Source: an uncultured Nitrososphaerota archaeon
GTDB taxonomy: Archaea; Thermoproteota; Nitrososphaeria; Nitrososphaerales; Gagatemarchaeaceae
Assembly: GCA_963718895.1 (NCBI GenBank)
Contig: CAVRAG010000007.1
Coordinates: 96,001-160,000, forward strand
DNA length: 64,000 bases
Direction of reading: 5' to 3'
The notes below the pieces were generated by a model. That model saw only the letters and a list, made by a program, of their open reading frames with translations, was not told the origin of the DNA and did not search any database. Of this stretch, positions 1-64,000 are shown one piece after another (positions within the stretch are counted from its first letter, which is position 1; every line of letters begins with the position of its first letter). The position numbers and the translations under genes were made by a program.

Positions 1-954
1 CGGGAAGCGGTGGGAGATGATGGAGGTAAGGTCGGTCTGGTTTCGCTGGAAGAACTCTATCGTCCTGGGAAACATCCCGGGGCTCCCCTGGGCGCCCTTT
101 ACGGTCAGCCCCTTGGCGACCAGCTTCTCCATCTCGATCGGGATCTTCTTCATCATGGTCTGACCTATCAGCACTATGCGACTGGAGGTGTCGACTGCGT
201 CGAAGACGGTCGACCTTGCCTGGTCCGAACCCGAGGCCTCGAGTGCCAGGTCCGCGCCGTGTCCCCCGGTCAGCTTCAGTATCTCCGCTACCGCGTCCTG
301 GTTGACCGGGTCGATCACTTCGTCCGCACCAAGCTTCAGCGCAAGCGCCCTGCGCATCTCGATGGGATCGACCGAGATGGCCCTCGCGCGGGACCCCTTC
401 ACCACGGCGAGCGCGAGCAGCCCGACCGGCCCAGCCCCGAAGACGACCACCGTCTGGCTCGGCTCCACGCCTCCCGCGAGCCCCCAGACAGCGTTGTAGG
501 CTACGGTGAGAGGCTCGACGAGGCATCCCTGCTCGTGCGAGAGAGAGGGTGGGAGCCTCGAGAGGTTGCTCTCGTCGCGGACCACGTACTCGGCGTAACC
601 GCCGGGAGACTGGGGCTGGAAGCCGTAGATCGTGGGGCTCCTGCAGAAGTTTGGGTTGGCACCGACCTTGCACTTGTCGCAGACCCCACACCCAACCACG
701 GTCTCCCCGACGACCCTGTCGCCCTTCTTGAGCGTCGTGACGGCCTCGCCGACCTCTTCCACGTCCCCGGACCACTCGTGCCCCGGGACGAACGGGAAGA
801 CCCCCTCGTAGGTCCTTCCGGTGTAGATGTTGACATCCGAGCCGCAGATGCCTGAGGCCCGAATCTTCACCAGGACCTGGTTCCTCGAGAGGGTCGGGAG
901 GGCGACATCTTCCATGCGAAGGTCCAGCGGACCGTGGAGTACAGCGGCCTTCAT
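1..954 (-). CDS. Zn-dependent alcohol dehydrogenase (MDR family), 3' end runs off window
   Basis: Manual translation from ATG 954: MKAAVLHGPLDLRMED..., SGICGSD, GHEWSG, CGVCDKC...C structural Zn site, GAGPVG. Missing from ORF track because there is no stop in the window. Confidence 0.9.
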   Translation of the reverse strand, partial: MKAAVLHGPLDLRMEDVALPTLSRNQVLVKIRASGICGSDVNIYTGRTYEGVFPFVPGHEWSGDVEEVGEAVTTLKKGDRVVGETVVGCGVCDKCKVGANPNFCRSPTIYGFQPQSPGGYAEYVVRDESNLSRLPPSLSHEQGCLVEPLTVAYNAVWGLAGGVEPSQTVVVFGAGPVGLLALAVVKGSRARAISVDPIEMRRALALKLGADEVIDPVNQDAVAEILKLTGGHGADLALEASGSDQARSTVFDAVDTSSRIVLIGQTMMKKIPIEMEKLVAKGLTVKGAQGSPGMFPRTIEFFQRNQTDLTSIISHRFP

Positions 955-975
955 CGAGCTCACCGTCGCTCCAAC

Positions 976-1791
976 CTAGTCGCGCATCCCCAGCTCTTTC
1001 ATCATCCGCGCCGTCGAGGTGTAGCCGTCCCTCACCCACTCGACGATCTTGGCCGGCTCGGGAGACCACTCGAGCTCCATCTGGATGGCTCCTGTGTAGC
1101 CAATCCCCTTGAGCGCCGCGAGGTACTCCTTGAGCGGCACGACTCCCGACCCCGGAGGCCAGTGTGCGTGGACCCTCCCCTTGCAGTCGGCGAAGTGGAC
1201 GTTGAGCAGCCTGCCCTTCAGCTTCGCCAGAGTCTCGGGCGCGTCCCCGACGACGTACATGTGCACGAAGTCGACGTTGCCCTTGACGTATGGTCGGCCT
1301 GTGTCGTCGAGCATCTTGGAGAGCGTATCGACGGAGTTGATGATGTTGTGTTTCGGCGTCTCGAACTCGAGCCCGGTCTCGATGCCGAGCCCGTGGGCGT
1401 AGTCGGCTATCTCCCTGATCCCCTCGACGGCCCAGCCCCACTGTACCTTGGGGTCGACCTCCTGGCGCTCCCAGACGTACTCTCCGGGGACGAGTATCTG
1501 CTTGGTGCTCCCAAAGTCGTACCCGATGTCCACCTGTCTCTTGGCCCAGTCGATGGTCAGCCGTCGGATCTCTGCGTTGAGGTCGATGAGGCTCGTGAGC
1601 ACGATGGTAAAGTTCGAGCAGGGAAGTCCTGTCTCCTGAAGAGCCTCCCTCATCTTCCTCCTGAGCCGGGGCGTGAGGTCGACGGTGAAGATGCAGTACG
1701 AGTCAAAACCGCACCCCTTGGCGACCCTTATGCCCTCGACCCTGTCGACGGCGGTCCCCCACCAGGCGTTCTCGCTTATCGAGAGTTCCAA
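976..1791 (-). CDS. Sugar phosphate isomerase/epimerase (xylose isomerase-like TIM barrel)
   Basis: GLEFE, NVDFVH, VHFAD, HWPPGSG and MELE metal motifs. Confidence 0.85.
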   Translation of the reverse strand: MELSISENAWWGTAVDRVEGIRVAKGCGFDSYCIFTVDLTPRLRRKMREALQETGLPCSNFTIVLTSLIDLNAEIRRLTIDWAKRQVDIGYDFGSTKQILVPGEYVWERQEVDPKVQWGWAVEGIREIADYAHGLGIETGLEFETPKHNIINSVDTLSKMLDDTGRPYVKGNVDFVHMYVVGDAPETLAKLKGRLLNVHFADCKGRVHAHWPPGSGVVPLKEYLAALKGIGYTGAIQMELEWSPEPAKIVEWVRDGYTSTARMMKELGMRD

Positions 1792-1872
1792 TTTTCGTCT
1801 TCAGACCCTCGAACTGCAATTATCTCTTTCGGTGACGCCGGGGTAATCCCGCGTCTCGCGGGGACCCCTTGA

Positions 1873-2733
1873 TCAGGCGATGCGGTCGAACGCGCGCATC
1901 GCCGACGGTATCTGCTCGACCAGGTCCGAGGCGGTCATGTGCAGGCCCACGCTCTTCGCAGCCTCGAGCCCCGCCGCCCCGTTGATGTAGGCAGCGCAGC
2001 ACGCAGCCTCGAACGGAGGGATGCCCTTCGCGCAGAGCCCCGTCACGAGACCCGTCAGGACGTCTCCCGTCCCCCCGGTGGTCATCGCAGGCGTGTGGGT
2101 CTCGTTGAGAGCGACGTCCACGCCGTTGCTTATGATGTCGACCGGGCCCTTGAGCAGCACGGTCGCTGCGGAGTCCCTGGCCTTCTCGGAGACGAGCCTG
2201 ACCCTGGCCTGGAGGTCTCCCTCGACCTTCGCCGAGAAGAGCCTCTCGAACTCCCCGTAGTGGGGGGTCACGACCATGGGGACCTTCTTGGTCACGTCCA
2301 GGATCGGAGGGCGGAGCGCGTCCGCGTCGACGACGAGGGTCCGGGACTTCGTCGAGAGCCGGGTGAGCGCGTGGACGAGCTCCTCGGGGTTCTGCGGTCC
2401 GAGGCCGGGACCAATGCCGATGCAGTCGACCTCGGGGAGCCAGGAGGCGAGCCTGTTGGCGTTGCCCCTCGTCAGCTTGCTGTCAGGGAGAGGGATGACT
2501 ATGAGGTCGGGAGACATCGCCCTGACCGGAGTCGCAATCACGGCCGGGACGGCCAGGTAGACGAGGTCGAGCCCGGACCTCAGGGCCGCCATCGCGGCGT
2601 GGAACGGGGCGCCGTGGTATATCCTGCTGCCCCCGACTATCGCGGCCTTGCCGTTCATGCCCTTGTGGGAGTCCGCCCTCCTGGCCGGAATCCTCGCGGC
2701 GACGTACTCTCGGTCTATCTTGATGGACGCCAT
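1873..2733 (-). CDS. nnrD: NAD(P)H-hydrate dehydratase (YjeF C-terminal)
   Basis: SHKG..G, GGS..YHGA, GPGLG, VDADAL, TPHYGEF, GGTGDVLTG. Confidence 0.92.
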   Translation of the reverse strand: MASIKIDREYVAARIPARRADSHKGMNGKAAIVGGSRIYHGAPFHAAMAALRSGLDLVYLAVPAVIATPVRAMSPDLIVIPLPDSKLTRGNANRLASWLPEVDCIGIGPGLGPQNPEELVHALTRLSTKSRTLVVDADALRPPILDVTKKVPMVVTPHYGEFERLFSAKVEGDLQARVRLVSEKARDSAATVLLKGPVDIISNGVDVALNETHTPAMTTGGTGDVLTGLVTGLCAKGIPPFEAACCAAYINGAAGLEAAKSVGLHMTASDLVEQIPSAMRAFDRIA

Positions 2734-2744
2734 TCCAGGACGCC

Positions 2745-3485
2745 TCAGAAGTTGTAGTGCCTCTGCGTCTGCGGCAGAGTGACGAGAGACTCCACCGGGC
2801 AGTTCAGGTTCAGCCGCTCCTTCAGCTTGGGCAGGGACTGCTCCATGGATGCTATGGTGAATATCCCCACGATCCTCGCCTTGGCCTTCTCGGCCAGCCT
2901 CACCAGCGCATCGATCGTGATCCCGGAGTGGATGAAGTCGTCGACTATCAGGATGTGCTCGCCCTTCTTTATCGAGCTCTTGGGGAGATAGAGGTACTTC
3001 ACCGAGTCGGGGGAGTACACCACCCGCTGCTCGTAGAAGTCCTCGACACCCTGGTCCCTCTCGGACTTGGCAATCGCCACGTTGACGTTGAACTCGTCGG
3101 CTACCTCGACGGCCAGCGGGACGCCGTCGACCTCCATGGTGAGTATCCTGTCGACCTGGGAGGGCCCGAACTCGCTGTAGACGACCTTGGCTATCTGCCT
3201 GAGGAGCCCGACGTCGACCACTGCCCTGGAGAGGTCGTAGGCGCCATCCGGAGTAACCTTGATCTGGTCGGCGACGATCTTCCTGAGGAGCTTCTCCCGG
3301 AAGACGGCGACGAACTTCTCGGACCGGGCCGCGCTCGGGAGGACGTGCCCCCTGACGTAGCGGCTGAGTATCGGCGCCGATAGCCCGAGTATCGCCGAGA
3401 GCTCCTTGTAGCTGTAGTTCTTCTTCAGCGTGGAGAGGAGCTCCACCGAGGATATCCGGGATTTGACGTCGGCGACTCGGCTCAA
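2745..3485 (-). CDS. HTH-phosphoribosyltransferase fusion (PurR-like regulator)
   Basis: N-terminal HTH (YKELSAILGLSAPILSRYVRG) plus PRPP loop LIVDDFIHSGIT. Confidence 0.85.
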   Translation of the reverse strand: MSRVADVKSRISSVELLSTLKKNYSYKELSAILGLSAPILSRYVRGHVLPSAARSEKFVAVFREKLLRKIVADQIKVTPDGAYDLSRAVVDVGLLRQIAKVVYSEFGPSQVDRILTMEVDGVPLAVEVADEFNVNVAIAKSERDQGVEDFYEQRVVYSPDSVKYLYLPKSSIKKGEHILIVDDFIHSGITIDALVRLAEKAKARIVGIFTIASMEQSLPKLKERLNLNCPVESLVTLPQTQRHYNF

Positions 3486-3566
3486 AGGTCTACCGCCGGC
3501 TTTTCACAAAAAGGTGTAGAAAAGCATTCCCCCGCCTGCAGCTCTTTGACGTTTCCGTGCACTCGG

Positions 3567-5417
3567 TCAGTGGCCGAGGAACGTCTTCAGCCACGCCGGC
3601 AGGAAGGACTTGTCGGGATAGTAGAGGAAGAACCAGAGGAAGACGCCTCCCAGAAGGACGTAGGCGACCTCCCGTGGGAACCACTTCCTTGTGAGGATGT
3701 ATGCGGACCCCAGGGAGATGGCGGGGGTCGCGGGCAGTATGTAGTAGGGGTACGTGACCCTGCCGTAGAAGTAGAGCCCGACGTAGGCGAAGTAGGTGAC
3801 GACGAACCAGAGGAGCGCGAACCTGGCGAGGCGGAAGTCCGGTGTGTCTATCTTCAGCGCCTGCGAGGCGTCGGCGACCAGCTCGGCCTTGCTGGTCCAG
3901 AGCTTGTATGAGAGGTACGTGACGTAGGGCGCCCAGATCCAGGTCAGCCAGATCTCGAAGAAGTTCGATATCCCCCAGTAGCCGAGGGAGACGTAGACGT
4001 AGTCCCCGGGGTTGACGGTGACCCGGGTGACGAAGTAGCCCACCGCGGAGTAGAAGGTCATCCAGCTGAAGGGGGTGATCGGGGTGTGGAAGGCGGGGTC
4101 GGTCCAGCCGCAGCTCGTCGGGGTGCACCTCAGCGAGGCCCCGTAACTGAGGATGTAGCGGATGTCGTCGACGAAGGTAGTCGTCCCGCTGTTCCCGAAT
4201 AGAGTCACGTAGAGCTGCAGACCGGCGATGAAGACGAGCGCGACGATCACGAACATGCGGAGGGACGAGAGGAACCTTGGCCGCTTCCCGCCCGTGCCGA
4301 AGAAGAGGTTGTAGATGACCAGGACCGCGACGAGGAAGACGGCGGTCTCCTTGGAGAGGGCGGCGAGGCCCAGAAAGGCCGCGGAGAGCGTGACCCTGTC
4401 CAGCCTCCATATCCGTATGTCCGCGAGGTAGACCATGAACGCGACCAGGGCGAAGAAGATCGCCTGGATGTCTATCACGGCGATGGACGACTGGACGAAG
4501 AACAGAGTGTCGAAGGCGAGCAGGAAGGCCGCGAACAGCGAGAGCGTCGAGTCCTTGCTGAGGGACCAGCAGATCGCGAAGAGGACGGGGACACTGAGCG
4601 TGCCGAGGAGCACCTCGAAGAACCTCCATCCGAGGTCGTTGTTCCCGAAGATGACGATGCCTGCGGCGATTATCGCCTTGGAGAGGAAGGGATGCTCGAG
4701 GTTGCAGTTGTCGAAGTATGGGCCGCACTTCTCTCCCGAGAGGAGCGCCTGCGCCGCGGGGACGTAGTAAATCTCGTCCATCACGCACCCATCGACCTGC
4801 TTGCTGACGTCATAGCAGGTGAGAGCCTGGTAGGTCAGCGTGACCGGTCCGGTCGGCACAGACTGGAACGTCCAGTTCCCGAAGTCCGACCCTCCGGGCT
4901 GCAGGGCAAGGGTCGTGGTTGGCACGAGGTTCAGGCCCGAGCTGGGGAGGAGGGTGCCTCCCAACTCCAGCGAGATCGAGCCGATGGCGTCACCGCCCGA
5001 GTCCTGCACCGTCACGGCCAAGTTTGTGCCCGATACGGTCGAGGTGAGCGTAACCTGCTGGTCCGAGACGGTGGTCCCCAGCGGGTCTGTCAGGGTGCCC
5101 GGCGTGGTGAACGGCGGCTGGTCTATGGTGTAGAAGTGGGCGACCAGGACCCCCGACGTGAGCAGCACCAGGACCAGGATCGTCCTCCTGTGATTGGGAT
5201 ACCTGAACAGGTACCAGAAGATCCCAAGGACGACCGATCCCCCCGACCCGGCGCTCGCGATGTAGAAGAGCGGGTTCAGGACCGCGGTCTGGACCGAGGT
5301 CGGCCACGCTGCGTGGAGGGTGATGACCACCAGCATGAGCGTTAGGGCGACGAACGAGAGTCCCGCTAGGAAGAGGGCCCAGAAGCGGAGGCCCGCGTAG
5401 GTCTTCTCTCCGGTCAA
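3567..5417 (-). CDS. GT39/PMT-like lipid-carrier-dependent glycosyltransferase (GT-C)
   Basis: Multi-TM protein with DEIYY, EHPFLSK, GWRF and LSKE motifs. Confidence 0.8.
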   Translation of the reverse strand: MTGEKTYAGLRFWALFLAGLSFVALTLMLVVITLHAAWPTSVQTAVLNPLFYIASAGSGGSVVLGIFWYLFRYPNHRRTILVLVLLTSGVLVAHFYTIDQPPFTTPGTLTDPLGTTVSDQQVTLTSTVSGTNLAVTVQDSGGDAIGSISLELGGTLLPSSGLNLVPTTTLALQPGGSDFGNWTFQSVPTGPVTLTYQALTCYDVSKQVDGCVMDEIYYVPAAQALLSGEKCGPYFDNCNLEHPFLSKAIIAAGIVIFGNNDLGWRFFEVLLGTLSVPVLFAICWSLSKDSTLSLFAAFLLAFDTLFFVQSSIAVIDIQAIFFALVAFMVYLADIRIWRLDRVTLSAAFLGLAALSKETAVFLVAVLVIYNLFFGTGGKRPRFLSSLRMFVIVALVFIAGLQLYVTLFGNSGTTTFVDDIRYILSYGASLRCTPTSCGWTDPAFHTPITPFSWMTFYSAVGYFVTRVTVNPGDYVYVSLGYWGISNFFEIWLTWIWAPYVTYLSYKLWTSKAELVADASQALKIDTPDFRLARFALLWFVVTYFAYVGLYFYGRVTYPYYILPATPAISLGSAYILTRKWFPREVAYVLLGGVFLWFFLYYPDKSFLPAWLKTFLGH

Positions 5418-5513
5418 CGCAGGGCGCGGGCGCGACCTCTGATATTACGGTTTGCCCGAATCCCTACGCGGGTAGAAAAGCTCTAAAAGGGCAGAAAAGC
5501 GAGAAGACATAGA

Positions 5514-5930
5514 TTGTCGTCGATAGTTTTTAGGAGATTCGGGGACGAGTTGAACGCATTCATCGGGAAGCCGGTCTCGGTAACCACGGGCGACGGGAAG
5601 GAGTACGGGGGCTTGCTCCTCGGGGTCGATGAGAGCCTCAGTCTGGTCCTGGACAAGGTCTCGGGCGCCGGCGGGAACGTCTTCAAGGTAGCGATAAACG
5701 GGTCGAACGTCAGGGAGATCAAGCTCACGGGGAAACCCTACGACTACAAGGCGCTCGGCGAGAGGATGAGCCGGGTGTTCCCGGGCCTCGTCTCTGTGAG
5801 GGAGGACATCGGCGTCATAATGGTGATGGACAAGATCAAGGTCACCGAGAAGGGAGTGGAGGGGACCGGGCTCGCCGTCGACAAGGCGAGGGCGATCTAC
5901 GACGAGTACATGCGGGACATGAAGAAGTAG
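5514..5930 (+). CDS. Lsm/Sm RNA-binding protein with C-terminal extension (SmAP3-type)
   Basis: Sm1 (GKEYGGLLLGVD..LSLVL) and Sm2 (INGSNV) motifs plus ~60-aa C-terminal domain. Confidence 0.8.
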   Translation: MSSIVFRRFGDELNAFIGKPVSVTTGDGKEYGGLLLGVDESLSLVLDKVSGAGGNVFKVAINGSNVREIKLTGKPYDYKALGERMSRVFPGLVSVREDIGVIMVMDKIKVTEKGVEGTGLAVDKARAIYDEYMRDMKK

Positions 5931-5993
5931 GTCGGAGCGCCGGTCGCGCTTATTAAGCCTCGGCTACGTCATCGTGAGCAAGGAGTCGAAGGC

Positions 5994-6404
5994 GTGAGCC
6001 GGGTCCCGATTTCAAGCGCGTGGCTGCACTCGAACCCATACAGGCGCTTCTTCGCGGCCTTCAGCCTTGACGGGCAGTCCGGAGGGGCGGGAGCGGAGTC
6101 CCCCTCGATAGACCCTGCGTTCAAGCGGGTCCTCATGTACCTCCTCGTCGGCACCAAGGGAGGGCCCAACAGACTGCAGATGATCAAGCTCCTGAAGGAG
6201 GAGCCGATGAACGCGAACAAGATGGGGGAGCGTCTGGGCCTCGACTACAAGACCGTGCAGCACCACCTGAAGATACTCAAGGAGAACAACGTCGTGGTTA
6301 CCAACGCCTCCGGGACCTACGGTGCCATGTACTTCCTGACTCCCTACATCGAGAAGAACCTCCGCGCCGTGGAGGAGATATGGGCACGATTCGGGCCAAA
6401 GTAG
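5994..6404 (+). CDS. ArsR-like winged-helix regulator
   Basis: GTKGGPNR...LDYKTVQHHLKIL...YGAMYFL archaeal wHTH pattern; true start may be downstream. Confidence 0.85.
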   Translation: MSRVPISSAWLHSNPYRRFFAAFSLDGQSGGAGAESPSIDPAFKRVLMYLLVGTKGGPNRLQMIKLLKEEPMNANKMGERLGLDYKTVQHHLKILKENNVVVTNASGTYGAMYFLTPYIEKNLRAVEEIWARFGPK

Positions 6405-6415
6405 AAATATGATAT

Positions 6416-6739
6416 TTGGAGCGCGATGACAAGAACATGTTCGACGTCTTCTGGATGAACGTCGCGGCGGTCTTCGCGCTGCTCAACGTCGTCCTCGTGG
6501 GCCTCCTCACCTACGCCTACTTCCAGAGCTGGAGGAGGGTGAGGTCCGGGTTCACTGCGAGCCTCATAGTCTTCTCCGTCTTCTTCCTCGTCCAGAACTT
6601 CGTCATAATCGTCTTCTGGTACGTCCTCTACACCACGGTCTCGATGCCGGTCGTCGAGGCGGCGGCCCCGTACCTCACCGCGGTCAACGCGGCCGAGGCT
6701 GTGGGCCTGGGAATGCTCACCCGGACCACCTGGAAGTAG
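6416..6739 (+). CDS. Small 3-TM membrane protein following the wHTH gene
   Basis: Three hydrophobic segments; short intergenic spacing. Confidence 0.7.
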   Translation: MERDDKNMFDVFWMNVAAVFALLNVVLVGLLTYAYFQSWRRVRSGFTASLIVFSVFFLVQNFVIIVFWYVLYTTVSMPVVEAAAPYLTAVNAAEAVGLGMLTRTTWK

Positions 6740-6812
6740 GACGGGAGATTCCGGCCAGATTCTGGCGCAACCTCGGTCGATCGATAAATTCCATGAATCC
6801 CTCGTGGTCCCC

Positions 6813-6992
6813 ATGACTACGTACATCGCCGACTTTACGACTGTGTGTGGCTGCCAGGTAGGAGTGACGGGTTCCTCGACCGAAGAGATCGAGCAGAAGA
6901 CCGTCAAGCAAGCGGGCGAGGTCCACCACATGAAGGAAGTACCTCCCGAGATGGCGCAGAAGCTCGAGGCCGCGATCAGACCGAGCATGTAG
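6813..6992 (+). CDS. DUF1059-like small protein
   Basis: C..G.STEEI....H.M..VPPEM...I pattern. Confidence 0.55.
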   Translation: MTTYIADFTTVCGCQVGVTGSSTEEIEQKTVKQAGEVHHMKEVPPEMAQKLEAAIRPSM

Positions 6993-7114
6993 GATGGCCG
7001 GGGGCGAACCATCGCCGCCGTCCTTTCTCTATCAGGAGAGGTAAATCGCAGGACTACCCGTTCGGACAGCTCCTTCAGAGGTCGAGTAGAGTGAAACGCG
7101 TCCGTGGCAGCGTC

Positions 7115-7132
7115 GCCGTCCTTGACAGAACC
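7115..7132 (+). repeat. Solo IS6-like right end (..TTGACAGAACC)
   Basis: 11 nt identical to the right end of the 22683-23370 cassette; abuts the VOC stop codon. Confidence 0.4.
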
Positions 7133-7545
7133 TCATGAAAGCTCGAATTCGTTGCCATCTGGATCTCTCATGATTGCGTACTTACCCCAACCGGTGGCCG
7201 TTAGCTCCTCTGAGAACTCCACTCCGTTCCCCTTAAGTTCGAGGTAGGTCTTCTCGACCATGGCGGGATCGCTCGAAGGGATCAGCTGACCTGTCCCTTC
7301 GTGCCTCTGCATTCTAACCGGTCCGCATTGCAGCCAGATTCCGGTTCTCCCTCCTGGCTTGTCGTTCCCCCAATCGTTGCACTTGCCGCAGAGGTGAATC
7401 ATGAGAGTCTGGGACCTCCAGGTCTCACGAAGACGGAATGACCCTCGGCTCCGACAATCTCGAAACCCAGCTTGTCGTGATGCCATCCGGCCGATTTCTT
7501 TGCGTCGAGCACGAGAACCGCTACGGAACCGACTCCCGTAATCAT
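7133..7545 (-). CDS. VOC/glyoxalase family protein (frameshifted)
   Basis: MITGVGSVAVLV...WHHDKLGF in shifted frames, C-terminal WGKYAIMRDPDGNEFEL. Confidence 0.75.
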
Positions 7546-7637
7546 GACAGTCATCTTGCGTGTGTCTGAATAAGTATTGCGGGACCAAAGAGTCGTTCGG
7601 ACAAACGGTTATATCAGAAAAACCGGTCCTGGACCTC

Positions 7638-9059
7638 ATGCAGAGCAAGGGCATGTCCTCGCAGAAGGGGATTGTCATCGCTCTGGTGGCGTCCCTGGTC
7701 GTGATCGCGGCGGTGGGTTACGGATACTCGGGTCTCACCGCCTCCATCGGTCGAGAGCAGTCGAGCCTGTCGTCGCTCGGGGGAGAGGTCCAGTCACTGC
7801 AGGCCTTGGGTTCGCCTAGCCCCACGGCAACTACCGTCACCGTGACCCAGACCTTGATCACCGCGTTGGCTAACCCCCAGACAGGCACGGCGACGACTTC
7901 CCAGACCACGACTCTTCATACGACCGAGACCGGGCAGCTTACGACCACGACAACGATCTGCGTGACTACCAGCGGGTCCGGCCAGAACTCAACGGGAGGC
8001 CAGCAGATCACACAATGCGGGAGCGGAACCCCGACCCACTATCAGGTCCAGTTCGCTGTGGTGCCGTCGGGAGCAGGGACAACCGCCCCGTCGACCAACA
8101 CTACCGCCGGAATCCAGAGACAGGGGATACTCATCCAGATAACCGCCTCGGCGAAGACCGGGTACTCGTTCGCTTCGTGGACAGCCACGAGCGTCTCAAT
8201 TACCTTCGGCTGCGCCACGTGTACGACCACGAGCGCGGAGATAGACGGCTCGGGCACCATCGTGGCCAACTTCGCGGCCCAGAACGGCCCGGCGTACGTC
8301 ACCCAGTCGTGCTCCGCCCACGGCCTGGACCTGAAGACGGTCTCCTGCTCTCTTCCGTCGCCGGTCGTGATGGGACAGACGATCCTGCTCGAGACGGCGG
8401 TGGTCCCGCCCACGGCAGTCAGGGACAGCATGGGCGACCAGTTCACGCTCCTAGACCAGACGAGCTGTCCCTGCAGCAGCACGTACATGCTCCAGGTCTA
8501 CACGGCCACCGCGTCGGCTTCGGGCCCCGACACGTTCACAGTCCAGGGTCCGGGGAACTATGACGCGTTGCTCGTCCATGTGCTTGCGGGCGTGATAGGA
8601 ACGGCGGGCTCGACCACCGGCTCCGGCCTCTCAACCACACCGACGGTGCCTGCCTTCTCACCGCCGCAGGGGAGCCTAGTGGTCGGCGTGGCACTGGTCA
8701 ACAACACAGAGGGCGTCTTCAACTCGACGGTGAACTCGGGGAGCGGTTATACCCTGCTCACGGTCGGACCCAGCATCGCCGACGAGGACTGGATCTCCTC
8801 GGGCAACGCGACGACCTCGCCGTTCTCGCTCCAGCAGCCAGAGCGATGGGCAGAGGTCTCGGTCGTCTTCACCACCTCGGCCACCGTCCTCACGACGAGC
8901 ACCATGGGCGAGAACATGCTCCCTAGGGTCTCGACAGGCACAGGCTCCCTCGCCATCGTCCTCCTCCTCGGCTCAGCGGCCGCGTCCGGAGGGGCACCGG
9001 AGGTCCTGGTGAAGACCCCAAGAATTGGGAAAACGGTTTTATGCGATAGGTCCGCCTGA
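7638..9059 (+). CDS. Secreted/surface Thr-rich protein with InlB B-repeat-like segment
   Basis: N-terminal TM, short coiled coil, Thr-rich linker, ITASAKTGYSFASW...IVANF repeat, C-terminal hydrophobic segment. Confidence 0.65.
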   Translation: MQSKGMSSQKGIVIALVASLVVIAAVGYGYSGLTASIGREQSSLSSLGGEVQSLQALGSPSPTATTVTVTQTLITALANPQTGTATTSQTTTLHTTETGQLTTTTTICVTTSGSGQNSTGGQQITQCGSGTPTHYQVQFAVVPSGAGTTAPSTNTTAGIQRQGILIQITASAKTGYSFASWTATSVSITFGCATCTTTSAEIDGSGTIVANFAAQNGPAYVTQSCSAHGLDLKTVSCSLPSPVVMGQTILLETAVVPPTAVRDSMGDQFTLLDQTSCPCSSTYMLQVYTATASASGPDTFTVQGPGNYDALLVHVLAGVIGTAGSTTGSGLSTTPTVPAFSPPQGSLVVGVALVNNTEGVFNSTVNSGSGYTLLTVGPSIADEDWISSGNATTSPFSLQQPERWAEVSVVFTTSATVLTTSTMGENMLPRVSTGTGSLAIVLLLGSAAASGGAPEVLVKTPRIGKTVLCDRSA

Positions 9060-9064
9060 CACAC

Positions 9065-9679
9065 ATGGAACACCTAGCCAGGGAGCAGCTGCCCCCTGGA
9101 CAGTTCTGGGGTCGCAAGTTTGTGATTTACGCGGCGAGTGGCATCCCTAAGGTCGATGTGAACGCATGGAGGCTCAGGGTCACGGGCCTGGTCACGACGC
9201 CGCTGGAGTTCACATACGAAGAGTTCGGCAAGCTCCCGATGGTGACCGAGATCAACTCGGCGCACTGCGTGACAAAGTGGAGCATCGAGCGGCCCCAGTG
9301 GGAGGGTGTCTCGATAAAGTTCCTCGCCGAGAAGGCGCAGGTCAAGCCCGAGGCGACCTGGGTGATGTTCCACTGTCTTGACGAGTACACCGCCCCGATC
9401 CCCTTGGAGGACGCGCTGCGGGACGACTCGATGGTAGCGCTGAAGATGAACGGGAGCCCTCTGCTTCCACAGCAGGGGTTCCCCGCACGCCCTTTCATGC
9501 CACACCTCTACCTCTGGAAGAGCGCCAAGTGGCTCACCGAGATCGAGTTCATCTCGGAGTACAGGGATGGATACTGGGAGAAGTACGGTTACCACGAGAG
9601 GGGGAACGTCGACGGCGAGGAGCGGTTCAAGGGGGACGGCTACAAGCCCGTTCCAAGGCGCGCGTTCGGGACGGCCTAG
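9065..9679 (+). CDS. Sulfite oxidase-like molybdopterin oxidoreductase
   Basis: LPPGQ, HCVTKWS, GFPARP, WKSAKW, GYWE.YGYH. Confidence 0.9.
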   Translation: MEHLAREQLPPGQFWGRKFVIYAASGIPKVDVNAWRLRVTGLVTTPLEFTYEEFGKLPMVTEINSAHCVTKWSIERPQWEGVSIKFLAEKAQVKPEATWVMFHCLDEYTAPIPLEDALRDDSMVALKMNGSPLLPQQGFPARPFMPHLYLWKSAKWLTEIEFISEYRDGYWEKYGYHERGNVDGEERFKGDGYKPVPRRAFGTA

Positions 9680-9747
9680 GCGAGAGCGGCCCGGGCTCAC
9701 GGCCCAGAGAAGACTTAGAAAGCGAAGATTCGCCGCGGCCTGAAGGC

Positions 9748-11227
9748 ATGCCCATCACTTTCGAGGTCAAGGAGACGGACCTTATGGGCAGGATAGGAGT
9801 CCTGAAGGTGGGCGGGAAGAGCATCGAGACCCCCTGTCTCGTCCCGGTCATCCATCCGGTCCTGCGCGACATCCCTCTGGCCAAGTACACCGAGATGGGC
9901 TTCGGCGCCCTGATGACCAACTCCTTCATCGCGTTCAAGCGGAGAAAGGAGGAGGCGCTCGAGAAGGGCCTGCACAGGATGCTCGGCTACGACGGGGTCA
10001 TCATGACCGACTCGGGAGGCTACCAGGTCCTGCAGTACGGTCAGGTCGATATGACTCCGAGCGTCATCGCGGAGTTCCAGGCCGCCGTCGGTTCAGACCT
10101 TGCCGTGACGCTGGACAGGCCGACCGGCTACTCGCTCTCGGAGGAGTACGCCCGCGAGACCATGAAGGTGAGCCTGGAGGGCGCGAGGGAGACGATCAAG
10201 AAGTTCGGAACCTCGGCGACCACCTGGGTGGGGCCGATCCAGGGCGGCCTCTTCGGCGGCCTCGTCAGGACCTCGACCCGAGCGCTGCTCAGGGCGGGGT
10301 TCGAGGTCCTCGCGCTGGGCAGTCCCGTCGAGATGATGGACAACTACCTGTTCGACGACCTCGTCCGCATGATAGTCGCCGCTCGGAGGGCGATGCCCTA
10401 CTCCGTACCACTCCACCTCTTCGGCGCAGGGCACCCGCTCACCCTTCCCCTCTCGGTGGCGCTCGGCTGCGACACCTTCGACTCGGCGAGCTACGTCCTC
10501 TTCGCCAGACAGGGCAGGTACATGACCGAGAGAGGGACGCTTATCCTCGAGGAGATGACATACCTCCCCTGCAGCTGCCCGACCTGCAACTCGACGACCA
10601 AGACTGACCTCGTGCTCATGGAGAGGAGAGAGAGAGTGAACAAGCTATCCCTCCACAACCTCTACCTGCTCAGACAGGACGTCCTCCGCTGCAAGGAGGC
10701 GATCTCAGAGGGACGGCTCTGGGACCTCGTCGAGGAGAGGGCCGCCGCCCACCCCAGGGTGATGACCGCATTCCGCGAGCTGGCCAAGAACAGCGGGTGG
10801 CTCGCGGCAGGGACCCCATTTCTCAAGGAGCGCGGCCTGCTCGTGCGCAGCGAGATCGACGGGTCCCGCCCCGAGGTCGAAAGGGCCCGTGAGCACCTCG
10901 CGCCGATCGATGAGGAGACGGTCGAGCGGCGCCATACTGGTAGTCCCTGAAGGAGACGGCCCGCTCTCGAGGAGCCCGCTCTATCAGCTGGCTCTGAAGC
11001 TGATGAAGAGAGGTCCCGGCCGCGACGTCTACAAGCTCCACCGCCTTCTAGGCCCCTATCCGGCGGAGCTCGAGTTCGTGTATCCTTTCACCCAGACAGT
11101 CGCCGACGGGGAGCTCGACCGCGGGCAGGTCCGGGAGGCGGTCCGGCGGCTGAGGAAGATGGGATACTCGTCGGTGGTCCTCTGCGAGAAGCCCAGGGCC
11201 AAGACGGACGCGAAGAGAGACGCCTAG
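9748..11227 (+). CDS. tgtA: Archaeal tRNA-guanine(15) transglycosylase (frameshift near 10900)
   Basis: MTDSGGYQ, HLFGAGHP, DTFDSASY, CSCPTC Zn site; C-terminal GPYPAELEFVYPFTQT continues in frame 10889-11227. Confidence 0.9.
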
Positions 11228-11973
11228 GAGTAGATGGCGCTCGAGGGTCCGCGTTCCCTGTCCTTCTGGGCCATGCCCATCAGCTCCCTCTCAAGCTCCT
11301 CGGCGCCCTTGATCAGGGGCGCGGTGCTGACCTTGAACCCGTAGCGTTTCGCCAGGAACTCGACCGCGCTCGCCGAGGCCCTCGGGTCGACCCTCTCGGT
11401 GTTCGAGTAGGCCAGGAGCGCGTAGGCGGGGATGTTGTGCATCTGCAGCGTGTTCAGGAGGATGGCGACCGGCCCGACAATCATCCTGCCTTCCTCGAGG
11501 ACCGGTTCGTCCTTCAGCTCCTCGAGCTTCGCCATCGCGTCCGTCACCACCACCCTGTACTTCGAGTCGTCACCCCGTAGCGAGTCGTCCAGGCCGCCGA
11601 TGAGCGCAACCTCGTGGACCCCCGACTCGACGATCCACTGCCCCAGCTCCCTGAAGAACTTGTTCTCGTTCTCCCTGAGAGGCGGTACGTCGGCTTTGAG
11701 CAGCGCCAGGTCTCCCGCGACGAAGAGCTCGTAGGGCGTCGAGATCATGCTGTTGAGAGTGGAGGAGACCGCGGGGGCGAACTCCGAGTCGATGTAGAAC
11801 GCGCGTTTGGCCTTCAGCTCCTCGATCAGGAACTTGACGGACCAGTAGCCCGTCGCGCCGATCCCGTGGAACCCCGCGATGAGGGTCTTGGTCTTCAGAC
11901 CCTTCCCCTCTGGTATTATCCGGATCGATGACAAGGAGATTACCCCGCTCCGGGAGCCTCTCCTTAAACTCAT
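11224..11973 (-). CDS. PAC2-family proteasome assembly chaperone
   Basis: IAGFHGIGATG, IGGL, DPRASA, C-terminal HbYX-like tail IYS. Confidence 0.88.
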   Translation of the reverse strand: MSLRRGSRSGVISLSSIRIIPEGKGLKTKTLIAGFHGIGATGYWSVKFLIEELKAKRAFYIDSEFAPAVSSTLNSMISTPYELFVAGDLALLKADVPPLRENENKFFRELGQWIVESGVHEVALIGGLDDSLRGDDSKYRVVVTDAMAKLEELKDEPVLEEGRMIVGPVAILLNTLQMHNIPAYALLAYSNTERVDPRASASAVEFLAKRYGFKVSTAPLIKGAEELERELMGMAQKDRERGPSSAIYS

Positions 11974-12039
11974 CTGTTGGAGTCCATTCGCTCGACCCTC
12001 TGAAAGCCTGATAAAGCTCGAGGCTCACCGGAGACACGC

Positions 12040-12867
12040 ATGACTCAGTTGAGCCGTTCCAGGGTCAGCTTCCCGGGACCATCTCATCCGGTGAACGCCT
12101 ACGTCTCCAAGCCCGACGACGGCGGGAGGCACCCAGGCCTCATCCTGATTCACGAGATATGGGGCCTGAACCAGCAGATTGAGGGGGTCGCAGACCGGTT
12201 CGCGAACGAGGGTTATGCGGTGGCTGCTCCGGACCTCATGGGCTCCGACCCGAAGCTCGCACCGGTCTTCGCCGCGGAGAGCGTCGCGGCGGTCAGGCGA
12301 TTCATGGCGACGCTCCAGCCGGGGAGGATGCGGGACCAGTCATATCAGCAGCAGGAGCTCGCCAAGCTCCCCGAAGGCGAGAGGGCCACGGTAGGGAGGT
12401 TCTACTCGGTGGCCTTCGGGGGCGCGCTCCCCTACGGGAGGTTCCTCGAGGAGCTGTCCTCTACCCACGCACACCTAGCGGAGCAGCCGTCCGTAATCCC
12501 CGCGAGGATCGGCAGCCTAGGGTTCTGCTTCGGCGGGTCGATGTCCGCGAGGCTCGCCTGTACCGGAAAGACGCAGGCCTGCGTGGTCTTCTACGGCCAG
12601 AACCCAGACCCGATAGACCTCGTCGAGAAGATGAACTGCCCGTTTCTGGGCAACTACGGAGGCGAGGACGCCGGGCTGGACGCGACCCTGGACAAGCTGG
12701 TCGCTGCGATGGTGAGGTACAAGAAGGACTTTGAGATGAAAATCTACCCGGGCGCGCCCCACGCGTTCTTCAACGAGACGAGCCCTGCGACCTACAGGGA
12801 GGCCGCCGCGAAAGAGGCCTGGGAGAGGTCCCTCGGATTCCTCGACAGGACTCTGAAGCAGGGCTGA
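12040..12867 (+). CDS. Dienelactone hydrolase family protein
   Basis: HEIWGLN, GFCFGG nucleophile, YGGED, GAPHAFFN. Confidence 0.92.
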   Translation: MTQLSRSRVSFPGPSHPVNAYVSKPDDGGRHPGLILIHEIWGLNQQIEGVADRFANEGYAVAAPDLMGSDPKLAPVFAAESVAAVRRFMATLQPGRMRDQSYQQQELAKLPEGERATVGRFYSVAFGGALPYGRFLEELSSTHAHLAEQPSVIPARIGSLGFCFGGSMSARLACTGKTQACVVFYGQNPDPIDLVEKMNCPFLGNYGGEDAGLDATLDKLVAAMVRYKKDFEMKIYPGAPHAFFNETSPATYREAAAKEAWERSLGFLDRTLKQG

Positions 12868-12973
12868 GCGGGGAGGCCGGGTCGCGGTCTCGGGGACCTG
12901 GGGCTAGTACACCCCGGACCACAGACAAACACTTAAAGAATGGCCGTCGAGGTCGAAAACGCTGCTTATAGTT

Positions 12974-14233
12974 ATGCAAGTTAAAGTCCTAGGGGCAGCC
13001 CGCCAGGTCGGCAGGTCGGGCTTCCAGATATCACATGGAGACACCAGCATCCTGCTCGACTATGGTGCCATGACGACGAAGGAACCGGGGTTCCCCGTCC
13101 ACGTCCAGCCGAAGACCGTCGACGGGCTCGTGCTCAGCCACGCTCACCTGGACCACTCGGGAGCCGCTCCCGTCTTCTTCATAGGAGGCGAGAAGGTGAA
13201 GATGCACGGGACGCCCGTCACCTCCGAGCTCTCGAGCATGCTCATCAACGACTTCATCAAGATCTCTGGTCCGTACCTCCCGTTCGAGTATCTGGACCTC
13301 CTGGCCATGGAGAAGAGCACCATAAACCACGGTTACAAGCAGAGCTTCCAGATCAAGGACATGACGATTACCTTCTACGACGCTGGCCACATCCCCGGCT
13401 CCTGCATAGTCGCCGTCGAGGCAGGATCGAAGCGGTTGATCTACACGGGCGACATCAACGGCGCCGAGACCGAGCTGCTCAATCCCTCGTTCAAGTCCCT
13501 CGGGGAGGCGGACATGGTCATCACCGAGAGCACCTACGCGACGGCCGAGCACCCGGAGAGGCAGAAGGTGGAGAGGGAGTTCGTTGCCTACGCCAACGAG
13601 GTGGTCGAGAGGGGAGGCGTCCTCCTAGCGCCGGCCTTCTCCGTGGGCAGGGCCCAGGAGCTCGCCATGACGCTCTACAGGCACGGCTTCAAGCATCCGA
13701 TAGGCATGGACGGGATGGCCCTCAAGGTCAACGAGATCATAATGCGGTACCAGGAGTACATCCGCGACCCCACCCTCTTCCGCAGGACGCTCGAGTCCAT
13801 GGAACAGATTACCGGGTGGTCACAGAGGAGGAACTTTATCCAGAGGCCTGGCGTGATAATCTCCCCCGCGGGGATGCTCGTGGGCGGCGCCTCGATCTTC
13901 TACAACGAGAGGCTCTCCCAGAAGGAGAAGAACGGCATCTCGCTCGTCAGCTTCCAGGTCCCGGGGACTCCGGGGAGGACGCTGCTCGACAGGGGCCTGA
14001 CGCTCATAAACGGCAAGCCGACGAAGGTCAAGGCCGAGGTCAGGAAGTTCGACTTCTCGTCGCACAGCGGCAGGACCACACTGCTCTCGGACCTCAAGGG
14101 CATCGGCGGCTCGCCGAGGTTCATGACTGTCCACGGAGAGGAGGAGAGCTGCGTCCAGCTCGCCACAGATCTCCACAACGAGCTTGGCGCCGAGACCTTC
14201 GCGCCCAAGGTAAGCGAAGTATACGAGGTCTAA
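12974..14233 (+). CDS. beta-CASP metallo-beta-lactamase ribonuclease (aCPSF-type, no KH domains)
   Basis: SHAHLDHSG, AGHIPGS, YTGD, ESTY, FSVGRAQE, FSSH, VHGE. Confidence 0.92.
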   Translation: MQVKVLGAARQVGRSGFQISHGDTSILLDYGAMTTKEPGFPVHVQPKTVDGLVLSHAHLDHSGAAPVFFIGGEKVKMHGTPVTSELSSMLINDFIKISGPYLPFEYLDLLAMEKSTINHGYKQSFQIKDMTITFYDAGHIPGSCIVAVEAGSKRLIYTGDINGAETELLNPSFKSLGEADMVITESTYATAEHPERQKVEREFVAYANEVVERGGVLLAPAFSVGRAQELAMTLYRHGFKHPIGMDGMALKVNEIIMRYQEYIRDPTLFRRTLESMEQITGWSQRRNFIQRPGVIISPAGMLVGGASIFYNERLSQKEKNGISLVSFQVPGTPGRTLLDRGLTLINGKPTKVKAEVRKFDFSSHSGRTTLLSDLKGIGGSPRFMTVHGEEESCVQLATDLHNELGAETFAPKVSEVYEV

Positions 14234-14239
14234 CCCCTC

Positions 14240-15094
14240 TTGGGCGCAGACGTGGGACCAAGAGCCATCAACTCCAGCGGAATCGCCCTCACCCTGGGCT
14301 TCATCGTGGTCGTCCAGGCCGTCGCGCTCTACTTCACCTATGTGAACGCCCCCGTCACGGCCCAGGCGGGGGGTTCATTCGCCCCTGCGGGGACCTCTGA
14401 CTTCGGCTCTCTCTCCAACGCCGTTATCCTGGTCCTGGCTGTCTTCGCGACGACCCTGGCGGCGATCTGGCTCATCAGGAACAGGAGGGTCCGGATCTTC
14501 ACCTCCATAGTGTTCGTGGGGACGTCCCTTGCCCTCTTCCTCCTCACGCTCCTCACGGCCATCGATGTCACCTCCGGCTACATGTCAGACTACGCCTCCC
14601 TCTACCTCTCCCTGGCGCTCTCGGCCGGCGCGGTCCTGCTCTTCACCCTGAGCATCCGCAGGAGGAGGTTCCTGCTCGTCGCCCCGCTCGTCACCGGCCT
14701 CCTCTCCGCAGAGGTGGGCAGCTACTTCGCCTCGGCCATCCCCCTCTACACGGCGCTCATCCTCCCGCTCGTCTTCTCGGTCTACGACATCTACGCGGTC
14801 TTCGCCGGACCCCTCAGGCAGCTGGTCTCGATCGCGCCCCCGGAGGTGCTCACCGCCGTCACATCCCAGCTCGGGGAGTTCTCGATCGGGACGGGCGACA
14901 CCATATTCTATTCGATGCTCCCGGCACTCGCCCTCTACCAGTTCAACGTCGCCTATGCGCTCTACACGCTGGCGGCCGTGGACCTCGGGGTGATCGTGAC
15001 CCTCTACCTTCTCTCGAAGTCGAAACTGCTCCCCGGCCTGCCGATACCCATGGCGTTCGGGCTGGGGACGCTACTCCTGCTGATCTTCGCCTAG
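14240..15094 (+). CDS. Presenilin/SPP-like GxGD intramembrane aspartyl protease (A22)
   Basis: Multi-TM; VYDIYAVF, IGTGD, PAL-like LPGLP. Confidence 0.8.
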   Translation: MGADVGPRAINSSGIALTLGFIVVVQAVALYFTYVNAPVTAQAGGSFAPAGTSDFGSLSNAVILVLAVFATTLAAIWLIRNRRVRIFTSIVFVGTSLALFLLTLLTAIDVTSGYMSDYASLYLSLALSAGAVLLFTLSIRRRRFLLVAPLVTGLLSAEVGSYFASAIPLYTALILPLVFSVYDIYAVFAGPLRQLVSIAPPEVLTAVTSQLGEFSIGTGDTIFYSMLPALALYQFNVAYALYTLAAVDLGVIVTLYLLSKSKLLPGLPIPMAFGLGTLLLLIFA

Positions 15095-15285
15095 AGCTCG
15101 ACGAGCGGGGCCTTCGAGCCCTTGGTGAGGGCCTCGACCTCGCCCTCCTTCGTCTTGTAGGTGTAGAGCTGGTCGGCGGTCCTGATCTTTATCTTGGTGG
15201 AATCTCCCTTCCTGAGCACACGGATCTCTGTGGCCGAAGGCAGGAGCTTCTGGAACTCCTCCTTGCTCATTATCTCTCTTGGCAT
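15091..15285 (-). CDS. rpl38e: Ribosomal protein eL38 (L38e)
   Basis: MPREI...EEF...KIKIRT...LYTYK pattern, 64 aa, basic. Confidence 0.75.
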   Translation of the reverse strand: MPREIMSKEEFQKLLPSATEIRVLRKGDSTKIKIRTADQLYTYKTKEGEVEALTKGSKAPLVEL

Positions 15286-15421
15286 AGAGCGTGGCCCTGC
15301 CACGGGCTGGATTTAATCGTTCACCATGCCTTCCTTCTCCGCCCAGCGGAGGTCCTTCCGGTCCCCTCGGGGGAGGGGTTCGGAGCCGAAGAGAGACAGG
15401 TAGGCTGGTCCGAGAGAGGCG

Positions 15422-15973
15422 CTACCTACTCTCTGTCTGACGGTCCTGGATAACCTTCACGAGCCTGCTCAACTGCTGGTCGAGACCCAGCGCAGCCTGT
15501 TGCGTCCATTCGATGTCGTGCATCTCGTCCTGGGTCAACGTCAGCCTTACTCCCGCGGGGGAGTCATGGAGCTCGACGACCGTCGTGATCTCATAGTTAG
15601 CGACGCCGGGGACGAAGTCGACGGTTGTCCTGTAGGCGAGACGCGAGCGCGGGACGACCTCCGTGTAGGTCGAGCGACCTATGTTGAGGAGCGGCAGGCC
15701 GGCCGCTGTCAGCGCCTCGACCTGGGGATCGTCGGTCGCCTTCATGGCGTACTCGAACGTCCCGCCTGGACGGAGGTCCAACGACCTGACCTTCGTCACG
15801 AACCCGTAGGGCCCCCACCAGGACTCGAGGCCCGCGCTCGTCGTCCAGAGGTCCCACGTCTCGTCCAGAGATGCCTTGAAGATTCGCTCGAGCGTGACCT
15901 TCCCCCTCCTGGGCCCCGGTGACTTGGCCCGCGTCTTCCTTGCCTTCTTTGGCGCGACTGCGGTCCTAGGCAT
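15422..15973 (-). CDS. SRPBCC/AHSA1 domain protein
   Basis: LERIF...WDLWT...WWGP.GF...DLRPGG. Confidence 0.85.
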   Translation of the reverse strand: MPRTAVAPKKARKTRAKSPGPRRGKVTLERIFKASLDETWDLWTTSAGLESWWGPYGFVTKVRSLDLRPGGTFEYAMKATDDPQVEALTAAGLPLLNIGRSTYTEVVPRSRLAYRTTVDFVPGVANYEITTVVELHDSPAGVRLTLTQDEMHDIEWTQQAALGLDQQLSRLVKVIQDRQTESR

Positions 15974-16085
15974 GCACGGCCCCCCCTCCAATTCGTAGAT
16001 AGACGTTGCCCTTCAGGGCACCTCCGCAGACCGAGGGGCCCGGTCACCTCTTCGTTATATACTCGGCCAGGCGCAAAACAACGAG

Positions 16086-17570
16086 ATGACTTCTGGGGCC
16101 ATCCTGGTGAAGGACTATGCAATCAAGCGCGTATCGACGGGCAACGCCGACCTCGACGAGCTTCTGAGCGGGGGCGTTCCGAGGGGGAGCCTGATCCTCG
16201 TGGCGGGCAACCCGGGGACGGGTAAGACGATATTCACCGCCGGCTTCCTCTATGACGGGGCCAGGAACAAGGGCGAGAGCGGGATCTACATCTCCTTCAG
16301 CGAGGGCAAGCGAAGCTTCTACGAGGAGATGAAGACGGTAGGGCTCGACTTTGAGAGCATCGAGAAGGAGGGCCGCTTCCACTTCCTCGAGATGTTCTCG
16401 GCTACGAGGGAGGGAATGGGAAGGTTGACCTCCGACATTGTCGAGGCGATAAAGAAGTTCGAGGCGAAGCGGCTTGTGATTGACTCGTACTCGGTCATGG
16501 CCCAGGCGACCGGGGGCCATTACGAAGGACGGCAGATCCTCCACACGGTCCTGAGCAAGGTCGTGAGGAACCTTGGGTGCACGACACTTATCATCGCGGA
16601 GCAGCCGAGCGGGGACCTTCGTCTGGGGGACGCGTCAGAGGAGTTCGTGGCAGACGGCGTCCTGAACTTGAAGATGACCATCCCCCGCGAGCTCGAGATC
16701 AGGAAGATGAGGGGGACGAGGCTGAAGACGAGGGACGCCCTCTACACGATAGACAACGGCTTCCGCGTCGCGACGACCAGGCTGAGATCCCCCGCCGCAC
16801 CCCAGAGATGGAAGCCCATCCCTGACTCAGGGGAGCTCATCTCCACAGGCAGTTCGGACTTTGATGCGATACTCGGAGGAGGTTTCCCCAAGGGATCGTA
16901 CTTCGTGGTCGAGATGGCGACCGACGTGCAGATCAGCGAGATGCGCCTCGTCACCCGCGCCATCTCGTTGAACTTCATCAATCAGGGCAGGGGGACCATG
17001 ATAGTCCCCACCGGCGGCGTCGATGGCCGGGGGATCAAGGAAGCGTGGAGCCCCTACACGACGGAGAAGGAGTTCGATAGCTACGTGAGGATCCAGGAGC
17101 CCGTCCCGGGACTCAAAAAGAAAGAGTCCGAGAAGGCGAAGCACCCGTACACGGTCCCCGTCATGCTCGCCGAAGGAGCCAGGGACGAGAAGGAGATCGA
17201 CGCAAGCTCTGAGTCCTTCGACGCCGCCTACGACGACCTGAAGGCCAGGACTCACGGCCACCCGGTCCTCAGGAACATCGGCTACGACAACATTGAGGCC
17301 AGCTACGCGAGGTTCCCCGAGAAGCTCCTGAACGAGGTCGGGACGGCCATAGTTCAGACCAGGTTGAGGGGGGACCTGACCATGGGCATCGCCCGGCCGA
17401 ACTTCTTCATACTGCCGAAGGTGCTCGGCATGGTCGACCTACACGTCAAGCTATGGAAGAAGGACGGGGTGCTGTTGCTCCAGGGCGTGAAGCCCTACAC
17501 GAACATCTATTCCGTAGACTGCGACGTTACGCTAGGATATCCCGTGATGAAGCTCTCGATAATGATCTAG
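16086..17570 (+). CDS. KaiC/RAD55-like tandem ATPase with degenerate second (GvpD-like) domain
   Basis: STG..DLD..L.GG, GNPGTGKT, RLVIDS, EIRKMRG; second ISTG..FD..LGGG domain lacks Walker A. Confidence 0.85.
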   Translation: MTSGAILVKDYAIKRVSTGNADLDELLSGGVPRGSLILVAGNPGTGKTIFTAGFLYDGARNKGESGIYISFSEGKRSFYEEMKTVGLDFESIEKEGRFHFLEMFSATREGMGRLTSDIVEAIKKFEAKRLVIDSYSVMAQATGGHYEGRQILHTVLSKVVRNLGCTTLIIAEQPSGDLRLGDASEEFVADGVLNLKMTIPRELEIRKMRGTRLKTRDALYTIDNGFRVATTRLRSPAAPQRWKPIPDSGELISTGSSDFDAILGGGFPKGSYFVVEMATDVQISEMRLVTRAISLNFINQGRGTMIVPTGGVDGRGIKEAWSPYTTEKEFDSYVRIQEPVPGLKKKESEKAKHPYTVPVMLAEGARDEKEIDASSESFDAAYDDLKARTHGHPVLRNIGYDNIEASYARFPEKLLNEVGTAIVQTRLRGDLTMGIARPNFFILPKVLGMVDLHVKLWKKDGVLLLQGVKPYTNIYSVDCDVTLGYPVMKLSIMI

Positions 17571-18399
17571 ACCCTCTGGCCCCCTCGCCGTCGGACCCGG
17601 CGAGATGAAGAGGTCTTCCGACCCGGCTCCGCTTGCTGGACCGGACAAAGAGGAGGTACTTCCTGTGCCTGTACGCACGTTCCGATGTCAAGGCCTTCCT
17701 CACGGCCTCGGTCGGTCTCGCCCGCGAGAGGTACTCTACCACGACGTCGCAGTCGCGTATCTCGCCGAGGGCGTCCTGCCAGACCCTCAGGTCGCTGACA
17801 AGCCTCGACTGGTTCCTCACCGAGGGGAAGAGTTCTAGGGTGTATCTCAGCCGCTTGCAGTGCTTGCGGAGCGAGTGCAGCTCGTCGACCTTGGCTTCGT
17901 CCTTGAGCGCGACGCGCGACTCGAGCGCTATCTCGGCTTTCAGTTCGTCGAGGGCGCCCTCGGCCCGCCGGGCGAACCTCGGCAGGTCCCGCCTCGCGAG
18001 CTTTGGAGGGTGGTGTTCGAAGAGTTTCCATGCGGCCTTTCTCGTCCGGTCTACGAACTCCTCCCTCTCCTCCCCGAGGTTCTTCAGCATGAAGGCCACG
18101 GTCGAGTCCTCCTTGTGCCTCGCGATCCTCTCGCTGAGAAGGTCGACGTCCCTGATCCGGGATGTCTCCCTGAGGACTTCCCGGCACCTCTCGTGGCACC
18201 GGCGCATCGCCTTCTCCTTCTGCGCGCCCTTGGGGAGGACCCTTATCGCGGCGTCGAGCCTCCTCACGGCCGCGCGCAGGCTCTTGGTCTGGGTCCTCCC
18301 GGGGTCGCCGAGGTACTCCCGGAGCGCCTTGTTCAGCCTGTCCTTGAGCCTCTCGTAGTGGTCGAGGAACTGGATTACGGTCGCGCTAGTCTCCGTCAT
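17527..18399 (-). CDS. CHAD domain (polyphosphate-binding) protein
   Basis: RDVD, LHSLRKHCKRLRYTLE, QDALGEIRDCD; highly basic. Confidence 0.88.
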   Translation of the reverse strand: MTETSATVIQFLDHYERLKDRLNKALREYLGDPGRTQTKSLRAAVRRLDAAIRVLPKGAQKEKAMRRCHERCREVLRETSRIRDVDLLSERIARHKEDSTVAFMLKNLGEEREEFVDRTRKAAWKLFEHHPPKLARRDLPRFARRAEGALDELKAEIALESRVALKDEAKVDELHSLRKHCKRLRYTLELFPSVRNQSRLVSDLRVWQDALGEIRDCDVVVEYLSRARPTEAVRKALTSERAYRHRKYLLFVRSSKRSRVGRPLHLAGSDGEGARGSRSLSRASSRDILA

Positions 18400-19108
18400 G
18401 GAGATATCTGTCTATCCTGCCCTGGAGGTCTGCGTTGACTTCGAAGATCGTGCGGTTCGCGTCTATCGGGACGAGCCCGTGAGTCCTCTCCATCCGCTTG
18501 AACTCCTTGGCCATCATCTTCTGATAGATGACGAACGAGTCGAAGAGGTCGTCCGAGAGCCCCAGGTCGGCCCCTGACTCATAGTAGTCGAGCCCGGAGT
18601 ACTTCTGAAAGACTCGGTGGAAGAGCTCGCCCGGGTCCACGTCCAGGTAGAAGACGAGGTCGGGCTTCATGGTGAACCCGAAGAGGTCGTGGGACCACTT
18701 CCTGCTCGTGCCCCTCACGATGCTCCTCGCTATCAGCGTGTAGATGTAGCGATCCGCGAGCACGATGTAGCCGGCTTCTAGCGCGGGGATTATCTTGTGC
18801 TCGAGCTGGTCCGCAAAGTCTGCGGCGTAGAAGAGGGTGAGGGTCTTCTTGCCCAGGGGCAGCTTCTGCTTCGCCTCGAGGATCCCCTTCCCGATCAGCT
18901 CCGACCTCTTGAGCCCGGTCGTCGCGACGGCGTGACCCTCGGACTCGAGCTTTGCGGTGATGAGCTCGACCTGCGTGCTCCTTCCAGATCCGTCGGGTCC
19001 CTCTAGGACGATCAACCTGCCCTTGATCTCCCTTCCCTTGAGGTAGGGGATCCCGTCCCCGTAGAAGGTGAGCGGCCTCGGTCCCAGGGCCTTCCCCGAC
19101 CTGATCAC
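18386..19108 (-). CDS. Thymidylate-kinase-like protein, probable PPK3 subunit with altered P-loop
   Basis: EGPDGSGRST (Lys to Arg), LADRY, YYESG.D; polyP gene context. Confidence 0.75.
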   Translation of the reverse strand: MIRSGKALGPRPLTFYGDGIPYLKGREIKGRLIVLEGPDGSGRSTQVELITAKLESEGHAVATTGLKRSELIGKGILEAKQKLPLGKKTLTLFYAADFADQLEHKIIPALEAGYIVLADRYIYTLIARSIVRGTSRKWSHDLFGFTMKPDLVFYLDVDPGELFHRVFQKYSGLDYYESGADLGLSDDLFDSFVIYQKMMAKEFKRMERTHGLVPIDANRTIFEVNADLQGRIDRYLHDGD

Positions 19109-19806
19109 TGGGAATCCAGCTCCCTAAGTGCGATGGCGGCCGCGGCGGCTGGTAGGAGCTCCACGACCTGTCTCCGCATCTGCGCCTGCTGAACCTCGAT
19201 GTCGAGTGACCCGTCCATCACCCTGAATCCCTCGGTCGCAGCCATGGCCTTGTACTCCTCGATTATCCGGGACTGGAATATCCTGTAACTCTCGTACTCG
19301 TCGTTGGCGAGGTTGAGGTCCATCCCGGCCTCGTAGTACTTCAGCTTGGGCCGGCCGGTCAGTATCCGCTGCACCGCCACTTCGACGGGGACGTGGTAGT
19401 AGAAGGCGGCGTCGGGCTTCGCCGCGAAGCTGTAGACCCTCCGGACCCACCGTGGGTTGCAGCCCCTGACGGCGTCCCTGGCGAAGGCCGTGTAGACGTA
19501 GCGGTCCGCCAGGACGAAGTACCCGGCGCGGAGAAGCGGGGCGACGTTCCTCTCGTACCTGTCGGCGAAGTCGGTCGCGTGCAGGAGGCTGAAGGTCGTT
19601 GGCGTGAGGAGCGCCTTCTTCTTCCCCTTGGAGGTGATCTCCTTGACGACCTCCGAGGAGTTCCATTCGGTGTTGAAGACCAGCAGCCCCAGATGCCGGA
19701 GCCACTTGTCGAGCAGATGCAGCTGCGTGGACTTGCCCGAGCCGTCGATCCCCTCGACGACGATGAGCCTGCCACGGGGCCGCTCCCTTGGCGCACCCTC
19801 CTTCAC
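19105..19806 (-). CDS. Thymidylate-kinase-like protein, probable PPK3 subunit with intact P-loop
   Basis: EGIDGSGKST, TEWNSS, LADRY, YYEAGMD; overlaps paralog by 4 nt. Confidence 0.78.
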   Translation of the reverse strand: MKEGAPRERPRGRLIVVEGIDGSGKSTQLHLLDKWLRHLGLLVFNTEWNSSEVVKEITSKGKKKALLTPTTFSLLHATDFADRYERNVAPLLRAGYFVLADRYVYTAFARDAVRGCNPRWVRRVYSFAAKPDAAFYYHVPVEVAVQRILTGRPKLKYYEAGMDLNLANDEYESYRIFQSRIIEEYKAMAATEGFRVMDGSLDIEVQQAQMRRQVVELLPAAAAAIALRELDSQ

Positions 19807-19819
19807 GCTCGTCCCCGGC

Positions 19820-21328
19820 CTACCTCCGGACTACCGGGACGGCCTGCTCCCGCTCCTGGTATCGGTGTATCAAGGTCTTGACCCTCCTGCCGGTTGTGTC
19901 CTCGAGCTCCCGCTCGGCCTGTTCGAGCAGCAGCCCCGGGAAGTCCTTCCTGTGGGTGACGATCTCGATCCTCAACGCTCCGTCCCTGACCCTGATCTGT
20001 GCGGTCGACTTCGTCAGCCGGATGACCTCGGCGAGCTGGATGAAGGCCGCCAGCTTGTCGATGGACTCCCTGGTCTTGTCCCTGAGGAAGGACCTGTAGC
20101 GGTCGTAGAACAGGTTCGCGGTCTTTGGGGCCTTGGCCCTCACGAACGAGAGGGCGAGGGCGATCTGGTCCCTGTTGTCCAGGAAGCTGTCCTCGCTCAG
20201 GATGGCGTAGAAGAGGCTCTCCGCCCTCGTCGCGAGGTAGAGGTCGAGGAACGACCCCATCGCTTCGTCGAGCATCGCCCTCTCCCGCGGGGTGACGATG
20301 CCGGCGGAGGCGAGCCCTCGGCTGAAGGCCCCGGTCCCTGACTGCTCGGATTGCCAGACCGCCAGGGAGTCGTTGGCCCTCGCCTCGTCGAACTCTTCCC
20401 CGGAGTATGCGGCAGGATCCCGAAGGTACTCGGAGAGGACGCCGTCCCTGAGGCCGTGGGTGCTCACTATCACCTCGTCGAACTTCAGCCTGCTCATCAT
20501 CGTCGAGACGACCTGCGAGCCCGCGGTGATGCTCTCCGCACGGTCTCTCCCCAGGGCGTCGATCTCCGCTATCTTCTCGGGGTCCATCTTCCGCAGCCTC
20601 TTGTTCATGACCGCGATCGACTTCCGCCTGATCCGGTAGTTGTGAAGCTTGTTGAGGGGGTACTCTCTCATCCACTGGTCGTACTTGGCCAGCGCCCTTA
20701 TGGTGCCACCCACGCCGAGGAGGACCGTCTCCGCCGTTAGCCCCAACTCCTCCCGCGTCGGGAGCAACTCCGAGATCCTCCTCCTCATCGCATCGTAGTC
20801 CTTCTTGGAGTACCTGCGGCCCTCGCGGCCGTAGAGTTCGCTGAGCCGGAGTGCCCCGACCGGCAGCGAGTGTATCTTTCTTACGCGGAACCCCCTCGCA
20901 TACGTGAGCTCGAGGGACCCGCCGCCGAGGTCAAAGAAGAGGACGTCGGGCAGGCGCGTGGCGCGGGCGGCGCCGACGTACGAGAAGAGCGCCTCTTCGC
21001 TTCCGGAGAGAATCTTGAACCTGAGACCCAGTAGCGACTCGGCCTCCCTCTGGAACGTATCGCCGTTCGCGGCGTCCCTCACGGGCGAGGTCGCGACCGC
21101 CAGCACCCGCTCGACACCGGAGAGGCTGTTCACTTCTTTCAGGAGCGCAAGCTCCCTGAGGGTCCTCCCGATCGCCTCCTGCCCGAGGAAGCCCGTCTGG
21201 TTCAACCCTTCGCCGAGCCGGGTGAGGCTCCCGCGCTGGTCGTAGGCGTGGAACGAGCCGTCGAGCCGGACGTCGTAACTGACCATCTTCAGCGAGTTGT
21301 ACCCCAGGTCAATAACGGAGGCTCGCAT
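19820..21328 (-). CDS. ppx: Ppx/GppA exopolyphosphatase
   Basis: IDLGYNS, ATSPVRDAAN, LSGSEEA, DLGGGSLE, GLRDG. Confidence 0.92.
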   Translation of the reverse strand: MRASVIDLGYNSLKMVSYDVRLDGSFHAYDQRGSLTRLGEGLNQTGFLGQEAIGRTLRELALLKEVNSLSGVERVLAVATSPVRDAANGDTFQREAESLLGLRFKILSGSEEALFSYVGAARATRLPDVLFFDLGGGSLELTYARGFRVRKIHSLPVGALRLSELYGREGRRYSKKDYDAMRRRISELLPTREELGLTAETVLLGVGGTIRALAKYDQWMREYPLNKLHNYRIRRKSIAVMNKRLRKMDPEKIAEIDALGRDRAESITAGSQVVSTMMSRLKFDEVIVSTHGLRDGVLSEYLRDPAAYSGEEFDEARANDSLAVWQSEQSGTGAFSRGLASAGIVTPRERAMLDEAMGSFLDLYLATRAESLFYAILSEDSFLDNRDQIALALSFVRAKAPKTANLFYDRYRSFLRDKTRESIDKLAAFIQLAEVIRLTKSTAQIRVRDGALRIEIVTHRKDFPGLLLEQAERELEDTTGRRVKTLIHRYQEREQAVPVVRR

Positions 21329-21355
21329 GGTCGCTAGCTCTCTCTCCGCACTATA

Positions 21356-21862
21356 TCAGTTGCTTCGCGCCAGTTTCCTCATCTGCCTCGGAGTCATCAG
21401 CCACCTGAGCTCCCCGGAGGGCTTCGGCGTGAACGAGGTCACCACCACCCTGGCGGCACCCGCCTTCTTCAGGACTATCCTTACACCTCTGCTCCCGGCT
21501 ACGAGCTCCCCGATCATCTCGCTCAGGTAGGGCTCGTGACCGACCAGCATGACGGTCGAGTCGCGCTTCAGCCCGGAGAGCCTCCTGTACAGCGCTTGGG
21601 TCTCGCCCTCCGGCTTCAGCTCGTCCCAGACCTCGACAGCGTCCTCCTTCTCTAGGACCTTCGATGCGATCACCGCCGTCTCCTTGGCGCGTCTTCAGCG
21701 GACTCGCCACGACGTGGTCGACGTCCACCCCGAGCCGGCCTGAGACGCCGCGACCTCCTCGACCTCCTTCTTGCCTGATACCGTAAGAGCTCGCTCGAAA
21801 TCCCTGCCTGCGGCCTCAATCCGCTTGCCGGCCTCACCGTGTCTTAGGACTATGAGGTCCAC
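21356..21862 (-). CDS. sixA: SixA phosphohistidine phosphatase (frameshifted)
   Basis: GTG start MDLIVLRHGEA, later LVGHEP and LKKAG; frameshifts near 21690-21750. Confidence 0.85.
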
Positions 21863-21951
21863 TTGGAATCGCCATCGTATTCTGCGTCCACGGAGCCTAG
21901 TCGCCGCTAGGAGAACGTTTCACATATAGAGAATATGGATGATATGGCGGA

Positions 21952-22477
21952 CTACTCCTCGTGCATGCAGTTGGGGCACTCCCACCTGAGGATCGACTCC
22001 CCCGCTGCCGACGACCTTCTTCATCACCCCCGAGTTGCAGGCGGGGCAGAGCAGCTCGTCCTCGGTCCCGCCCTGGTTCTGACGGTGCAACGAGTCCACG
22101 ATTCCCTGCTTGGAGCTCGCTCTCGCTATGTCTGTGATGGTCACCCACCCCACCAGCCTGTCGTGGTCGATGACGCCGAGGCGTGTGACTCCGTTCTCGG
22201 TTATCTTCTTGGCGGCCTCCTTGACCGAGGCGTCGGCGCCGATCTTGAGGAGGGGCGCCATCACCTGCTTGACCTTCACCTCTTCCGGGCGCTTGTTGAG
22301 TTTCATGAACCTGCGGAGTAGGGCCCTGTCGGTGAGCATCCCTATCGGCTTACCTTCCTGGAGGACTATCGTCCCGTTCGCTTTCCTCTCGTTCATCACC
22401 CTCGCGGCCTCGAGGACGCTCGCGCTCGCGTCGACCTGGGGCACGTCCTTCGTCATGACTTCCCGGACCTTTGGCAT
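21952..22477 (-). CDS. CBS-pair protein with C-terminal Zn ribbon (frameshift near 3' end)
   Basis: KVREVMT...GMLTDR...GWVTITD; CPAC then ECPNC in shifted frame. Confidence 0.8.
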
Positions 22478-22682
22478 CTTGTTCGACCGCAATTCGGCGT
22501 CTAGGTAATTCAACCTTTCGTGGGTTCTTGCTCACTCTGACGCGGGGAGATGGGGAGGACCCGCTTCCGCGGCGAGTGCCCGAACCGGACTCGCCGGGCG
22601 CACACAAAATCAAGACCCTTCTCTCGCCTGATCGCACGAGCGACCTCTTCGCGATCCGTCGAAGGGACGGCGCCGACAAACC

Positions 22683-23370
22683 GGTTCTGTTAATTCATCG
22701 GCTCGTGGGCGGGATTTGTCGGAGTGTTAAGTGTCTTCATGCCTTTTTCTCCCCTCTAAACTTCCACGGAACGCCATACTTATCGATGAATTGCCCATAG
22801 GTTCCAAATGGCATGTCACGTAGTTCCACGAAAAGTCCCTTATCCCTATCTGCTCTCTTTACAAGTCTATGAAAAACTACTCTTATCTCGTCATATGTTC
22901 CAGCTATGACAAATATGCCAACAGCGGTACCCTGTTTCGGCTCCCATGTTGGGGATGCCATCCAGTCTGAAGCGGTGATTTCTATGGCGCCGCTCTTCAG
23001 GTGAGCGTTAATGATTCTGTCATGTTTCTCCTTTGGATACTGGTCTTTCATAGGAGTATCACCAAGCTTCGTAAGAGTTAGTTCGCCTCCAAGACATTCT
23101 TGGTAAAAGGTCATTGCTTCAGAACAGTTGCCGTCAAACAAGAGAAATGGCGTAAGATACAACACAGTCTTGGAGACTCCAAGACGACACTTAGGCTTTG
23201 TGGGCGCATCCTCAGCAAGACACCCCGCATCGTCAGCCATGTCAGCCCAGTTGACAGCGCCCTCTCAGTCAGGCTATAGGTTACCAGAACCCTTTCTACG
23301 AAAACTCATCATGCGCCGCGAGTTAACAGAGAGACGACGCAGTAAGATGCGCCGATGAATTGACAGAACC
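22683..23370. mobile_element. Non-autonomous IS6-like cassette (MITE/transporter IS) with passenger gene
   Basis: 20-bp TIRs GGTTCTGTTAATTCATCGGC (22683-22702) and GCCGATGAATTGACAGAACC (23351-23370), 19/20 match; 8-bp direct repeat GACAAACC at 22675-22682 and 23371-23378; no transposase. Confidence 0.88.
22737..23165 (-). CDS. VOC family PhnB-like protein (cassette passenger)
   Basis: TPFLLFDGNCSEAMTFY...MPFGTYGQFIDKYGVPW; visibly AT-richer than flanks; start uncertain. Confidence 0.88.
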   Translation of the reverse strand: MLYLTPFLLFDGNCSEAMTFYQECLGGELTLTKLGDTPMKDQYPKEKHDRIINAHLKSGAIEITASDWMASPTWEPKQGTAVGIFVIAGTYDEIRVVFHRLVKRADRDKGLFVELRDMPFGTYGQFIDKYGVPWKFRGEKKA

Positions 23371-23447
23371 GACAAACCCAAGGTTTATTTACGGGATTCG
23401 GGTAGAGAGTTTCACCGACGGAAACTTAGGTAGGAAGTGAAAAACGG

Positions 23448-23798
23448 ATGAGTTTCGGACAACGTGGCGGGTATAACCGCGGTGGATTCGGCGGAGGTTC
23501 GGGTGGATCCTCGGCAGGAGGTTTCAGATCCTTCAAGCCCAAGCCAGTAGAGGTCGGAAAGGAGTACGACGTTACCATCTCCGACGTCAGCAGGCGCGGC
23601 GACGGCATCGCGAAGATCGACGGTTTCGTCATCTTCGTGGCCGGAGCGAAGCAGGGCCAGACGGTGAGGATCAAGGTCACCCAAGTCTCGAACAGGTACG
23701 CGAGCGGACAGCTCGTGGAGGGTTCGATGGCGGCCGCAGCCCCAGAGGAGGCGTCCTCTGAGGCAGAAGAGTCTACTGAAGAGCCAACAGAGCAGTAG
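23448..23798 (+). CDS. TRAM-domain RNA chaperone with Gly-rich N-terminus
   Basis: PVEVGKEYDVTI..SRRGDGIAKIDGFVIFV. Confidence 0.9.
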   Translation: MSFGQRGGYNRGGFGGGSGGSSAGGFRSFKPKPVEVGKEYDVTISDVSRRGDGIAKIDGFVIFVAGAKQGQTVRIKVTQVSNRYASGQLVEGSMAAAAPEEASSEAEESTEEPTEQ

Positions 23799-23891
23799 GC
23801 GAAGGTCTACTCCTCTGCGAGAGTGTGGTTGTCCCGCCAAAGGGCAACCTCTCCCCTTTTTGAATCACGGTTTTCAAGGGATGATTTCGCG

Positions 23892-24336
23892 ATGATAGAG
23901 ATATTCACTGACGGGCTGGCCGAACCTAGGAACCCGGGAATCGGGACCTACGGGTTCGTGGTCTACCGAGACGGCCGGGAGCTCAAGAGAGGCCACGGCT
24001 TCGACGGAGATCCCGTGAGCAACAACCACTCGGAGTACGCCGGACTGATCGAGGCACTGAAGTCGATCGAGGGTTACTGCCGATGAGCACGTAGTGGTGA
24101 AGTCCGATTCCAAGATGCTGGTCAACCAGATGGCGGGCGCGTGGAAGGTCAGCAAGAAGGCCCTCAACAGCACCGCCGAGGGGACCTACGTCGACAAGTA
24201 CCTCGAGGCGAAGGAGATGGCGAGGAAGTTCCCCAGGCTGTCATTCGAATGGATACCCAGGGAGCTGAACTCCGAGGCGGACGAGCTCTCGCGGGTCGCA
24301 TACCGTGAGCAGCTGGGCAAGAGGCGCGGCAGATGA
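23892..24336 (+). CDS. rnhA: Ribonuclease HI (frameshift near 24080)
   Basis: FTDG...NPG, SNNHSEY, KSDSKMLVNQM, WIPRELNSEADELS. Confidence 0.88.
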
Positions 24337-25253
24337 AGCCGGTTGGAGAGCTCGTCTGCAGGGACCTGACGAAGTCCTACGGCGCGCAGAAGCTCGCGCT
24401 CGACTCCGCGTCCTTCACCATCCCGACGAACGGAATCTTCACGCTGATCGGGAGGAACGGGGCGGGCAAATCGACCCTCACACGCATCCTCGCCACACTT
24501 CTCGAGCCTACCTCGGGGAGCGCCGAGATAGACGGGCTCGACGTGATGGCAGACGCGCGGAGGCTCAGGGAGAGGATAGCGGTCGTCCCGCAGGAGGGGC
24601 GGGCGGTGGCTTGGGTGACGCCCGTGCAGACGATCTCGACCTACCTGATGTGGAGAGGCTACGGCTACGGGGAGTCCAGGAAGAGGGCCGTCGAGGCGCT
24701 GTCGCGCGTCGGGTTGGGGGACTACGGAGACAGACTGAACCGCACGCTCTCGGGCGGGATGAAGAGGAAGGTCCTTCTCTCGATGGTGCTCGCATCCGAG
24801 GCTGACGTCGTATTCTTGGACGAGCCGTCGACGGGCCTGGACCCTATCTCGCGGCGCGAGCTGTGGGACGTGCTCATCGGTCTGGGGAAGGAGAGGTTCG
24901 TCTTCCTCACCACCCACTACCTCGAGGAGGCCGAGCAGGTCTCTGACAGGATAGGGATCCTCGAGGACGGAAGGCTCCTCGCGATTGGAACGCTAGAGGA
25001 GCTCAGGAAGGAGATGAAGTATGCGTTCAGCCTGGTGTTCCCCGGAGACGAGTCGGTCTCCCCGCCGCCTACGGGAGAGAGGTTCGTCAGGAGAGACGGG
25101 AAGATCCAGATCTTCACCACGGAGGACGAAGCGCTGGCGATGGCGAAGGACCTCGCGGAGGCTAGGGCGCGGTTCTCGCTGAACCCGGTGACCCTCGACG
25201 ACGTCTTCAACTTCGTGGTCCTGCGCGAGAAGGAAAGACGCGGGGCGAGGTAG
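24333..25253 (+). CDS. ABC transporter ATP-binding protein
   Basis: GRNGAGKST, LSGGM, FLDEP, TTHY. Confidence 0.93.
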   Translation: MKPVGELVCRDLTKSYGAQKLALDSASFTIPTNGIFTLIGRNGAGKSTLTRILATLLEPTSGSAEIDGLDVMADARRLRERIAVVPQEGRAVAWVTPVQTISTYLMWRGYGYGESRKRAVEALSRVGLGDYGDRLNRTLSGGMKRKVLLSMVLASEADVVFLDEPSTGLDPISRRELWDVLIGLGKERFVFLTTHYLEEAEQVSDRIGILEDGRLLAIGTLEELRKEMKYAFSLVFPGDESVSPPPTGERFVRRDGKIQIFTTEDEALAMAKDLAEARARFSLNPVTLDDVFNFVVLREKERRGAR

Positions 25254-25994
25254 ATGGACAAGACCCTCAACCAGTTCATCGCCTCGATCCTGATCAACGC
25301 CATCTATGAAATGAAGAACTACCCGGTCATCCTCGTAAACACCGTCCTCTCGCCGCTGTCGTTCCTGATCCTGATAACGTTCGCAAGCGGCGGGACGCTC
25401 TTTTCTGACGCGATAATCGGCGGCTTGATCATGACGATGTTCTCGAGCGGGACCTCGCTCCAAGGAGATCTTTCGCACCTGAAGAACGACTACAGGCTCC
25501 AGGACATGATCGTCGCCTCGCCAGCCCGGGCGGGCGCGTACGTCGCGGGGATGACCGTGTCAGAGCTCATCTACTCCTCACCGGCGATCGCGATACTTTC
25601 TGTCCTCTTCTACTTCTACGTCCACGTCACACCACTGCAGCTGGGCTCGATCATCGCAGTCATGCTTCTCATGTTCCTGACGTCGGTCTCGATCGGGTTC
25701 CTCCTGGCGACCATCTCGTCCGACATAGTGCAGAGCTTCGCCTACACGCGCCTGCTCTCAACGCTCTTCACGACCATCCCTCCTGTCTACTACCCGATAA
25801 CATTCATCCCCTTTCCGTGGAGGTATCTTGCCTACTTCTCGCCCACGACCTACGCGTCAGAGATAGCGCAGAACGCGGCCGGCCTCGTCAAACAGACAGC
25901 GTTTGGCATCGACGAGGCCTGGCTGGTCCTCCTCGCGGTCACGGCGACCTTCTTCTTCGTCTCGCTGACGAAGGCCAGGTGGAGGGAGAAGTGA
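25254..25994 (+). CDS. ABC-2 type permease
   Basis: About 6 TMs, PVYYP...P.TY motif, directly follows the ATPase. Confidence 0.85.
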   Translation: MDKTLNQFIASILINAIYEMKNYPVILVNTVLSPLSFLILITFASGGTLFSDAIIGGLIMTMFSSGTSLQGDLSHLKNDYRLQDMIVASPARAGAYVAGMTVSELIYSSPAIAILSVLFYFYVHVTPLQLGSIIAVMLLMFLTSVSIGFLLATISSDIVQSFAYTRLLSTLFTTIPPVYYPITFIPFPWRYLAYFSPTTYASEIAQNAAGLVKQTAFGIDEAWLVLLAVTATFFFVSLTKARWREK

Positions 25995-26009
25995 CCGGGG
26001 TGCGCGGCC

Positions 26010-27323
26010 CTAGATCAGCCACTCTTCTCGCTCGACGTCCCGCGACCTGAACCCGAGTTTCGCCGCCCTGAACCGGGACCCACCATAAAGCTCGGCCTCG
26101 GCAGACTCCCCACCCCTGTAGACCGCGTCCACGATCCTCCCGAGCGAGTCGCCCTTCATTACCCCGCTGCCGCTGTCGCCGCCTACGACGACCAGGCCGC
26201 CCTCGGCGAAGACGTAGGGGAGGTTGTCGATGGTGTTGTACCCGTAGAGCCCAGCCCACATCCTGCTCGGTCTCGCGCCCTCGAACTGCGGGAGGTATTC
26301 CCGCAGGATGGGGTAGACGTTGTGCTCGTAGTACGAGCGCTCGGGGGAGTATCGGTCGAGGTCATGCTCTGGAGCGGTGATGAACTCTCTGTTCACCTCG
26401 TCCTCGCACCCCACCCAGAACTCCCTTCCCTCCTTGACGGCCTTGACCATGAGCCCGGCCTTAGGCAGGATGACGAACGGCAGGACGCCCGAGCTGTTGA
26501 ACCCCTTGGACCAGAGCAGAGACTCCAGGTTCGGCTTGCCCTCGATGGAGACCGTGAAGAGCTGGCGCTTCTTCGCCTTGCAGTGGCCGTCTATCCCGAC
26601 CGGGTCGAGGAGCTCGTTGTTCCAGACGCCGGCGGCGACGACCACGGTCTCAGCGGATATCTCGGTGCCATCTCCGAGGGTCGCCCCGGTCGCGGTCCAG
26701 TCCTGCCAGACGAAGGGCTCCCCCTCGATCCCCGTCGGCTCCTTCGCCGAAATCCGCAGCCGTCTCGCCTCTGCGTTGAACATCACCTCGCCTCCCAGCG
26801 CCCTGAACTGGTCGCGGTAGTAGCCCGCCAGGCTGTCGGGCGCGAGGCGTCCGCACTTCGGGCCGAAGACGCCGCTCGCGACCCCGCCCAGCGACATCAG
26901 CTTCGCGTCGTCAGAGTCGGGCCCCGGCACGAACCCAGGGATCATCCTCTCCAGCTCGCCCCTGTCGAAGAGCCTCAGCTCCACTTTGTTATCGGCCATC
27001 TTCCCGAGGTGGGGCTGGGCAGCGGAGAGCTGGTCCTCCGTCATCATCCAGAGGTAGCCCACCTGGTCGACCCCGATGTCGATGCCGAGGTCGTTCTGGA
27101 CGTGGACATAGTAGTCGATCGAGGGGTTTACGAGGTCTTGGTTGTCGACCGAGCTGAAGGTGTTCCTGAACATCGCGTTGGACCTCCCCGTGTTCGCCTG
27201 ACCGGCGTCGCCGTATCGGTCTATCAGGAGCACCCTCTTCTCCGGGCTGTTCTTTTTGATGTAATAGGCCGAGGAGACCCCCAGGATGCCAGCCCCAATC
27301 ACGAGGACGTCGAACTTCGACAC
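26010..27323 (-). CDS. FAD-dependent oxidoreductase (DAO/sarcosine oxidase-like)
   Basis: VIGAGILG, NTGRS, VAAGVW, WAGLY, SGSG. Confidence 0.88.
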   Translation of the reverse strand: MSKFDVLVIGAGILGVSSAYYIKKNSPEKRVLLIDRYGDAGQANTGRSNAMFRNTFSSVDNQDLVNPSIDYYVHVQNDLGIDIGVDQVGYLWMMTEDQLSAAQPHLGKMADNKVELRLFDRGELERMIPGFVPGPDSDDAKLMSLGGVASGVFGPKCGRLAPDSLAGYYRDQFRALGGEVMFNAEARRLRISAKEPTGIEGEPFVWQDWTATGATLGDGTEISAETVVVAAGVWNNELLDPVGIDGHCKAKKRQLFTVSIEGKPNLESLLWSKGFNSSGVLPFVILPKAGLMVKAVKEGREFWVGCEDEVNREFITAPEHDLDRYSPERSYYEHNVYPILREYLPQFEGARPSRMWAGLYGYNTIDNLPYVFAEGGLVVVGGDSGSGVMKGDSLGRIVDAVYRGGESAEAELYGGSRFRAAKLGFRSRDVEREEWLI

Positions 27324-27358
27324 GATTAGCTTCTGCCGCGCCTCGCGGAGAGGCCTAC

Positions 27359-28237
27359 TTATGAACCGCGGTCCATGATCGGAGGCGGAGAGACGGGGGG
27401 CGCGGCGGGCGACCTCGCGGCGAGGATGTTCGAGGAGTATATCCCGACGAAGATTAGGACCACCCCGCCCAAGGTGATGTAGCTCGGTATCACGCCCGTG
27501 GTGGCGACCGAGTAGATCAGGGTGATGATCGGCGCGAGGAAGATGAGCGTGGTGAGCCTGCCCACCTTCTCGACCTTCACAAGCGCCATCCAGATGTAGA
27601 AGTTCAGCGCCCCGGAGACGAGGCCGAGGAAGGTGACATCGATCGCGAGGTCTGCCGAAGGCCTCAGGGTGAAGTCCGTCACCGAGAACGCGCCGTAGAG
27701 CAGGAAGCTGATGAACGAGGCCGTCGCCAGCGTCTGGACGGTGTTCTGGGTCCTCAGCTTCCGCATCAGCACCGAAAAGAGGGCCCAGAAGAAGGCGTCC
27801 GCGAGAGTGAGGACGACCCCCAGCGTGGTCGAGGTCCCCGAGAGGAGCGGGACGTTGAAGAGCACTATGCCCGCGAACCCTACGACCGAGCCGTAGACCT
27901 CTAGCCCGCGATCCGCGCTCGTTCAGGACCCAGACCGCGAGGGGATCACGAAGAGAGGCATCGAGAACGAGATTATCGCAGACTGCGGGGGAGAGATGTA
28001 GTTCAGCCCGTAGAGCCAGGAGGCTCCGCTCATCCAGTAGATGACGGAGAAGACGAGCGTTCCTCTGTTTAGGACCAGCCCGAATCCCCTGTTGAGCGCG
28101 AAGAAGGCGACGCAGGTGAGGAGTGTCGTCATCGCGCCGAAGACGAAGGGGGAGGCGGAACCTAGAGCGTCCTTGGCGAGGAAGTACTGGAACGCCGTTA
28201 TGAGGATGTAGGGGACGATGAGCCTCGCAGGCGCCAA
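27359..28237 (-). CDS. EamA/DMT transporter (frameshifted near 27920)
   Basis: Two hydrophobic half-ORFs (27923-28450, 27359-27865) with DMT pattern. Confidence 0.75.
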
Positions 28238-28533
28238 GACCCGGCCTTGCGATTCAAACGTAATTGAACCTTGCCGGGCCAGGGGACGACTTTCTGGGTT
28301 CCGAGCGCGGGGAGCGGTCGACCAAGGAGGCGTCCGCGCAGGGCGAACAGGTAGGCCGCGAGGGCGGTGCCGACCAAGGGCGGCCACTGGAGAAAGTTCA
28401 GGGGGGAGGACCGCGATCGCGATCAGGAACCCGAGCGCGCCGGCCGGCACTTCGGAACATGTAGCGGTTTCTGCACGGGGTTCCGTCGGGTGGGGGAATC
28501 ATTAAAGAACGCTCCGGGACGGATGTTCGCAGG

Positions 28534-29319
28534 ATGCCCGGGAGACTCGAAGGGAAAGTAGCACTCATCACCGGAGGTTCGAGGGGGATCGGCAAGGCAA
28601 CGGCGCTGCTTTTCGCCGCCGAGGGGGCCAGCGTCTGCGTCAACTTCAGGGACGGGGCCCAGGAGGCAGCAGGGGTGGTCAGGGAGATCGAGTCGTCGGG
28701 AGGCGAGGCGATCTCTATCAGGGCGGACGTGGCTGAGGAGGCGGAGGTGGTCTCGATGGTCGAGGCCGCCGTCAAGAGGTTCGGCAGGGTCGATATCCTC
28801 GTGAACAACGCCGGGATACTGAGGCAGGGCGACCTGTTCACCCTCAGGGCGGAGGACATCGACGCTATGCTCGGAGTGAACGTCAAGGGTCTCATCTACT
28901 GCACTAGGGAGGTGGGCAGGCACATGCTCGAGCAAAGGTACGGCAAGGTCGTGAACGTGGCAAGCAACGCGGCACTCGGCACGGCATTCAAGGGGACCAC
29001 CGGCTACGCGCTCACGAAGGCGGCGGTGCTCCTCCTGACCAAGAGGTTCGCTCTCGAGTTCTCCGGCGCGGGTATCACCGTGAACTGCGTCTCCCCGGGC
29101 TACACCGAGACCGACATGACGATGAAGGGGAAGACGAAGAAGCAGTTCGAGGACGCCGTCGCGGACGTGTCAGGGAGGGCCATGCTCAAGCGAGTCGCCA
29201 AGCCGGTCGAGATCGCCAGGGCCATACTGTTCCTGGCGAGCGACGAGTCGAGCTTCACGACCGGGACGACGCTTGTGGCCGACGGCGGAAGGATCGACTA
29301 CCTGTCCCACGGCTTCTGA
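28534..29319 (+). CDS. Short-chain dehydrogenase/reductase
   Basis: TGGSRGIG, NNAG, YALTK, PG, ADGG. Confidence 0.93.
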   Translation: MPGRLEGKVALITGGSRGIGKATALLFAAEGASVCVNFRDGAQEAAGVVREIESSGGEAISIRADVAEEAEVVSMVEAAVKRFGRVDILVNNAGILRQGDLFTLRAEDIDAMLGVNVKGLIYCTREVGRHMLEQRYGKVVNVASNAALGTAFKGTTGYALTKAAVLLLTKRFALEFSGAGITVNCVSPGYTETDMTMKGKTKKQFEDAVADVSGRAMLKRVAKPVEIARAILFLASDESSFTTGTTLVADGGRIDYLSHGF

Positions 29320-29406
29320 GGACGCGCCCTCCCCAACCACAGGAGGGGCGAGGCGGCATCATCCCCTGTGTCAGATTCGCCGAGGGCGCACGGGAGACAG
29401 CCTAGG

Positions 29407-30327
29407 TCAGAGCTGAGGGAGCGAGCCTATCCCTTCTCTGATCGTCTCGACGCCCTTCATGAACTGTGCCTTCTCCCCTTCGTCGAGAACCAGCTCGTAG
29501 ACCTCCTCCACGCCCTTCGCTCCCAGCATCAGAGGAACGCCGATGCAAAGACCACCCACGCCGTACTTTCCGTCGAGGAAGGAAGAAGCAGGCAGCACCT
29601 CGTGCCTGTCGAGGCGACCGCCTTCACCATCCTGGCGATCGCGTTTCCGGGGGCGTCGACTGTCGCGCCCTTCTTGGAGATCACGTCGATGGCGGCCTGT
29701 CGGGTGCTCCGGATCGTCTCCTCGATCTCCTCTCGTCCGTCGAGGATCGACGTGAGGGGGACGCCGCCGATCGAGGTGTACCTCGCCAGCGGGACCATGT
29801 TCTCGCCGTGCTCCCCTATGACGAGCGCCATGATCGACGACCGGGAGACGCCCAGCTTGAGCGAGAGGACGTGCTTGAACCTCGAGAGGTCCAGGACTCC
29901 ACCCATGCCGACGACCCGGTTGACCGGGAACCCCGTCGTCTTCTGGACGACGTAGTTCATCACGTCCATCGGGTTGGTGACGGTTATGGCCACGCGCGTC
30001 CGGGGCGTGCTTCGCGACCTCCTTCGCCACGGACGCGACTATCCCGGCGTTCTTGCCAAGCAGGTCCATCCTCGTCATCCCGGGCTTCCGGGCGAGGCCG
30101 GCTGTGATGACCACGACGTCCGCGCCCGCGCATGCTCGAGAAGTCGGTGGAGCCCCGTGACCGTAGACGTCGACCCCCGCCTCCGAGAGTTTGTGGCAGA
30201 TGTCCAGCGCCTCGCCCTCGGCGAGGCCGGGGACGATGTCCACCAGTACGAGGTCGTCAATGCCCATGGAGGCGACCTCGAGCGCGGCCTGGGCGCCCAC
30301 CCGTCCGGCTCCTAGGAAACCGATCAA
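29407..30327 (-). CDS. mdh: LDH-like malate dehydrogenase (multiple frameshifts)
   Basis: GAGRVG, ITAGLARKPGMTRMDL..N, VTNPMD, LDLSRF, GEHGE spread over several frames. Confidence 0.88.
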   Translation of the reverse strand: MIGFLGAGRVGAQAALEVASMGIDDLVLVDIVPGLAEGEALDICHKLSEAGVDVYGHGAPPTSRACAGADVVVITAGLARKPGMTRMDLLGKNAGIVASVAKEVAKHAPDARGHNRHQPDGRDELRRPEDDGVPGQPGRRHGWSPGPLEVQARPLAQAGRLPVVDHGARHRGARREHGPAGEVHLDRRRPPHVDPRRTRGDRGDDPEHPTGRHRRDLQEGRDSRRPRKRDRQDGEGGRLDRHEVLPASSFLDGKYGVGGLCIGVPLMLGAKGVEEVYELVLDEGEKAQFMKGVETIREGIGSLPQL

Positions 30328-30405
30328 GCTTATCGGGGCGGGGGAGGTCTGTCTGGGGATAAAAGCGAGACTGGAAGAGGTCGGATCGGTAAGGTCCTGC
30401 CGGGC

Positions 30406-30696
30406 TCAGAGCCGGAGACCGAACGACTGCGCGAAGTCCTCGAACTGGATGTAGGCATGGAGGAAGCTTATGCCCTTGTCGCTGATATCTTGTACTTTGC
30501 GTTCTTCTCCAGCGTCATTCTTCGAGCAGGAGCCCGCGCCCACGAGGTCCACTATGAGCTTGGTCATCCTGTTGTAGGAGACGTTACCCTTCCTCAGCAG
30601 GGTCGTGATCCCGACGCCCTCACCTGCGGTGTTCATGTCCCTGGCGGTCACCAGGATGTCCGCGATTATCTTCGTCTGCGTTCTATACTGGGGCAT
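30406..30696 (-). CDS. Winged-helix domain protein
   Basis: YRT...IIADIL...TTLLRKGNVSY, I.DKG..FL..Y..F. Confidence 0.75.
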   Translation of the reverse strand: MPQYRTQTKIIADILVTARDMNTAGEGVGITTLLRKGNVSYNRMTKLIVDLVGAGSCSKNDAGEERKVQDISDKGISFLHAYIQFEDFAQSFGLRL

Positions 30697-31321
30697 TCCA
30701 CCCACTCTTCTTATTGAAAGTAACTTCAGGACCGGAACGAATAGCGTAACAAGTCCAACTTCCTTCATAAAACTGCACTATGTTAACATGAGCCCGTCTG
30801 GGCTCACGAGCGAGACCCACCAGCCTCCGGCTATGCACGGCGAGGCCGCAGGCGATCAGAAGCGTGTTGGGATTCCTGTTCTTTGAGTAGGCGAAGAGCG
30901 TCTCGACGACCCCGTAGAGGATGAAGTAGAAGGAGAGGCTCGTGAGGACCACGACGAGGCTGGTCTGGTTTATCGCCATGAGCGGGAAGAGCGCGAGCAT
31001 AGCTCCCATCCTCTTGTCGAAGAAGACGTCGAGCATGTGCGAGAATGCGAGGAAGAAGTACCCGGCGGTCTCCAGGAAGAGGCCGGCTATCAGGAGGGTG
31101 GCGAGCGAGACCTCAAGGCCTGGGATCACGTAGAGGGAATTGAACTGGTAGAGCCCTTCGAGGAGGAAGCCGGCCCCCAGGAAGACGAACGCGGCAGCGA
31201 GCCGGAGCAGCGACGAACTGTTTGTCTGCCGCACCCCCTTGTAGGCGACGAGCGCAATGGAAAAGGCTACAAAGGCCCCTATGAACTGAAGGACATTCTC
31301 CATCAGTAGTAGACCTTGCAT
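30683..31321 (-). CDS. Multi-TM membrane protein upstream of wHTH (frameshift near 3' end)
   Basis: Six or more hydrophobic helices; overlaps the wHTH start. Confidence 0.65.
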   Translation of the reverse strand: MQGLLLMENVLQFIGAFVAFSIALVAYKGVRQTNSSSLLRLAAAFVFLGAGFLLEGLYQFNSLYVIPGLEVSLATLLIAGLFLETAGYFFLAFSHMLDVFFDKRMGAMLALFPLMAINQTSLVVVLTSLSFYFILYGVVETLFAYSKNRNPNTLLIACGLAVHSRRLVGLAREPRRAHVNIVQFYEGSWTCYAIRSGPEVTFNKKSGWNAPV

Positions 31322-31577
31322 CGCCGGCTCGCAGGAGTGCGCGCCCGGCTCTTCTATAAAAGTCTGATGTAGACTTCCTCCACATCCCGCAGGGGTGGGA
31401 GGCCCGGGTCCGCTCTTCTAGGGACAGAACGGCGTCGGGACGTGCAACCGGACTGACTCCCTATGCCGAATCGTCTGGAGAGGCGACCCTTGAAGGTTTG
31501 GAAGACCGAAAGTGCATAAACGTTAAATATATCTGACCGACCTCGCCGGCCGATTAGTCCTTTTCGGTGCAATTGCG

Positions 31578-32521
31578 ATGTCATCTGAACGAGACTTCTC
31601 GAGACTGATGAGGTTGCAGAGGGCGTTGGACAAGTGCCCGAGGTGCGGGAAAGGCCCGATGGTGGTGGACAACGCAACGGCGGCGAGCTCGTCTGCAGCA
31701 ACTGCGGGTTCGTGGTCAAGGAGAAGATCGAGGAGACAGGGCCGGAATGGAGGGCGTTCTCGAAGGAGGAGAAGGACGACAGGTCCAGGGGCGGCATCCC
31801 CGACCTCGATAGCGATGCACGACATGGGGCTGGCCACGGTCATAGGCGGGGTCAACAAGGACGCCTCTGGCAAGTCGCTCTCGGCCTCGATGAAGGCGAC
31901 GGTGGAGAGGCTCAGGACGTGGGACAGCCGGAGCCAGGTCCACGAGCCGATGGACAGGAACCTGAGGCAGGCCTTCAGCGAGCTCGACAGGCTCTCGGAC
32001 AAGCTGTCCGTCTCGGACGCCGTGGTCGAGAAGGCCGCTTACATCTACAGGAAGGCCCTGGAGCGCGGGCTGGTGCAGGGGAAGGTCGATCTCCGCGATA
32101 ATCGCCGCCTCACTCTACGCCGCCTGCAGGGACAGGGAGACGCCGAGGACCCTCAAGGACCTTGCTGTGGTCTCCAACGTCAAGAAGAAGGACATCGCCA
32201 GGTGCTACAGGCTGCTCCTCAAGGAGATGGACATCAAGATGCCCGTGGTCGACCCGACCAAGTGCGTCTCAAGGATAGCGTCCAGGGCGCAGCCTCTCCG
32301 AGAGGACGAAGAGGAGGGCGCTGGAGATACTCAAGAAGGCCGAGGAGGCGCGGATCTCGGCCGGGAAGGACCCGATGGGGCTCGCGGCCGCGGCGCTCTA
32401 CGTGTCGTGCACCCTCGAGGGCGAGGACAAGACCCAGAGGGACGTCGCCGAGGCTGCCGGAGTGACCGAGGTCACAATCCGGAACAGGTACAAGGGGCTC
32501 AGGTCGGCCCTCGGAATATGA
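31578..32521 (+). CDS. tfb: Transcription initiation factor IIB (frameshifted)
   Basis: CPRCG...CSNCG ribbon, GPEWRAF, HDMGLAT, cyclin repeats, GKDPMGLAAAALY, VTEVTIRNRY across frames. Confidence 0.92.
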
Positions 32522-32536
32522 GAACTGCCGGGTGCA

Positions 32537-32588
32537 AATCTCTAAAGTGAGTTAGAGATTACACAGAAATTTCACCGCAATATATAAG
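32537..32588 (+). promoter_or_regulatory. Inverted-repeat operator and TATA box of the tandem Lrp-type gene
   Basis: AATCTCTAA-N6-TTAGAGATT (32537-32560), then TATATAAG at 32581. Confidence 0.6.
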
Positions 32589-32622
32589 TAACGAGTCCGC
32601 GGGGCCAACGCCAACGACCTCA

Positions 32623-33825
32623 ATGTCTCTAGAGAGAGCCGGCGGGAACAGGGAAGAAGAAAGTTCGAACATCAAGACGGGTCAGCTGGCAAAGCTGATC
32701 ACCGAGGTAGGGCCGAACATCTCGGAGATTGCGAGACGGCTCGGTCAGTACAAGGAGTCCGTCCGCTACAGGTACAAGGAGAAGTTGCTCAACAAAGGTT
32801 TCGCGGTCCGGGTCGCCGTCGACCACGAGAAACTCGGGCTGCGCCGGGTCATCATGCTCATGGACTTCGCCGACGGGTACAGGGACGTCGCGGAGTTGAT
32901 GCTTACAATAATGAGCTATGAAGGCTATCTGGTCGCCTTCGAGAAGGTCCTGCCTGACGGGAGGTTCCTCGTGCACGCGTCCGTGCCTGACGAGCAGGTC
33001 GAGGCCTACCGGGAGTTCTTCAGCGGCTTGAGAGAGAAGGGCTACTTCAGGTCGTTCGAGTTCCACACGTTCCACTGGTTCAGGAACTCTCCGATGAAGA
33101 CGGAGATGTACAACTTCGACGAAGGACTCTGGGACTTCGACTGGTCCACTGAGGTGAAGGTTGACAGGCAGGTTGCGTCCTACATGCCTTCGGCGAGAGA
33201 GAAGTTCGACGCCACCGACCTGCAGATCCTCAAGCAGCTCCAGATGGACGGCAACAGGAGCCTCTCCGAGATGGCCGAGAAGCTCAAAATCAACTACAAG
33301 ACGCTCACCTGGCACTTCAGGAAGCACATCGAGGAGAGGAAGCTCATCAAGGGGTACTTGATCAACTGGATGGGGACGAAGTACGACTACAAGGCAGACA
33401 GGGCGCTAAACAAGAAGCACACCTATCTCGCGGTCTCCGTCCTATTCTCAGACCTGGATCAGGCGAAGAGGATTGACGTCATGTCCCGCCTCAACCAGCT
33501 CCCCTTCATCTGGTCCGAGGCCGTCGGAGACAGGTACGAGGCAGAGCTCATCTTCCCGATCGAGTCGATCACAGAGGGGCTCCAGCTCCTGGCCGAGGTC
33601 ATCTCCGAGACCAAGACCAGCGCACGTTACTTCATCATCGACCAGCGCCACGCCCTTTCGTTCAGCATCATCCCCGAGCTCTACAACGAGTCCAAGCAGA
33701 CCTGGGAGTTCAACGACCAGCTTCTCATGCGGCGGTTCGAGAACCTGCTCCAGAGGGCAAAGGGGATAGAGCAAGAAAGCCTATCGCTGCGAAAGACGAA
33801 ACCTGGCCAGCAGATCGGCAGGTAG
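32623..33825 (+). CDS. Tandem Lrp/AsnC-like regulator (two wHTH plus effector-like modules)
   Basis: GPNISEIARRLG...SVRYRY and DATDLQILKQLQMDGNRSLSEMAEKL HTH motifs, each followed by a beta/alpha domain. Confidence 0.75.
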   Translation: MSLERAGGNREEESSNIKTGQLAKLITEVGPNISEIARRLGQYKESVRYRYKEKLLNKGFAVRVAVDHEKLGLRRVIMLMDFADGYRDVAELMLTIMSYEGYLVAFEKVLPDGRFLVHASVPDEQVEAYREFFSGLREKGYFRSFEFHTFHWFRNSPMKTEMYNFDEGLWDFDWSTEVKVDRQVASYMPSAREKFDATDLQILKQLQMDGNRSLSEMAEKLKINYKTLTWHFRKHIEERKLIKGYLINWMGTKYDYKADRALNKKHTYLAVSVLFSDLDQAKRIDVMSRLNQLPFIWSEAVGDRYEAELIFPIESITEGLQLLAEVISETKTSARYFIIDQRHALSFSIIPELYNESKQTWEFNDQLLMRRFENLLQRAKGIEQESLSLRKTKPGQQIGR

Positions 33826-34004
33826 CCGACCCTGCTGCACGGGTCGTCCCGTGATCCCAGAATCCGCCGAAGGCGCATCGATGCGCGTAAGGGGCTTGTT
33901 CCTGGAAGAGGAGAGGGCCGATTGATAGGTAGAGCAGGAACTCTTTTGGTCGTCCGGCTGCTTCAGCGAGTCCCCTAACCCGCCGCAGAACGCCCGCGGG
34001 ACAT

Positions 34005-34020
34005 GGAAAGAAAAGGCGCC
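34005..34020 (-). terminator. T-rich terminator candidate after the repeat-peptide gene
   Basis: Minus strand GGCGCCTTTTCTTTCC about 40 nt after the stop codon. Confidence 0.4.
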
Positions 34021-34053
34021 CCCAGGGCAAGGAGCGCTAGTAGCTCAGTTTGT

Positions 34054-34242
34054 TCAGTTGCTCGGCCCGAATCCGCCGATGGGGTCCAGGGTTACATAGC
34101 TCGGTCCGAACCCGCCTATTGGATCGCAGCTAGGACCGAATCCGCCTATTGGGTCGAGAGTCAGATAGCTCGGCCCGAATCCGCCGATGGGGTCGCAGCT
34201 AGGTCCGAAACCTCCGATTGGGTCTTCTGATTGAGTGCTCAT
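34054..34242 (-). CDS. 62-aa repeat peptide with 5x DPIGGFGPS (candidate multi-core precursor)
   Basis: Five 27-nt copies identical in amino acids but differing at third codon positions; ATG and TGA close to the repeats; upstream TATA-like box. Confidence 0.85.
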   Translation of the reverse strand: MSTQSEDPIGGFGPSCDPIGGFGPSYLTLDPIGGFGPSCDPIGGFGPSYVTLDPIGGFGPSN

Positions 34243-34266
34243 GCAATATGGCTAGCATGGCACGGA

Positions 34267-34294
34267 GTTAAGCTTAGTGATTTCTTAGTATCAC
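34267..34294 (-). promoter_or_regulatory. TATA-like box and GTGAT-N8-ATCAC inverted repeat upstream of the peptide gene
   Basis: CTTAAC (34267-34272, minus strand) about 25 nt before ATG; inverted repeat 34277-34294 just upstream, over the BRE position. Confidence 0.5.
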
Positions 34295-34327
34295 AGTGCA
34301 ATAGTTCATGCGGATTCCAAGATTAGG

Positions 34328-34855
34328 TCAGCCTTCCTTGACCCGGTTCTTCTTCATCTTCCTCAGCTCCTCCTCGGTGAAGAGCGTCCCGAAGTGCGTC
34401 GCGAGGATCTTGACATAGGTCTCGGTCTCCCTCTCGTTCATGTACTGGAACATGTAGTTCCCCCGGTAGGGTGAGGGTTCGCCGTCCCTCGAGATGAACT
34501 CGATGTGGATCAGCGGGTCTCCGTGCCTCACGGTTATCGGCGACCTCTCGTTGTTGAGGTTGACGAGCTCGAGGGCCAGCCTCCCCACGAAGCCGCTGTG
34601 GACCTTCACCGAGTTCAAGAAGGATAGCCCCATCCGCCCGAATCGGCTCTTGGCGGTAAGGTGAGCCACGTAGTTGGGCGGCGTGAAGATGACCTCCTTG
34701 GAGACCATGTTCCTGTGTTCCAGATAGTTCAGCGTCCTGTCCTCCCTGACCGTGAGTACGTAGCCGTCGCCGTCGAAGCCCTCGGGCGAGGTCGGGGAGA
34801 TTACCCTGTACTTCTCGACGAGCTCAGTCAGGATTGATTTGCCGATTACTGTCAT
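34328..34855 (-). CDS. dcd: dCTP deaminase/trimeric dUTPase family
   Basis: AKSRFGRMGL, VHSGFVGRLALELVN, PYRGNY..Q. Confidence 0.8.
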   Translation of the reverse strand: MTVIGKSILTELVEKYRVISPTSPEGFDGDGYVLTVREDRTLNYLEHRNMVSKEVIFTPPNYVAHLTAKSRFGRMGLSFLNSVKVHSGFVGRLALELVNLNNERSPITVRHGDPLIHIEFISRDGEPSPYRGNYMFQYMNERETETYVKILATHFGTLFTEEELRKMKKNRVKEG

Positions 34856-35885
34856 CCGCAGTCACCCCTCCCCGCGTGTTAATAACTCGCTTGAGGAGGC
34901 GGCTGGCGAAGTAGACCAGGCCCGGCAGCCCCAGCAGGAAGACGATGTCTATCGTAGGCACGAAGCTGTAGACGCTGTTGGAAGTCCAGGAGATCCCGTA
35001 TGCGGCCTGCCCATAGAACGCGAAGGCGTTGGCTGCGTAGTCGACGGCCCAGTGGAAGATGATGCTCGCGTGGAGCCCGTATCTGACGTAGAGATAGGCG
35101 AGCGCGACCCCGTCCAGGGCCGCCTCGCTGACCTTTCCGATGTCCCACCCGGCGCCGGAGAGGAAGTGGGCCAGTCCGAAGAGAATCGAGCTCAGGACGA
35201 TAAGGAAGTAGACGAGCACCCTCAGGGTGGGGGCAGAGTAGACCTCGGGCCCTCCGCCGGAGACGCCCTCCCACGCCGAGGAGGGCCGCCAGAGCGCCTT
35301 CAGCATTCGCGTCACGCTCGACCTCGTGAGGAGCATGACGAAGACGAGGGGTACGCCTATCAGGAAGAACCGGAATCCGACCTCCTCGATAAGTGGGGCG
35401 AGGGTGAAGCTCACGAGGAGCCCGTAGGGATCTCCGGAGAGGCCCCCAGAGGGGACGCCGGCGGACGTCTGGAAGAGATCAAGGATTATCGTCGCGAGGA
35501 GCGTCGCGCCAAGGATCATTATCGTCGCCGAGAGCGGGTTTCGCAGAAGGGCGCCCATTCCCTCCCTGGACGCGTCCTTCAGGGCGCGGACGAACCCCCC
35601 TCCCTGCACCGAGGCGAGAGCAAGGAAGAAGGCGAAGAGGACCGTCAGGGAGGCGAAGAGGATCCCGAAAGTGGGGCTGATGGGGAGGGAGATCGCGAAG
35701 AGACCGATGTAGATCGGGACCGAGGCGATCTGGGTCTGATAGGTGTACGGCGGGGTACTCGTCGAGAGGTGGGGCGAGAGGATGGCGTACGTCCCGAACG
35801 GGATGGACAGGACGAAAAGTATCAGCGTGAGCGCCACGATCGCGGCATAGACCAGTCCTGGGACATTGAGCCGGGGCCGCTCCAA
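34824..35885 (-). CDS. CPBP (CAAX/Abi) intramembrane glutamic protease
   Basis: EEVGFR, FGLAH, HWAVD motifs; multi-TM. Confidence 0.88.
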   Translation of the reverse strand: MERPRLNVPGLVYAAIVALTLILFVLSIPFGTYAILSPHLSTSTPPYTYQTQIASVPIYIGLFAISLPISPTFGILFASLTVLFAFFLALASVQGGGFVRALKDASREGMGALLRNPLSATIMILGATLLATIILDLFQTSAGVPSGGLSGDPYGLLVSFTLAPLIEEVGFRFFLIGVPLVFVMLLTRSSVTRMLKALWRPSSAWEGVSGGGPEVYSAPTLRVLVYFLIVLSSILFGLAHFLSGAGWDIGKVSEAALDGVALAYLYVRYGLHASIIFHWAVDYAANAFAFYGQAAYGISWTSNSVYSFVPTIDIVFLLGLPGLVYFASRLLKRVINTRGGVTADDSNRQINPD

Positions 35886-35891
35886 GGAGAG

Positions 35892-36117
35892 TCAGTCCGC
35901 CCGCTTCTTCTCTTCCTTCGGGTCCTTCTGCGCCTCCTCGAGGTAGGCGATGCCCGTGTACCCGCACTTGGGGCACAGGTAGTTCTGCGGGATCGAGCCA
36001 GCCCCCGAGCTCGCCCATCTTCTGAAGCGGGGTGAGGCAGACCGGGCACAGATGCGGGGTCGTCGAGAAGACCTTGCGCCTCACAAGTCTCGGCGTGCCG
36101 ATCTCTGCGTCCTCCAA
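35892..36117 (-). CDS. Small Zn-ribbon protein (frameshifted)
   Basis: CPVC...GGWL then YLCPKCGYTG in shifted frame. Confidence 0.65.
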
Positions 36118-36174
36118 AGGTGTTACCGACCCTCAGCCAAACTCGGAGGCTTTAACGCTTTTCGCGCCGCCCGT

Positions 36175-37644
36175 TCAGGATACCAGGACGGGCACGTAGA
36201 CCGACCTTGAGGTCAGCCCGTCGGAGACCGTCATCAGGAGGAGGTACTGGCCGACGGCCGTCGATGCGGCGACCCGGACGCTGACGCTGACCCCGACCGC
36301 CCGTGGAGGGACGCGATCGAGGTGACGTTCGAGACGAATGAGAGCTTATCCGGGACGGAGCTGATGGACTCCGAGTCCGAGAAGGTGACGTTCAGGGGCC
36401 TGGTCGAGGTCCCCGTGATCTTGAGCTGGAACTGCGCGGAGGAGCCCGCCGCTATCGGCGTGACCGTGCCGTTGGCGGTCGAGGAGACCGAGAAGGAAGG
36501 CACGACCGAGTCGTTGACGAACCCGACCTGGTTCGCGGTCCATGCGGTGAACCAGACGAGGTTTCTGTCGAGCGCGATCGTGAGCGCGTTCCCTATGCCC
36601 ACCTCGTCTATGGGGACGGGGGACATCGCGTACTCCGTCAGTGACGTCTCGTTGGTCGATCTGGGCCACCCTGTTCGCGTCATGCTCGTTGAACCAGACC
36701 GAACTCCCGTTGGCCAAGAGGTAGTAGGGCAGGGTCAGCGGGAGCTTCGGGTCCGTCGAAGTGGGGTAGAACGTCCAGTTGTCGGCATTGGTGTCGTAGG
36801 AGGCGACGTAGGAAGCCTCGTGCTCTCCCACCCAGATCGACCCCTGGGAGACGGCAACGCTGTATGGTCCAAGGAGCGTCTGGTTGCCCCCCACCTGCTG
36901 GAAGGCCATCGCAGCGGCAAGCGGGTCGAACGAGAAGATCTGGCCATGGTTGTCCTGCGGGTTCACCGTGACGACGTAGGCAAGGGTGGCGTCGTGGAAG
37001 AGCATGGAAGCGGTGTACTCACCCGTGGCCGCGGGGACCGAGTGGTAGACCGGCGGGGCGGTCGCGTTGCGTATCATGCCGACCTGTCCGGGAGGCGAGG
37101 TCTCGGTGAACCAGAGGTTGTCCTCGGGATCGATGGCCAGGAAACGAGGGACGACGCTGGGTCCCAGAGGGACCACGGTGAACGACCCCGTCGTCTGGTT
37201 CATGCCGACCAGCTGGTTGTTGGCAGGGTCCGAGGCCCAGACCAGACCGTTCCAGAGGACGACCCCCCAGATCTCCGAGCGGTCGAAGCAGAGGGAGTCC
37301 GGCGTGGAGTTGGGAAAGGGCCACGGGTACTCGACCAGCGTCCCGTTGAGAGGGAAGAGGTGAGCCAGCCCGGGGACCGCGACTTCACCGAACCAGACGG
37401 AGCCGTCCGGCGCCGCTGTTATCGAGTTGGGACTCCTCAGAGGCGAGGGGAGGCTGAAGGTCGTGACGCTCCCGAACTGCGACCTCGTCAGCTGCACCCG
37501 CTGCACCGAGGTGAGGTTCGCGCAAGCGGCCTGCCCCGAAGAACTGCTCGTGCCCGTCCGTTCCTGGACAAGGACGTAGGAGCCCGCGGCTATCGCCCCG
37601 GCGAGCAGGAGGACGACGATGACCGAGACGTACCTGGCTCGCAC
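36175..37644 (-). CDS. Secreted Vgb/NHL-repeat beta-propeller protein (frameshifted)
   Basis: Signal/TM segment; P..I...PDG.VWF.E repeats; C-terminal Ig-like domain in shifted frames. Confidence 0.78.
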
Positions 37645-37688
37645 GGCTTCATCGCGCCCCCGGAGGACGTTTTACGGGTTTCGCGGAA

Positions 37689-38324
37689 TCACGCGACGAC
37701 GTTGATCGTGCCATCCATCCAGATCGGGTGCCACTCGCAGAAGTAGGTGTACCTGCCGGGGGTCGTAAAGGTCATGCAGTTCGCCAGCACGCCGGTGGTG
37801 ACGCAGGTGTTGCCCGTGCCGGGCAGGCTGTAGAACTGGAACGGCTGGCCGCTCGTCGGCCATGCGGTCGACTCCAGGATGTGCTCCTGGTCGTCGTGGT
37901 TGGTGAAGAAGACCGTGTTGTTCACCCCGATGACTATGGTGATGTTGATCGGCTCGAACGAGACCTTGTTGGCGAGGTTCTCGATGCCCGGCGGGATTAT
38001 CACCTGCACCTCACTCTTGTTGGCGGAGGCCGAGCTCGTGCGGCTGATGCCTGAGCTGGTAGAGCTGGCTGAGCCGGAAGCTGACGAGGTGGTTGGGGAG
38101 ACGGTCGAAGCTGAACTCGAGGAGGAAGTGGCCGCAGACGACCCCGTCGAGCTCGTGGCTTGGGACGTGGCGATGGAAGACGTCGAGGACGCCGTAGTCC
38201 GGCCGCCCGTGCCCTGGGAGAAGGCGAGGTAAGAGCCGACACCCGCAAGGGCCACGATGACGAACACGAGGATGACCGCGACGCTGGAGGTTACGGCCCT
38301 CCTCTCGCTCGTGTGCTGTCTCAT
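37689..38324 (-). CDS. Membrane-anchored cupredoxin (blue copper protein)
   Basis: N-terminal TM, Ser/Thr linker, H...YFCEWHPIWM type-1 Cu ligands. Confidence 0.88.
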   Translation of the reverse strand: MRQHTSERRAVTSSVAVILVFVIVALAGVGSYLAFSQGTGGRTTASSTSSIATSQATSSTGSSAATSSSSSASTVSPTTSSASGSASSTSSGISRTSSASANKSEVQVIIPPGIENLANKVSFEPINITIVIGVNNTVFFTNHDDQEHILESTAWPTSGQPFQFYSLPGTGNTCVTTGVLANCMTFTTPGRYTYFCEWHPIWMDGTINVVA

Positions 38325-38416
38325 TCTGTTCAGAAAAATGTGCGCCATTTGCGATTTAAGGATTCTTCACTTTGGTCGCCAAACTCTATAAGGATAGTGG
38401 CTCAACTGGGGAACCG

Positions 38417-38536
38417 TTGCCAGAGCAGACCTGCTACTGCGGGGCCAAGATGGTCGAGCTCCAGACCTGCAAATACAGATGCCCGATCGATGGCTCGATA
38501 TGGGACTGCGAGGACGTCCTGGGCCTTCCCAAGTAG
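38417..38536 (+). CDS. 39-aa Cys-rich zinc-finger microprotein
   Basis: Manual translation (TTG start): MPEQTCYCGAKMVELQTCKYRCPIDGSIWDCEDVLGLPK; CTATAAG about 25 nt upstream. Confidence 0.65.
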   Translation: MPEQTCYCGAKMVELQTCKYRCPIDGSIWDCEDVLGLPK

Positions 38537-38583
38537 GATGGAGTTCGTTTATAACCCGAAAAGGAGGACGCCGTACCAGTATC

Positions 38584-39603
38584 ATGAAGGCGGCTCTGAT
38601 AGACTCACCAGACGGGCTTAGGATAGTCGAGATGCCCAAGCCGACACCCAAGGAGGGAGAGGTCCTGATCAGGATGAAGTGCTGCGGAATCTGCGGGACG
38701 GACGTCGAGAAGGTCCACGGGGAGGGCATCACGACCCGGATCATCGGCCACGAGGAGGTTGGAGAGGTCGCCGACGTCGGACCTGGCGTGAAGGGAATCT
38801 CGGCAGGCGAGAGGGTCTTCGCCCATCATCACGTGGGCTGCGGGGAGTGCAGCCTATGCCGTAGGGGGAAGAGCACGCTGTGCAGCGAATACGCGAAGCA
38901 CAACCTCGTGCCTTGCGGCCTAGCCGAGTACTTCATCGTGCCGAAGTACAACGTCGACCGGGGTGCGGTCCTCAAGATTCCCGACGGACTGGGGTACGAA
39001 GAGGCCAGCTTCATAGAACCCCTCGCCTGTTGCATCCTCGGGCTCGAGCAGGCTGGAGCGAAGGACGTAGCCTCGGCCATGGTCTACGGGGCCGGACCGG
39101 TGGGCCTGACCCACCTCAAGCTCCTGAGGTCCTACGGAGTGAAGAGGGTGGGGATATCAGACGTGAGCGAGTACAGGGTATCGCTCGCCAAGAGGATGGG
39201 AGCGGAGATCGCGTTCAACCCGACGGTTGAGGGCGAGCGCGAGCGCGCCCTCGGCGAGTTCAGCGAGGGGCCGGAGCTCGTCGTGCTCGCGACCGGGAGC
39301 AGCGCCGCCTTCGAGGACGGGATGAGGTCTGTCGCGAGGGGCGGGACGGTGCTCCTCTTCGGGGCCCCCCGGAAGGACGCCGTCGCGCGGCTCGAGATGG
39401 CGAGGTTCTTCCTGAACGGGACGCGGCTCGTCACAAGCTATGCCTCCTCGGAGCGGGAGACGTCGGCCGCTCTGGCCATTCTAGCCCAGCGAAGGATCGA
39501 GGTAGCCGACATGATCACCCACAGGTTCCCCCTCGAGAGGACGGCCGACGCCTTCGAGGTCGCGTCGCAGCAGCAGTGCATGAAGGCGCTGGTAACGAAC
39601 TGA
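38584..39603 (+). CDS. Zn-dependent dehydrogenase (sorbitol/threonine dehydrogenase-like)
   Basis: CGICGTD, GHE, CGECSLC...C, GAGPVG. Confidence 0.9.
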   Translation: MKAALIDSPDGLRIVEMPKPTPKEGEVLIRMKCCGICGTDVEKVHGEGITTRIIGHEEVGEVADVGPGVKGISAGERVFAHHHVGCGECSLCRRGKSTLCSEYAKHNLVPCGLAEYFIVPKYNVDRGAVLKIPDGLGYEEASFIEPLACCILGLEQAGAKDVASAMVYGAGPVGLTHLKLLRSYGVKRVGISDVSEYRVSLAKRMGAEIAFNPTVEGERERALGEFSEGPELVVLATGSSAAFEDGMRSVARGGTVLLFGAPRKDAVARLEMARFFLNGTRLVTSYASSERETSAALAILAQRRIEVADMITHRFPLERTADAFEVASQQQCMKALVTN

Positions 39604-39655
39604 CCCTCGAACAGACGGGCTGCGGTCAGGTGCCAGGAGGAGCGGGCTGGTCCAT

Positions 39656-40501
39656 TTGAAGATCCGTCTCCTCGACCTCGTCCTGGTCCTGCTGGTCTGC
39701 CTGATCTGGGCCGCGAACTACTTCGTCATAAAGGCGGTCCTTCCCTACGTCGACCCCATCACCTTCGCCCTCCTCCGTGCAGTTCTGGGAGGGGTGTTCG
39801 TGGTTGCGATAGGAGGGCACGTCATCAAGGGGTTGAGACGCGTCGACCTTCTCTGGCTGACGCTTCTGGGCCTCTTCAACATAGCTCTCTTCCTTATTTT
39901 CCTGAACCTCAGTCTCGTGACCGCCAACGCCGGGGTCGACTCGACGCTGATCTACACTCAGCCGGTGATCGTTGCGGTGCTCGCGCCGCTGGTGGGAGAG
40001 AAGTTCACCCGCGGGAGGGTTCTCGGCATAGCCGCGGCGTTCGGGGGCATCGTCGTGATATTCCTGCCCAGCATCGTCTCCTCCACCTTGGTCGTGGGCG
40101 ACCTGTACGCGCTCGTCGCGTCCCTCTCCTGGGCGATTGCCATCATCCTCTTCAAGCGGTGGAGGACCACGATGGACGCCAGGACGATAACAGCGGTCCA
40201 GTCTCTTGTCGGAGGAGTCTTCATCCTCCCTGTCGTCTTCGCCGGCCACCCCTTCATCAGCCCGGCGCCGATCTTCTGGGTGCTCCTCGGCTACAACGTC
40301 GTGCTCGTGAGCGGGCTGGCGTACGTGATCTTCTGGAAGGTGCTCTCCAGCATGCCGGCCGCGCAGTTCGCCTCCTATTTCTTCCTCGTCCCTGTCTTCG
40401 CCGTCACCATAGGGACCCTCCTCCAGTTGAGCGCGCCACCCCTGACCGAGGTCGCCGGGACGGCGCTGGTCGCCCTAGGGATCATAGCCGTGAACAGGTA
40501 A
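39656..40501 (+). CDS. EamA/DMT transporter
   Basis: About 10 TMs, IWAANY...R, two EamA repeats. Confidence 0.88.
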   Translation: MKIRLLDLVLVLLVCLIWAANYFVIKAVLPYVDPITFALLRAVLGGVFVVAIGGHVIKGLRRVDLLWLTLLGLFNIALFLIFLNLSLVTANAGVDSTLIYTQPVIVAVLAPLVGEKFTRGRVLGIAAAFGGIVVIFLPSIVSSTLVVGDLYALVASLSWAIAIILFKRWRTTMDARTITAVQSLVGGVFILPVVFAGHPFISPAPIFWVLLGYNVVLVSGLAYVIFWKVLSSMPAAQFASYFFLVPVFAVTIGTLLQLSAPPLTEVAGTALVALGIIAVNR

Positions 40502-40540
40502 CCGCTCAAGCTTATCTCCAAACTCGGGGAGTGCTGGGCC

Positions 40541-41560
40541 GTGGAGCAGTCTCGCAACCAGACCGAGGCGAGCGTGAGGAGCATCCTTCCGGCTCTCAAG
40601 ACGTTCCCCACGAACGATGTCGCAATAATAGGCTGCCATGCTCAGAACCTGAGCAGGAGCTCCTGCGAGTACGACCTTCTCGTCGTGACCCGGGACCCGA
40701 TCCCCGAGAAGATCATCAAGGTGGGCGACGTCTATGCTAGGATAATCTTCAGGAACGAAGGGCACGTGAGGCAGCCCGAACCCGAGCTGGCCGTCACCCT
40801 GGCCTCCGCGGTCCCCCTGAGGGATTCCTCCCTGCTGCTCGCCACTGCGAGCTCGGACTGCAAACGCAGTTTCAAGACGAATTGCAAGAAGGGGGCGGAG
40901 GCGCACCTCGCCTCGTCCCTCAAGTCGCTCGCCAGGGTCGACGAGCTGCTCTCCGAGAAGGAGACGCAGGAGGCCGACCTGTCCCTGCTCTCCGCGGCGC
41001 GCGATTTCGCCTACGCCGACCTCCTCATGAATGGGACGGTCCCCTCCCCGAGCCACGTGTTGGGCCAGATCAAGATGCTTCCCAAGAGGAGGCCGACGAG
41101 TTTCAAAGTCTGGGCGGACGCGTTCGGCCTCGAGCTGGCATCCAGGGTCTCCTGCGAGAACAGGCTGGAGGGCCTCGCAGTCATCTATGACGTCCTCCGG
41201 ACGAGCAGCGGAGAGGTGGACCCGGCCTCCCAGTTCGGGAGATACAGAGAGATCGAGGCGGTAGAGGTGATGGAGATGAAGGTCGGGGACCTGCTGGAAT
41301 CCATGCAATCCGCCGAGTGCTTCTCGTTCCTAGGGCAGGAGGTCATCCAGAGCCTCTTCGACCTGTACGTCCTCCATGTCACGAGGCTGTCGAGGGAGAA
41401 GGACTACTCCAGAGTGGTCCGCGACCTTACGGTCGGGGACGACCGGCTCATCTCCGAGGATGTCGTGAAGCTGCTCGGCCTGGTAAGGGGCTCGGAGATT
41501 ATCAGGGGCGCGACTCCTGGGCTCAAGTCGGCCGTGTCCGCACTCGCCAAGAGAATCTAA
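40541..41560 (+). CDS. Hypothetical protein with degenerate nucleotidyltransferase-like N-terminus
   Basis: AIIGC...CEYDLLVV resembles the polbeta hG[S]..DxD motif; helical C-terminus. Confidence 0.55.
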   Translation: MEQSRNQTEASVRSILPALKTFPTNDVAIIGCHAQNLSRSSCEYDLLVVTRDPIPEKIIKVGDVYARIIFRNEGHVRQPEPELAVTLASAVPLRDSSLLLATASSDCKRSFKTNCKKGAEAHLASSLKSLARVDELLSEKETQEADLSLLSAARDFAYADLLMNGTVPSPSHVLGQIKMLPKRRPTSFKVWADAFGLELASRVSCENRLEGLAVIYDVLRTSSGEVDPASQFGRYREIEAVEVMEMKVGDLLESMQSAECFSFLGQEVIQSLFDLYVLHVTRLSREKDYSRVVRDLTVGDDRLISEDVVKLLGLVRGSEIIRGATPGLKSAVSALAKRI

Positions 41561-41804
41561 GGCAGGAGAGGCGGCAAAACCTTCAGAACAGTTGAGCGCC
41601 TGTTCCCGAAATCGGAATGCGTTCTTCCAATCACAATATTGTTAGAGCCGTGGCAATATTTTGTTTGGATGGAAGACCGGAGAAACATTGTTGGTCGCGG
41701 CTCGCGGACCAAATCGTGCAATAGTTCTCACTTTAAGGAGAATATTCCTACATTATAACATCTATGCTTAAAGACAAGCCGTTCCACATATAGCACAGGA
41801 AAAG

Positions 41805-41987
41805 TTGAGTACAACCCACCCCGAATCCGGAGCGAGCAGCGTCGTTTCGTGCAACTTCTGTAGCAAGTTGCTGGGCAAGGAGTACTATTTTCGATGCCAC
41901 ATCTGCGGCGCAACCTACTGCTACATCCACATGACGAAGCACTCTCGGGCCCACAAGCCCCCTGTGCCATACCCCTTCAGCGGCTAG
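41805..41987 (+). CDS. Small Cys/His zinc-finger protein
   Basis: CNFC...CHIC...CYIH..KH..AH. Confidence 0.65.
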   Translation: MSTTHPESGASSVVSCNFCSKLLGKEYYFRCHICGATYCYIHMTKHSRAHKPPVPYPFSG

Positions 41988-41993
41988 ACTTCC

Positions 41994-42505
41994 CTACTTC
42001 CGCATCTCTTTGGCAGCCGCTCTGACGGATGTGATTATGTTCTGGTAGCCGGTGCACCGGCAGAGGTTTCCCGAGAGGCCGAGCTTGATCTCGTCGTCCG
42101 TCGGATTCGGGTTCTCCTTGAGCATCCAGTAGGCCTCCATTATCATCCCGGGGGTGCAGAAGCCGCACTGCAGGCCGTGGTTGTCCCAGAAGGCCTGCTG
42201 GAGGGGATGAAGGGCCCCGTCGCGGGCCAACCCCTCTATCGTCTCGACCCGCGCCCCGTCAGCCTGGACGGCGAGCAGCGGTGCAGGACTTTATCGACTT
42301 GCCGTTAAGGACCACGGTGCAGGCGCCACAGTTGGACGTCTCGCAACCCACGTGCGTGCCCGTGAGCCCGGCGACGTCGCGGATGAAGTGGACGAGCAGC
42401 AGCCGCGGCTCGACTTCCCTCCTGTAGTCCACGCCGTTGATGTTAACGGAGATGCTTCTCAGCCCTGACCTCGCCGTCCTTTGACCTGGCGGAGGCTCTC
42501 GCCAT
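41994..42505 (-). CDS. coxS: CoxS/CutS 2Fe-2S subunit (frameshifted)
   Basis: [29 protein letters not shown]. Confidence 0.9.
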
Positions 42506-43386
42506 CAGCGGGCACCCCCCTTGGCTCTGCCTACGGCCAGCTGGAGGCCGCGCCGGGTGTAGACCTTTGCCATCTCCTTCTTGTACTCCGCCGACCCCCT
42601 CAGCGGGTCTGAGGATGGCTGTGCATCTTCCGAAGCCGCCTCGGCCGCCTCTTCGATCACCTTCGGAGTCAGGGGCCTTCCCAGAAGCGCAGCCTCTGCC
42701 TTCGCCGCTCTGAGGTTCTTGTTCCCCAGGGCTGTCAGTCCGATCCCGGCGTAGGCGCACGCGCCGCTCCTGTCTATGGTCACCTGCACCCCGACCGCCG
42801 CGGTCGCAAAGTCTCCCGTCCTTCTCTCGAGCTTGACGTAGGCGCCGCCGCTTCTGGCTGGAGGGATCGGGATGCTTATCTGGGTCAACAGCTCTGTCGG
42901 GCTGAGCGCCGATGTGAAGGTATCGACGAGGAAGTCGTCTATCGTCATGGTCCGCTCCTTCGAGGGACCTTTTATTCTCAGGGACCCTCTTACGGCGAGG
43001 ATTGCCGCGCCCCAGTCTCCGCTCGGATCGCAGTGTGAGAGCGAGCCTCCCATCGTGCCCATGTTTCTGACCTGTGGGTCCCCGATGGTGCCTGCGCACT
43101 CAGAGAGGATGAAGGCCTTCTCCTTGATGAGCTTCGACCGCTCTATGTCGTGATGGCGCGCAAGCGGGCCCACGAGTATGTTCCCGCCTGACTCCTTGAT
43201 GTAATCCATCCCGGGGATCCTGTTGATGTCGACTATGTACGCCGGCGACCCGAGCCTCAGCTTCATGACGGGCAGAAGGCTCATCCCGCCTGCCAGGACC
43301 TTCGCGTCGGAACCGTACTTCTTGAGAAGCGCGGTCGCGTCAACTACCGACTCGGGGGCAAAATACTCGAACTTGCGCGGTACCAT
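42505..43386 (-). CDS. coxM: CoxM/CutM FAD subunit of xanthine/CO dehydrogenase family
   Basis: LAGGMSLLP, IGDPQVRNMGTMGGS..DP..D. Confidence 0.92.
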   Translation of the reverse strand: MVPRKFEYFAPESVVDATALLKKYGSDAKVLAGGMSLLPVMKLRLGSPAYIVDINRIPGMDYIKESGGNILVGPLARHHDIERSKLIKEKAFILSECAGTIGDPQVRNMGTMGGSLSHCDPSGDWGAAILAVRGSLRIKGPSKERTMTIDDFLVDTFTSALSPTELLTQISIPIPPARSGGAYVKLERRTGDFATAAVGVQVTIDRSGACAYAGIGLTALGNKNLRAAKAEAALLGRPLTPKVIEEAAEAASEDAQPSSDPLRGSAEYKKEMAKVYTRRGLQLAVGRAKGGAR

Positions 43387-43497
43387 GTCGCGTGGCCCGT
43401 CGGGAGTGATTTTTGTAGATAAAGCTTCTGCTGTCCAGCTTTGGTAAGTTGACGGGCCATGCGTGGCGGTTAAATGGGTCGCGGGCATTTCCTACCA

Positions 43498-44747
43498 TTG
43501 CGAGCGACAAAGTGCGTCGTCCAGTCATATGAAGCCGATGGCCTAAGCGGCCTTCTTGCCGAATGTCTCACCCTGACCTACAACGGCATCAACTATGCTC
43601 AGGAGCACAAGATTGACGACAGGAAGGGGATGAAGGGGTTCTACCGGACGCTCAACAGACTCGAAGCTGCCTTCGTGCTACAAGGTGGCCGTGATTGGAA
43701 GGGCCTGCGAGGTCGTCGCGAGCAGGAAGAAGAGCGAGAGGCGCGGCGTGAAGACGAGGCATCCGAAGCCTCTCAGGCCCGTGGCCTGTATAGTCTCGGG
43801 ATTCTTCATCACCATGAAAGGGAGATTGTTCGTTCCTCTGCGCCGAGACAGATATTTCGACGCCCAGCTCAACCGGCACGTGATTGAGACGCTTGCAGGC
43901 AAGAAGGTTAGGAGCCTCACGATAACACCCGATAGGCTGTCGTTCTGCTACTCGGAAGAGGTCGAAGCCGCACCAGTGAAGACGGTCTACGGCGTGGACA
44001 GGAACGAGAAGAACATCACGTTCGGAGACAAGGACGGTGTGATTCAGATGGACATGGCGAAGGCCGTTAAGATGAGGCAGACGACGAGGGAGATCGTCGG
44101 CTCGTTCAGGAGGAACGACGTGAGGGTGAGGCGGCAGCTCGCCCGCAAGTACTGGAAGAGGTGCAACGACAGGACCAACAACCTCCTTCACGCCACCACG
44201 AACTTCATCGTCGGGACCGCTGCAAGGAACGGGGCGGCCCTCGCCCTCGAAGACCTCACAGACATCGGGAAGATGTACCGGAGGGGTAACGGTCAGGGAA
44301 ATGATTACAGGTTCCGGTTGAACTCATGGCCTCACTCGAAGGCCAAGCAGATGCTCGAATACAAGGCCGCTTGGAACGGAATGACCACAATTGCGCTTAC
44401 CAAGTCTGACACCAGAGGATCCTCATCGGAGTGCTCGGCGTGTGGGGAGAAGCTTCACAACCCAGAGAAGGGCGATGTCGCGCACAAGCGGATGCTCTGG
44501 TGTGAGAACTGTAAGAGTTGGACGGACAGGGACGTGAACGCGGCCCTGAACCTGTCCACGAGGGGGCTTGCAAGGTTCGCGAGTTCCCTTCCCGAGCCGA
44601 AGGGTCGCTCGCAACAAGCTGATCTTGAAACGAGGGAGAAAGGGCTGGCAGGTGAAGCGGTGAAGGGGAACGGGACGCGGACCCTAATCCTCCGAGTCGA
44701 TGCCAGCAAGCTGGTCGGTGGGCATGGCCCGTCGACTTACCAGAACC
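43498..44747 (+). CDS. tnpB: TnpB RNA-guided endonuclease (frameshift near 43660; no stop before the element end, frame reads on to 45148)
   Basis: TTG start ~22 nt after TTAAAT box; RuvC-I YGVDRN, RuvC-II ALEDL, Zn finger CSAC...CENC, RuvC-III DRDVNAALN. Confidence 0.9.
44570..44747 (+). ncRNA. Putative TnpB omega/reRNA scaffold overlapping the tnpB 3' end
   Basis: Lies between RuvC-III and the right end; stem GCTGGCA (44644-44650) / TGCCAGC (44701-44707); boundaries inferred. Confidence 0.45.
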
Positions 44748-44761
44748 TGCTGACAGGCGCG

Positions 44762-45628
44762 CTAGGAGCTCGTCGGGGCGGGAGACTCGCTGGGCGCGAG
44801 CTCCTTGTGAGGGAAGTGCTTCCCGCGCCTCGTCGCGGTGACGTCGGCCATTATGCTGAGGGCTATCTCCTCGGGGGTGACGGCCCCTATGTCTGCCCCG
44901 ATGGGGGCGTGTATCGACTGGATCAGGGGCTCGGGGACCCCGCTCTTTCTCAGCGCCTCGAGGTCGTCTCTGATTCGCTGGGCGCTCGCCATGATGCCGA
45001 CGAACCTTACCCCCTTCCTGGTGAGAGTCTCAAGGGTCTTCACGTCCCTCTCCCCCTTGGTGAGCACCACCACCGAGTCGGAGGCGGAAAACGGGAAACC
45101 GTCCAAGTCGTAGTCCAGGTCGGTGATGAGGGTGTCGGGTTCCTGTGATAGTATCGGAAGATGGTCTATCACCACCGTCTCGTATCCGAGCATGCCTCCG
45201 AGGCGGACCAGCCCGTCCTCGATGTCGTCCTTGCCTCCCTGGCCCACAAGGACCAATCTGTCCGTGGGCAGATAGGGGTCCACGTATATCTCCATCATCC
45301 CTCCGCACTTGACCTCGACATAAATCTCATCCGGGTTCTTGTTCTTCAGGGTCCCGTCCAGGGCACCCCTGGCATCCTCGAGGTAGACCTTGACGACCTT
45401 CGCCTTGCCCGTGTGCAGCGCCTCCATGGCCATCGTCGCTATCGCGGACTCTGGACAGACGCCTCCCACGGTCCCCTGGATGATCCGGCCATCCTTCGAG
45501 ACCACGGCCTTGAAGCCTGGCTTCCCGATAGACGAACCATGGATTCTCACGACGGTCGCAAGGACGAACGGCTCCCTCCTTTCGGCGAGGTCGTTCATGA
45601 CCCGGGTGAGGTCCTTTACCTTAGGCAT
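44762..45628 (-). CDS. xdhC: XdhC/CoxF molybdoenzyme maturation factor
   Basis: LATVV..HGS, GTVGG.C.E, CGGMMEIYVDP, APIGADIGA.TPEEIALSI. Confidence 0.9.
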   Translation of the reverse strand: MPKVKDLTRVMNDLAERREPFVLATVVRIHGSSIGKPGFKAVVSKDGRIIQGTVGGVCPESAIATMAMEALHTGKAKVVKVYLEDARGALDGTLKNKNPDEIYVEVKCGGMMEIYVDPYLPTDRLVLVGQGGKDDIEDGLVRLGGMLGYETVVIDHLPILSQEPDTLITDLDYDLDGFPFSASDSVVVLTKGERDVKTLETLTRKGVRFVGIMASAQRIRDDLEALRKSGVPEPLIQSIHAPIGADIGAVTPEEIALSIMADVTATRRGKHFPHKELAPSESPAPTSS

Positions 45629-45772
45629 CTGTTACAAAAACGGCCTTCGGGATTATTTATCTGTGCCGACACCGGTCTTGAGAAAATCGACCGCACGGGG
45701 CCTTCGCCTCACGAGACAGAGGGGTTCGATTGGGTGAGGTGTGTCCCCGTCGGACTCCTCTCTCCCGCGGCA

Positions 45773-46500
45773 CTACAGCCCCAGGGTGTCCTTGGCGTTC
45801 GTGTAGAAGACCTTCTCCAGCTGTCTCTTAGACAGACCAGACGCACACACGCGCGCTATCTCCACGGCCGGGTCGTGAAAAGGAATGTCTGACCCGTACA
45901 ATACCCTCTCCTCACCCACCTGCTCGACCGCCTCCTTGATCTTCGTGTGCATGGGCATCCCGCTGGTCTCGAGGTAGACGTTGTCTAAGCGTTTGGCTAC
46001 GGACAACGCAGCCTGGATGTAGACGCCGTGCCCGTGCCCCATGTGGAGCATGACGATGGTCACGTCCCTAAAGTTCTCGGCGAGCTCGCCTATGCTCCAG
46101 GGGAGCGAGAAGGGCGCATGGCCCGAATGGATCAGGACCGGGACCCTTGCCTTCCTGGCCTCGTCCATTATCGGGTACACTATCTCGTCGTTTGGCAGGA
46201 AGGCGTGGAACAGGGGGTGGAGCTTAATCCCCCTGAACTTCCAAACTGTGAGCGCCGTGTGGACGAGCGCCGTTGCCCCTTCCTGACGCGGGTCCGGCCA
46301 CACGTATCCCGATATCTTGCGGGGGTGTTCCGCGGCGGCCCTTCGGACCAGCTCGTTGTCCAAATAGAAGAGACACGACCTCTCCACGTTGTGGAGACGC
46401 ATCGAGACGAGGAGCTCGCCGGTGTCGCAAGCGACGTTTGCCCAGGACCCGAAATCGCCGATGTGGGCGTGCGCGTCGATCTTCTTCCCTTCATACGATG
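45773..46500 (-). CDS. Amidohydrolase_2 family metallohydrolase (frameshifted; start uncertain)
   Basis: IDAHAH, GIKLHP, LIHSG, LHMG, LYGSDIPF. Confidence 0.85.
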
Positions 46501-46554
46501 TCGCAGGCTTCAGGTTCGGTCTCGCCCTCGTCGTCTCTGTTCACCGGTTCTCCA

Positions 46555-48144
46555 CTACTCGGGCGGGAGTTCGCCGGTTATTAGGCTAAGGTCGAAGCCC
46601 CTTCTCTTGTTGTAGTAGTAGGAGACGGCATAAATCACGATCGGGACGACGACGATTGCAAGGATGAGGAGGCGTGCGGTCTCCGCGCTCGGTCCTATGG
46701 CGGGGTTGGTGAACGCGTTGTAGCTGAAGTACCCTATCACCGCCACGGAGACGAGGCCTATCCATGAGAGGACCGGAAAGCCGAGGATCTTGGAGTTCGC
46801 CTCAGACATCTGAAACACCGCTTTCCTGCGGAACGGCAGAACGACCGCCGCGACCGCTGAGACGAGCCAGGCTATCGTGAAGAGAAAGACCCCGTTGAGC
46901 TGGGTACTGATGAACGAGGTGAAGAAGATGAGGTACATCGGGATGGTGGAGAGGGCCACGGTGAGCATTATCGAGAACGTGGGTGTGTGGAACCTGTCGC
47001 TCACGTGGGCCAAACCCGTAGGCACGATGCGGTCGAAGGCCCAGGCCATCGGTATCCGGCTTGCGAAGACGAGCGCCAGCCACCACCAGCCGATGTTACC
47101 GACGAAGAGGCCTATCGTGATGACCCAGAGCAGGATCGTGTTAGGGTAGAAGACCATCGCGAGCGCTGAAGGGACGGTCGAGGACCCTCCACCGACGCTC
47201 AGGGTCCAGGCTTCCAGGAAGGAGATGCCGATGGAGTGGTCGAATAGATAGGTCATGAGAAGGAAGATGGCAATAGAGGCGAACTCGGCGCCCACGGCGC
47301 CGAGCAGGAGGGAACGCTTGGGGTTGTTTATCTCGCCTCCGACCATCTGCATGGTGGGGTAGGGGCCGAGGCTGACGAAGATGACCGGGATTATCAAGCC
47401 GAGGGACGCGAGACTGTAGCCCGGGCTGTATCCTGCCGTGCCGAGCGCGCTCGCGTAGACCCCCGAAACCCCTCCGGGAAAGTACTTCACATAGTCTGTG
47501 GCAAAGGTGGCCTGATTGTTCAGAGCGAACATCGCCATCACCACGACGAGGACGATGGCGCCGTAGGCAAAGAACCCGTAGATGATTGTCCTGAAGATCC
47601 TCCCGCCCAGAATCACGCCGACGGCTCCGACAACGAGGAGGAGGGCGCTCACTGCGAAGAGGGTGATCGGGCTCGACGTGGTGAACGGACTCAGGAATGT
47701 CCCCAGATTAGTGATGCCGGGATTGTTGAGGACCTGCCCCGCGAAGGCGAGCTGGAGTCCTGCCTCCGAAAACCCCCAGAAGGCCCCCGTCGATCCCGGG
47801 TCTGCCAGCAGCGCAACGTAGAAGACGAAGCTCGCCACGAACCCGACCGACCCGGCTATCGCCCTGGAGACGAAGACGTAGTCGCCGCCGGACCGGGGCA
47901 TCGCCGTCGTCAGCTGCCAGTAAAGGACAACCACGACGAGGGCCGTGAAGGCCCAGACCCCGAGCGAAAGGTAGTAGTTCACGTTCTGGTAGTAATCGGG
48001 AGTGACCCAGAAGAGCCCTGACCAGCTGGTCAGCCACGGAAAGAAGATTACGCTCCAGACGAAGACGTCGATCCAAGAAAGCTGTTTGACGAGACCCGTC
48101 GCTTCGCGCACGAACCCCGACTGACCAGCGGCCCCCTGTGGCAA
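46555..48144 (-). CDS. APC-family amino acid permease
   Basis: FVREATGLVK, MPRSGGDYVF, SRIPMAWAFDR; about 12 TMs. Confidence 0.9.
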   Translation of the reverse strand: MPQGAAGQSGFVREATGLVKQLSWIDVFVWSVIFFPWLTSWSGLFWVTPDYYQNVNYYLSLGVWAFTALVVVVLYWQLTTAMPRSGGDYVFVSRAIAGSVGFVASFVFYVALLADPGSTGAFWGFSEAGLQLAFAGQVLNNPGITNLGTFLSPFTTSSPITLFAVSALLLVVGAVGVILGGRIFRTIIYGFFAYGAIVLVVVMAMFALNNQATFATDYVKYFPGGVSGVYASALGTAGYSPGYSLASLGLIIPVIFVSLGPYPTMQMVGGEINNPKRSLLLGAVGAEFASIAIFLLMTYLFDHSIGISFLEAWTLSVGGGSSTVPSALAMVFYPNTILLWVITIGLFVGNIGWWWLALVFASRIPMAWAFDRIVPTGLAHVSDRFHTPTFSIMLTVALSTIPMYLIFFTSFISTQLNGVFLFTIAWLVSAVAAVVLPFRRKAVFQMSEANSKILGFPVLSWIGLVSVAVIGYFSYNAFTNPAIGPSAETARLLILAIVVVPIVIYAVSYYYNKRRGFDLSLITGELPPE

Positions 48145-48316
48145 AGTTCGGAGGTCGCCCTGCGGTGTAGCTTAAAAGCTAGCAGCCGATTCGTCGCCCC
48201 GCCAAGGAATCGGGGGACGCGCCCAAGGGGGGACAGCGTCTAACGAGCCCGGACGCTGCACAGACGGGCCCACGGGCGTCTAACGACTAAATAGAGCACC
48301 CGGCACGGAGCTTCGA

Positions 48317-49339
48317 ATGAGCCGAGACCCGACCCGAGATGGACCTCAGCCTCGTCTGGGCTACTGGTCAGCCCAGGAGCAGTACTCCATGAGCGATTTG
48401 CTAGACTTCGCCGTCGAGGCCGAGAAGGGCGGCTTCGGGACCATGATGGCGAGCGACCACTTCCACCCCTGGTTCCACAGGGGCGCGTTCGGGAACTTCA
48501 CCTGGGTCTGGATGGCCGCCGCTGCCGAGAGGACCAGGAGCATGCAGTTCTTCACCGGGGTGACGTGCCCCATCTATCGGTACACGCCCGGCATCGTCGC
48601 CCAGGCCTTCGCTAGCCTCGACAATCTGTACCCGGGCAGGATAGGGCTGGGCGTGGGGACAGGGGAGGCCATGAACGAGGTCCCGAACGGGTTCGCCTGG
48701 GGGACCCAGAAGGAGAGGCTCGAGAGGACGAGGGAGGCGATCGAGATAATCAGGGCGCTTTGGGAGGGGAGGGGAGACGGGTTCGTGGACTACCGCGGCA
48801 CCTACAACATGACCGACAGGGCCAGGCTCTACACGCCGCCGAAGAGACGAATCCCGCTCTACATGGCGGCCGTGGGGAAGAACTCGACCAGGGTCGCGGC
48901 GAAGTACTGCGACGGGCTGATAACCTTCCTCAAGGGAGAGGAGTTCGCCCAGCAGCTCGCGGCGTTCAGGGCAGCGATGGCGCAGGAGGGGAGGGACCCG
49001 GAATCTGTCGACGTCGTAGCCGAATACAAGGTCTCTTTTGACCCGGACTACGACCGGGCCTTCGAGTCCGTGAAGCGCTGGCGGCCGACGCGCCTGAAGG
49101 GCGTGCTGATGTCCGAGGTCCACGACCCGAGAGAGCTCGAGGCAAAGGCGGAGAGGGAGGTCTCCGACGAGAGTCTGAAAGAGTCATGGGAAGTCATCAC
49201 CTCGATCGAGGAGTCGGCCAGATCGATAGAGCGGCTCTTCAAGGAGGGATTCACGAAGGTCTACGTCCACAGTTCCAGCCCCGAAGAGATAGAGTTCATC
49301 CGGGCGTTCACTGCTAGGGTGCTCCCCCACTTCTCCTGA
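48317..49339 (+). CDS. F420-dependent LLM oxidoreductase (G6PDH-F420-like)
   Basis: QEQY, SDHFHPW, GVTCP..RY.P, GVGTGEAMNE. Confidence 0.88.
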   Translation: MSRDPTRDGPQPRLGYWSAQEQYSMSDLLDFAVEAEKGGFGTMMASDHFHPWFHRGAFGNFTWVWMAAAAERTRSMQFFTGVTCPIYRYTPGIVAQAFASLDNLYPGRIGLGVGTGEAMNEVPNGFAWGTQKERLERTREAIEIIRALWEGRGDGFVDYRGTYNMTDRARLYTPPKRRIPLYMAAVGKNSTRVAAKYCDGLITFLKGEEFAQQLAAFRAAMAQEGRDPESVDVVAEYKVSFDPDYDRAFESVKRWRPTRLKGVLMSEVHDPRELEAKAEREVSDESLKESWEVITSIEESARSIERLFKEGFTKVYVHSSSPEEIEFIRAFTARVLPHFS

Positions 49340-49366
49340 GGAGCGTGAGGAGACTCGTCGACGGGC

Positions 49367-50056
49367 ATGGCACGCGCCGAGGAGGATAGGCCCAAGGAAA
49401 GGGGAGTCTCCGCCATCATTCTAGCGGCTGGGCTCTCCAGCCGCTTCGGGAGAGCGAAGCAGCTAGCGGACCTCGACGGGGTGGCACTGGTCAGGAGGGC
49501 GCAGACCACGCTCGAGCTCTCGCTTGTGGACGAGATAGTCGTGGTCGTGGGCCACAGAGCGGGCCTGGTCGCGGAGGAGCTGAGAGGGACCAGCGCCAGG
49601 GTCGTGGTCAACGAGGACTATAGGTCAGGACTCGGCACCTCCCTGAGGTCAGGCGTCGCGGCCCTGGGCACCGAGAGCCGCGCCGTCGTCGTCTGCCTCG
49701 CCGACCAGCCGTTCGTCACGGCCCAGCTGATCGACCGGATAGTCACGAGGCATCGGCGGACAGGCAGCGATATCGTCGCCTCGGCATCTCGAGGGCTGAT
49801 CAGTCCTCCGGTGTTGTTCAGCAGGCGGCTCTACGGAGAACTGGCGGAGCTTCGCGGGGACAAGGGCGCCAGATCGATCATCGAGAGACACTCGAGCTAC
49901 GAGAAGGTACGGGTTAGACCCGAGATCCTCCTCGACGTCGACACAGAGGAAGACCTCCGGCGAGCCAACGGGCTCCTCGGAGGTGGCGCGGTCAGAGCGA
50001 GGAGAGCCCGGGGAGCAGATGGACGCGGACGGACTCGCCCTTCTTCAGGGTCATGA
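49367..50056 (+). CDS. mocA: Molybdenum cofactor cytidylyltransferase-like
   Basis: ILAAGLSSRFG..KQL, LADQP, PPVLF, GDKGAR, DVDT. Confidence 0.8.
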   Translation: MARAEEDRPKERGVSAIILAAGLSSRFGRAKQLADLDGVALVRRAQTTLELSLVDEIVVVVGHRAGLVAEELRGTSARVVVNEDYRSGLGTSLRSGVAALGTESRAVVVCLADQPFVTAQLIDRIVTRHRRTGSDIVASASRGLISPPVLFSRRLYGELAELRGDKGARSIIERHSSYEKVRVRPEILLDVDTEEDLRRANGLLGGGAVRARRARGADGRGRTRPSSGS

Positions 50057-51250
50057 CACTCTCTCCGAGAAGCAGGTATCCATCGTTCCTGGTCAGGAAC
50101 ATTACGTTCTCAGTCTCGCCCATCGAGGCCTCGACGGCTAGCGGGTCGCAGTCGGTCTGCGTCTTGACGAAGACGACCTTGGTGAAGTGGGAGAACCTCC
50201 TCGGAGCCTCCCAGTCGTTCGAGATCCTCGCCGCGATCGACGGAGGGGACTCGAACCCTCTACCGAGCAAGGCACGAATGAGCGGATAGCCCAGCAGCGC
50301 GAACGCGTTCACAGCGCCCTGTATGGGTCCTGGCAGGATGACGATCGCCTTTCCCCCCGCAACGCCGAACCCCATGACTCGACCACGGGTCACCTTCATC
50401 CCGTGCACTAGCACGCCGGGTTTGCCCGAGCTGTTTATCGCCTCCTCGGTGAGATCGGATTCGCTGACCGATGTGCCGGCCAGGGTCAGGACGACTTCCG
50501 CCACCCTTAACCCGACCCTGATCGACTCCCTTATCTCATCGGCGTCGTCGCGGACGATCGGCATGTGCACTGGTGTGCCACCGGCGCCCTCGACGAGGCG
50601 CGACAGAAGGAGGGTGTGGGTCTCTGCCACCCTCCCGGGCTCGGTGGCTCCGATCTTCTCGCTCAGCTCGCTCCCGGTCGGGATGATGGCGACCCTGGGC
50701 TTGGCGTAGACCGGCACCCGTTCAAGGTGGAGAGAGCCCAGCAGGACCAGGTCTGTCCCCCTGATGGTCCGGCCCGCTTCGAGGACCTTCTCCCCCTTCT
50801 TCACGTCCCGCCCCCTTGGGTAGACGAACTCACTGGGTTCAACGGGGCCGAAGAAGGAGACGACGCCGTCACTGACCTTGACCCTCTCCGCTTGCACGAC
50901 CGAGTCGGCCCCTGCCGGGACGAACCCCCCCGTAAGGATGGAGTGTGCTTCCCCCTCCTTCAGGGCCCTCCTAGGGCGTTCGCCGAGCGCACTCCCTTCG
51001 ATCCGCCTCAGTTCAACCGGGTTCCCGGGCGTCGCCTGGGCGAGGTCTGACGAACGGACCGCGAAGCCGTCCATGTGCGAACTGTCCCTCGGCGGGATGT
51101 CGTACCTTGAGAGGACGTCCCCGGAGAGGACCCGTCCATATGAGACCCCGAGCGGGACGGACTCGCGCCTGGGCGAGACCCTAACGTTCGCCCGCAGTAT
51201 CTCGGTCGCATCGGCGAGCGAGATATAATCAGTGAACTCTCGGACCGTGC
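49992..51250 (-). CDS. moeA: Molybdopterin molybdotransferase (start approximate)
   Basis: SHMDGFAVR, TGG.VP.GADSVV..E, TGSEL, LPG. Confidence 0.88.
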
Positions 51251-51262
51251 CAGGGGCCCCCG

Positions 51263-51781
51263 CTATCGCGACTTGGGCCGCGCGCCCTTCTTCCTGCTCT
51301 TGGTAGCGCCGGCGTTCGGAGCTCCGCCCGGCGCGCTGGCCGTGCTCTGCAGCGCCGCCTTCCCCTTTACCCAGTGCTCCTTCCCGTCAGCAAGCCGTTC
51401 CTTCTTCCAGATCGGAACGACCCGCTTGATCTCTTCGATGCCGTATCTGCAGAGCTCGAAGGCGAGGGCTCGGTGCGGCGCAGAGACGGCGATGACCACG
51501 CTCACCTCTCCCACGCCCAGCTCCCCGACCCTGTGCTGCATGGCCACCTTCCCGACCGGAAGTCGGCGCCTGATCTCCGCCTCTATCTCGACCATCTTCC
51601 TTTCGGCCATGGGCACGTAGGCGTCATAGTCGATCCTGTCTACATCGCCTGCCTCGCTGTGGTTCCTTATGGTGCCGATGAACAGGACGGTCCCGCCGGA
51701 CATCGGGTCTTCGGTCGCGGCCATCATGGCCGGGATGTCTATCTTGGTCCGGGTGACTCTATCATAGCTCTTCATGGTCAA
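51263..51781 (-). CDS. moaE: Molybdopterin synthase large subunit
   Basis: FIGTIR, HRVGEL..GE.SV, HR..AF, PIWKKE. Confidence 0.92.
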   Translation of the reverse strand: MTMKSYDRVTRTKIDIPAMMAATEDPMSGGTVLFIGTIRNHSEAGDVDRIDYDAYVPMAERKMVEIEAEIRRRLPVGKVAMQHRVGELGVGEVSVVIAVSAPHRALAFELCRYGIEEIKRVVPIWKKERLADGKEHWVKGKAALQSTASAPGGAPNAGATKSRKKGARPKSR

Positions 51782-52029
51782 CCACCTGCGACCGGCGGAA
51801 GGAGGGCGACGACGTCCCCGTCCCGGAGCAACTGACCTGGCTTCGCCAGCTCCTCGTTCACGGCCACCTGCATTATCTCCCTCATCTTCTCGATCTTCGG
51901 GTGGGCGCTGGAGGACCGCTGGACGAGAACGTCGACGGAGGAGCGATCCGGAAGCGAGTACTCTTCCTCGCCCTTTCCCGCGGCGTCGCGGGCCTGCCCG
52001 AAGTATAGCACCCTGATGTGTATCGACAA
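51778..52029 (-). CDS. moaD: MoaD/ThiS/SAMP ubiquitin-like sulfur carrier
   Basis: VLYFG..RD, AVNEE, DGDVVALLPPVAGG. Confidence 0.92.
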   Translation of the reverse strand: MSIHIRVLYFGQARDAAGKGEEEYSLPDRSSVDVLVQRSSSAHPKIEKMREIMQVAVNEELAKPGQLLRDGDVVALLPPVAGG

Positions 52030-52033
52030 TTCT

Positions 52034-53056
52034 CTAACCGCCGATCGTGTACATCGGCCGAACGTGCTTGAGCTCAACGTTGTTCTTCAGCATGCTCTCG
52101 ACCCCCTCTGACTTTAGCATGAACGAGCGGCGCAGGAAGCGGGAGATATCCTCATCGCTCGCGCCCCCTCTCAGCAGCGGTTTCAGAGCGAACTCGGCCT
52201 TACTGAAGAGGCACGGGACCATTCTCCCGTCCGCCATCAGCCGAATCCTGTCGCAGTCGGAGCAGAAGGGCTTGGTCATGGACGCTATGATCCCAATCTC
52301 GCCCGTCGAACCGTCGACGAACCTGTGATGGACGGCCGTGGCGCCCGGGTCGCGCTCGAGCGGCACCAGCTCGTACCTCTCCTGGACCTTCCGGATGATC
52401 TCCTCGCCGCTCACGACCCGCTCGGCGTCCCAGACCTTCGTCCCGTCGAACGGCATGTACTCTATGAAACGCACGGAGACGCCCGCGTCATGGGCCATCC
52501 TCGCAAAATCGGGAATCTCATCCTCGTTGCACCCCCTCGTCACCACGCAATTCACCTTGACCCGCTCGAACCCTACGGCGCGAGCCTCCTCGAGGCCCTC
52601 CATCACGCGGCCGAACATGTCCTTCGTCCCGGTTATCGCATGGTACCGGTCAGCCTTGAGGCTGTGGAGGCTGACCGTCACGCAGTGCAGCCCGCTCTCC
52701 TTCAGCAACCGAGCCTTCTGCTTCAGCAGCGCACCGTTCGTGGTGAGCGCCACGCGCTCGATCCCGGGCACCGCGACGAGCATCTTCACCAGCGTCTCGA
52801 GTTCCTTCCGGACCAGGGGCTCTCCGCCGCTGACCCTGATCGACCTCACGCCCATCCTGGCGGTGATCGCTGCGACCCTCGTGATCTCCTCAAAGCTGAG
52901 TACCTCCTTCTGGTCCAGCCAGACGGGGTTGGTCGGCATGCAGAAGTCGCACCTGAAGTTGCAGCGGTCGGTTACCGAGAGCCTGAGCTTCCTCGCTTGC
53001 CGGCCGAACGAGTCGACCAGCGTGTCGTTGTCGTAGGCCGGGGAAGCAGGGACCAA
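52034..53056 (-). CDS. moaA: GTP 3',8-cyclase
   Basis: LRLSVTDRCNFRCDFCMP, GGEPL, FCSDCDRIR...CLF, MYTIGG. Confidence 0.95.
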   Translation of the reverse strand: MVPASPAYDNDTLVDSFGRQARKLRLSVTDRCNFRCDFCMPTNPVWLDQKEVLSFEEITRVAAITARMGVRSIRVSGGEPLVRKELETLVKMLVAVPGIERVALTTNGALLKQKARLLKESGLHCVTVSLHSLKADRYHAITGTKDMFGRVMEGLEEARAVGFERVKVNCVVTRGCNEDEIPDFARMAHDAGVSVRFIEYMPFDGTKVWDAERVVSGEEIIRKVQERYELVPLERDPGATAVHHRFVDGSTGEIGIIASMTKPFCSDCDRIRLMADGRMVPCLFSKAEFALKPLLRGGASDEDISRFLRRSFMLKSEGVESMLKNNVELKHVRPMYTIGG

Positions 53057-53279
53057 ATACGATGCCTCGCACGAAAATCTTCCGAGTGGCCACTTAAACC
53101 TATCCACCGGGCCGGACGCGGCACCAGCACCTGGGTCAGAGAGCCCTCCCCCTTCTGGGCGATCGCCAGGCCCGCCCCGAGCCCGAAGAGCGCTCGAAGG
53201 CCCGCGTCACTCCGGGGGACCGAGGCGCCCCAGAAAGCGTGCACGCCTGAGGATTGGACTTCGGGCGGACATCTCAAAG

Positions 53280-53297
53280 TATATCAAACACGATATA
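53280..53297 (+). promoter_or_regulatory. Probable PadR operator
   Basis: TATATC-N6-GATATA inverted repeat adjacent to TATA-like TATATAAT upstream of padR. Confidence 0.6.
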
Positions 53298-53334
53298 TGT
53301 ATATAATAGTGGAGGGAGACCTTCCTCGATAGTA

Positions 53335-53913
53335 TTGTCCTCCAAGGAAGAAGGTGAGCGTGGGCTCGCCCATCCTCAGGGAGCCCCGAGAGGGCTGCTC
53401 CTGCACTACATGCTTCGCAAGATCTCCCAGAAGCCCTGCCACGGGTACGAGATACTTCAGGAGATCGACAGCAAGACCGAGGGGGCGTGGAGGCCCGGCG
53501 CCGGCTCGATCTACCCCATACTGAAGAAGCTCCTCGAGAGCGGCTACATACAGTCGGACCAGAAGACGGGCGCCGACCGGCGGATCTACTCGGTCACCGC
53601 CAAGGGGCTGGAGACGCTCAAGGAGGACGAGAAGACGTTTCTAAACTCGGGACAGAAGTGGATGGCCATGAGGAGACTGTTCATCGAGCTGATAGAGCCC
53701 GACCAGCTTGCGCGCTTCCTGAGCGACGGCACGAGGGGGCAGTTCGAGATTGCGCAGGAGATAATCAAGACCAAGACGAAGGAGATACCCCAGAAGGAGC
53801 TCGAGTACCTCCTCAAGGAGTACATACTAACCCTCGAGCGGCAGCTCGATTGGGCGAATGAGACTCTCACCCAGCTAAAGCCGGTCGTCAGCGCCAAGTC
53901 CAGACACAGGTGA
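53335..53913 (+). CDS. PadR family regulator
   Basis: HGYEI...W.PGAGSIYP.L..L...G, RRIYSVT.KG. Confidence 0.9.
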   Translation: MSSKEEGERGLAHPQGAPRGLLLHYMLRKISQKPCHGYEILQEIDSKTEGAWRPGAGSIYPILKKLLESGYIQSDQKTGADRRIYSVTAKGLETLKEDEKTFLNSGQKWMAMRRLFIELIEPDQLARFLSDGTRGQFEIAQEIIKTKTKEIPQKELEYLLKEYILTLERQLDWANETLTQLKPVVSAKSRHR

Positions 53914-54963
53914 ATGAACAGGTGACAACGGAACAGCAGGGGCCCTACAACGATTCCACCGCGATCGTGAAGGTCGAGGGCCTCGTCGAAGAGCTACGAT
54001 GGCGGGAAGACCAAGGCCGTCGACGGCGTCAGCTTCGAGGTGAAGCAGGGCGAGATCTTCGGGTTCCTGGGGCCGAACGGCGCAGGGAAGAGCACCACCA
54101 TCAACATGCTCACGACGCTGCTCCCCCCGACCTCGGGCACGGCTCGAGGTCTGCGGATTCGACGTCCACAAGCAGGCGAACGAGGTGCGAAGGAGCGTCG
54201 GGGTGGTCCCGCAGGACTACACCGCTGACGAGGACATGACGGGCTACGAGAACATACTTCTCTGCGCGGACCTCTACGGCATCCCCCGGAGCGACTCGAA
54301 GCGTCCACGCCGAGGAGCTCCTCCAGCTGGTCGAGCTGCAGGACGCGGCGAAGAGGAAGGTGAGCACCTACTCGGGAGGGATGCGGAGGAGGCTGGAGCT
54401 CGCCTGCGGGCTGATCAACTACCCGAAGCTCCTCTTCCTCGACGAGCCGACGCTCGGGCTCGACGTCCAGACGCGCGCGGCCGTCTGGAAGTACATCCGC
54501 CAGCTCAAGCAGGACTACAACATGACGCTCTTCCTGACGACCCACTACCTCGAGGAGGCAGACTCTCTCTGCGACAGGATTGCGATCATCGACCACGGCC
54601 ACATCATCAAGATCGGGACGCCTGACGAGCTGAAGGCGAGCGTAGGAGGGGACGTGATAATCGTCGGTGTCAAGGAAGCCGGAACCTGACATATCCTCGG
54701 ACATCGCCAAGGTCGACCTGGTGAAGGCGGTTACCAAGACGGGGAACGACTACCGCATAAAGGCGGACGACGGCGAGGAGGCTCTCACCGCAGATCATAG
54801 ACCTGATCAGGTCGAAGGGGCTGCACGTCTCGAAGATTTCGCTGACCAGACCGACCCTCGACGAGGCCTACCTCGAGCTCACTGGGCGGACCCTGAGGGA
54901 GGAGGAGACCAACAGGTGGGCGATGATGAGCCAGAGGGCACCATGCGCAGAGCGAGGTCGTAG
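53910..54963 (+). CDS. DrrA-like ABC exporter ATPase (several frameshifts)
   Basis: [28 protein letters not shown] in successive frames. Confidence 0.88.
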
Positions 54964-54979
54964 GCGGAGGGGATCGATT

Positions 54980-55966
54980 ATGGTGGAGAGCGAACACGTC
55001 GCGAACGAGGGACGGTGCAACCCGGAGCGCCACCCTTCAGCAGCCGACGGCGGTGCCTGGTGCGAAGGCCGCCTCCCGGCCCAACCCGAAACTGAACGAG
55101 AGTCCGACCCACGGGCTCTGGGCGCTGACCAAGAGGGACCTGCGGAAGTGGTACACCAACCCGTACCAGCTGATAATCTCGCTGATCCAGCCGGTCATCT
55201 GGATGGGGCTCTTCGGCAAGGCTCTGAACTTCAGCTCGTTCATCACGGCGGGGGCGGCGACCAGTGGCGTCAGCGTGGGCGGCGGGTCATCGTCGACGAG
55301 CTGCGTCGGGGCGACCGGGGTCAACGCGACCTTGCTGAGCTTCTTCGGGACGACCAGCTACTTCTCGTACCTGGTGTGCGGGATGCTGGTCTTCATCGTG
55401 CTCTTCAGCTCCGCGTTCAGCGGGATGTCGGTGGTCTGGGACCGGAGGTTCGGCTTCATGAACAAGGCGCTGAGCACGCCGGTGAGCCGCGGGGCGATAG
55501 TGATGGGCAAGATACTCCAGAGCGTCATAAGGTCGCTCATCCAGGCGGTCGGTCGTCCTCCTGATCGGCATCGCCCTGGGGATGGAGACGGGAAGCTTCT
55601 CGGTCCTGGGCATCGCTGGGACGTTCGTCGTCATCTTCCTGGTCGCGATGGGCCTCTCCGGGCTCTTCGTCATGCTCTCGCTCAGGTCGAGCAACTGGCA
55701 GACCCAGATGGCGATAATCAACCTGCTCAACCTTCCGCTCCTCTTCGCGAGCAACGCCCTCTTCCCGGTGAAGATAATGCCGGATTGGCTCAGGACGTCG
55801 TGAAGGTCAACCCGTCAGCTACTGCGATCGACGCGAATACGCCAGCTCCTGATAGGAGCGCACGGGATCATACGCGCTCTGGGTGGACTTCACCGTCGTC
55901 ATCGGGTTCGCGGCCTTCTTCTCCATCGTGGGGATAGTGATGTCGTGGAGACTCCTCAGCAAGTAG
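54980..55966 (+). CDS. ABC-2 permease (frameshifted)
   Basis: WDRRFGFM...TP.SR, LFASNALFP...P.W. Confidence 0.85.
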
Positions 55967-56020
55967 CGCCGGGCAACTTTTTTATCGCAGCCGCCGCCTC
56001 TGGGGATTAGGTGCGCGAGG

Positions 56021-56291
56021 TTGAGACCAGAAGAAGAAAGCGTCGGGAGGGCAGAGCCGAGCTCTACCCTTGCGCTGATAGGCAAGGCGTGTCCGAACTG
56101 CGGCCTTGGGCTCGAGCTTTCTGGAAAACCCTCCGGTGATAGTCCCGGACGACCTGGGCAAGCTCGAATGGGACTATGTCAAGAACCTGTCCCTGGTCCC
56201 GAAGGTCCTGGCAATCTGCCTGAAGTGCGGCTTCGTGGCAGTCGAATGCATGACCCCGGTTGAGGCGCGTGGGACCTACGTGGGGACCTAG
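56021..56291 (+). CDS. Small Zn-ribbon protein (frameshifted)
   Basis: CPNCG and CLKCG knuckles in adjacent frames. Confidence 0.5.
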
Positions 56292-56394
56292 AAGAGGAGC
56301 TTTCGTCGAAAGGGCATCCAAGAATCACTAGTGATTATGGAACGATTTTGGAGATTTCCTAAATACCGAGGCGGGGGACTCGAGTGCGTGAGAT

Positions 56395-57815
56395 GTGAAG
56401 GACACGAAGAGGAATGAAATGGGACATCGGACAAGGCGTGTCAACGGCTCTCAACGGGGGCGCCCGTTCTCTCAGCACGGGAGGACGGCGATTGGTGTGG
56501 GGGCGCGTCCGGGGAGCCCGCTCCTCCCTGCGTTGCTCGCCCTCACGACAATGACGCTCATTGTTCTGGGTACGCTCTCTGCAGCAGCGCCCCAAACGGC
56601 AATGGCTCAGACCCACGTCGAGACAACCCCGCAGTCAGATGCTCAGGCCAGCTCACCGACGACCATCCCCGGGTCCCCGCTGTTGAGGGTGCATCCGCCG
56701 CCCTCGGGCGCGGCCTACGACGAGCAGCTCGGGATGACTTTTACCCAGGATTTCACAAATATGGAGTACAACGTCACGGCGGTGGAGCAGGTAGATCCGA
56801 CTCTCGCGACAGGTCCCGGCTACCTTCTTAGCGGCCTCTCGACCGTCGGCTATTGGTTCCAGGTGGGGCTCTCGTGGGACTGGAGTCCAGGGAGCGGGTT
56901 CCAGATGAGCTATGAAGTCTTCAACTCCTTGGGCAACTCAATCTTCCCGGCGGGTGGAGGCGGCGGTCTGGCGCCCATCTCCGGGACCGTCAATGCTGGC
57001 GACGTGGTTACGCTCAGCCTCTACTTCAACGCCGTTGGCCAGGTCGTGATGCGGGTGCACGATACACGGACGGGCGCGTCGGCCCAGCTGGAGTACTCCG
57101 CAGGGGGAAGCACCACATTCGTCGGAGAACCGAACGCTGACGCAAATTCAAACGGCTTCTTCACAGGTCTGATGACAGAGTGGTATCATGGAGCGCCGTA
57201 CTACGCCAATCCACAGGAGGTGGTCTATTCATCGAACGTCTCCCTCTCGTCGGCCTGGTTGTGGATGGGCGAGTTCAACGCGAACAACTTCCAGACTGTC
57301 TTCGCCAACAACTCGACCGCGCTGAGCAACTTCACCGCCAACCCCGCACAACTTCAGGAACTCTCGGACGGCAGTGTGACCGAGTACTGCGACGCCCAGG
57401 AGTTCATTACTGGTCCCTCAACAACCACCACGAGCACGTCCAGCTCGACATCTATTCCACAACGAACATGGTCGTCACCTCCACGGAGGTCGTAACCACC
57501 ACCGTTCCCGTCACCGTTACGCAGACGTCCACCGCGACTTCGACGGCCACCGCTACCACCACTTCCACCGCGACCGTGACTCGGCCCGTCACGACCACCG
57601 TGACCTCGACCCAACCCATCACTGTCACCGATACTACGACTTCGACCGCACCCGCGTCAACCGTCACGAACACGACTACCCAGACGATGACGCAGACAGT
57701 GGTCGCGACAGGTGCGCTCCCCGCTTGGATCTACGGGCTGATGGCCGCACTCATGCTAGGCGGGCTCGGGCTAGGCTACGCGCTGAAGAGGCCTGGAGTC
57801 AAGCCTTCTCTCTAA
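56395..57815 (+). CDS. Secreted beta-sandwich protein with Thr-rich stalk and C-terminal TM anchor (frameshift near 57450)
   Basis: Signal-like segment, YWFQVGLSW...GLMTEWY domain, Thr-rich linker, TM plus basic tail. Confidence 0.65.
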
Positions 57816-57955
57816 TTCCCGGGCCCACCGACGGCCGTGGGGCATTAGCCGAGGGCCGCATCCTCCATTCGATGTTTCTGCGGGGAGAGCAGAGTATTGG
57901 GGTCGTTCCCTCCGCCAAGGCATAAATAGAATATGAAGGCCCGACTGCCGCGTTC

Positions 57956-59281
57956 ATGAAGAGTGAAGAAGAGCTCGGAAGCTGGCGGAGGACCCACTAC
58001 TCCGTCCAGATCACCCCTGAGCTCGACGGGAAGGAGGTCACCGTCTTCGGCTGGGTCAGCAGCGTCAGGACCCACGGCGGAATCACCTTCCTCTTCGTTA
58101 ACGACAAGGAGGGGATCTTCCAGGTCACGACCATCAAGGGCAAGGCCAGCGACGAGATGCTGGAGAAGATACGCTCGATAGGCGAGCAGACGAGCATCGG
58201 CGTCAGAGGGACCGTCAAGAAGATTGCCAAGGCTCCGAACGGCGCCGAGGTCATCCCCAGCGAGATCAAGATCCTCAACGCGGCCAAGAAGAAGCCGCCC
58301 TTCAGCATCTTCGGGGGTGCGCTCCCCTCGATAGACAAGCGCCTCGACATCAGGGCCGTCGACCTCAGGAGGGAGAAGGCCCAGGCGATCTTCAAGATCC
58401 AGAGGGCTCTGCTGCGGAGCCTGAGGGAGTTCTTCGTGGAGAAGGGGTACCTCGAGGTCAGGACGCCGAAGCTCATCTCGACGGCGACTGAGGGAGGGGC
58501 CTCGCTCTTCTCGGTCCTGTACTACAACAGGCCCTCCTTCCTGACCCAGAGCCCCCAGCTCTACAAGGAGGAGCTGGTGCATGCCGTTCGAGAAGGTCTA
58601 CGAGATCGGCCCCGCCTTCCGCGCCGAGGAGTCGAGGACCCAGAAGCACCTGAGCGAGATCACCTCAATCGACATCGAGGAGGCCTACGTTGACTATCGG
58701 GACGTCATGGACACGCTCGAGGCGCTGATCACGACGGGCCTCGAGGGACGTTGCGGAGTCCTGCCCGAAGGAGTTCGAGAAGCTCAAGAGGAGGCCGGTC
58801 GAGGTCCCGGACCGCTTCGAGAGACTGACTTACGGCGACGTGATAAAGGAGATCGCGAAGAGCAGAGACGGCATCTCCTGGGGCGACGACGTCACCGGAC
58901 CCGACGGCGAGGAGCTGGCGAAGTCCCACCCCGGCTTCTACTTCATAACCGACTGGCCGACCTCTTCGAAGCCCTTCTACATCAAGCCCAAGACCGCCGA
59001 GCCCAAGGTCAGCGAGTCCTTCGACCTGATGTACGGCTCCCTCGAGCTCGCCTCGGGGGGGACCAGGGTCACCTCCAGGGCCTCTCTCGTAAAGAGGCTG
59101 AAGGACCAGAAGCTGAAGACCGCAGGCCTTCGAGTACCACCTCGATGCCTTCGACTACGGCATGCCACCCCACGCCGGGTTCGGCCTCGGGCTGGAGAGG
59201 CTGATGATGGCGCTCACGGGGGAGGAGAACATAAGGGAGGTCACGCTCTTCCCCAGGGACAAGTTGAGGCTCACGCCCTGA
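57956..59281 (+). CDS. aspS: Archaeal aspartyl-tRNA synthetase, likely non-discriminating (frameshifted)
   Basis: [39 protein letters not shown]; gatCAB nearby. Confidence 0.92.
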
Positions 59282-59396
59282 GGACGGCCACATCGCCCCT
59301 GTCGGCTCCCGGAGCAAGCTCCACGATGAGGAGAGGTCGGGGTTTAAGAGCGAGCACGGCAGTCCTCTCAGAGAGAGAGTCTGCTTTCAGGTCAAC

Positions 59397-60586
59397 ATGA
59401 AGAGCCAACGACGAATCGCAGGAAGGTCCTGGCAGCCACAGCTCTAATCCTTCTGGTCATCATCTCGGCCGTGGCGTATGAGTCCTATCGTGGTTATTCG
59501 GCGTCTCTGGCTGGACCGTCTCAGACCGTTCAGGAGATCTCACTGACTGGGGCGTCGGGGTCTCTCTCCGGAGTCAGCTCGACCCTCGTCTACTCCCCCT
59601 CCGGGCCGACGAACCCCGACTTCGGCGCTCGCGGAGTAAACATAAGCGAGCCGGCCGATTACTCTAATCTGGTCCAGTTCACTCTGGGACTGATCAACCA
59701 GAACCGGAACCAGTCCGGCGTCCGGGACGTGACCCTGAGCACCGTCGAATCCGGCCAGCAGCACGCGGACTCGCTGGCCTACCACGGGACGTTCAGCCAT
59801 TGGGACGTCCAGGGGTACAAGCCATACATGAGGTACACCCTCCTCGGAGGAGAGGGCGATGTCGCCGAGAACGTCGCCCAGAACTACTGCACCTACACCC
59901 CCACCTATGACACCTCTGTGTTTCCGACGAGCTGCAGTCTTCGAACCATCGAGAACGGGATAGAGAATTCCGAGGTCGGGCTGATGACCCGCGACGACGC
60001 CTGCTGCAACAATTCTCACCGTCACAACATCTTGGACGCCTTCCACACGAGCGTGTCCATAGGAATAGCCTACAACTCCACCACAGACGCGCTGTACCTG
60101 GTCGAGGATTTCGAGAACAGTTACATCACATCGGAGTCGCTTCAGCTGTCCGGGAGCACCATCACGTTCCAAGGCTCGACACAGCAGGACCTGACGGGAT
60201 GGATCGGCGCGTCTTCGGGTGCGCTCATCGTCGTCTACCACGACCCGACGCCCGTCCCGATTGAGCCAAGCGAACTGAGGTCTTCGGCGTACTGCGCTCA
60301 GATCAGCGAACTGGATGAACCCCCCGCCTGCCAGTACCAGGGAGGGTACACCCCAGGAACGTTCGTCACGGAGATGTTCGCCCCCTGCAGTCAGGGATAT
60401 ACCTGCGGACCTGTCGAATACTCGTACGCGCAGCAGTGGACCCAGTCCAGGTCTGGGAGCTTCAAGATCGTCTTCTCGATGTCTGGCCCCGAAGCAGCCT
60501 ACGGGTCCGGAGTCTACACCTTCTATCTGTATCCAAACGGGGACAAGACGGACGCGATCACCAGTCTGTCGCTCTTCGTGTCTTGA
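59397..60586 (+). CDS. Membrane-anchored CAP (SCP/CRISP) domain protein
   Basis: LIN..R...G, QHA..L....FSH, AENVA, H..NIL...T.V.IGIA...LVEDF; 5' frameshift. Confidence 0.8.
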
Positions 60587-60725
60587 CCGAAGCGAACCCC
60601 CGACCTCGACGGCCGGCTCGAGGAGGTTCACTGTCAATCGTCGGTCTGGCTCGCGATGGCAGCACTGACAAGGTTCTTTAAATTGCCAAACCGGGGCGAC
60701 AAGCCAGCGCCGTTGTCACTATGTC

Positions 60726-61064
60726 TTGGTAAGCGGGTTCCATCCGCAGAGGCAGGGAGGAGAGTCAGACCTGTCCCCTAGGCCCAAGGCCGCCGTCACT
60801 CTGGAGGAAGTCAAGAGGCTCGCGAGCCTCTCCAGGCTGACTATGACAAGACCGGAAGAGGAGAGGCTCAGGGAGGAACTCTCGTCTATCCTGGAGTACT
60901 TCAGGGTGGTCGACGGCGTGGCTGGCACCGGGGAGACCAACAGGACCATCGAGGACACCTCGGCTCTGCGGCCGGATGAGGTCGGGCCGTCGGACCCAGA
61001 CGGAGTGCTGAGAGGAGTCCCGCGCAAGAAGGGGCGCCTGGTCAGGGCCCCCAGGGTATTCTGA
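60726..61064 (+). CDS. gatC: Asp/Glu-tRNA amidotransferase subunit C
   Basis: EEVKRLASLSRL...ILEYF...LRPDE...VRAPRV. Confidence 0.88.
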   Translation: MVSGFHPQRQGGESDLSPRPKAAVTLEEVKRLASLSRLTMTRPEEERLREELSSILEYFRVVDGVAGTGETNRTIEDTSALRPDEVGPSDPDGVLRGVPRKKGRLVRAPRVF

Positions 61065-61072
61065 GGTCTTGG

Positions 61073-62500
61073 GTGTTGGGGAAGCTCTCGCCGTCGGTCT
61101 CGGAGGTGGTCCGGAGGATAAGCGCGGGGGAGATAAGCTGCGAGGAGAGGATCGCATCCAGGCTAGAGAGGCTCCCGAGGTTGGACAGGGACATACACGC
61201 GTTCCTCAGCGTGGCGAAAGAAGAGGCACTGGAGAAGGCTCGAGAGATCGACGGCAGGGCGAGGCGCGGCGAGCACGTCGGGAGGCTCACCGGGATAACC
61301 ATCGCCGTGAAGGACAACATCTGCGTCGCGGGCATGCCCGCGACCTGCGGTTCGAGGATACTGGAGGGCTTCCGGCCGCCCTACGACGCCACGGTCATCG
61401 AGCGCATACGGGCAGAGGACGGGATAGTCATCGGGAAGACGAACATGGATGAGTTTGCCATGGGCAACACGACCCAGTCGGGCGCCTTCGGACCGACGAA
61501 GAACCCCTGGAACGTGGAGAGGGTGCCCGGAGGCTCATCGGGGGGGAGCGCGGCCGCGGTCGCGGGCAGCATGGCGACCCTCGCCCTCGGTTCGGACACG
61601 GGCGGGTCCGTGAGGTGCCCTGCGAGCTTCTGCTCGATACTCGGACTCAAACCGACCTACGGCGCGGTCAGCCGGTACGGCCTGATACCTTACGCCAACA
61701 GCCTCGAGCAGGTCGGGCCGATGGCGAGGCGCGTCGAGGACCTCTCGCTCCTCTTTGGCATCATATCCGGACACGACCCGAGGGACGCGACGACGTCGAA
61801 GAGGCGAGGACCCCACAGCGGGGCTGCGACCGCCGTGAAGGGGTTGAGGATCGGGATGGTCAAGGACCTCTTCGGCGAGGGCACGCAGGAGGACGTGAGC
61901 AGGCTGGTCCTCGACGCCAGCGACGAGCTCGAGGGCCTCGGCGCCGTCGTCGGGGAGGCGAGGATCGAGAACCTGGGCTACGCGCTCGCGGCCTACTACA
62001 TCGTGGCGATGGCCGAGGCCTCATCGAACCTCTCGAGGTACGATGGCGTCAGGTACGGGGCCTCCGTCGAGTCGGGCTCTGCGGACTGGAACGAGGCTTT
62101 CGCCAAGACGAGGACCGAGTGCTTCGGTCCCGAGGTGAAGAGGCGAATCCTCCTCGGCACGTTCGTGCTCTCGGCAGGATACTACGAGGCGTACTACCTC
62201 AAGGCGGAGAGGGCGAGGGGGCTCATAAGGAATGAGCTCGAACGGGCCTTCAAGAAGTTCGACGTCCTCCTCGGACCGACGATGCCCGTGCTGCCTCCGA
62301 AGGTCGGGGAGAAGGTGACGCCGCTCGAGGACTACATGATTGACGTGAACACGGTCCCTGCCAACCTCGCAGGCATCCCGGCACTCAGCGTCCCCGTGGG
62401 CTTCGCCCATGGGCTGCCTGTGGGTATGCAGCTCATGGCCCCTCACTTCCAGGAGGAGAGGCTCTTCGGGGTTGCGGCGGCGTACGAGGCCAGAGCATGA
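61073..62500 (+). CDS. gatA: Amidotransferase subunit A
   Basis: KDN, GKTNMDEFAMG, GGSSGGS, GSDTGGSVRCPA, SSNLSRYDG. Confidence 0.96.
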   Translation: MLGKLSPSVSEVVRRISAGEISCEERIASRLERLPRLDRDIHAFLSVAKEEALEKAREIDGRARRGEHVGRLTGITIAVKDNICVAGMPATCGSRILEGFRPPYDATVIERIRAEDGIVIGKTNMDEFAMGNTTQSGAFGPTKNPWNVERVPGGSSGGSAAAVAGSMATLALGSDTGGSVRCPASFCSILGLKPTYGAVSRYGLIPYANSLEQVGPMARRVEDLSLLFGIISGHDPRDATTSKRRGPHSGAATAVKGLRIGMVKDLFGEGTQEDVSRLVLDASDELEGLGAVVGEARIENLGYALAAYYIVAMAEASSNLSRYDGVRYGASVESGSADWNEAFAKTRTECFGPEVKRRILLGTFVLSAGYYEAYYLKAERARGLIRNELERAFKKFDVLLGPTMPVLPPKVGEKVTPLEDYMIDVNTVPANLAGIPALSVPVGFAHGLPVGMQLMAPHFQEERLFGVAAAYEARA

Positions 62501-63927
62501 AGAGCAGGGAAGCGAATGGCAAGGGCGTGAGGATTGGGCTCGAGATACACTGCCAGCTCACGGCCCTCAGGACCAAGCTCTTCTGCTCCTGCTCCTCGGA
62601 CTATCGCGGGAAGCAGCCGAACGAGCTGGTCTGCCCGGTCTGCTTCGGACTCCCCGGGACTCTCCCCGTCCTCAACGCGAAGGGCGTGGAGTACGCCGTG
62701 CGGATAGCGAACGCCCTAGGCTCCACGGTCGCGATGGAGACCACGTTCTACAGGAAGAACTACTTCTATCCCGACCTGCCAAAGAACTTCCAGATAAGCC
62801 AGTACGACAAGGCGGGGGGAGTGCCCATCGCGTCGGGAGGGTCCGTCGAGACAGGGGGGAAGAAAGTGAGGATTCGCAGGATACAGCTCGAGGAAGACCC
62901 GGGGAAGCTCACCTATGAAGGCACCATCGAGAAGTCGACCTACAGCCTTGTGGACTACAACAGGGCGGGTATCGCCCTCGTCGAGATCGTGACCGAACCG
63001 GACTTCGGGTCCGCCAAGGAGGCGAAGACATTCCTCGAGAAGCTCCGTTCGACGGTGGAGGCGCTGGGGGTCTCGGACGGCGAGCTGGAGGGAGCCATGA
63101 GGTGCGACGCGAACGTATCGGTCGCGGGGGGAGCGCGGGTCGAGGTCAAGAACATCTCATCGTTCAGGGAGGTCGAGAGGGCCCTGAACTACGAAGTGCT
63201 CAGGCAGGGAACATTTGGGGGCACCAGCGGGAGCTCGGTCAACGAAACCCGTCACTGGGACGAGAGGCGGAGCATCACAATCTCACTCAGGCTCAAGGAA
63301 GAGGAACAGGACTACCGCTACTTCCCAGAGCCCGACCTTCCCGCCGTGTCCCTGAGCCCAGAGTTCCTAGAGGGCGTCCGGCGGGCCACCCCGGAGGTGC
63401 AGGACGCGAGAGCGCAGAGGTACGTCCGTGACTACCTCCTTGGCGCCCAAATCGCCGGGGAGCTGTCGAGGGACGAAATTCTCTCGCGGTTCTTCGAGGA
63501 GACCCTGAAGACATTCGAGAAACCCGCCGAGATCGCGAGCTGGTTGATAGGGGAGGTTCGAGGGCCAGCCCGGGCGAAGCTCTCGGCCGAATCGCCTCCA
63601 GTGACCCCAGCCGGACTCTCGGAGCTCCTGACGATGCTGAACGAGGGTAAGGTAACCAGACCCCAAGCGAAGGAGATCTTCAGGGAGATGATCTCGACAG
63701 GCAAGCGGCCGTCTGAGCTGAAGCGTGACGCTGCGGGAGTCGCCATCGACGAAGACACTATCGCAAAGATCATCTCAAGGCTGTTGGACGAAGGCAAAGT
63801 CGCCAGAGAGACAAAGGAGAGCCCCAAGGCCTTCAACTACCTCGTCGGCCAAGTGCTCAGAATCGAGCCGAGAGCAGACCCCAAGTTGGTCGCGAAGACG
63901 CTGGCACGCATGATAAAGAACGAGTGA
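62497..63927 (+). CDS. gatB: Amidotransferase subunit B
   Basis: IGLEIH.QL, RKNYFYPDLPKNFQISQY, DYRYFPEPD. Confidence 0.96.
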   Translation: MKSREANGKGVRIGLEIHCQLTALRTKLFCSCSSDYRGKQPNELVCPVCFGLPGTLPVLNAKGVEYAVRIANALGSTVAMETTFYRKNYFYPDLPKNFQISQYDKAGGVPIASGGSVETGGKKVRIRRIQLEEDPGKLTYEGTIEKSTYSLVDYNRAGIALVEIVTEPDFGSAKEAKTFLEKLRSTVEALGVSDGELEGAMRCDANVSVAGGARVEVKNISSFREVERALNYEVLRQGTFGGTSGSSVNETRHWDERRSITISLRLKEEEQDYRYFPEPDLPAVSLSPEFLEGVRRATPEVQDARAQRYVRDYLLGAQIAGELSRDEILSRFFEETLKTFEKPAEIASWLIGEVRGPARAKLSAESPPVTPAGLSELLTMLNEGKVTRPQAKEIFREMISTGKRPSELKRDAAGVAIDEDTIAKIISRLLDEGKVARETKESPKAFNYLVGQVLRIEPRADPKLVAKTLARMIKNE

Positions 63928-64000
63928 CGTCGCAGGATCGCCTCGCTCCGGACGGCCGAAGACACTATCCTCGGCGAGAGCGCCGGCGGAATGCTGAACT

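Follow-up and report, generated by a model that had tools for sequence, protein, structure and literature searches.

A tandem Lrp-type regulator and its partner peptide gene in Nitrososphaerales: a candidate archaeal peptide-sensing pair

In the genome of a peat-soil type archaeon, a short gene for a repetitive peptide lies tail to tail with a gene for a regulator-like protein. Do the two form a peptide-sensing pair? Archaeal quorum sensing is called poorly characterised in passages of recent papers (PMC12240190, PMC13464002). In Haloferax, the one model system treated there, the signal is an as yet unidentified small molecule that withstands proteinase K and works through a two-component system (PMC12240190, PMC13464002), and the sections concerned state that this signal is not a large peptide (PMC12240190, PMC13464002, PMC13286277). 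We found no description of an Lrp-regulator/peptide pair in the open literature, subscription journals and supplements aside, and no prior description of archaeal peptide sensing of this kind. If the reading developed below is true, a gene-encoded peptide and its cognate cytosolic receptor would make a defined archaeal signal-receptor pair, and the range of Lrp effectors would widen from amino acids to peptides. The hosts are uncultured, and the system can be tested with synthetic 10-16-mers and one recombinant protein.

The original prediction described a 400-aa ORF ending about 230 nt from the stop of the peptide gene. Both genes are present in the window (the whole 64,000-nt stretch of DNA analysed), convergent and with 228 nt between their stops. 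The pair sits between tfb and dcd, as had been said; tfb, the upstream neighbour, is interrupted by frameshifts in this assembly, and dcd lies downstream. The genes, and the features that go with them, are as follows.

32623..33825, + strand: regulator gene, encoding a 400-aa tandem Lrp/AsnC-fold protein, wHTH-RAM-wHTH-RAM (ORF, Pfam, AlphaFold model)
34054..34242, - strand: leaderless 62-aa peptide gene with five DPIGGFGPS units (ORF list)
34198-34224, 34168-34194, 34129-34155, 34099-34125, 34060-34086, - strand: the DPIGGFGPS units, in order
34016..34037, - strand: GC stem then T-rich run past the peptide stop, a possible terminator (pattern scan)
34824..35885, - strand: Rce1-like (CAAX) membrane protease gene, two genes upstream of the peptide (PF02517, E 5.7e-10)

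The pattern scan found three terminator-type patterns where 1.6 were expected. The folding energy of the stem at 34016-34037 is no better than that of shuffles (z -0.57); the T-rich run is retained in orthologues. The CAAX protease cluster occurs in 15 loci, 12 at the tfb/dcd-type locus seen here and 3 beside distant cassettes. We regard the protease as context and at most as a candidate processing enzyme.

The peptide reads MSTQSE followed by the five units, linked by C or YxTL. All 41 pairwise codon differences among the units are silent and fall at third positions, so that 7 of 9 third positions vary and 0 of the 18 others. Among 16 units from four genomes, 452 differences are silent and 28 are D/E swaps. 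Since the differences between units are silent, the gene is real and selected for its amino acids. A profile built from 81 leader-bearing peptides of relatives, with no leaderless form included, finds the window peptide with an E-value of 5e-5 among 29,410 segments; its Pfam MSSP match is below cut-off. Peat RNA yielded a 175-nt contig over 34048-34222 with 1 mismatch, in one of four runs that were chosen with this stretch and come from a single study. This is weak evidence that the peptide gene is transcribed. The dcd and CAAX genes had no cover in the same four runs, whose contigs cannot rank genes.

Two Lrp/AsnC-like modules had been proposed for the regulator, and the domain and structure searches bear this out. 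Pfam places HTH_24/HTH_AsnC at residues 196-234, with PF13404 above cut-off, and matches the N-terminal HTH weakly. Every NCBIfam Lrp model scores far below its cut-off. The AlphaFold model (72 homologues as input; pLDDT 89.7, pTM 0.86) has two wHTH-RAM modules, and the structure it resembles most is that of NirDL, a fused siroheme decarboxylase (Foldseek E 8e-9, 12% identity). A VIA alignment to NirDL covers 285 residues (Z 16.6, rmsd 4.4, 10% identity), with the next best match at Z 9.4. After NirDL, single Lrp proteins match the second half of the regulator (PH0061: Z 9.2, rmsd 2.8, 143 aligned), and both halves resemble solved Lrp proteins. BLAST of one half against the other found no significant similarity (E 0.097); the case for an internal duplication therefore rests on structure. 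The confident model contains no TPR-like peptide-binding domain and has two alpha/beta RAM-type domains instead. No TPR or RiPP-recognition protein is among the fold matches listed, and the ESM Atlas matches listed are unnamed or generic Lrp clusters only.

The regulator belongs to a family with 465 homologues and 565 representatives of 50%-identity clusters. This family is present in all 23 genomes of the genus, with 1-10 matches apiece, and the window's genome holds six copies, one of them frameshifted. The nearest named relative is from Ca. Gagatemarchaeum (89% identical), whose family is described in parts of PMC10640624 as soil-dwelling, non-ammonia-oxidising, rich in duplicated genes and equipped with several ABC transporters for peptides.

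How faithfully does a peptide gene accompany the regulator? We assembled 240 loci with 231 full-length regulators; 174 remained after 95% dereplication and 163 of these had at least 300 nt downstream. Among these 163 counted rows, a convergent peptide match stands beside 99 of the 101 close regulators. In the other two, the peptide is relocated (L004) or there is none (L016). Reversed decoys of 37,378 segments gave no peptide-profile match. In the two distant bands a peptide was detected beside 11 of 26 and 10 of 36 regulators (the latter 6 convergent and 4 divergent), counts that are too low, with peptide-like ORFs visible by eye at L059 and L069. All of these pairing counts are partly circular, two profiles having been seeded from 45 and 14 rows of the same loci.

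Searching in the other direction, from peptide to regulator, is not tied to a place. In the window's genome each of the six regulator copies has one of the six top segments (of 104,752) next to it, at E-values from 2e-19 to 0.14; the sixth segment is degenerate. Each copy has its own distinct tail. Across 151 genomes of the order, 59 peptide matches reach E <=0.001, and 55 of them have a regulator no more than 700 nt away (44 in convergent and 11 in divergent orientation). The other four comprise two at contig ends and two true orphans, one beside a transposase; no hidden regulator was found near either orphan. No peptide match occurs in 300 other genomes of the phylum. Near-obligate pairing in this Nitrososphaerales family is thus established.

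The genes around the pair change by clade: VIT1/OsmC/ADH in the main clade, tfb/dcd here, and KaiC beside a peptide-less subfamily. The pair rather than the neighbourhood is therefore the unit. Of the 32 commonest neighbour clusters in 180 loci, 17 were scanned with Pfam, and no tailoring enzyme was found; nor does a transporter recur beside the pair. Distant paralogues, including the KaiC-associated subfamily, often lack a detectable peptide, so the fold can work without one. The original prediction of a two-gene module stands as far as the pairing goes, strongly supported in both directions. It had expected short repeat ORFs beside the homologues; the module proves wider than that, since in most homologues the neighbouring small peptide is a single-core, leader-bearing one of 40 aa and not a repeat peptide.

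In a typical relative, the convergent ORF is about 40 aa long, and 0-45 nt usually separate its stop from that of the regulator. Its product starts with MTxDEKIRxG, continues with about 17 hydrophobic residues and ends in a tail such as GPLEIIGGFGTS. Pfam names none of three leader-bearing peptides tested. Signal peptidase I follows a (-3,-1) small-residue rule. In the relatives, residue 23 is S, T or A in 78 of the 79 peptides with Gly25, and a cut after Gly25 would leave a 15-residue tail in 70 of the 79. Lysine and arginine are in excess before the helix in 89 of 95 leader-bearing peptides and after it in 0 of 95. A model of a leader-bearing peptide has a helix at 3-23 and a low-confidence tail. 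These features suggest that the 40-aa relatives likely carry an export leader; a leader with a C-terminal core is predicted in 95 of them, whereas the window's own peptide is leaderless. The leader is strongly conserved, with many positions under 0.5 bits (70 sequences).

Where did the leader go? We built a quick IQ-TREE from 90 regulators, with midpoint rooting and SH-aLRT as the sole support measure. On it the leaderless rows make up a 7-member clade (SH-aLRT 99) nested in a clade of 12 (100) whose other members are leader-bearing. Those members have LDPIGGAGP- or LDPTGxGP-type tails at the same tfb/dcd locus. Among the leaderless forms, L003, L006 and L103 encode single-core peptides of 15-16 aa and L005 one of 20 aa; L001 and L102 have three cores, and L002 and the window five. 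L230, at a contig end, has at least 2 copies of a different core, and its tfb and regulator appear inverted relative to the peptide. The series thus includes copy numbers of 1, at least 2, 3 and 5 and involves two different cores. In length and register, the single-copy leaderless products agree with the predicted mature tail. The window's lineage has apparently dropped the leader, and its tail persists as one copy or as two to five. Both leader loss and core multiplication recur, since a leaderless peptide of 15 aa also occurs with the distant paralogue L192, and L069 combines a leader with two cores.

The promoters of the two genes hold the following elements.

32537..32560, no strand: perfect 9-bp inverted repeat with a 6-nt spacer (sequence)
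32552..32566, + strand: 15-bp box in the regulator promoter, likely an operator (family and clade matrices)
32580..32588, + strand: regulator TATA-like box (sequence; kept in L001, L003, L106, L108)
34267..34272, - strand: peptide TATA-like box (kept in 8 aligned promoters; strongest column block among 90 promoters)
34273..34287, - strand: second, weaker box-like match, abutting the peptide TATA (10.4 bits)
34306..34320, - strand: 15-bp box in the peptide promoter, likely an activator site (16.1 bits, held-out matrix)

The 15-bp box is asymmetric and was found by anchoring 90 peptide promoters on TATA. With the window's clade held out, it occurs in 70 of 83 peptide promoters, and 63 of the 70 sites lie 47-50 nt before TATA. 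The window's peptide box starts 48 nt before TATA and is the best match in 32300-34500. By the same matrix, 23 of 47 regulator upstream regions pass 8 bits (shuffle mean 1.4, max 5), so the box is shared by both promoters of the pair. On the regulator side it usually abuts TATA; in the window's clade it stands 14 nt before TATA, and the window's own copy ends 13-14 nt before the TATA-like box. With the family matrix the box at 32552-32566 scores 6.5 bits, below the 8-bit cut; with a clade matrix from which the window was left out it scores 20.0. The scores of orthologues at this position range from 7 to 22 bits. Archaeal regulators usually activate from upstream sites and repress from sites that overlap the BRE. 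From the box we infer DNA binding by the regulator and, through the site at 32552-32566, autoregulation. The lopsided box fits a protein with two unequal HTHs.

An inverted repeat had been predicted in each promoter. On the regulator side the perfect repeat is present and rare: the 3.1-Mb genome has 27 perfect 9+6+9 repeats, of which this alone is AT-rich. Its right arm starts the family box. Its left arm is retained by several members of the clade and absent from orthologues L005 and L106. Of 47 regulator upstream regions, 6 contain the 4+6+4 core of the repeat (mean of shuffles 0.125, max 2), and every one of the 6 belongs to the window's clade or to its sister. The sequence GTGAT-N8-ATCAC is present in the peptide promoter, at 34277-34294, but we rejected it as a promoter feature: 5+8+5 repeats occur at a chance-level 1.45 per kb genome-wide, and the symmetry is broken in 6 of 7 aligned orthologous promoters, with L103 alone keeping a partly symmetric form. 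What is conserved in the peptide promoter is instead the box at 34306-34320. The weaker box-like match at 34273-34287 overlaps this non-conserved repeat and may be just the BRE region.

Does the box reach other genes? A genome scan with the family matrix showed no excess of boxes 47-50 nt before TATA (6 of about 50 box-TATA pairs, 55 distances), using a TATA pattern that missed the window's own. The strict 15-letter pattern has 4 matches in 5 relatives; allowing one mismatch gives 70 matches against 43 in a reversed control, and 14 against 14 in G175. The clade matrix finds 8 genome sites at >=19.5 bits, compared with a mean of 1.0 (max 4) for 60 column-shuffled matrices. It is not enriched at 16 bits (19 against 9; 5 of the 60 shuffled matrices reach 19). 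Two of the eight sites are regulator promoters. Other sites stand in front of genes for a KaiC-like ATPase accompanied by small membrane proteins, for secreted-looking proteins and for a 292-aa protein. At the KaiC cluster, three sites recur at orthologous places in G170 and one site in G171 (two clusters, compared by eye). We treat the putative regulon as a lead only.

We consider it fairly probable that the 400-aa protein is a peptide-controlled transcription factor, working like Rgg/SHP with an unrelated fold. The DPIGGFGPS unit is likely the regulator's own peptide ligand, as judged from the pairing, which is nearly always kept among close relatives and usually involves one unit behind a likely leader. 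Candidate ligand forms in the window are DPIGGFGPSC, YVTLDPIGGFGPSN and the full 62-mer. In the ancestral form, the 40-aa precursor would be exported and cut after Gly25, and the 15-residue tail would re-enter through oligopeptide ABC transporters. The tail would occupy the cavity between the two RAM domains, where NirDL/AhbAB hold siroheme. From the box 48 nt before TATA the regulator would then switch on the peptide gene, a positive feedback; from the box beside its own BRE/TATA it would repress its own gene; and it would also act on other promoters, those of membrane and secreted proteins. The division into activating upstream sites and repressing BRE-overlapping sites is partly covered in PMC2995911.

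In the window's lineage the leader would have been deleted, leaving a gene for the mature tail alone, and the tail then multiplied. The leaderless 62-mer has no evident export route. We lean, by a modest preference, toward an internal ligand, multivalent or multi-dose, that works within the cell producing it, over leaderless export as in RopB/SIP. The genome encodes Opp-type binding proteins, four signal peptidase I genes and M50 proteases, which are permissive only. The lineage would be a natural experiment that marks the active unit, with the leader discarded and the core retained once or many times.

What bears on binding itself? Co-variation of core and effector domain, proposed as a check on the pair, is not significant after correction for kinship. 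The best column, T317, tracks the D/E of the core in raw counts (with D, 16 T and 2 V; with E, 48 V, 4 T and 4 N; 77 pairs), and correction for relatedness leaves 6 independent pairs and a median p of 1. The other top columns were rejected as clade markers. Co-folding of regulator residues 12-390 with the last 35 peptide residues gave ipSAE values of 0.02 and 0.02, with controls not folded, and speaks neither for nor against binding. Against our reading stand this lack of significant co-variation, the distant paralogues with no detectable peptide, the close regulator L016 with none, the two orphan peptides and the missing export route of the 62-mer. In addition, the conservation of the leader by far exceeds the need of a plain signal peptide, and the Lrp effectors described in the relevant parts of PMC2995911 are all amino acids or small metabolites.

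That conservation, seen across families whose regulators share just 25-30% identity, would be explained if the peptide were a membrane tether or anti-regulator: an uncut 40-aa one-helix protein whose tail keeps the regulator off DNA, with the window's form a soluble multivalent sequesterer. Such a protein would bind the regulator and carry no extracellular signal; its leaderless and repeat forms would require no export, and switching on the peptide gene via the regulator's box would give negative feedback. We think this unlikely. Judged by charge bias, 89 of the 95 peptides have their tail outside and not one has it inside; positions 23 and 25 have the small residues expected at a signal-peptidase cut; and the length of the leaderless products is that of the predicted cut product. 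Somewhat less likely again is that the regulator senses a metabolite and merely controls the peptide gene, whose product acts elsewhere as a toxin, a membrane modulator or a signal for another receptor. The box in the peptide promoter would explain the link without binding; the box also precedes unrelated genes, co-variation is not significant, and peptide-less paralogues exist. Ordinary targets, however, are not duplicated one-to-one with their regulator, and here one genome has six copies with six adjacent peptides, all with different tails. The pair also persists while the neighbours on both sides change between clades.

The least probable of these alternatives, and one we would be surprised to see confirmed, takes up the NirDL/AhbAB precedent from which the original prediction had considered an enzyme acting on the peptide. 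The peptide would be a RiPP-like precursor; the catalytic Lrp fold would modify or cyclise each DPIGGFGPS core, and the wHTH domains would read the precursor. The best structural match is indeed an enzyme, a conserved leader, variable core and multi-core repeats are RiPP traits, and H231 and H235 are invariant among the 72 aligned homologues. In AhbA/B-type enzymes the HXYXR motif faces the cavity, according to the parts of PMC4145669 on the active site. The window's regulator has no such motif, and of 185 locus proteins just 7 contain the pattern, as do 2 of 104 representatives; six of the seven matches fall where the second RAM domain begins (H266/Y268 region), which by secondary-structure order would not be the catalytic strand. 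The fold is shared, at 10-12% identity to NirDL, yet among the commonest neighbour clusters no tailoring enzymes or transporters travel with the pair, both promoters carry the conserved box, and the window's clade has dispensed with the leader, which one would expect a modifying enzyme to recognise. These three lines, the unconserved motif, the missing tailoring genes and the lost leader, weaken the enzyme alternative.

Taking the peptide-controlled transcription factor further, we see it as possible, and short of probable, that these archaea have a form of peptide communication independent of RRNPPA. The cavity of a fused Lrp protein would be the receptor, with up to ten paralogues per genome each reading its own tail. 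One lineage would have done without the leader and amplified the signal two- to five-fold, as a leaderless multi-dose pheromone or a private intracellular switch, and through the box a KaiC-like ATPase cluster, as well as membrane and secreted proteins, would come under the control of this system.

How does the pair compare with known systems? The regulator has no TPR-like receptor domain and so is not a member of RRNPPA. AloR-like receptors, searched for in bacterial and archaeal genomes, are essentially restricted to Paenibacillaceae in the results given in PMC7425212. Among the 32 commonest neighbour clusters of the 180 loci, 17 of them scanned with Pfam, we did not find the co-clustered tailoring enzyme, protease and exporter of RiPP clusters, the CAAX protease being in 15 loci only. 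The regulator is also neither a member of NirDL/AhbAB nor a canonical single-module Lrp. With NirDL/AhbAB (PDB 4ch7, 4czc, 4czd) it shares a fused or heterodimeric tandem Lrp-like fold with a cavity between two RAM sheets, as shown in parts of PMC4145669; it differs in that identity is low, HxYxR is unconserved and haem-synthesis neighbours do not recur. With Lrp/AsnC proteins (ST1022/Grp, LrpA, PH0061) it shares the wHTH + RAM module (sections of PMC2995911). Those are single-module monomers of about 15 kDa, whereas the window's protein is a 400-aa pseudo-dimer of two unequal fused modules with an asymmetric box. The effector of Lrp/AsnC proteins is an amino acid (as covered in PMC2995911); the one proposed here is a gene-encoded peptide. 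Lrp/AsnC regulators take up their amino-acid effector at the interface between dimers, bind DNA sequence-specifically and often autoregulate; for the DNA side, the counterpart observed here is the conserved box in both promoters.

On the peptide side, Rap-Phr systems of Bacillus phages likewise have several putative signal copies per precursor, but Phr precursors are secreted and cut outside the cell, whereas the window's is leaderless with five identical cores (portions of PMC11343458). RopB/SIP resembles the window in having a leaderless peptide gene beside its regulator and a regulator site in the peptide promoter, a site that is predicted here (PMC10518010, in part). The receptor folds differ, and so do the peptides: leaderless peptides of the RopB clan have 8-10 hydrophobic residues and are not cut, compared with 15-16 polar, Gly and Pro residues or multi-core chains of 39-63 residues here (PMC10518010, passages on peptide form). 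In the RopB clan such peptides leave the cell and are taken up again, by routes that this source, in the passages concerned, gives as unknown (PMC10518010). The pair would work like Rgg/SHP, although the streptococcal receptor is TPR-like and ours is a tandem Lrp/RAM fold in an archaeal host. Like the convergent Group III systems treated in parts of PMC13361665, the pair joins a cytosolic HTH regulator to a tiny convergent or divergent gene. The precursors of the leader-bearing relatives are like those of Rgg/SHP in their basic start and hydrophobic stretch, and in a core that starts with Asp/Glu and is rich in hydrophobic residues and Gly (same source, in part: PMC13361665). In Rgg/SHP and RopB/LCP systems the peptide leaves the cell, is imported again and binds the regulator; candidate transporters and peptidases for such a route are present in the window's genome. 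In both, several paralogous pairs occur per genome (PMC13361665, in the portions concerned).

The regulator of the window (the 400-aa tandem Lrp/AsnC-fold protein) carries two histidines, H231 and H235, one helical turn apart in its second HTH. This pair is invariant across 72 close homologues, and the corresponding pair is conserved at 99% in 105 broad homologues; it may form a metal site or have a structural role.

The 15-bp box common to the regulator and peptide promoters is present in three conserved copies at a cluster of small membrane proteins with a KaiC-like ATPase (loci L236, at G000:C7:18500-22500, and L243). This cluster is a candidate target of the regulator family. Two box-like sites lie back to back upstream of a protein of about 295 aa (L241:1323-2198 and L244:1702-2592), for which a Pfam search returned no match. 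Comparable site pairs, 169 nt apart, occur in genomes G171, G180 and G144. In a distant tandem Lrp subfamily (16 loci within L075-L100, e.g. L089:2293-3126), the Lrp genes are divergent from a KaiC-like ATPase gene; no peptide was detectable at these loci.

A gene for a CAAX (Rce1-like) protease lies near the window's cassette (34824-35885). By sequence clustering, genes of the same kind adjoin the distant cassettes L034, L036 and L061, and the protease is at most a candidate processing enzyme. Downstream of the locus, the stretch 36346-38348 (minus strand) encodes a Vgb-lyase/NHL repeat protein that looks secreted, along with a blue-copper protein whose linker is long and rich in Ser/Thr.

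In the present assembly, tfb (31578-32521) is broken across several reading frames; it is intact in the orthologous loci L104 and L230. Since several other window genes also look frameshifted, for example a dehydrogenase-like ORF at 29407-30327, the split probably reflects sequencing indels. At L230 (G170:C134, 4578-7046), the orientation of tfb plus the regulator appears reversed with respect to the peptide gene. The latter is retained upstream, on the same strand, and has two or more copies of a core differing from the window's; the contig ends within this gene.

Genome G000 has two near-identical distant cassettes (C8:1143085-1144320 and C4:238842-240079). The same pair of small genes precedes each of them, and the regulator gene of the C4 cassette carries a frameshift. 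The peptides of the two cassettes are 47-48 aa long, with C-termini DGDPIGGGPT and GDPIGPGGPT. The distant paralogue L192 (G156:C35) has a 15-aa peptide, leaderless (without the basic/hydrophobic export leader) and closely resembling the single-copy form of the window clade, consistent with either independent loss of the leader or a swap.

Follow-up and report, generated by a model that had tools for sequence, protein, structure and literature searches.

A five-copy repeat micro-gene of a Nitrososphaerota archaeon as a probable derivative of a helix-bearing micro-protein family linked to a tandem Lrp/AsnC-fold gene

Introduction

Within the 64,000-nucleotide stretch of DNA from an uncultured Nitrososphaerota archaeon analysed here (the window), a micro-gene of 62 codons followed by TGA (34054..34242, minus strand) encodes a product that reads MSTQSE-[DPIGGFGPS]-C-[DPIGGFGPS]-YLTL-[DPIGGFGPS]-C-[DPIGGFGPS]-YVTL-[DPIGGFGPS]-N, and the question that it raises is from what such a repetition arose and what part it could play in the cell. 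Multi-core RiPP precursors (cyanobactin, fungal dikaritin, plant BURP-type) are built of a short N-terminal piece, identical cores and variable spacers, and a preliminary description saw the same layout in the micro-gene and proposed that its repeats were processed as cores. A different origin is argued here, in which the repeat is the multiplied C-terminal tail of a small helix-bearing protein whose gene is linked to that of a duplicated Lrp/AsnC-fold regulator.

Results

The micro-gene and its repeat copies

The open reading frame appears in the ORF list exactly as first described, with orthologs at the same place and RNA contigs as further evidence, and both the sequence and a degenerate-pattern search put copies 1 to 5, all on the minus strand, where they had been reported, at 34198..34224, 34168..34194, 34129..34155, 34099..34125 and 34060..34086, respectively. 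Across the 3.13-Mb genome the motif pattern has five matches, all inside the micro-gene, and the reversed control has none; TRF describes the gene as 2.4 copies of a 69-nt period, with sub-periods of 30 nt.

The five 27-nt units differ in seven nucleotide columns, all seven at codon position 3 and all seven synonymous, and the statement that seven of the nine codons vary is correct, since those for Phe and Ser are invariant. Pairwise comparison of the units gives 41 synonymous codon differences and 0 non-synonymous ones, in a unit where 20 of the 81 possible single-base changes are synonymous, which supports the earlier view that selection acts on the peptide and not on a DNA repeat. When 13 copies from three genomes are compared, 8 of the 8 variable columns are third positions, the sole residue change being D to E; in one of the related genes (G011), the unit alternates between two DNA versions, which are distinguished by five synonymous core sites and whose spacers differ in residues (SM vs TL). 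This pattern of substitutions indicates a core under purifying selection, with spacers of 1–4 residues that appear free to vary. The product has no hydrophobic segment (maximum 15-aa Kyte-Doolittle mean 0.58, vs 1.8–2.0 in the helix-bearing relatives described below), which confirms that it lacks a signal peptide.

Putative promoter and terminator, and RNA contigs

The TATA-like box of its own that had been proposed about 25 nt upstream is present, as part of a promoter-like element (34268..34286, minus strand) in which a purine-rich AAGAAA is followed by the TATA-like CTAAGCTTAA; the TATA-like part ends 25 nt before the ATG, and of the 11 same-genus loci with a small ORF, 9 have CTAAG[CT]TTAA 25 nt 5′ of the start codon. 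We infer that this element acts as a promoter, and its distance from the start codon suggests a leaderless or nearly leaderless mRNA. Downstream, the T-rich tract already noticed (TTTTCTTT, 34007-34014) follows an 8-bp GC hairpin at 34016-34037, predicted by both the MFE and the centroid fold, and the two together (34007..34037, minus strand) are likely a terminator.

Peat metatranscriptome contigs of 167 and 175 nt lie over the micro-gene in two of three RNA runs (span 34048-34222), and one of them is identical to 34052-34218 (0 differences), so that the sequence of the micro-gene is no assembly artefact. The other differs at 34143 (plus strand C>A), where the GGA codon of copy 3 becomes the stop TGA, and therefore either copies 3–5 may be dispensable or the constraint may be weaker than the comparison of copies suggests. 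RNA contigs over dcd or CPBP in the same stretch and runs were not found, although uncovered stretches in these runs (X1–X3) are no proof of silence; three further runs (X4–X6), in which almost none of the sequence words searched for occurred, were left out of the mapping. All this support consists of contigs from one study, which are unstranded and could include some DNA carry-over; read with that limit, the micro-gene is real, transcribed and protein-coding.

The absence of any described family with this motif, also noted beforehand, agrees with our searches: neither the window product nor the micro-protein family described below has a Pfam or NCBIfam match at cut-offs, and the motif strings are absent from the papers searched. 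Pfam MSSP (E 0.0043) and AGP (E 0.035) were rejected as identities, both being under the curated cut-offs. A word-indexed homology search for the 62-aa product at near lengths gave 0 scored matches, and an Atlas search with helix-less and helix forms gave no usable one; HMMER against 1.84 billion representatives gave 16 matches at E <= 1e-3, and the 10 of the 16 that were examined are all unrelated low-complexity repeat proteins. Rfam and tRNA scans of the window found nothing.

Orthologs and the order of forms

Orthologs of the window gene occupy the same place in 10 other genomes of the genus and on one metagenome contig, and in 11 of 12 same-genus loci the small ORF begins 83–93 nt past the dcd stop. 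They take several forms: multi-copy genes (62 aa with five copies, 63 aa with five, 39 aa with three, and at least four copies in a gene cut short by a contig end), helix-less genes with a single copy (16, 16 and 20 aa), and genes of 39–40 aa in four genomes that encode a helix followed by one tail. The metagenome contig, the single match of a scan with a promoter-plus-motif pattern, carries a further 3-copy form. In G002 the gene still adjoins dcd, but it has the strand of the regulator, and ~1.2 kb separate its 3′ end from the regulator downstream.

Two bridging forms connect the repeat with the helix-bearing genes: that of G003, whose C-terminal end is ...HPGILDPIGGVGP, and that of G255, from another genus, with ...KLGPLDPIGGFGSG. 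The DPIGGFG of the window is the tail of the latter (LDPIGGFGSG) and of the former (LDPIGGVGP), while a third copy, in the same genome, ends in DGDPIGGGPT. In the tree of the neighbouring regulators the helix forms are basal, a single clade unites the helix-less forms (support 90/91), and nested within it is one clade of multi-copy forms (92/87). By these comparisons, the succession of events was a helix with one tail, the loss of the helix to leave ORFs of 16–20 aa, and the amplification of the tail to three, five or at least four copies. Given the single-copy and helix-plus-tail orthologs, the repeat is the amplified C-terminal tail of a micro-protein and does not correspond to any known type of leader-plus-cores precursor.

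The helix-plus-tail family

The helix-bearing genes belong to an unannotated family of single-helix micro-proteins of ~40 aa, with the consensus MTLDEKIRYGMLAL.GAS.VFASLGL..GPLEIIGG.G.., in which a conserved N-terminus (MT.DEK.R.G) precedes a single hydrophobic helix, and a tail (GPL[ED]..GG.G..) forms the C-terminal end. Of 97 genomes from the GTDB family to which the window belongs, 89 contained it, among them 25 of the 26 of high quality, and all 10 genera were represented; its products have 39–40 aa, apart from one divergent copy of 47, and its database relatives are all labelled 'hypothetical protein'. Seven of the 40 columns are invariant and another 10 nearly so, the N-terminus and helix being at least as well conserved as the tail, while the last 2–4 tail residues differ between paralogs. 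Forty-three longer proteins (71–168 aa) were considered as fused forms and rejected: in the 5 of the 43 examined, the homologous part is confined to the C-terminal 40 residues, from MT.DEK onwards, and they are therefore over-extended gene calls.

The window product has the tail motif P-L-[ED]-x-x-G-G-x-G of this family and its gene stands beside a tandem Lrp/AsnC-fold paralog, but by sequence and Kyte-Doolittle profile it is missing the N-terminal MT.DEK.R.G and the hydrophobic helix, and a profile of the helix-family alignment (A1) does not detect it in its own genome. Its position, the bridging forms and the regulator tree nevertheless lead us to regard it as a derived, truncated member.

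The adjacent regulator

Convergent with the micro-gene, and with its stop codon 228 nt from that of the latter, lies a gene for a 400-aa protein of tandem Lrp/AsnC fold (32623..33825, plus strand), identified by Pfam (HTH_24/HTH_AsnC), an AF2 model (pLDDT 82.9) and Foldseek. Its single chain contains twice the unit that defines the Lrp/AsnC family, a winged HTH with an alpha-beta, RAM-like effector domain (beta-alpha-beta-beta-alpha-beta). Foldseek matched it to single-unit Lrp/AsnC regulators (E to 3.8e-5; target-normalised TM up to 0.73, mostly 0.5–0.6) and to the siroheme decarboxylase NirDL (PDB 4ch7; E 2.4e-9, TM 0.52/0.64), which has the same fused two-unit architecture, although the identity is only 11%. 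The existence of 5–6 paralogs in the genome of the window (1–12 matches per genome in relatives) and their pairing with micro-ORFs indicate that the protein is not an enzyme of the heme pathway.

It is the only neighbour conserved across the 53 micro-ORF loci of named MAGs, being next to the micro-ORF in 50 of them, and the tail-to-tail layout of micro-ORF and regulator paralog recurs in 55 of 56 locus entries. Conversely, a micro-ORF is present at 29 of 30 regulator loci; in addition to the one exception, none was recognised beside the paralog G000:C8:340132-341250 (a split paralog on C4 was left out). In a sample of the whole order, the regulator accompanies the micro-ORF in 25 of 25 genomes, and a micro-ORF occurs in 0 of 80 that lack the regulator, while 16 of 41 regulator-bearing genomes are without a detectable one; outside the family of the window, 12 of the 12 micro-ORF places listed are at most about 600 nt from a paralog. 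Several such paralogous pairs exist per genome, and orthologs of the window's regulator (67–91% identity) in G003, G004, G013 and G015 pair with helix forms. The stop codons of helix-form pairs are as little as 6 nt apart, so that their transcripts probably overlap, and one other family (f7) keeps the pair in divergent orientation, so that the linkage is independent of such overlap.

Two other neighbours were considered as partners and discarded. The CPBP (Rce1-like) protease, two genes upstream, precedes dcd in 27 of 30 loci, including those that have no peptide, and dcd, a single gene present almost everywhere (69 of 97 genomes; 25 of 26 of high quality), lies apart from the helix-form relatives. 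A co-fold of two copies of the regulator with the 62-aa product scored 0.01, in a prediction where the fold of the partner itself was uncertain, and speaks neither for nor against binding. The effector domains of Lrp/AsnC proteins bind amino acids and other small molecules; we know of no peptide ligand for them.

Discussion

A possible soluble, multivalent tail

The explanation that we tentatively prefer, and to which we give not quite an even chance, is that the micro-gene encodes a soluble multivalent tail that acts on the partner of the ancestral tail, the favoured partner being the adjacent tandem Lrp/AsnC-fold regulator. What the comparisons show is that one sub-lineage of the genus lost the helix by a deletion that brought the start codon region next to the final ten residues or so, D-P-I-G-G-x-G-P-x-x, and that this tail was afterwards amplified in tandem to 3–5 copies. 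If the tail is the working module, the 62-aa product, soluble and probably disordered, could engage the same partner as the tail of a membrane-anchored ancestor and, in the cytoplasm, modulate the activity or the oligomeric state of the regulator, with the extra copies contributing more dose or valency; post-translational tailoring would not be needed. Gene linkage makes the regulator probably this partner. However, as the helix is gone and little of the N-terminus is kept, the function of the helix-less genes may have changed.

Small membrane proteins of one helix can modulate a regulator or a sensor, as MgrB does with PhoQ, and the ancestral family resembles them in comprising one-helix proteins of 39–40 aa whose genes are linked to that of a regulator. 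The two are not related in sequence, however, and the archaeal partner is a DNA-binding protein of soluble type rather than a membrane sensor, with a helix-less member in the window.

Signal, remnant, precursor or RNA

The same pairs could also be cassettes for a secreted signalling pro-peptide, comparable to the RRNPP systems of the Bacillota (Rap-Phr, Rgg-SHP), in which a very small ORF is likewise coupled to a regulator gene in several paralogous pairs per genome. According to this possibility, which we consider rather unlikely, the ancestral 40-aa product would be exported by way of its hydrophobic segment and its tail set free, to be sensed by the adjacent regulator, while the window gene would encode a pro-peptide of several pheromones, with cleavage between the repeats and a different route of export. 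The ancestral ORF indeed has a charged N-terminus, a hydrophobic stretch that could be a signal peptide or an anchor, and a conserved tail, and it stands beside a regulator of cytoplasmic type; moreover, the last residues of the tail vary among paralogs, and it is exactly the C-terminal part that was kept and multiplied. Repeated active units also occur in some bacterial pro-peptides; tandemly duplicated pro-peptides are described for Rap-Phr systems (PMC11343458), and Rgg peptides without a classical signal are reported to leave the cell through an ABC transporter (PMC7564271). Against these likenesses, the host is an archaeon and its regulator has the duplicated Lrp/AsnC fold (Pfam HTH_AsnC and HTH_24 only) where RRNPP receptors have TPR domains; the window product has no hydrophobic segment with which to be exported and no evident protease site between its repeats; no transporter is a conserved neighbour across the 53 loci, the nearest ABC transporter lying ~8 kb from the micro-gene; and the high conservation of the ancestral N-terminus and helix is odd for a mere export signal. 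That such pairs would be the first peptide-receptor communication cassettes of archaea, with the window gene freeing signals of ~10 residues, is a stronger claim, and we judge it decidedly unlikely.

The helix-less gene could instead be a decaying remnant, a non-functional ORF left by the loss of the helix, whose repeats would be a slippage product that stayed open by chance. The premature stop of one RNA contig and the labile copy number (1, 3, 5, at least 4) would agree with this, as would the four visible copies of G002, which are identical in DNA and point to a recent expansion. Yet in none of the 8 helix-less examples, from 7 genomes and 1 contig, has the start codon, the frame or the P-x-G-G-x-G-P core been lost, and the promoter-like element persists in 7 of them, while the dcd genes beside them have diverged to 87–95% identity; the inter-copy differences are without exception synonymous, and the ORF is covered in the RNA libraries where its neighbours are not. 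Decay is, in consequence, very improbable.

The multi-core RiPP precursor, with repeats excised and cyclised or cross-linked by dedicated enzymes, fares no better, although its layout is that of the window gene and the selected core agrees with it. The genes within ~10 kb are dcd, CPBP, the tandem Lrp-like protein, TFB (frameshifted in the present assembly), a beta-propeller, a cupredoxin, dehydrogenases and transporters. Tailoring genes of the radical SAM, YcaO, ATP-grasp or peptidase type are absent from that distance, none is found among the neighbours conserved across the 53 loci, and YcaO has 0 matches in the genome, which is 80.5% complete. Within that distance the micro-gene is therefore not clustered with any tailoring or processing enzyme, and this part of the preliminary description finds no support. 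Peptidase_S9 has seven matches in the genome, all on another contig, which might be cited in favour, but their presence says little because 13 of 14 control genomes also carry S9. Single-unit orthologs of 16 aa and the older helix forms are at odds with a leader-core architecture, conserved recognition or cleavage sequences are lacking, and the spacer Cys and Tyr vary from one ortholog to another (C, YLTL, YSM, YTL, YSN), so that we give this reading hardly any credence.

Finally, that the transcript itself would be the active product, an RNA that is antisense or structured and targets the regulator gene, is suggested by the convergent layout, by the closely spaced stop codons of the helix-form pairs and by an RNA contig (33740-33915) that extends 90 nt beyond the regulator stop codon, but it is highly improbable given the protein-like substitutions, an unremarkable predicted stability (z = +1.34; 182 of 200 shuffles fold equally well or better), the lack of an Rfam match, the divergent pair of another family and the 228 nt between the stop codons in the window.

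What the module may mean

The small proteins of archaea are almost unannotated, and here a family without a Pfam or NCBIfam model is present, in several copies per genome, in almost all of the genomes searched from a Thaumarchaeota family that is widespread in acid soils and peat. The micro-ORF and the duplicated Lrp/AsnC-fold protein, strictly coupled by their genes, constitute a two-gene module that is now open to testing. In this module the window gene is a natural dissection, in which the helix has been removed and the ten-residue tail kept and multiplied, which suggests that the tail does the work; the gene product offers a soluble reagent for binding studies. If peptide signalling or the control of a regulator by a micro-protein proved true, it would be a new class of archaeal regulation, and in the case of a signal cassette, a system similar to quorum sensing on a receptor fold with no known link to the sensing of peptides; otherwise, the locus would still be a clear example of a micro-gene changing its form.

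Reading frame and selection

The micro-gene at window 34054-34242 (minus strand; 62 codons, ATG to TGA) encodes a product laid out as MSTQSE followed by five DPIGGFGPS units, with the spacers C, YLTL, C and YVTL and a terminal N, and the coordinates that the preliminary description assigned to the five copies are exact on re-reading of the window sequence. Tandem Repeats Finder resolves it into a double unit of 69 nt, present in 2.4 copies at 82% matches, with 30-nt sub-periods as well, and the degenerate back-translated motif has five matches in the 3.13-Mb genome, all inside the micro-gene, with none for the reversed control. The copies had been said to differ only at synonymous third positions, and this holds for all of the variable columns of the 27-nt units (7/7 third codon position, 7/7 synonymous); compared in pairs, the units show 41 synonymous versus 0 non-synonymous codon differences, and the synonymous share of the possible single-base changes in a unit is 20/81. 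The opposite strand is likewise open (34003-34230, 75 aa), but in that frame the inter-copy differences alter residues, and the selected frame is therefore the 62-codon one. The predicted stability of the RNA is ordinary (z = +1.34; 182 of 200 shuffles fold equally well or better), and an Rfam search gave no match. The micro-gene is real and under selection as a protein.

Gene neighborhood and orthologs

Upstream, in the same orientation, are a dCTP-deaminase-like gene (dcd, 34328-34855, minus) and a CPBP/Rce1-like membrane protease (34824-35885, minus), whose gene has 32 nt in common with the start of dcd; downstream, and convergent with the micro-gene, stands the gene of a protein of 400 aa that carries AsnC-type HTH domains (32623-33825, plus), the partner or regulator of what follows. 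The remaining genes up to about 10 kb on either side encode TFB, a DUF7521 membrane protein, a beta-propeller, a cupredoxin, dehydrogenases, and ABC-2 and EamA transporters, the ABC-2 transporter at about 8 kb from the micro-gene. CPBP and dcd form a conserved operon: the GTDB family as a whole retains the pair in 27 of the 30 loci. The TFB gene (31551-32518, plus) is split over at least three reading frames (31551-32084, 32068-32289 and 32294-32518) whereas three relatives (G001, G010, G015) have it as a single unbroken ORF, 320-332 codons long from stop to stop; the split form is either a pseudogene or the product of assembly indel errors. The window's genome is in only 11 contigs.

With the 62-aa product as query, a word-indexed protein search returned no scored relative, and in a HMMER search of 1.84 billion representatives, which gave 16 matches at E <= 1e-3, the ten inspected are low-complexity look-alikes. 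A whole-genome search of 61 relatives gave real matches in three same-genus genomes (G011, 3e-22; G001, 6e-11; G002, 5e-5), and the motif search across relatives suggested in the preliminary description, run over 401 genomes of the order, found multi-copy matches only in the window's genome (G000), G011 and G001.

Orthologs were anchored on dcd, present in 69 of 97 family genomes, and the DNA past its stop was read in 30 loci: among the 12 loci of the window's genus, 11 have a small ORF that begins 83-93 nt past that stop, and such an ORF is absent in the 18 loci of other genera (one of which has just 11 nt of sequence after dcd). The forms found are: (i) multi-copy, with MNTLE and five DPIGGFGPSY units separated by SM or TL in G011 (63 aa), three copies whose first unit position is D, E and E in G001 (39 aa), and MNTQN with at least four GPIGGAGPRYSN units in G002, where the gene is interrupted and broken across two contig ends (C107, C134; loci L009, L055); (ii) single-copy, MNTQTEDPMGGVGPSN in G007 and MSTQLQDPIGGAGPSY in G010, each of 16 aa, and MGRPSRDPIGGAGPSLCPRA in G005, of 20 aa; (iii) and finally, helix plus one tail, MTIDQKVRFGMAAATAATMLIAGIGLHPGILDPIGGVGP in G003 and MT[IY]DQKVRYG.MALAAASFLLAS.G.HPGPLDPTGPGPLT in G013, G015 and G004. 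An additional three-copy form, in the same gene order, lies on one metagenome contig. The four visible units of G002 are identical in DNA, in contrast to those of G000, G011 and G001. The TATA-like box reported about 25 nt upstream is recovered as CTAAG[CT]TTAA, 25 nt before the ATG, in 9 of the 11 same-genus small-ORF loci. Within the window's genus, 10 of 22 genomes lack a dcd match at E <= 1e-10 and their regulator paralogs are only about 40% identical; two sub-groups that differ at the dcd locus seem to exist within the genus.

Parent family and order of events

The entry point to the parent family was a stray pattern match in G255, a genome of another genus, just beyond the end of an HTH-protein paralog, where there is a 40-aa ORF, MTLDEKVRYGMLALTGASFVFAALGLKLGPLDPIGGFGSG. 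Used as a query, this ORF matches in 89 of 97 genomes of the GTDB family, usually with several copies per matched genome; for high-quality genomes the figure is 25 of 26, and each of the ten genera is represented. In the alignment of these helix-plus-tail micro-proteins (A1; 22 sequences, 40 columns), 7 columns are invariant and 10 nearly so, and variability is highest in the last 2-4 residues. Longer forms number 43 in the database; the five inspected are without exception over-extended gene calls. When each species was represented by one genome, a scan gave 53 micro-ORF loci, 52 of them in MAGs that carry the label Nitrososphaerota, Thaumarchaeota or 'archaeon', and isolates listed as Gagatemarchaeaceae in PMC10640624 are among the hosts; the MAG of the remaining locus (L160) is labelled 'uncultured delta proteobacterium', which probably reflects a mistake in binning or labelling. 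The window's genome has three further micro-ORFs, each beside one HTH-protein paralog, two being canonical helix forms. The third is a divergent 47-aa helix-plus-tail ORF, MRLSL...HIGGLDGDPIGGGPT, which ends DGDPIGGGPT (minus strand; locus L168 178-321 = G000:C8:1144177-1144320); it adjoins a distant regulator paralog and escaped the A1 profile, so that the profile understates the size of the family.

A maximum-likelihood tree was computed for the 12 regulator orthologs adjoining dcd; six paralogs, out of 19 available, served as outgroup. In it the helix-form genomes (G003; G013, G004, G015) are basal, and the helix-less forms are one clade (support 90/91) in which the single-copy forms, G005 and the pair G010 with G007, branch first, the multi-copy forms of G002, G000, the metagenome contig, G001 and G011 making up a single nested clade (92/87). 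The simplest history would be that a single internal deletion brought the start region up against roughly the last ten residues, that tandem amplification then set in once, and that copy number and spacers changed later. Hydropathy agrees with the loss of the helix, as the maximum of the 15-residue mean goes from 1.8-2.0 in helix forms to 0.58 in the 62-aa product. The micro-gene descends from a helix-plus-tail micro-protein, and the descriptive part of our reading (a real gene, a derived member of the family, this order of events) is held with high confidence.

Coupling to a duplicated Lrp/AsnC-fold protein

The micro-ORF is convergent with an HTH paralog in 55 of 56 locus entries (some places being entered twice), its stop at most a few tens of nt from the 3′ end of the paralog, and the one exception is a short piece without any HTH; counted in reverse, a micro-ORF is present at 29 of 30 HTH loci. 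The spacer between the convergent stops in the window (33826-34053) measures 228 nt, and that of helix-form pairs a few nt to tens of nt. Only the HTH protein is a near-universal neighbor in the 53 loci (50/53); a VIT-family iron/manganese transporter (PF01988; e.g., L071 2957-3661, plus), divergently upstream of the helix-form micro-ORF in 30/53, is possibly the regulated target of the module's main ortholog. The window's genome has six HTH-paralog genes, one of them split, and beside one paralog there is no recognisable micro-ORF.

Across an order-wide sample of 121 genomes, the unpublished G140 included, the micro-ORF occurs in 25 (GTDB families f1, 13/14; f7, 8/13; f17, 1/1; f18, 1/2; f14, 1/14; none found in f12, f15, f9, f11 or f4) and the HTH protein in 41, the latter being present in 25/25 micro-ORF genomes and the former in 0/80 genomes without it. 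When G140 is left out, f7 has 7/12 for the micro-ORF and 12/12 for the HTH protein. The two genes are divergent neighbors in f7 and convergent in f1, f14, f17 and f18. The micro-protein gene and that of a tandem Lrp/AsnC-fold protein are coupled in no fewer than five GTDB families, with two different orientations of the pair.

The AlphaFold2 model of the partner (28-sequence alignment, mean pLDDT 82.9) contains twice a three-helix winged HTH plus a beta-alpha-beta-beta-alpha-beta domain. Its best full-length Foldseek match is the fused two-unit siroheme decarboxylase NirDL (E 2.4e-9, TM 0.52/0.64, 11% identity), the next being many single-unit Lrp/AsnC regulators, several solved with amino-acid ligands, and a PDB sequence search agrees; the partner is therefore a covalently duplicated Lrp/AsnC-fold protein. 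A heme-pathway enzyme is ruled out by the five to six paralogs in the window's genome and by the low identity, and the partner is, judging by its fold, putatively a regulator.

Transcription

Three peat metatranscriptome runs of one study were compared with window 33700-35000. One gave a 167-nt contig over 34052-34218 with no differences, another a 175-nt contig over 34048-34222 with one difference, and the third cover at 33740-33915 only, that is, the 3′ end of the regulator and 90 nt into the 228-nt spacer; dcd and CPBP had no cover in that interval in any run. The contigs, which are without strand or ends and could include DNA carry-over, are moderate evidence that the micro-gene is probably transcribed. 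The sole difference, C>A on the plus strand at 34143, puts a TGA stop in place of copy 3's second Gly codon, which counts against a strict need for copies 3-5.

Interpretation

The tail would be the working module, because it is the only part to have been retained and amplified. In each of the eight examples the helix-less gene persisted, and it then expanded, so the tail's partner would be reachable without membrane insertion, which favors a cytoplasmic target, the coupled regulator being the obvious candidate. It is plausible that the 62-aa product is a multivalent, probably disordered ligand of an oligomeric Lrp-type protein. As a whole, action on the paired regulator included, this best explanation is put forward tentatively.

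The main rival, which we consider doubtful, is a cassette for RRNPP-like signalling: the hydrophobic segment would serve as export signal, and the tail would be the signal itself. The tandemly duplicated pheromone pro-peptides known in Rap-Phr systems, as described in PMC11343458, speak for it; however, the window's form has no export signal, the ancestral N-terminus and helix are very strongly conserved, and the receptor of RRNPP systems is a TPR protein, whereas the partner here has the duplicated Lrp/AsnC fold. That the micro-gene is a decaying remnant is unlikely, because the inter-copy differences are synonymous only, and start, frame and core are kept in 8/8 examples and the promoter-like element in 7/8. 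Little credence can be given to the multi-core RiPP precursor of the preliminary description, a reading left without its defining enzyme context, as there is no tailoring enzyme among the genes about 10 kb to either side, and of the partner enzymes sought, YcaO was not found in the 80.5%-complete genome, and S9 peptidases, although present, are on a different contig and also in 13 of 14 control genomes.

There is no Pfam or NCBIfam model for the helix-plus-tail family, its 157 database clusters are every one a 'hypothetical protein' of Nitrososphaerales or Thaumarchaeota MAGs, and its motif strings had no occurrence in the 8.4 million papers searched; for these reasons the micro-protein family and its coupling to a duplicated Lrp/AsnC-fold protein appear to be undescribed, in an archaeal setting for what is already known from bacteria, namely the gene of a tiny protein or peptide coupled to a regulator, at times with repeated active units.

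Follow-up and report, generated by a model that had tools for sequence, protein, structure and literature searches.

Cas12 descends from TnpB, whose gene is among the commonest in archaea. To our knowledge, TnpB biology has been elucidated for just two kinds of element, IS605 and IS607, which are scarless in excision. IS200/IS605 elements carry subterminal hairpins and have neither terminal inverted repeats nor a target duplication; their movement, in single-stranded form, depends on the Y1 transposase TnpA (PMC13565253). TnpB branches associated with DDE transposases (DDE-1 to DDE-6) were described by Altae-Tran et al. (2023, PNAS), who see a possible link to Fanzor (PMC10691335). Of the DDE families, IS630 is named in the main text of that paper (PMC10691335), and ISL2, IS630, and IS1031 are named in a 2026 review (PMC13565253).

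The bacterial IS6 family is characterized by the end consensus GGTTCTGTTGCAAA, by GG at the tip with G at position 7, and by an 8-bp target duplication (PMC6807381; PMC7986276). Archaeal IS6-like elements are described as being without experimental record (PMC6807381). Two transposase-less MITEs stand under the IS6 family in ISfinder (PMC6807381; PMC7986276), and the 2021 review of the family presents only one member with a passenger gene, TnpB being absent from its text (PMC7986276). Among the main texts of the literature searched, supplements aside, no report names IS6/IS240 as a TnpB-linked DDE family.

Here we describe a tnpB element in a stretch of 64,000 nucleotides (the window) from an uncultured Nitrososphaerota archaeon. 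The locus is probably a decaying copy of a non-autonomous archaeal transposon family, in which TnpB and its omega RNA are the cargo of IS6/IS240-type ends and mobilization occurs in trans. This reading draws on repeats, duplications, empty sites, common ends, RNA covariation, purifying selection on TnpB, and a target-site pattern, all of them established for the family.

Boundaries of the element in the window

The element is 1311 bp long (43437-44747) and separates xdhC from a coxM-like gene, as the initial annotation had stated; the Pfam matches of both neighbors agree. The features of the locus are as follows.

42505-43386, minus strand: coxM-like host gene (CO/xanthine dehydrogenase FAD-binding subunit); Pfam FAD_binding_5 and CO_deh_flav_C
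43409-43424, minus strand: host A/T-rich (TATA-like) box of the coxM-like promoter; plus strand reads ...TAGATAAAG; 4 nt from the duplicated target
43429-43436, no strand assigned: left copy of the target duplication, TGCTGTCC; 6/8 against 44748-44755; single copy in the empty sites of relatives
43437-43462, plus strand: left terminal inverted repeat, AGCTTTGGTAAGTTGACGGGCCATGC; tip worn, AGCTTTGG where the family has GGYTCTG
43470-43475, plus strand: internal TTAAAT box, likely the promoter of the element; 22 nt before the tnpB start
43498-44747, plus strand: tnpB, from tblastn, Pfam Cas12f1-like_TNB (PF07282), and translations
44580-44747, plus strand: omega-RNA scaffold region, core about 44644-44741, from an 18-sequence alignment; 5' limit uncertain
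44722-44747, plus strand: right terminal inverted repeat, ending ...CTTACCAGAACC; tip ...CCAGAACC
44748-44755, plus strand: right copy of the target duplication, TGCTGACA; 44748-44767 is the start of the predicted guide
44762-45628, minus strand: xdhC (host); Pfam XdhC_CoxI and XdhC_C; stop codon 6 nt past the duplication

The 26-bp end repeats match in inverted orientation at 22 of 26 positions, and composition-preserving shuffles of both 100-nt end windows (n = 300) did not exceed 18/26. The two flanking 8-mers are identical at 6 of 8 positions; both values are the same as those first reported for this locus. Read inward, the right end is GGTTCTGGTAAG..., with the GG, the G at position 7, and the cTGTt core of IS6-type tips. 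A match to a metagenome contig breaks off precisely at 44747, the right boundary. The sequencing runs listed for the region comprised six DNA metagenomes, with small shares of it, and no RNA data set; the contigs obtained from four of these metagenomes were short, with none spanning the frameshift site described below and no joints. Judging from the reading frame and the spacing of the A/T box, the coxM-like gene starts at the ATG at 43386, giving 293 amino acids, and not at 43488, the start of the longest open reading frame.

A family with common ends, duplications, and empty sites

Homologous elements were found at 24 further places in genomes of the same genus, and the names of close homologues point to Nitrososphaerota/Thaumarchaeota. 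All of these elements end in ...CAGAACC and have GGYTCTG-like left ends, giving family ends of the form GGYTCTGT..., and the copies diverge straight after CAGAACC. The end repeats match at 15 or more of 22 positions in 18 of the 22 tabulated elements, and the likeness, in inverted orientation, reaches the outermost tips, beyond the stem.

As in the IS6/IS26 family, the duplication is of 8 bp: beside the 6/8 agreement in the window, the 8-mer that follows the right end is repeated immediately before the left end without mismatch in 8 of 25 homologous copies and with one mismatch in 5 more, as against 3 of 200 control 8-mers without mismatch. In distant genera, duplications of 8/8 and 7/8 were seen by eye. 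Empty xdhC-coxM sites in four relatives contain one TGCTG-like stretch each, and for a second insertion the empty sites, also in four relatives, likewise contain one copy of the 8-mer. Such ends, duplications, and empty sites are what the initial annotation had predicted from its view of the locus as a non-autonomous element with IS6-type ends, and they support that view.

Which transposase

The initial annotation had noted that tnpA is missing. Y1_Tnp (PF01797) has no match in the genome of the window (80.5% complete) or in five relatives of the genus, one of which is a single-contig genome of 95% completeness, and Resolvase (PF00239) has no match in the genome of the window at that same completeness. 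The element does not encode a DDE_Tnp_IS240 transposase either, tnpB being its only gene, and no tnpB was found within about 1.5 kb of an IS240 transposase at any of 24 IS240 loci; the element is therefore only a non-autonomous derivative, comparable to a MITE with cargo.

IS240 elements with the same tips and 8-bp duplications are present in this genome and in the phylum, as would be expected if the suspected IS6-type machinery were involved. The genome of the window has a 794-bp IS240 element whose 18-bp repeat, GGCGCTGTCAAGTTAAGG, is perfect and whose duplication is 8/8; this sole IS240 copy is apparently frameshifted near the C-terminus. Five other IS240 elements have 8/8 duplications. In the best case, the tips of an IS240 element and a TnpB element agree at 18 of their outermost 20 bases. 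Among the same-genus IS240 loci (n = 11), the ends were resolved at those other than L046, L049, L051, L053, L054, and L056. One IS240-type transposase of these archaea, at locus L106, is a 370-aa SWIM+DDE protein. One TnpB subfamily has 11 of 14 bases in common with the published bacterial IS6 consensus. The co-occurrence of the TnpB clade with IS240 is weak (a match in 3 of 8 genomes with this clade vs. 56 of 301 genomes overall in the phylum sample). The 69%-complete assembly G021 contains several copies with good duplications, yet only fragments of the transposase. Judging from the likeness of ends and duplications, movement by an IS240-type transposase acting in trans is the most likely route.

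State of tnpB and its omega RNA

By tblastn, TnpB of the window has 77% identity to a relative of 422 aa that is intact. It is interrupted by one apparent frameshift at 43654-43657, which may be real or an assembly error: the frame 43498-43653 encodes residues 1-52, and the frame 43658-44731 encodes residues 54-411. In intact relatives the stop codon TGA sits within the tip of the right repeat (CTTGACAGAACC); because the window has TTACCAG in place of this stop-bearing tip, the tnpB stop is lost and the frame continues to 45148. All three RuvC acidic residues (D, E, and D) are present as first reported, and the CxxC...CxxC zinc ribbon is also kept, but the gene itself is not intact. With the frameshift, the lost stop, and the worn left end, the window copy is an old, decaying one.

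The family as a whole is maintained. An open reading frame of at least 410 aa is retained in 18 of 26 copies, and the median dN/dS of 0.17 (61 pairs) shows that TnpB is under purifying selection. D167, E251, and D345 are invariant in the family alignment and align with a solved TnpB-like nuclease; a sequence search of the PDB gave only weak TnpB/Cas12f matches. The RuvC D-E-D triad and the zinc ribbon place these proteins in TnpB/OMEGA; their database label is "IS605 OrfB family transposase." The internal TTAAAT box has counterparts at the equivalent position in other copies (GGTTAAAT, GGTTATAT, and GCTTAAGT), its spacing fits the genome-wide range of 22-25 nt, and it is likely to serve as the element's own promoter.

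RNAalifold predicted 26 pairs from the 18-sequence alignment, 12 of which have compensatory changes. The predicted RNA is structured, coincides in part with the 3' end of tnpB, and reaches the transposon end, as an omega RNA does; the inner part of the right repeat forms the 3' arm of its last stem, and an imperfect palindrome lies within the right end. No Rfam family matched across 43300-44900. By analogy with TnpB elsewhere, the flank sequence past the right end may serve as the guide. When eight omega-RNA guides were searched for second targets in the genome of the window, the matches were limited to their own flanks. A regulatory (TldR-like) role was considered and dropped, since TnpB retains its catalytic residues and the guide finds its match in the far flank only.

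Omega-RNA-only MITEs of about 250 bp, which carry the omega RNA without tnpB, are a new finding. Those in the genome of the window have duplications of 8/8, 8/8, and 7/8, and a 688-bp element has 8/8. They show that a guide RNA can spread independently of its nuclease.

Insertion beside host promoter boxes

The element family inserts 4-8 bp from a host TATA box and in one orientation, which is also new. At 19 of 22 sites, a box with at least 6 of 7 A/T ends 4-7 nt to the left of the duplication, compared with 2.8% for random positions; mirrored flanks contain a box at 2 of 22 sites. The spacing varies by no more than about 2 nt. These counts cover the same-genus copies apart from 10 of 25 in which the left boundary was not fixed. 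Additional stretches from relatives mostly contained a right end alone and provided four usable MITE sites, three of which fit the pattern, and, by eye, about three of six autonomous IS240 elements with resolved ends show the promoter-box spacing.

The boxes at the insertion sites are the host promoters of leaderless genes. A host reading frame starts 16-33 nt beyond the box on the leftward side at 15 of 21 sites and on the rightward side at 2 of 21. In the window, the box at 43409-43424 ends 22 nt before the ATG at 43386, the genome-wide spacing from box to start being 22-25 nt. Assignment of this TATA box to the element was tried and abandoned: the box is found in the empty sites of the four relatives, and it therefore belongs to the host and lies outside the element. 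The 5 nt before the duplication showed no single motif, and a TAM is not evident there, with TT at -3/-2 in about 11 of 19 sites. The pattern suggests that promoters may be recognized during insertion.

Alternative explanations

The locus could be taken for an ordinary IS200/IS605 (IS1341-group) element with tnpB alone, in which the repeats only resemble each other as subterminal hairpins for a Y1 TnpA and the likeness of the flanks is due to chance. The label "IS605 OrfB family transposase," the palindrome in the right end, and the 6/8 identity of the flanks, which is weak if the window copy is taken alone, speak in its favor. The family, however, has perfect 8-bp duplications in 8 of 25 copies vs. 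3 of 200 controls, an inverted likeness that extends to the tips outside the stem, and one 8-mer copy in the empty sites; Y1_Tnp was not found in six genus genomes, and IS200/IS605 elements are described as having no inverted repeats or duplications (PMC13565253). We regard this explanation as highly improbable. Another possibility is that the ends and the duplication are real but that a different GG-tipped, 8-bp-duplicating family moves the element, its likeness to IS240 being convergent or ancestral. GG tips are found together with 8-bp duplications in several IS families. The weak IS240 co-occurrence (3 of 8 genomes) and the 69% of the G021 genome without an intact IS240 gene are compatible with such a family, and G1, G2, and G7 are found in the repeats of other families too (PMC6807381). 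Against this, elements of these genomes that encode an IS240 transposase agree with TnpB elements at as many as 18 of 20 end bases and have the 8-bp duplication as well, and a different transposase appears unlikely to us.

The adjacency to promoters might also reflect survival and not targeting, if elements land at random and only insertions that spare genes and promoters persist. Most insertions are harmful in compact genomes, and one upstream of the BRE/TATA keeps the promoter whole, as the duplication supplies its upstream 8 bp anew. Survival would not readily account for a spacing that varies by no more than about 2 nt (19 of 22 sites have the box 4-8 nt off the duplication) or for its one-sidedness (host starts leftward at 15 of 21 sites vs. 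rightward at 2 of 21; mirrored boxes at 2 of 22). Gaps between convergent genes, where insertion is harmless, are not used, and recent MITEs with perfect duplications follow the same pattern. We find survival by itself a doubtful account of these sites.

A possible mechanism

In the reading that we prefer, of a non-autonomous family moved in trans, the element has IS6/IS240-type repeats as its ends, with G at positions 1, 2, and 7 and CTGT as the core, and its insertion duplicates 8 bp, as with a DDE transposase. IS240-type DDE transposases, whose own elements have like tips and a like 8-bp duplication, would mobilize the transposase-less elements in trans. The right repeat has a double role: it is the transposon end, and it supplies the omega RNA with its last stem and 3' tail. 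Its tip houses the tnpB stop. The left end is placed 4-8 bp from the host TATA-like box, upstream of the promoter, with tnpB pointing outward from the host gene, whose core promoter stays whole. The guide would begin directly after the right end and would therefore open with the 8 duplicated bases. TnpB might then cut unoccupied sites only, and repair from the occupied copy would amount to homing.

More tentatively, IS6-like machinery may read the core promoter (BRE/TATA, perhaps via TBP/TFB), the TAM may lie at the upstream edge of the promoter, and TnpB may cut empty promoters, resulting in drive; this is possible, if far from our firmest proposal. If it is true, many archaeal "TnpB-only" elements would be DDE-mobilized and not relics of IS605. 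True targeting would make promoter-directed transposition in archaea open to test and would supply a natural safe-harbor rule.

DDE-type ends with a duplication would also change the rules for TnpB. The first bases of the guide must come from the duplication, the TAM would fall outside the element in the old flank, and the nuclease could only invade empty sites, with no restoring of excised ones.

Comparison with known systems

The window element resembles the IS1341 group in that a lone tnpB fills nearly the whole element, with no transposase gene, and in having an omega RNA that begins within the 3' part of the gene and extends as far as the right end. Unlike IS200/IS605 (IS1341) elements, the family has 22-26-bp inverted repeats that extend to the tips and 8-bp duplications, and Y1 TnpA was not found in the six (incomplete) genomes. 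IS607 elements have a serine recombinase TnpA and neither repeats nor duplication, whereas no PF00239 match was found in the genome of the window and duplications are present.

GG/G7/CTGT tips and an 8-bp duplication are shared with the IS6/IS26 family, whose members encode a DDE_Tnp_IS240 transposase, which the window element does not. The available text of two accounts of the IS6 family mentions no promoter-linked target choice (PMC6807381; PMC7986276). Replicative cointegrate movement is a feature of IS6/IS26.

With respect to target choice, the yeast element Ty3 integrates at RNA polymerase III start sites, tethered to the promoter via TFIIIB. The analogy lies in insertion at a fixed distance beside the site of TBP and a TFIIB-family factor. 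Ty3 differs in using a eukaryotic retrotransposon integrase, and for the window family direct reading of the sequence by the transposase is equally possible.

Like the DDE-1 to DDE-6 branches, the family combines prokaryotic TnpB with DDE-type transposons and symmetrical ends. Those branches were recognized via a transposase gene beside tnpB; the window element is non-autonomous, and a survey of neighboring genes would therefore class it as IS1341-like, a warning that such surveys misfile elements of this kind. Fanzor is likewise an RNA-guided nuclease in elements with inverted repeats and duplications (PMC3627910; PMC13565253); it differs in its eukaryotic and viral hosts and in the transposon superfamilies involved. 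The parallel with Fanzor drawn in the initial annotation is a fair analogy but less unprecedented than implied, because links between TnpB and other DDE families have been published before (PMC10691335). A TnpB family within DDE-type ends would give prokaryotes an equivalent of the Fanzor that rides in DDE transposons.

The window copy of the TnpB element

The TnpB element of the window (tnpB and omega RNA without a transposase) lies where the initial annotation had put it, between xdhC and a coxM-like gene.

Features at the insertion site
42505-43386, minus: coxM-like flavoprotein gene (FAD_binding_5 + CO_deh_flav_C)
43429-43436: left flanking 8-mer, TGCTGTCC
43437-44747: TnpB element, 1311 bp, in a short intergenic spacer, both neighboring genes on the minus strand
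43437-43462: left end, AGCTTTGGTAAGTTGACGGGCCATGC
44722-44747: right end, terminating ...CTTACCAGAACC
44748-44755: right flanking 8-mer, TGCTGACA
44762-45628, minus: xdhC (Pfam XdhC_CoxI + XdhC_C)

The 26-bp inverted repeats annotated at its ends were confirmed, with an inverted match of 22/26 against a maximum of 18/26 when the 100-nt windows at both ends were shuffled 300 times, as was the likeness of the flanking 8-mers (6/8). A match to a metagenome contig breaks off exactly at 44747. The sole gene, tnpB, has a broken reading frame: aligned with an intact relative of 422 aa (77% identity), it encodes residues 1-52 in the frame of 43498-43653 and residues 54-411 in another, at 43658-44731. 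The TGA stop, which is located within the repeat tip in intact relatives, is mutated, and the frame extends to 45148. The RuvC D/E/D residues noted previously are still present, together with the zinc ribbon. A TTAAAT-type box of the element itself lies 22 nt ahead of the tnpB start, ~33 nt in from the left end. The window copy is a relic, and it is the family that carries the interest.

Related copies and empty sites

Related copies are present in the window's genome (G000; 3.1 Mb in 11 contigs, 80.5% complete) and in 22/22 same-genus genomes, and 25 places were fetched from relatives for comparison. In all copies having the right end, conservation reaches ...ACAGAACC and divergence follows immediately. 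The 8 bases past the right end were sought in a zone of 210 nt spanning the predicted left-end position; the left boundary was worn or could not be fixed in 10 of the 25 copies. The alignment of homologous copies suggested by the initial annotation yielded CAGAACC-type right ends and, in 8/25 elements, a perfect 8-mer directly before a GGYTCTG-type left end (one mismatch in five more), while for control 8-mers from 8-64 nt farther out, 3/200 trials gave a perfect match at any position of the zone. Left and right ends are identical at ≥15/22 positions in 18/22 tabulated elements.

Empty sites, also suggested for comparison, were found: the xdhC-coxM spacers of four relatives contain a single TGCTG-like stretch behind AAAG[C/G]TTC, and the site of one MITE of G000 (C4:191798-192054; MITE denotes a ~250-bp omega-RNA-only element with TnpB-element ends) is empty in four relatives, with the duplicated 8-mer present once. 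The same architecture was observed in other families of the phylum, A+T-rich genomes included, with ends GGTTCTGTCAA... and ...CTTGACAGAACC and duplications of 8/8 and 7/8 by eye. The repeats and duplications of this family are real. A third, more distant tnpB of G000 (C7:547680-548903) lies on the window's contig beyond the window and is broken in two frames; its right end terminates ...GTTATCAGAACG, the same kind of tip.

IS6/IS240-type ends and the transposase

In the available text of two reviews, the IS6 family is defined by GG tips, a G at position 7, and an 8-bp duplication, with GGTTCTGTTGCAAA as the bacterial end consensus and longer repeats in archaeal IS6-like members (PMC6807381), and its tips are described as 'GG' with internal motifs cTGTt and caaa (PMC7986276). 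The ends of the TnpB elements show these published features. A search for IS240 elements (DDE transposons with a DDE_Tnp_IS240 transposase) with matching ends was successful in G000 and its relatives.

IS240-type elements
C1:30554-31347 (locus L009:1210-2003): the only one in G000, 794 bp, perfect 18-bp repeat GGCGCTGTCAAGTTAAGG, duplication GTCGCTCA
L047, L048, L050, L106, L110: autonomous elements in relatives, 1.9-2.8 kb, 8/8 duplications
L055: ~946 bp, first 11 bases identical to the window's right end

Judging from tip identity with the IS240 elements of the same genomes (18/20 at best) and the 8-bp duplications on both, the TnpB elements have ends of the IS6/IS240 type, as initially annotated. 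The transposases of the five autonomous elements have N-terminal zinc-finger (SWIM-like) extensions, and each of these elements contains one or two additional ORFs without known function. Because the transposase frame of the G000 copy is apparently shifted near the C-terminus and both tnpB copies of G000 carry a single frameshift each, assembly indel errors are possible in this genome.

As rival transposases, Y1 TnpA and serine recombinase were sought; the former was found neither in G000 nor in five relatives (one a single-contig genome), in agreement with the annotated lack of TnpA, and the latter was not found in G000. Since tnpB or omega RNA was present within ~1.5 kb of 0/24 IS240 loci, the TnpB elements are non-autonomous. 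An IS240 match was detected in 56/301 sampled genomes of the phylum and in only 3/8 genomes with this TnpB clade; the genome G021 (69%-complete assembly) has several well-preserved copies and the transposase only as fragments. We infer the link between the TnpB elements and the IS240 transposase from shared ends and equal duplication length, not from activity.

Omega RNA, TnpB, and gene-less derivatives

Conservation is far higher in the final ~170 nt than elsewhere in the element, and gene-less derivatives retain this part. The fold of an 18-sequence alignment has 26 consensus pairs, 12 with compensatory double changes (e.g., a stem GG...CC exchanged for CC...GG); the last stem is formed with the inner bases of the right repeat, whose final 6-8 bases (ACAGAACC) stay unpaired before the flank begins. 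No Rfam family matched the RNA region. This structured 3' RNA has the look of an omega RNA, whose production and flank-derived guide are predicted from sequence. Purifying selection acts on TnpB (median dN/dS 0.17; 61/66 pairs), and the full-length frame is kept in 18/26 copies.

Derivatives and other cargo
C4:191798-192054, C8:385683-385939, C8:574167-574415, C8:877639-877894: G000 MITEs with IS6-type ends
C8:432174-432563: internal-deletion tnpB derivative of G000, first ~190 nt of the gene region fused to the last ~140 nt (omega RNA and right end)
22683-23370: 688-bp element of the window, same end type, GGTTCTGTTAATTCATCGG... at both ends (20/22), perfect 8-bp duplication GACAAACC

The MITEs (249-257 bp) consist of the left end, a 5'-region remnant, the omega-RNA region, and the right end. 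Of the four, three are 96-97% alike (duplications 8/8, 8/8, and 7/8), indicating that these ends moved recently without any gene, and the fourth is older. The cargo of the 688-bp element is not tnpB but a 167-aa ORF (22737-23240, minus) matching PF06983 / glyoxalase superfamily; further IS6-like tip fragments lie inside this element, and a TATA-like box lies on its right side, 5 nt from the duplication.

Insertion beside host promoters

A TATA-like box (a 7-base window with ≥6 A/T) ends 4-7 nt left of the duplication at 19/22 insertion sites (15 resolved copies of relatives and 7 G000 elements; two are orthologous, so ~21 are independent), compared with 2.8% of 20,000 random positions and 2/22 mirrored right flanks, one of the two belonging to an element of arbitrary orientation. 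The site consensus reads TATTTAAG-C-N-T-T-N directly ahead of the duplication, and 3/4 additional MITE sites fit the box pattern, locus L122 being the exception. Across G000, 121 A/T runs (7-10 nt) upstream of long ORFs stop 22-25 nt short of the ATG, over a background of ~5-13 for each 2-nt bin far from the peak; this pattern, expected for TATA boxes of leaderless genes, suggests that many G000 genes are leaderless and have a TATA box at a fixed distance. Because of this spacing, and because the boxes are already there in empty sites, the boxes at the insertion sites are host promoters.

A host ORF of ≥80 aa starting 16-33 nt past the box is directed away from the element at 15/21 sites and toward it at 2/21; at the window site, the coxM-like gene is the host ORF starting past the box. 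From box position and ORF orientation, the elements adjoin the upstream side of the core promoter, with the left end facing it and tnpB divergent from the host gene; the 8-bp duplication leaves the promoter its native upstream bases. That spacing and orientation are fixed favors targeting over survival alone. By eye, this box and spacing recur in about 3/6 of the autonomous IS240 elements whose ends could be resolved, weakly suggesting that the promoter-side preference belongs to the transposition machinery.

Proposed mechanism

The insertion signature is of the DDE type, the ends are common to the IS240 elements, and the right repeat is the last stem of the RNA. An IS240-type transposase acting in trans would bind both ends and direct insertion to the upstream side of a promoter. 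The omega RNA would continue into the right flank, in which case the guide would start with the 8 duplicated bases. At an occupied site, the left 8-base copy would be followed by the left end and so would not be a full target, whereas in an unoccupied allele the 8 bases would run into the right flank and could be cut and then repaired from the occupied copy. The TAM may be the stretch that separates the TATA box from the duplication; this placement is the least secure step because the stretch shows only a T-rich tendency.

Comparison with known systems

The association of TnpB with DDE transposons is already known: in the published text available, TnpB beside DDE transposases with symmetrical ends was described for IS630, with branches DDE-1 to DDE-6 (PMC10691335), and a 2026 review names ISL2, IS630, and IS1031 (PMC13565253). 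None of the main text searched, parts of the two IS6 reviews (PMC6807381, PMC7986276) included, mentions TnpB with IS6-type ends, omega-RNA MITEs, or promoter-linked insertion of archaeal IS6-like elements. The autonomous elements L047, L048, L050, L106, and L110 carry more cargo than the one passenger gene that the 2021 review (PMC7986276) notes for the whole IS6 family.
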